Source: Tolypothrix carrinoi HA7290-LM1 (GTDB taxonomy: Bacteria > Cyanobacteriota > Cyanobacteriia > Cyanobacteriales > Nostocaceae). Taken from it: 14,705 nt of DNA. Positions 1-14,705 of this stretch are shown piece by piece. Under the pieces are notes generated by a model, which saw nothing but the letters and a program-made list of their open reading frames with translations, was not told the DNA's origin and ran no database searches. Positions within the stretch are counted from its first letter, which is position 1, and every line of letters begins with the position of its first letter. The DNA is taken from assembly GCA_019358935.1 (NCBI GenBank), contig JAHHIK010000156.1:1-14705 (forward strand). The letters are read 5' to 3'. Both the position numbers and the translations under genes were made by a program.

Positions 1-118
1 ATCTTTACGCTCAACTCTATAGCGTAATAATAGCACAAAAAGCACCACTGTGGGGTAAACCCCACGACGTGGTTTTCATCCCCGGCATGAATGCGCGGGG
101 CTTTCAACCTACCTTTTT
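1..118 (-). mobile_element. Left end of an IS200/IS605-family insertion sequence; the element continues beyond the window start
   Basis: The minus strand reads TTAC (122-119) | AAAAAGGTAGGTTG AAAG (104-101) CCCCGCGCATTCATGCCGGGG (100-80, imperfect hairpin with one bulge). This is the IS608-type layout: TTAC target, AAAG guide, subterminal CCCC..GGGG hairpin. Further hairpins lie at 44-73 (core GTGGGGT-AA-ACCCCAC, 50-65) and 5-27 (TTACGCT/AGCGTAA). No transposase sequence is inside the window. Confidence 0.8.
27..35 (-). promoter_or_regulatory. Candidate extended -10 promoter inside the IS left end, directed into the element
   Basis: Minus strand TGcTATTAT about 25 nt from the window edge; no well-spaced -35. 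Confidence 0.35.
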
Positions 119-251
119 GTAAAAATTCCTTTGTTGCAATTTGAGATTCTAGCTGACGACGTTCAGTTTCGCAACGTTCCAGCTTTTTCCGCAAGATGCG
201 GGTTGTCTTTTCTAACGCTTGAATCTGTATGGAATTATCTTGGTTATCCAT
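119..251 (-). pseudogene. IS-interrupted 5' end of a probable FIST-associated signalling protein (coiled-coil N-terminus, likely a histidine kinase or similar)
   Basis: ATG at 251, 7 nt after the FIST stop, gives MDNQDNSIQIQALEKTTRILRKKLERCETERRQLESQIATKEFL (44 codons, coiled-coil-like), ending exactly at the TTAC IS junction. The product is inferred from the usual pairing of FIST genes with kinases or other signalling output genes. Confidence 0.65.
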
Positions 252-258
252 ACATCAC

Positions 259-1416
259 TCATTTTGTTCCCATTAGCAGTGTGACAAAGGTTTTGTTGTG
301 AAATTGCGTTTGACCTTTGCCCACCAAAGGAGCAATTTCACCGTAAGCGTAGAAACCACAACAGGGTAATGGCTCTGATAAATGAGTTTTGACAAGCTGA
401 TACTCTTTTATAGTCTGAGTTCCCAGAATTCGCCTGCGGGCAGCACAGGAAATAAGCAATGCTGCTGTTGGCTCTACACCGGGATAATGGGCGAGAGCAT
501 TTTTCAGGGATGTCTCAGAAGCTGATAATATATTTTCACGAGTAGCATCGGTAATTTGCACAATTGCCTGTTCAGGAATATCTGAAAAGAATGTCATACT
601 ACCAGACTGTTGATCGTAAGCTTTAGGCGCTCTCATATAGAAATGGTCTTGGGAATCAAAAACTGCTAGGGCATGAATTGCATAGTTGACTGCAAATCCT
701 TCTTCACCAAGATAGTGCTGATAGAAATCTAAGGCACGTTGTCCATCAATTTCATAGACTACATTGCCATTCACTTTTGTGACACGACTACGTTGGCTGA
801 CAGGAGTCCAACCACTGGCAACTCCGTGTCCCAATAGTAGTTTTCCAGAAAACAGCAGCACTGGCACTGAATCACTTAATACTTCACCCTGGAAAAATTG
901 ATAGGTCTTCTCAAAGGTATAGTCATCGGCAGTGATTCCCCCAATGATGGGAATATCCTCTCCCAGGCTTTGTTTTAAACCTTCTAAAATCAACACCTCA
1001 TTGGTCGTCAGACTTTCGGGAAAGGTGAGGCATAAATTTGGTGGGGATGCACTTTTTGCTTTTGCTTGTTCAATTGCTTGTTGGGCTGCCAATGCTGGAT
1101 TTTTAGATGCTTCTCGTCCAATACCTGCCCGAATTTCCACATCGTTGCCAGCAAACAGCATTAAGGTAACAGAATCTTGTTGAAACTCCAGAATTGAAGA
1201 GATTTCTCCATTTGTAGTTCCACCAATCAACTCAATTCCGGGAAAAGCATCCTGTATGTGCTGCAAAATTAAGGCATGGTCAAAGTCTATAGCCGCAAAT
1301 AAAAGTCCAGCCTGAGGAGTTAACCCGGCAAGAGAGTCGCTACATTCAGTAAGAACTTGAGCGATCGCGCTTTGAGAATCAGGATCGTCACTATGACCAA
1401 CAACAACTCGAAACAT
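259..1416 (-). CDS. FIST N/C domain signal transduction protein
   Basis: 385-aa ORF with FIST hallmarks: LIGGTTNGEIS, IIGGITADD, ASGWTP, ISCAARR, GFYAYGEIAP..FHNKT. Confidence 0.9.
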   Translation of the reverse strand: MFRVVVGHSDDPDSQSAIAQVLTECSDSLAGLTPQAGLLFAAIDFDHALILQHIQDAFPGIELIGGTTNGEISSILEFQQDSVTLMLFAGNDVEIRAGIGREASKNPALAAQQAIEQAKAKSASPPNLCLTFPESLTTNEVLILEGLKQSLGEDIPIIGGITADDYTFEKTYQFFQGEVLSDSVPVLLFSGKLLLGHGVASGWTPVSQRSRVTKVNGNVVYEIDGQRALDFYQHYLGEEGFAVNYAIHALAVFDSQDHFYMRAPKAYDQQSGSMTFFSDIPEQAIVQITDATRENILSASETSLKNALAHYPGVEPTAALLISCAARRRILGTQTIKEYQLVKTHLSEPLPCCGFYAYGEIAPLVGKGQTQFHNKTFVTLLMGTK

Positions 1417-1747
1417 AACTACCTCATTGTAAGTTTGAATAGCAGCGTGCTAATCCAATTCGGAGTGCAGCACCTTGCAAACTACAGTTATATTTCCCAC
1501 TTACTGGAACTAAATCTCAGTTCACTGACTTTTTATAATCAAAAGAAGTATGCGTGCTTTAGGGTGACAAAAAAGTTCAGTACTGACAACGGAAACGCTG
1601 TGGAAAGTTGATGATATTGGTAATCACTCCGGAAGTGTACTAGGCTCAAAGGAAATTGGGTAAGAGATTGAGCGTGCGATCGCCCACCTCTACCATCCTC
1701 AGGTTTAAAATAAGAAAAAACTTGAGCTAATGGTGACTCAAACAGCC

Positions 1748-2290
1748 GTGAATCAAAACGGGGCAATGCCACAAAGGAGTGAACCTACCTATTACTCCTT
1801 GCTAGGACTGCATCCCTCGGCATCGGTAATTGAAATCCGTCATGCCTATCGGGAACTAAGCAAACGCTTTCATCCAGATACTACAGAGTTACCTGCTGCT
1901 GTTGCTACTGCTAAATTTCAGCAACTCAACGAAGCTTACGCTACTCTCAGCAGCCCAGAACGCCGATTAAGCTACGATTTAAAAATTGGCTACTCTCGCT
2001 TTGGTGTGATTCAAGCACCCGCTGACTTGAACCATCCCGTCGCTAATTTTTATGATTGGTCAAAATCAGCTTACCTTGATGCCAGCGATCGCCCGCTCTC
2101 ACAAGGCGAAATCTTTGCTTTATTTATTATGGGGTTAACTATTCTCGGTTGTTTGTTATTGGCGATCGCCATCGGCTTAACTCGTGGCGATGCTGCCTTC
2201 AAAACACAACTTACACCACCAACGCCAGTAGTTCAAGAGCAAATTTATCACTTTTCTCAAACGAATAATTCTCTAGAAATTAAAAAGTAA
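1748..2290 (+). CDS. J-domain (DnaJ type III) protein with a C-terminal membrane anchor
   Basis: TYYSLLGL...AYRELSKRFHPD...KFQQLNEAYATLS J-domain with HPD motif, plus hydrophobic segment IFALFIMGLTILGCLLLAIAIGL. Start uncertain: ATG 1730, GTG 1748 or ATG 1766. Confidence 0.88.
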   Translation: MNQNGAMPQRSEPTYYSLLGLHPSASVIEIRHAYRELSKRFHPDTTELPAAVATAKFQQLNEAYATLSSPERRLSYDLKIGYSRFGVIQAPADLNHPVANFYDWSKSAYLDASDRPLSQGEIFALFIMGLTILGCLLLAIAIGLTRGDAAFKTQLTPPTPVVQEQIYHFSQTNNSLEIKK

Positions 2291-2326
2291 AATTATTTAT
2301 TTTATCCTTGACTTTTGACGCAAATC

Positions 2327-2599
2327 ATGACAAAAGTTTCCGCCGATACTCCCTTATATAACCACCCCCTACCTCAGATTGAGCAGTGGTTAAAAAACCA
2401 AGGCTGTCAACAAGATGAACAACAGCCGCATTGTTGGCATGTCCAGCGACCGTTATGGCAAGCAGAAATCTGGCTCGACATTGAGCAAATCATCGTGCGA
2501 TATTTTCCTTCTGGGGAAAAAGGGCAAGATATACAGCGATCGTTCAAGTACTCCCTCAGTCGGCAAGATATAGAACAAGCGGTTTTTTCCGGACCGTAA
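2327..2599 (+). CDS. Conserved cyanobacterial protein, DUF3143-like
   Basis: TPLYNHPLPQIEQWL...RSFKYSLSRQDIEQAVFSGP, recognised as the small protein usually found downstream of this J-domain gene. ATG 2327 is preferred over TTG 2315. Confidence 0.8.
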   Translation: MTKVSADTPLYNHPLPQIEQWLKNQGCQQDEQQPHCWHVQRPLWQAEIWLDIEQIIVRYFPSGEKGQDIQRSFKYSLSRQDIEQAVFSGP

Positions 2600-2600
2600 A

Positions 2601-2859
2601 AGAGGAGGGGGAGAGGGGGAGAGGGGGGGATGGGGGGGACAAGGGAGAGGGGGAGCCAGCGCGTTGCGGAGGTTCCCTCCGTTGTAGCGACTGGCGTGGA
2701 GACAAGGGAGACAAGGCAGAGGGGGGGATGGGGAGACAAGGAGAGGGGGGGAAAGAAGAATTTATCTTTTTGTCTCCCTTGTCCCCCTTGTCCCCCTTGT
2801 CCCCTTGTCCCCCTTGTCTCCCTTGTCTCCCCCCCTCTCCCCCCCTCCTCCACTCCTCT
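2601..2859. repeat. Foldback STRR-type repeat region between convergent genes, with a nested small dispersed hairpin repeat
   Basis: G-rich arm (GGGAGACAAG units, 2601-2751), AT-rich centre (2752-2770) and complementary C-rich arm (CTTGTCCCC/CTTGTCTCC units, about 2770-2858). Nested hairpin GCCAG-CGC..GCGGAGG-TTC-CCTCCGT..GCG-A-CTGGC at 2655-2695. Confidence 0.85.
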
Positions 2860-3609
2860 TCATACCTTGCCAAACCGCCTTTCTCGTTGCTGATAAGCAG
2901 ATAAAGCGCGGTGAAATTCGGCGCGGTCAAAATCGGGCCATAGAGTTTCGGTGATATAAATTTCCGCGTAAGCCATTTGCCAGAGAAGGAAATTTGAGAT
3001 TCGCATTTCCCCACTGGTGCGGATTAATAAATCTGGATCGCAAATTCCTGCGGTGTAGAGATGACGCTCAAAAGTTGCTTCATCAATTTCATCAGGTTGA
3101 AGTAAACCTTGCTTTACTTGATCGGCGATCGCTCGACAAGCTTGTAAAATTTCCTGGCGTCCACCGTAGTTTGTGGCAACTGTAAACCGGATAGCGCGAT
3201 TATTTTTAGTTTCTTCCATAGAACGGGAAATTTCTTCTTGAAGAATACGCGGTAAAGCCTGCAAATTTCCCACAAACCTAATTTGTACATTCTCCTCTAC
3301 CATTTCGCGCAATTCTTGACGCAAAACTCTTTGGAACAAAGTCATCAAAAAATCAACTTCTTCCTGAGGTCTTTTCCAATTCTCAGTCGAAAAAGCATAA
3401 GCCGTCAGCGCACCAATTCCCCAATCCTTACAACAACGAAGCAAATCCTTCAGCGCATCAACACCGTGTTTGTGACCGATAATTCGGGGTAGACCTTGAC
3501 GTTTAGCCCATCGACCATTGCCATCCATAATCACCGCAACGTGTTTGGGCAGTAATTCTCGCTTTAAGTCAGCGGGCAAATATTGCAGTTCTGTATGGTG
3601 TACTGTCAT
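2860..3609 (-). CDS. uppS: Isoprenyl transferase (undecaprenyl diphosphate synthase)
   Basis: [47 protein letters not shown] and C-terminal RERRFG motifs. The start overlaps the cdaA stop (ATGA). Confidence 0.96.
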
Positions 3610-4529
3610 TTTTTATCTCGCGAAGCGGTCGATGGTAATCCAAGTAAACGTGAAATTAGGGCTAGTGCCTTACTACGAATCTGACGTACCAAGCTTAACA
3701 GACCTGGAGCCACAGCTTCCCGATCTACAGTTGGCGATAATCGAGCCTCTAAACAGTCTTTCAGCTTCGTCAGCGTCAGCGGTCTATTTAGGATTCCCCT
3801 TTCCGCTAAAGAAATAGAACCCGTTTCTTCTGATACAACCACACAAATGCAATTTTCGACTCGCTCAGTAATTCCCATCGCCGCTCGGTGGCGTGTTCCC
3901 AACTGGCGCGAGGCTGTGCGTCCCGAAAGCGGTAAAATTATACCAGATGCTACAATCCGCGAACCACGGATCATTGTCGCCCCATCGTGCAAGAGAGTTT
4001 TTGGCTGAAAAATTGTCTGTATCAGTTCCTTAGAAACTTCCGCATTCAGCTTTACTCCGGGCACAGAAAAATCGCGCTCGTCAATTGGACCGCTAGTTTC
4101 CAAAATCAGCAAAGCACCAATCCGGTTTTTCGACAGTTCTTTAACTGCATCGACAATTTCATCAATCACACTATCAGACTTGGGGACTGTCCGATTCGAT
4201 GGTAGAAATAACGAACGAAATTCGCCACGTCCCAATTGTTCCAAAAATCGGCGAAACTCTGATTGGAGCGCTACAGCCATCGCCACAGCGCAGCCAATCA
4301 CCAATTTTTCCAATACAAAATTTAACAGTGGTAGCCCCAAACTGCTGCTGAGAGCTGACGCCAGCATCAACACAATAAATCCCCGCACCATCCACAGTGT
4401 CCGGCGCTCACTAATAATAACTAGGATCATGTAAGTCAGCGCCAGTACTAAGGCTATATCCAGAGTCTTAAGCAGCAAAGACCCAGACTGTCCCAGGTTT
4501 ATCAGCCATTGCTTCCACCAATCTCCCAT
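3606..4529 (-). CDS. cdaA: Diadenylate cyclase CdaA
   Basis: Three N-terminal hydrophobic segments followed by a DAC domain with HDGA, GTRHRAA and VVSEETG motifs, between lysA and uppS. Start set at ATG 4529 because the longer extension to 4601 is repeat-encoded. Confidence 0.93.
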
Positions 4530-4543
4530 GACATCTGGCGTGA

Positions 4544-4663
4544 AAGTATGAAGTATAAAGTATGAAAGATGAAAGATGAAGTATGAAGTATGAATTATCA
4601 AGCATGAAGTCTAAAATTTTCATTCTCTATCCTTTGTTCTTCATCCTTTTCTTTCAGTCTTCA
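4544..4663. repeat. Heptamer STRR array with a degenerate inverted copy
   Basis: Seven tandem AAGTATG/AAAGATG units (4544-4592), then degenerate complementary TTCAT(C/T)C-type units (4619-4663), in the lysA-cdaA intergenic region. Confidence 0.8.
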
Positions 4664-4667
4664 GGCT

Positions 4668-6227
4668 TTATCCAAAATCTTTCTTTAGTCTTTCTGGTAG
4701 GCAATCCTGTCTAATCAAGTCTTGATAAGTTTCGCGCTGCAAAATTAAATTTGCTTCGCCATCCTTGACTATAACCGCTGCCGATCGCGGTATGCGATTG
4801 TAGTTAGATGCCATACTGTAATTGTACGCACCAGTTGCCATTACTACGAGAATATCTCCGGGTTGAGTTTTTGGCAGTTGGGCATTTTTTATGAGAATAT
4901 CCCCTGATTCACAATGTTTACCAGCAATTGTCACTGTTTCGGTTGAGGGAGTTGACATACGGTTAGCGACTACTGCCCGGTAAACTGACTGGTAAGTAAT
5001 CGGTCGTGCATTATCAGACATTCCTCCATCCACAGCTACGTAGGTACGGATTCCCGGAATCACTTTGGACGATCCTAACGTATAAGCAGTGACACAAGCT
5101 GTGGCAATTAGCGATCGCCCAGGTTCACATAATAACTTAGGTAAAGGTAAATTTTCTCTAGCACAAGCAGATTGAATCACTTCACAAATCGGTTTCACCC
5201 ACTCTTCAATGCTCGGTGGATCGTCTGATTCAATATACTTAATCCCCAAACCGCCACCAACATTTAATTCTGTCACGCTTAAACCGTAACCAGCCGCTTT
5301 ACTCAACCACTGCACCATCAAAGCCGCTAAATCGCGATGCGGTTGACGTTCAAAAATCTGAGAACCAATATGAGCATGTAATCCCGCGCAGTTAAGATGT
5401 GATTGCTTGCTGACAAAAGTAAACAATTCATCCAGCGCATTCGGATCGAAGCCAAATTTAGTATCTAACTGTCCTGTCTGAATATACTCATGAGTGTGAC
5501 ACTCAATACCCGGAGTCAGCCGCAGCATAATCCGGATGGGGAGTGGGGGGGATGAGGAAGAGGGGGGAGACAAGGGAGAGGGGGGGCACAAGGGAGACAA
5601 GGAAGAAATTCCTGTTTGTCCCCCTGCTCCCTGCTCCCTGCTCCCTGCTCCCCCTTGTCCCCCTTGTCCCCCTTGTCCCCCTTGTCCCCTTGTCTCCCTG
5701 TCTTCTGCTATCTCCACCAAAGTATGCAACTCATACCAGTTATCCACCACGATGGTGCAACCAGACTCGATGGCAAAAACTAGCTCTTGGCGAGACTTAT
5801 TATTGCTGTGAAGGTAGATTTTATCAGGACTGACACCCGCTTGTAGTGCCGTGTAAAGTTCGCCTCCTGATGCTACATCTACACCTAAACCTTGATGAGC
5901 GGCGATCGCACAAATTGCCAAACAACTCCAAGCCTTTGAAGCATACAATACCTGAGATTCACCTTTGTAGTATTGCTTAAAAGAATCTCGGTATTGCTGA
6001 CAAGCGCGAATGAGCGTTTCTTCATCCAAAATATATAAAGGCGAACCATACTGCTGAACTAGAGTTGTGACATCACAACCACCAATTTCCAGGCAGTCAT
6101 TACTATTAACTCTGGCACTCAAGGGTAAAAGTTGCTGATTCGGCGACAATTTGCCATTTTTACCGTTTATATCAGGTAAATACTGACTACCAGAATGTTG
6201 AATGCCTGCCGGGTGAGTCGATACCAT
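4668..6227 (-). CDS. lysA: Diaminopimelate decarboxylase with an in-frame low-complexity insertion
   Basis: YASKA (PLP lysine), HAHIGSQ, GGGLG, EPGRS, CESGD and GAY motifs of fold-type III decarboxylases. Confidence 0.96.
   Translation of the reverse strand: MVSTHPAGIQHSGSQYLPDINGKNGKLSPNQQLLPLSARVNSNDCLEIGGCDVTTLVQQYGSPLYILDEETLIRACQQYRDSFKQYYKGESQVLYASKAWSCLAICAIAAHQGLGVDVASGGELYTALQAGVSPDKIYLHSNNKSRQELVFAIESGCTIVVDNWYELHTLVEIAEDRETRGQGGQGGQGGQGGAGSREQGAGGQTGISSLSPLCPPSPLSPPSSSSPPLPIRIMLRLTPGIECHTHEYIQTGQLDTKFGFDPNALDELFTFVSKQSHLNCAGLHAHIGSQIFERQPHRDLAALMVQWLSKAAGYGLSVTELNVGGGLGIKYIESDDPPSIEEWVKPICEVIQSACARENLPLPKLLCEPGRSLIATACVTAYTLGSSKVIPGIRTYVAVDGGMSDNARPITYQSVYRAVVANRMSTPSTETVTIAGKHCESGDILIKNAQLPKTQPGDILVVMATGAYNYSMASNYNRIPRSAAVIVKDGEANLILQRETYQDLIRQDCLPERLKKDFG
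5538..5705. repeat. Foldback STRR-type repeat inserted in frame in lysA
   Basis: GGAGACAAGG arm, AT-rich centre, CTCCCTG heptamers and CTTGTCCCC nonamers. The span encodes about 56 aa (EDRETRGQGGQGG...SSSPPLP) without a stop on the lysA strand. Confidence 0.85.
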
Positions 6228-6316
6228 AACTATAAGAATTGTCCTTGTTCTAATTACGGGTGTGAGTGAGTATCCCGATTCTCAGTTTACTTCGCGTTGT
6301 ACTATTACCAATAATT

Positions 6317-6868
6317 GTGATCTCATTAGCATTAGAAATTCAATCATTGACAGCGAACGATCTGAGTGCAGCTCTAGAACTCGATCAAGCTTGTTTTGGC
6401 GGTTTGTGGAATTTGCAGGCTTATCAACGAGAGTTGTCAAGTCCCAACACTGAATTACTCGGATTATTTTCCAACTTCTCTAGCTCCAGAATGCTGGGAA
6501 TCGGTTGCTTTTGGTCAATTGTAGATGAAGCACACATTACGATTGTGGCGGTTCATCCTCACTACCACCGTCAAGGTTTGGGCGCAGCTTTACTATATTC
6601 GCTTTTGGTGAAAGCTTACGATCGCGGTTTAGAGCGAGCCACTCTCGAAGTGCGTGTTTCCAACACCGCAGCAATATCTTTATATCAAAAATTTGGTTTC
6701 AAAACAGCAGGGCGACGACGCGGTTATTACCGAGATAACGGTGAAGACGCCCTTGTTCTTTGGACTGGAGAAATGCAACAGCCAGATTTTCCCAAAACTT
6801 TAGACACATGGCATACCATAGTTTGCGATCGCTTGAGTCAGTCTGAGTGGCAGTTAGTTTTTCCCTAA
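6317..6868 (+). CDS. rimI: RimI-like GNAT N-acetyltransferase (ribosomal protein S18 alanine acetyltransferase family)
   Basis: DEAHIT, HRQGLG (acetyl-CoA motif), LEVRVSN, LYQKFGF, RRGYY..GEDA. Start uncertain: GTG 6317 preferred, GTG 6266 possible. Confidence 0.9.
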   Translation: MISLALEIQSLTANDLSAALELDQACFGGLWNLQAYQRELSSPNTELLGLFSNFSSSRMLGIGCFWSIVDEAHITIVAVHPHYHRQGLGAALLYSLLVKAYDRGLERATLEVRVSNTAAISLYQKFGFKTAGRRRGYYRDNGEDALVLWTGEMQQPDFPKTLDTWHTIVCDRLSQSEWQLVFP

Positions 6869-7158
6869 TGATTAGTATTTCTAATTAAATTCCGGAAATT
6901 CATCAATAAAATATTAAATATTCAAATAATGTATTGATATGTATTGAAAATGACACTAAATTATGATATTAAATTTTGTTTGGGAAGGGCGAAAAAAACA
7001 CCCAAAACCCGTTTTTTGGAGTGAAATCGAGCGGCTCAAATCAAGGGTCTCAGTATACAGACCAGATAAAAGCAATAAAAATTTAATAATTATCCGATTA
7101 ACCTGAGTGTTAGCCCTTGGATGTCTATCTGTTTATACAGACACCCAAACATAGGGCT

Positions 7159-7176
7159 TATGCTAAAATCAGCATA
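7159..7176 (+). promoter_or_regulatory. Candidate clpC extended -10 overlapped by an inverted repeat
   Basis: TGcTAAAAT at 7161-7169, inside TATGCT-N6-AGCATA, about 40 nt upstream of the ATG at 7211. Confidence 0.4.
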
Positions 7177-7210
7177 CCGGCACGACGCAGGTGATGGGAT
7201 CAACGAAACT

Positions 7211-9679
7211 ATGTTTGAACGCTTCACAGAAAAAGCCATTAAGGTAATCATGCTTGCTCAAGAAGAGGCACGCCGTCTTGGGCATAATTTTGTCGGTACT
7301 GAGCAGATCCTCCTGGGTCTAATTGGCGAAGGTACCGGAGTGGCGGCTAAGGTGCTGAAATCAATGGGCGTCAATCTCAAAGACGCTCGGATTGAAGTAG
7401 AAAAAATCATAGGTCGAGGCTCAGGCTTTGTGGCTGTGGAAATTCCGTTCACGCCACGGGCAAAGCGAGTTTTAGAACTATCCTTGGAAGAAGCGCGCCA
7501 ATTAGGACATAACTACATTGGTACCGAGCATCTGCTGTTGGGCTTGATCCGCGAAGGGGAAGGCGTAGCAGCCAGAGTTCTAGAAAACCTCGGTGTGGAT
7601 CTTTCCAAGGTGCGAACCCAAGTCATTAGAATGCTGGGAGAAACAGCCGAAGTTTCTCCAGGTGGTTCATCAGGTCGGACAAAAACGCCAACGTTGGACG
7701 AATTTGGCTCGAATCTGACCCAAATGGCAGTAGACGGCAAGCTCGATCCAGTAGTGGGACGCGCAAAAGAAATTGAACGGGTGATTCAAATCTTGGGTCG
7801 CCGCACCAAAAATAACCCAGTATTGATTGGGGAACCTGGTGTTGGTAAAACGGCGATCGCTGAAGGTTTGGCGACACGCATCTCCACCAAAGATATCCCC
7901 GACATCTTAGAAGATAAGCGCGTAGTCACTCTCGATATCGGTTTGCTCGTAGCTGGTACCAAGTACCGAGGTGAATTTGAAGAACGCCTGAAGAAAATCA
8001 TGGACGAAATTCGTCAGGCAGGCAATGTCATTCTCGTGATTGACGAAGTTCACACGCTTATTGGTGCAGGTGCAGCAGAAGGGGCAATTGACGCGGCAAA
8101 CATCCTCAAACCAGCTTTGGCAAGAGGTGAATTGCAGTGTATTGGTGCAACAACCCTTGATGAATACCGCAAACACATCGAGCGAGATGCAGCCCTAGAG
8201 CGACGCTTCCAACCAGTAATGGTAGGCGAACCGAGCGTTGATGAAACAATCGAGATTTTGTACGGACTTCGCGACCGTTACGAACAGCACCACAAGCTGA
8301 AAATCTCCGATGAAGCTTTAGTAGCGGCAGCGAAATTGTCCGATAGATATATTAGCGATCGCTACCTTCCAGATAAAGCCATCGACTTAGTTGACGAAGC
8401 AGGTTCTCGCGTCCGCTTGATTAACTCGCAATTGCCACCCGCAGCAAAAGAGTTAGATAAAGAACTGCGTCAGATATTGAAAGAAAAAGATGACGCCGTG
8501 CGCGGTCAAGACTTTGAGAAAGCTGGAGAATTGCGCGATCGGGAAATGGAAATCAAAGCCGAAATTCGGGCGATCGCTCAAAGCAAAACCAACGCATCCG
8601 GCACAGAAGGTTTAGAACCCGTCGTCACCGAAGAGGATATCGCCCACATCGTCGCATCTTGGACTGGAGTACCGGTGAACAAACTCACCGAATCCGAATC
8701 CGAAAAGCTGCTGCACATGGAAGATACCTTGCATCAGCGCCTCATCGGTCAAGAAGATGCTGTCAAAGCAGTTTCTCGTGCCATTCGCCGCGCTCGTGTC
8801 GGTTTGAAAAATCCTAATCGACCCATCGCCAGCTTTATTTTCTCAGGTCCGACTGGTGTTGGTAAAACCGAGTTGGCGAAATCCTTGGCGAGTTACTTCT
8901 TCGGTTCCGAAGAAGCAATGATTCGCCTAGATATGTCCGAATATATGGAGCGCCACACCGTCAGCAAACTGATTGGTTCGCCTCCTGGTTATGTCGGCTA
9001 CAACGAAGGCGGTCAGTTGACCGAAGCCGTGCGCCGTCGTCCTTACACCGTCGTGTTATTCGACGAAATCGAGAAAGCGCACCCAGATGTATTCAACATG
9101 CTGCTGCAAATTCTCGAAGACGGTCGGTTGACAGATGCCAAAGGTCGCACCGTAGACTTCAAGAACACCTTGCTGATTTTGACATCGAACATCGGTTCTA
9201 AGGTAATTGAAAAAGGTGCTTCCAGCATCGGCTTCGAGTTTGCGGATAACGCTGGCGAGTCGCAATACAACAGAATTAAGACTTTGGTGAACGAAGAACT
9301 CAAGCAATACTTCCGTCCAGAGTTCCTCAACCGATTAGATGAAATTATCGTCTTCCGTCAGTTGAGCAAGCCAGAAGTCAGCGAAATCGCTGAAATCATG
9401 CTCAAAGAAGTGTTTGGTCGCTTGACAGAAAAGGGTATCGTCCTAGAAGTCACCGATCGCTTCAAAGACCGCTTGATTACAGAAGGTTACAGCCCCAGTT
9501 ACGGTGCAAGACCTTTACGTCGGGCGATTATGCGCTTGTTAGAAGATAGCCTCGCTGAAGAAATTCTTTCCGGTCGCATCAAAGACGGTGATACAGCCGT
9601 GGTTGATGTCGATGAAAGCGGTACCGTGCAAGTTAGTGCAGGAGAACGTCGGGAATTATTGACCCCAGTAGCTGAGTAA
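7211..9679 (+). CDS. clpC: ATP-dependent Clp protease ATP-binding subunit ClpC
   Basis: Canonical MFERFTEKA start, two Clp-N repeats, Walker A motifs GEPGVGKT and GPTGVGKT, short UVR middle domain and IGF ClpP-docking loop. Confidence 0.97.
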
Positions 9680-9704
9680 AATTTGAAATTTTAGAAAATG
9701 AAAT

Positions 9705-9738
9705 AACGGTAGAGGGTGAAAGTCCTCTACCGTTTTTT
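9705..9738 (+). terminator. Rho-independent terminator of clpC
   Basis: Stem AACGGTAGAGG / CCTCTACCGTT followed by a T run, 25 nt after the stop. Confidence 0.85.
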
Positions 9739-9829
9739 GTTTGAATATGTATGGGGTTTATAGTTATTATATTTTTCCCTGAATCGTAGGATTTAGCTAT
9801 TTTAAGTCGAAAAAACTTAACCCCTAATC

Positions 9830-10168
9830 ATGAGCGGAATTAATCGTCAACTTACCATTGATGCTAGACAAGTTGCCAAGCATATAGCTGGTACACCTCA
9901 AATGCAAAGACTTCTGAAAAGAGGACTTGCTGCTCATGTATTTAACGATGAAACTACAATGAATATAGTCGCTCAAGCCATAATAGAAAATGGGCAGTTC
10001 ACCGGAATAATTCGAGGGTATGAGCGTTATGGAATGTTTTTTGATGAACTAATAGGTTATAGAATTAGTCCAGATGGTAGCCGCATTCCACTTTATTATG
10101 GGGAGATAAAAATTAATGCAGACGACCAATACCACGTCATCCCCCGCACAAGACCTAGTGAAGAATAA
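9830..10168 (+). CDS. Putative stand-alone RNase toxin, Ntox50/DUF6972-like
   Basis: 112 aa with N-terminal Q-x-x-KHIxG, central IGYR...G and C-terminal YHVIP, resembling the polymorphic toxin 50 motif pattern as recalled. No signal peptide. Confidence 0.6.
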   Translation: MSGINRQLTIDARQVAKHIAGTPQMQRLLKRGLAAHVFNDETTMNIVAQAIIENGQFTGIIRGYERYGMFFDELIGYRISPDGSRIPLYYGEIKINADDQYHVIPRTRPSEE

Positions 10169-10385
10169 CTGGGAATTTACGGAAGTATGGATAGATCCAA
10201 TGTTATCCCCTCCATACATTCTTTTATTACTATGTGAGAGTGAGGGAAATTGTCAGATTTACGACCCGGCACAAAGTTATAAAGTTATATTTTCTAGTAA
10301 TAGTTATGATGCAGCTAAATCATGGTTACTAGAAGATGAATATGAACCAATTGAAGGTAGGCTGTTAGCTGCGGAATTAGTCTGA
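10158..10385 (+). CDS. Small acidic hypothetical protein, putative immunity/antitoxin partner
   Basis: GTG at 10158 overlaps the upstream gene end by 11 nt. 75 aa, acidic and aromatic (WLLEDEYEPIEGR). ATG 10116 is an alternative start. The function is inferred. Confidence 0.65.
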   Translation: MKNNWEFTEVWIDPMLSPPYILLLLCESEGNCQIYDPAQSYKVIFSSNSYDAAKSWLLEDEYEPIEGRLLAAELV

Positions 10386-10499
10386 AATTGATTCATTTGT
10401 CAGAGAAAGAAAATCAGGCTCGCCCTATTTGTCTTCTTGTTTAACCCAAAGATGAGCAGACGTGGAAAATTCAGTTTTAAGCCACAACAGATAATCAAG

Positions 10500-10529
10500 T
10501 AGAATTAGTACACACTAACAACAAAGGAG
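10500..10529 (+). promoter_or_regulatory. Candidate -10 box and ribosome-binding site for the protease gene pair
   Basis: TAGAAT at 10500-10505; AAGGAG at 10524-10529, 7 nt before GTG 10537. Confidence 0.4.
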
Positions 10530-10536
10530 CAAAGCC

Positions 10537-10809
10537 GTGCAAACCATACTCTTAAGCCGCGAAGAAGTTGCCCGACGTGCGAAAGAACTATACGAAAACA
10601 GCATTCGTCAACAAGTGGAAACAGAAGAAAACATCGGTAAGATGGTGATTATTGATATAGAAACAGGTGAATACGCGGTTGATAAAATAGGCATAGAATC
10701 AGCACATCTCTTGCGTAAAAATAACCCATTAGCTAGACTTTTTGGTATTCGTATCGGTTACAAGGTTGCTGTTTCCTTCAGTGGTGAAATGGAGCGTGAT
10801 TATCGGTGA
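10537..10809 (+). CDS. Small hypothetical protein of the type found upstream of clan AA proteases (DUF5678-like)
   Basis: 90-aa ORF with a good RBS, motifs GKMVIIDIETGEY and RIG, and a GTGA overlap with the protease gene. Confidence 0.75.
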   Translation: MQTILLSREEVARRAKELYENSIRQQVETEENIGKMVIIDIETGEYAVDKIGIESAHLLRKNNPLARLFGIRIGYKVAVSFSGEMERDYR

Positions 10810-11171
10810 TTTCTGGTATTGTCAAAAACGGACGTGCAACCGTTAATGTGATATTTCGACTGCCAAATCAACCAGATTTTACTATTGAGTTTGTTATCGA
10901 TACAGGTTTCACAGAGTATCTTTCCCTACCCCCAGAAGCAGTTAGTCTATTGGGGTTTTCTTTTGTATATGATATGTATGCAAATTTAGCTGACAATAGT
11001 AGTGTAATCTTGCCAGTACATCAAGCTACCATTATTTGGAATGGAGAAGAACGGGAAGTGAATGTACTTGCTACAGGACGGCTACCTCTATTAGGCACAG
11101 GTTTACTTGATGAGCATGAACTTATCATACAGTTTACCGAGGGCGGTTTAGTAACAATTGATGAGTTATAG
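10806..11171 (+). CDS. Clan AA (retropepsin-like) aspartic protease
   Basis: FVIDTGF catalytic motif, flap-like LADNS and C-terminal PLLGTGLL; single 121-aa domain. Confidence 0.85.
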   Translation: MISGIVKNGRATVNVIFRLPNQPDFTIEFVIDTGFTEYLSLPPEAVSLLGFSFVYDMYANLADNSSVILPVHQATIIWNGEEREVNVLATGRLPLLGTGLLDEHELIIQFTEGGLVTIDEL

Positions 11172-11202
11172 TTGTTTGCTGGATATATTAACTTTCTATA
11201 AG

Positions 11203-11238
11203 CAGCAATGAGAATTATTACCCCAAGGGGTTGAATAG
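11203..11238 (+). pseudogene. Orphan relic of a clpC-type 3' end
   Basis: CAG CAA TGA GAA TTA TTA CCC CAA GGG GTT GAA TAG reads QQ*ELLPQGVE-stop and aligns codon for codon with the live clpC end [15 protein letters not shown]. Similar post-stop sequence and a similar terminator follow. Confidence 0.65.
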
Positions 11239-11297
11239 GATTGAAAATTTTAGATTTTGGATTTGAGATTAAATCTCAGATTTTTAATTTTAAATTT

Positions 11298-11334
11298 AAA
11301 AACGGTGAAGGTATTGAAGCCTTTACCGTTTTTT
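11298..11334 (+). terminator. Rho-independent terminator similar to the clpC terminator
   Basis: Stem AAAAACGGTGAAGG / CCTTTACCGTTTTT with a T tail, preceded by short ATTTTAG/ATTTTGG-type repeats. Confidence 0.8.
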
Positions 11335-11493
11335 GTTGTTTACCGATACGACAATAACACAAACACTAGATAAATCTAACCTTATTCCTTTTACAACAAT
11401 TTCTGCTTCAGTGTTAGATCATGCTCTGTTTGCGGGAAAACTAAAAATAGGCGTTTAATGCAAACAGTTGACTAAGAGTTAGAAAGACCACAG

Positions 11494-13617
11494 ATGGGAA
11501 TTAGAAGCGTTTATAACTTTAGCGAAGTTGCAGGTCGTAGTCTTGATCTCTGGCGGCAGCTTATAGGTAGAAGGGTTACTCATAATCAATTTGGAGAAGG
11601 AATAGTTAAGGATATAAAAGGTGTTTGGTTAGATATATATGTCTCATTTAAAGCTCAACAACGAATTGACAAATTTGATAGATATCAATTTTTACGACAA
11701 TTCAGTGAAATAGATCCTCCTATTAATCTAATCTCACCCGAAGAAATGCGGAGACAGGAAAAAGAAGAAGAACAAAGGCGATGGCAAGAACAATATAAGC
11801 AAACTGAAGTAAAGCGTAGAGAACAAGATAAACTCTGGCTCCTAAAAATAGAATCAGAACGGCAGGAACACGCTCGTCGCAAAGCACAAAAACAGGCTTT
11901 ACTTGAAAAATTAAAAGACAAGTTTGAACAAAACTTTCTCAATGCTGACAACTTCTATCAAGCACAATGTACTGAACACATAACATTTAAAGAGTATGAA
12001 GCTGAAAAGTTTAATTATGTGCGATTGTGGGTAAAAAGCAACTTGAACTCTTCACCTGACCTTGAGCAAGCAGCAGCAATTGGTGCTGTTGAAGGTCATG
12101 TACAAGTAGTGGCTAGGGCTGGTAGTGGCAAAACTTCCACCTTGGTCAACCGAGCTTTATTTTTACAAAAACATTGCGGTGTCGCACCCAGCGAGATGTT
12201 GCTTTTAGCCTTCAATCGCAAGGCTGCGGAGGAGATACGAGAACGGCTTACTCTACAACTACAAAACTCTATTCCTCATGTAATGACTTTCCACGCATTA
12301 GCCTATGCTTTAGTTCATCCCGAAGAAAGCATTCTTTTTGACGAACCAAATGGTCACAAGCACCAAGGCAAGGCTCTACAGGCTGTGATTGATGAGTACT
12401 TACGCAACCCGATTTTTTATGAAAAAATTCGCGCTTTGATGATGGCGCACTTTCGTCAAGACTGGGAGCGTATAGTTTCAGGTGGCTATGATAAAAGTCC
12501 TGAAGAAATGCTCAGTTACCGTCGCTCATTGCAAAGAGAAGGGCTTGATGGAACTTACCTCAAATCTTACGGTGAGAAAGTAATTGCTGACTTTTTATTT
12601 GAACACAACATTCAATACAAATATGAGCGTAACTTCTGGTGGAATGGCATCAATTATCGCCCTGACTTTACAATTTATACTGGAGAAAATCAAGGGATAG
12701 TTATCGAATATTTCGGACTTGAAGGCGATCCAGATTATGATGCCATGTCGGCTCAAAAGCGCGAGTATTGGCGAAATCATCCTAACTGGCATTTTGTGGA
12801 ATTATCCCCCAGAACCCTCAGATTTGAGGGAGTAGAAGATTTTTGTGCTTTACTTAAGCGATGTCTGGAAAGTTACGGTATTAAATGCGATCGCTTGAGC
12901 GAAGAAGAAATTTGGAAGAAAATTAAAGTTAGAGCTATAGACCGCTTCACCAAAGTAGTAGAGGGATTTATTCAACGTTGTCGCAAACTTTCCCTCACTT
13001 CCGAAAAATTAGCCTCAATTGTTAATAATCATAACTGTGCTAGTGATGTAGAGGAGCCTTTCTTATATCTGGCACAAAAATTTTATAAGTCCTATCTGCA
13101 ACGTCTTCAGACAACAGGTGAGGAAGATTTTGATGGACTGATGCAAAAAGCTACGGCAATTGTTACATCAAAACAGACTATATTTCGTCGCAAATCTGGC
13201 GTTGGCGATCTAAAGTGTCTTCGATACATACTTATTGATGAATATCAAGATTTCTCAGAACTCTTCCATCATTTAATAGCAGCAATTCGAGAACAAAATC
13301 CTCAAGCACAATTTTTCTGTGTTGGTGATGACTGGCAAGCAATTAATGGCTTTGCTGGTTCCGACCTTCGCTTTTACCAGAATTTCGCGCAATTTTTCCT
13401 GCCTTCGCAAAAACTCCATATAGCCACTAATTACCGTTCAGCTACTTCAATTGTCGATATCGGTAATACATTGATGCAAGGATTGGGTACTCCTGCTCGC
13501 GCCGATAAAACTAAGTTTGGAATCGTTGAAATTGCTGAACTCGGACAATTTTATCCGCCTTCGGCGGAAGGCAGAAGGCAGAGGGCAGAGGGCAGAAGGT
13601 ATAAATTATGTCTTTGA
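11494..13617 (+). CDS. N-terminal fragment of the UvrD-family helicase (motifs Q to IV); the last ~21 aa are insertion-derived
   Basis: 707-aa ORF whose tail YPPSAEGRRQRAEGRRYKLCL is read from the repeat element. Confidence 0.7.
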   Translation: MGIRSVYNFSEVAGRSLDLWRQLIGRRVTHNQFGEGIVKDIKGVWLDIYVSFKAQQRIDKFDRYQFLRQFSEIDPPINLISPEEMRRQEKEEEQRRWQEQYKQTEVKRREQDKLWLLKIESERQEHARRKAQKQALLEKLKDKFEQNFLNADNFYQAQCTEHITFKEYEAEKFNYVRLWVKSNLNSSPDLEQAAAIGAVEGHVQVVARAGSGKTSTLVNRALFLQKHCGVAPSEMLLLAFNRKAAEEIRERLTLQLQNSIPHVMTFHALAYALVHPEESILFDEPNGHKHQGKALQAVIDEYLRNPIFYEKIRALMMAHFRQDWERIVSGGYDKSPEEMLSYRRSLQREGLDGTYLKSYGEKVIADFLFEHNIQYKYERNFWWNGINYRPDFTIYTGENQGIVIEYFGLEGDPDYDAMSAQKREYWRNHPNWHFVELSPRTLRFEGVEDFCALLKRCLESYGIKCDRLSEEEIWKKIKVRAIDRFTKVVEGFIQRCRKLSLTSEKLASIVNNHNCASDVEEPFLYLAQKFYKSYLQRLQTTGEEDFDGLMQKATAIVTSKQTIFRRKSGVGDLKCLRYILIDEYQDFSELFHHLIAAIREQNPQAQFFCVGDDWQAINGFAGSDLRFYQNFAQFFLPSQKLHIATNYRSATSIVDIGNTLMQGLGTPARADKTKFGIVEIAELGQFYPPSAEGRRQRAEGRRYKLCL

Positions 13618-13747
13618 TTCAGCCTTCTGGCTGGAGCCAACTGGGTATAAAACCCCACCGTCTACACGGTGGATTCAATCGGTTGGGGTTTGAATCCCCA
13701 TCCGATTGCTCCTTCAGCATAGCTGCCTCCTGCCCTCTGCCTTTCTT
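13552..13747. mobile_element. ~195-bp structured foldback (MITE-like) element interrupting the helicase gene
   Basis: Inverted heptamer arms (GGCAGA(A/G) units at about 13568-13599; CTGCCTCCTGCCCTCTGCCTT at 13723-13743) enclosing hairpins at 13618-13635, 13655-13672 and 13676-13708, plus a terminal hairpin TCCGCC-TTC-GGCGGA (13554-13568). It introduces a stop and a frameshift. Confidence 0.75.
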
Positions 13748-14635
13748 CAACCAACTCTAAAGGAGCAAGAGGAGCATCGAGGAGACAACATAACACCTGC
13801 CATATTGCGCTTAGTGGACAAGACTATCAAAGATGGCAAAAATGTAGTTTTACTCAGCCGCAAGAATAGTTTGCCTTGGTACGTTAATTACACAAACCGT
13901 ACATCAAGAGACGGCTCACTTGATAGTTTTCTACAATTGGTGCATTCCTATCTTCCCGAAGAATCAAGAAAGGCTGTAACTATATCAACTGCTCACAAGT
14001 ATAAAGGTCTTCAGAAAGATGTAGTTATAATACTCGATGCCGTCCCTCGTTGTTACCCATTAATACACCCCGATTTGATGTTCACTCGTGTTTTTGGTGA
14101 TAGTATTGAGCGTGTAGTTGATGAGGAACGCCGTCTTTTTTACGTTGCATTAACTCGTGCAGTAGAGCGCTTATTCATTCTCACCGAGACAAACAACTTG
14201 TCACCTTTCCTTGAAGAATTAAAGAGCAGGAAAAATATTACCTTACTGGATTGGTTAGATTACCCGCCTTTTGTTGGAACAATACAGCGCATTATTGTTA
14301 AAGTGGGTAATCAGATTGGACAAGGTACAAACGGCACTTTCACAATCAAAGACTTGCTCAGGGCTGAAGGCTATAGTTGGAACACAACTGGATGGCTTGC
14401 TTGGTGTCGCACCTATCCAGCACAGGACTTCTCAATAGAACAATATTTTGATAACGCTCAGTGGATTTCTCACGCTGCTGGAATCGAGGTGCGGTTTTAT
14501 GACGATTTAGAAAATATGCTGGCGATTTATCGTGTTGATCGAGGGCAATGTACTCCCGTCATTAACAATATTCCTGAATTACTCCCCTCCCACTCCAAGA
14601 TTACCTATAATAATGAGCAGGGTGTATTGTTATAA
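13706..14635 (+). CDS. C-terminal fragment of the UvrD-family helicase (motifs V and VI plus an extra C-terminal domain)
   Basis: Helicase-like sequence begins near 13748 (QPTLKE). The TTG start at 13706 lies inside the inserted element, so independent translation is unproven. Confidence 0.6.
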   Translation: MLLQHSCLLPSAFLQPTLKEQEEHRGDNITPAILRLVDKTIKDGKNVVLLSRKNSLPWYVNYTNRTSRDGSLDSFLQLVHSYLPEESRKAVTISTAHKYKGLQKDVVIILDAVPRCYPLIHPDLMFTRVFGDSIERVVDEERRLFYVALTRAVERLFILTETNNLSPFLEELKSRKNITLLDWLDYPPFVGTIQRIIVKVGNQIGQGTNGTFTIKDLLRAEGYSWNTTGWLAWCRTYPAQDFSIEQYFDNAQWISHAAGIEVRFYDDLENMLAIYRVDRGQCTPVINNIPELLPSHSKITYNNEQGVLL

Positions 14636-14705
14636 AATCTATGGTTGGTCGAACTGCAAAGTTAAGCGATCGCGCACTGGACTTAGAACGCTGGAAGAAG
14701 CTGTA

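Follow-up and report, generated by a model that had tools for sequence, protein, structure and literature searches.

The window analysed here, a 14,705-nucleotide stretch of the Tolypothrix carrinoi HA7290-LM1 genome, carries an intact clpC gene (7211..9679, on the forward strand like every feature described below) encoding the ATP-dependent Clp protease ATPase, 822 aa from an MFERF start, with Pfam Clp_N, AAA, and AAA_2 domains. Its TAA stop (9677-9679) is followed by an AT-rich spacer and an intrinsic terminator (9680..9739) whose stem (9705-9734), accompanied by a T run, is kept across 20 relatives; a promoter scan stayed at chance level. Behind this live end lies an insert of 1.46 kb with four open reading frames (ORFs), none of them mobility related and none with a restriction-modification match. 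Behind the insert lies a second clpC end, comprising a relic coding tail of a foreign, PQGVE type (11200..11238), reading KQQ*ELLPQGVE* and identified by profile and by comparison with relatives, and a relic post-stop spacer with an intact terminator (11239..11342) built on a 15-pair stem (11298-11333). The junction between insert and relic falls at ~11198-11200, which in clpC terms is ~40-47 nt before the stop.

The cargo falls into two modules of two genes each, which the sequence-only reading had described as two toxin-like pairs; that description holds for module A and fails for module B. The first gene of module A (9830..10168) encodes a free-standing, Ntox50-like polymorphic-toxin tip of the DUF6972 family (Pfam E value, 8.6e-52; its Atlas neighbours are likewise DUF6972/Ntox50), which, given the role of its family, is a predicted RNase. 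The same domain also forms the C-terminal tip of proteins of 956 to 2103 aa, and RHS repeats were found in three of the six such long matches checked; a single-sequence structure model of DUF6972 reached a pLDDT of 47 and was unusable. The second gene, a small ORF overlapping the first (10116..10385, called as an ORF, with its true start perhaps a GTG near 10160), travels with it in relatives and matched nothing in Pfam, NCBIfam, or PADLOC; by position it is a candidate immunity protein. Module A is thus a predicted polymorphic toxin-immunity pair, its first domain being found at the tip of long toxins. Module B consists of a 90-aa cyanobacterial hypothetical protein (10537..10809, an ORF falling in unnamed Atlas clusters) and a clan AA aspartic protease (10806..11171; TIGR03698 E value, 1.2e-27, above the cutoff). 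Beyond the relic, a UvrD-like helicase gene identified by Pfam and NCBIfam (module C, 11494..14635) is interrupted at 13555-13750 by a repeat of 196 bp; it is an older occupant of the same slot, and its homologues sit behind clpC-type hairpins in relatives.

Sequence comparison confirms that positions 11200-11342 are a decayed clpC 3' end with its terminator intact. Two ungapped alignments of the live and relic ends show 74% identity across 43 nt and 72% across 46 nt, their local alignment scores 53 (mean of 27.3 and maximum of 52 in 1,000 shuffles), and both hairpins fold stably (−19.4 kcal/mol live and −19.9 kcal/mol relic; z scores of −5.3 and −6.7). A direct self-BLAST of one against the other is weak across the genome (E values of 0.16 to 2.0), which is the best argument for a chance resemblance between AT-rich DNA and an unrelated terminator. 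Because that search was not significant genome-wide, we used profiles of clpC ends built from 29 relatives with the window's own sequence left out, and these refute the chance reading: the relic is recovered from the 7.96-Mb genome at an E value of 1.9e-16 (best unrelated match, 0.029) and, with a coding-only profile, at 6.6e-4 (next match, 0.13). Less decayed homologous relics reading QQRRELLPQG are moreover present in relatives, and we dismiss chance as practically excluded. By profile search, this repeat of >30 bp, with a relic of ~140 nt, occurs in only two copies in the genome. An assembly artefact was ruled out by contigs from two other runs that join the clpC end to the relic (X2 record 14, 9311-11392, and X3 record 17). 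The two clpC ends that the sequence-only reading had noticed are thus genuinely present. The relic hairpin has been kept and now probably terminates the cargo transcript.

Which of the two tails is native to the genus? The sequence-only reading proposed that the present clpC tail arrived with foreign DNA, so that incoming DNA brought the TPVAE end and the PQGVE relic is the ancestral end that it displaced; such a swap might be placed at the base of the genus. The echo is indeed a PQGVE-type clpC end that has been displaced, and entry of the cargo at the clpC 3' end is supported, but the live ELLTPVAE tail is native to the genus. Nine of the ten other genomes of the genus end in ELLTPVAE and one in ELLIPVAE, so that all 11 are of the TP/IP type whether the cargo is present or absent, and only 4 of the 11 carry a coding relic. 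One of these genomes (G001), in which the last 139 aa of ClpC are 100% identical to those of the window, has a complete clpC-lepB interval of 4.6 kb with one ELLTPVAE tail, no protease pair, and no relic, an outcome that the sequence-only reading had itself named as refuting it; at another locus (L048), lepB lies only 282 nt after clpC. No relative examined represents the exact pre-insertion state of the window. The body of clpC is 92 to 99% identical to that of the genus, nine genus loci form a clade with a support of 1.0, a breakpoint check along clpC detected no switch to another genus, and a tree of 104 taxa shows 7 changes between the PQ and TP tail states, versus 35 with shuffled states.

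The relic itself points elsewhere. Used as a query, it places the window's own live end 67th of 97 matches, and over 58 positions it is identical to two Nostoc relics at 53, including the same TGA, and to its own genome's tail at 35. Since Nostoc genomes with a live PQGVE tail contain relics with this same junction and nonsense codon, the window's relic was evidently not made here. Several observations lend the ancestral reading some credit: the genus clade lies nested within relatives of the PQ type, PQ and TP ends differ by offsetting single-base indels such that an ancient tail swap is possible, and another genome (G022) shows displacement of a lineage-type end. Set against the uniform tails of the genus and the shared Nostoc junction, the reading is largely refuted, and we give it very little credence. 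Judged from these comparisons, the relic is an old scar from another cyanobacterial lineage and the window's own clpC tail was not replaced; the foreign origin of the relic accounts for the divergence between the two copies. The clpC end is genus native, and the gene is the left homology anchor of the slot.

The scar is tied to module B far beyond this genome. In many Nostocales, the relic is joined to module B at one fixed junction, and a coding relic lies within 120 nt in 14 of the 53 loci where the protease end is complete, the live tails being RELLPQGVE in 12 of these and RELLSQGVE in 1, while the sequence of the remaining 1 includes no clpC. Two relic alleles occur at this same junction, each closest to the live end of a different lineage. 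Among module-B homologues of at least 74% identity, 21 of 26 follow clpC on its strand at a distance of <15 kb and 5 are not adjacent to clpC, 2 of these lying near lepB; across 57 loci, 40 have clpC upstream or lepB downstream, 9 are too short, and 8 have neither neighbour.

One could suppose that the clpC end and cargo were duplicated locally in tandem and then trimmed by deletion, with vertical inheritance, many losses, and no transfer. Recent, near-identical duplicates of a genome's own tails do occur (in G021 and in the window's own genome), and the groupings of module B and clpC agree in some clades (L060/L121 and L039/L072/L075). The closest relative (G009, clpC 98.5% identical), however, has a more distant module B than do other genera: divergence at 4-fold sites for clpC and module B, respectively, is 0.04 and 0.23 for G009, 0.39 and 0.17 for G023, and 0.41 and 0.15 for G150. 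Module B is less diverged than clpC in 102 of 136 pairs, a test with ~80 4-fold sites per pair in which related genomes are not independent. By these distances, the divergence of module B is uncoupled from that of clpC. Module order and content, furthermore, differ in nearly every genome examined, and we regard purely local duplication as quite improbable.

Relics have also formed at clpC independently, in G021 (316 nt, 98% identical to its own end), G022, G069, and a Nostoc family. The coding junctions fall at about −227, −50, −44, −40/−47, and about −20 relative to the stop, and terminator-only copies joined after the stop also occur. Among 97 loci, 8 relics are clear and 1 is weak, a biased rate given that about half of the loci were chosen for having at least two matches; candidates at G009:C120, G004:C52, and G027:C21 were inspected and not confirmed. 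Extra clpC-type hairpins were found in 13 of 106 loci, versus 3 unrelated matches in the 7.96-Mb genome, after five extra terminator matches at a single position inside lepB had been dropped (from 17 loci to 13).

Integrative elements that enter at gene 3' ends leave attL/attR tail replacements, an established process with which our locus shares an intact gene before the insert and a displaced 3' fragment after it. The clpC 3' end could accordingly be an attB site where islets were inserted by an integrase that worked in trans or has been deleted since, the relics being attR-like remnants. Besides the identical architecture, the junctions at about −40/−47, −44, and −50 flank a conserved AACAGCG-CGGGAATT block, and three of five coding junctions within ~10 nt (−40 to −50) are also expected of a fixed site; the whole genome, moreover, holds 20 tyrosine and 11 serine recombinase matches. 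Unlike such systems, our locus has no integrase that we could find and no clearly fixed crossover position. Two coding junctions are far off (−227 and about −20) and others lie beyond the stop. Apart from two weak matches 10 to 13 kb away, no recombinase was found near clpC in 99 regions, and none in the 57 loci, using profiles that missed the one held-out divergent serine control and strongly found two of three tyrosine controls. In agreement with the sequence-only reading, a scan of the window's cargo ORFs and of those flanking them found no integrase; none was found within or beside the insert, in a slot that runs off contig C156 with its far end outside the assembly. A clpC-specific attachment site, which that reading had also entertained, is disfavoured because the junctions scatter, and 17 unrelated genes in this genome share the pattern, so that we consider the attB explanation unlikely.

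Those genes emerged from a stricter repeat scan (80% cutoff), outside whose counts the clpC case falls. Among 86 two-copy repeats, 17 are duplicated tails whose intact gene lies upstream, versus 3 in the reverse arrangement (P = 0.003); the duplications span 50 to 617 nt, and no recombinase match lies inside any of the 17 inserts. A looser scan (36 downstream versus 19 upstream) was discarded for its tandem repeats and spurious ORFs, and this noise is why the stricter counts are used. HIP1 occurs at 5 of the 17 tail-duplication junctions (null expectation, 4%) and at 28 of 172 duplication ends versus 13 of 172 inner controls, an effect smaller than that against the genome mean. In relatives' loci, the counts are 4 of 56 versus 1 of 56, with 2 of the 4 being both ends of one repeat. 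The G021 clpC junction falls between HIP1 bases 3 and 4; HIP1 is absent from the window's own junction, where a TCAACAGC-like 8-mer may be microhomology or a relic remnant.

The probable explanation, in our judgment, is insertion with long target duplication, that is, homology-anchored capture, at an integrase-free hotspot, followed by spread through homologous recombination; such capture, one of the origins offered by the sequence-only reading, is the likeliest. The Nostocales clpC-lepB interval would thus be an integrase-free gene-exchange slot. In a PQGVE lineage, DNA carrying clpC, a terminator, and the protease pair would have recombined into clpC on the left and joined on the right through short microhomology ~40-47 nt before the clpC stop, thereby shifting the resident tail and terminator behind the cargo. 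At 84 to 99% nucleotide identity across the family, clpC is a plausible homology anchor, and ComEC and DprA genes are present in the genome. In a second step, seen as a pattern, the scar-bearing pair would have moved between genera by homologous recombination, with clpC as one arm and shared cargo or lepB as the other, and so reached the window's genus with its TPVAE tail untouched. The relic's coding part would then have decayed while the hairpin was kept, probably as the cargo terminator. The same process would have left the many other gene-tail duplicates in the genome, often at HIP1 sites. As molecular routes, capture through one-sided homology, integration of a circle, and an unequal crossover between copies of the chromosome fit the sequence alike.

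A broader, tentative proposal, which we hold possible at best, is that Nostocales practise integrase-free capture genome-wide, with conserved gene ends as landing pads, HIP1 often as the second joint, and the scar as a reusable arm. The clpC tail-terminator scar would then serve as a short right-hand homology arm with which a cassette reinserts behind clpC in other genera while sparing resident cargo, yielding an integron-like, age-ordered array. The two relic alleles at one module-B junction and the HIP1 frequency at the 17 junctions are compatible with it.

Precedents exist for most elements of the preferred explanation. In the available part of their survey, Furuta, Abe, and Kobayashi (2010; PMC2853133), who cite Nobusato et al. 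(2000) on insertion with long target duplication, describe inserts of <20 kb between direct repeats of >30 bp, variable in length and unique in the genome, with no mobile-element genes, some repeats overlapping gene 3' ends, in mostly competent species with Microcystis included. Our locus shares the small insert, the unique >30-bp repeat of variable length, and the lack of mobility genes, and G001, with a single tail copy and no module B, supplies the empty site. Their cargo, as far as that part goes, is restriction-modification genes, taken here as a property of the survey rather than of the mechanism, while ours comprises toxin-tip, protease, and TA pairs; the repeats there are near identical, whereas our copies come from different genera at one site reused across a family. 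The available text of Kirchberger et al. (2017; PMC5361080) describes T6SS effector-immunity and Rhs arrays built by sequential displacement through homology-facilitated illegitimate recombination. Both systems have a conserved upstream anchor, an adjacent new module, older 3' ends moved downstream, and finished arrays spread by homologous recombination, with no integrase. The anchor there is a toxin carrier gaining a new functional C terminus; here, the anchor is a housekeeping gene that regains its old function, with no cargo fused to it. The sections consulted of Oliveira et al. (2017; PMC5635113) treat hotspots that lack mobility genes and gain their content by recombination at the core genes on either side, and the variable interval between core genes (here clpC and lepB), the high turnover, and the lack of an integrase recur here; those sections concern exchange within species, without tail relics, whereas we see cross-genus exchange and stacked tail and terminator copies. 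Passages of PMC2853133 and PMC5635113 also mention tRNA cases of 3'-end integration.

For HIP1, the accessible portions of Elhai (2015; PMC4390886, citing SDR5 insertion between HIP1 bases 3 and 4), Kamoku and Nielsen (bioRxiv 10.1101/2024.09.10.611283), and PMC13756078 cover deletions, plasmid recombination, SDR5 insertion, and transformation efficiency, and natural gene-tail duplications are not among the topics of those portions. The G021 junction lies at the SDR5-type position and HIP1 is enriched at this genome's duplication ends, unlike the window's own junction. A full-text search of main texts, including few subscription papers, retrieved no description of clpC as an insertion site or of HIP1 at gene-tail duplications. 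A single relic is an ordinary scar; more useful is what it leads to, an exchange slot behind clpC that is used across the family, works without an integrase, and passes toxin-tip, TA, protease, and helicase modules from genus to genus. The set of natural junctions offers test material for HIP1 function, and HIP1-assisted capture, if true, would mean that HIP1 serves gene acquisition directly in nature. Where gene tails are duplicated, the native copy should be checked before att sites or tail replacement are called. As a separate observation, the displacement scenario of the sequence-only reading does fit another genome, G022.

A second clpC 3' end, complete with terminator, lies behind cargo in this window, as the sequence-only reading had proposed. 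The window corresponds to contig C156 of its genome. The intact clpC ORF (7211-9679, forward strand) is followed on the same strand by its terminator, four small ORFs, an echo of the clpC end (11200-11342) reading KQQ*ELLPQGVE* and then forming a 15-pair hairpin, and a UvrD-like gene. The echo bears a modest likeness to the live end of its own clpC (74% over 43 nt and 72% over 46 nt; E values of 0.16 to 2.0 in a genome-wide BLAST). A nucleotide profile of clpC ends from 29 relatives recovers it at E 1.9e-16, the top unrelated match standing at 0.029, and the arrangement is also bridged by contigs of two other runs. The window also holds GC-rich 8-9 nt tandem repeats (2594-2868 and 5533-5718), one block lying in frame within a lysA-like gene (4668-6227). 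The UvrD-like gene is interrupted by a 196-bp repeat (13555-13750, ends rich in GGCAGAA/GGCAGAG), which is absent from the congener G009 and has 42 matches of at least 120 nt in its own genome.

The further proposal, that incoming DNA replaced the native tail, fails on comparison with the genus, where clpC ends in ELLTPVAE in nine of the 10 other genomes and in ELLIPVAE in the tenth. The nine genus loci on our clpC tree form a single clade (support 1.0). The final 1.8 kb of the window's clpC is 92-99% identical to the genus until the last 60 nt, which are 83-100% identical to the genus vs 63-70% to other genera; given this genus-like identity along the 3' part, the gene shows no changeover to a foreign tail. 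The closest relative, G001, whose ClpC is identical over the last 139 aa, has lepB 4.6 kb downstream and neither module B (a 90-aa ORF and a clan AA aspartic protease) nor relic between them; such a relative, with this type of tail and no relic, is what the sequence-only reading had itself named as refuting it. The relic itself best matches the live ends of PQGVE genera, its own live end ranking 67th of 97. When all 11 genomes of the genus were searched in full, four (the window's own, G009, G003, and G004) proved to carry a coding relic; copies of the terminator alone came up in G002, G006, and G009. Across 104 clpC loci, the last codons of the PQ and TP types are set apart by single-base indels that offset each other (TTA CCC CAA vs TTG ACC CCA), and the types alternate seven times on the clpC tree, perhaps as traces of past exchanges of the tail. 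The loop type of the window terminator (9680-9739, compared with loci L002 and L016) is like those of G009 and of G023, from another genus, and unlike that of G001, which suggests that terminators were swapped together with cargo.

The relic keeps company with the protease pair. The junction CTAT/CAACAGC, or a variant, recurs 3' of the protease gene in genomes of several genera. A protease query of the collection returned 57 loci (titled Nostoc, Dolichospermum, Cylindrospermum, Anabaena, Aulosira, and others), some repeating places sampled earlier and so forming no independent set: clpC lies upstream in 38, lepB downstream in 7, and either in 40, while 9 are too short and 8 have neither. A coding relic lies within 120 nt of the protease in 14 of the 53 loci with a full protease end; the live tails there read RELLPQGVE (12) or RELLSQGVE (1), with no clpC sequence for the remaining locus. 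The window relic shares 53 of 58 positions with two Nostoc relics, the same TGA included, and 35 of 58 with its own tail. Of 26 protease homologues (at least 74%) in the family sample, 21 follow clpC in the same orientation at less than 15 kb, and two of the remaining five are near lepB. Four-fold-site divergence for clpC and module B, respectively, is 0.04 and 0.23 against G009, 0.39 and 0.17 against G023, and 0.41 and 0.15 against G150 (the latter two from other genera). In 102 of 136 pairs module B has diverged less than clpC, at ~80 sites per pair and with kin not independent. As judged from these sites, module-B divergence is uncoupled from that of clpC. Because the relic-protease link is fixed, the relic Nostoc-like, and the divergence uncoupled, the scar most likely originated in a PQGVE lineage and was then imported.

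The cargo had been described as two toxin-like pairs, a description that suits the first. Module A joins a DUF6972 gene to a small overlapping ORF; by language-model features DUF6972 resembles Ntox50, and it also occurs at the C-terminal tip of long proteins, some of which carry RHS repeats, so this pair is plausibly a predicted toxin with its immunity protein. For the second pair, a protein of unrecognised family beside a clan AA aspartic protease, the description is not supported. Another module A copy, 60% identical, sits away from clpC in the same genome (contig C34, 51925-52462).

The main value of these data lies in a family-wide slot behind clpC and a testable link to HIP1. The genes 3' of clpC differ in nearly all of 97 loci and come from a common pool of modules A and B, the UvrD-like gene, ParDE and further TA pairs, and Uma2 nucleases; lepB usually closes the slot on the right, and it was reached in 24 of the 97 loci (282-12232 nt). 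Independent relics elsewhere begin at scattered distances before the clpC stop: G021 carries, behind module A, a 316-nt copy of its own end at 98% (start -227), G022 a lineage-type end displaced by ~340 nt (start -44) with a different terminator in the live position, G069 a copy far from clpC (near -50), and another Nostoc family has its start near -20. Additional clpC-type hairpins were found in 13 of 106 loci, five chance matches inside lepB excluded, vs three unrelated matches in the whole own genome; one, in G009, lies directly 5' of lepB. The reported lack of an integrase holds within the sensitivity of profiles built from the genome's own recombinases (the serine profile missed its one held-out divergent control; the tyrosine profile found two of three strongly), which matched nothing near clpC in 99 regions or the 57 protease loci. 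Our full-text search of mainly open-access literature gave no listing of clpC as an insertion site of this kind. Other neighbors include an Hsp70/LysM/GrpE-like five-gene block separating module A from module B in G009 (locus L051, 1886-8130), a similar Hsp70 start 3' of clpC in G010, and a reverse-transcriptase fragment (RVT_1, retron-like by eye) upstream of module A in G003 (L100, 116-586, minus strand). In G069, a tail-terminator copy 5.6 Mb from clpC (L064, 9271-9412) adjoins an IS630-like transposase pair. In the window's genome, lepB lies 3 kb from the end of contig C70 (39183-42212), behind a kinase-WD40-like gene and a TnpB-like fragment (by eye), probably the far end of the window's slot.

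At the level of sequence comparison, these data show that a foreign clpC end stands in fixed linkage with module B, that the pair keeps to the slot, that junctions are scattered, and that transfer took place between genera. A homologous anchor in clpC and a short-homology joint within the resident tail would have made the duplication; later double crossovers would have spread the scarred cassette, its hairpin presumably retained as a terminator. Background on homology-assisted illegitimate recombination is given in PMC2884548. The genome encodes ComEC and DprA. One-sided capture, circle integration, and unequal crossover would each leave an identical product and are inseparable by sequence. 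In its working the system resembles insertion with long target duplication (PMC2853133) as well as the sequential displacement described for T6SS/Rhs arrays (PMC5361080), in the setting of a hotspot without mobility genes (PMC5635113); the integrase expected of an att-type element was not found.

The tail duplication pattern is not peculiar to clpC. Of 86 direct repeats present as two copies in the window's genome (spacing 250-15000 nt), 17 have an intact gene 3' end upstream and a fragment downstream, and 3 have the reverse (p 0.003), omitting 3 repeats with both labels and 55 without a gene label. These 17 duplications measure 50-617 nt around inserts of 0.6-10.6 kb, inside which no recombinase matches were found; one host gene is itself a sub-threshold tyrosine-recombinase match. 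Examples are C44 44429-46114, C19 57792-58988, C58 25862-28318, and C107 21356-22534, with further cases on C72, C67, C19 (60226-61617), and C101 (16773-17690); we take some host genes to be, e.g., ilvD and malic enzyme. In 5 of the 17, a HIP1 site occurs no more than 12 nt from the 5' junction (null 4%, p 4e-4); over all repeat ends the count is 28 of 172, vs 13 of 172 for an inner control. HIP1 is absent from the window's own junction. The G021 clpC junction cuts HIP1 between bases 3 and 4, the position of the SDR5 insertion cited by Elhai (PMC4390886, in excerpt). The tail duplications enclose integrase-free cargo, including TA-like pairs and a second clan AA protease pair, and several of them are joined at or beside HIP1.
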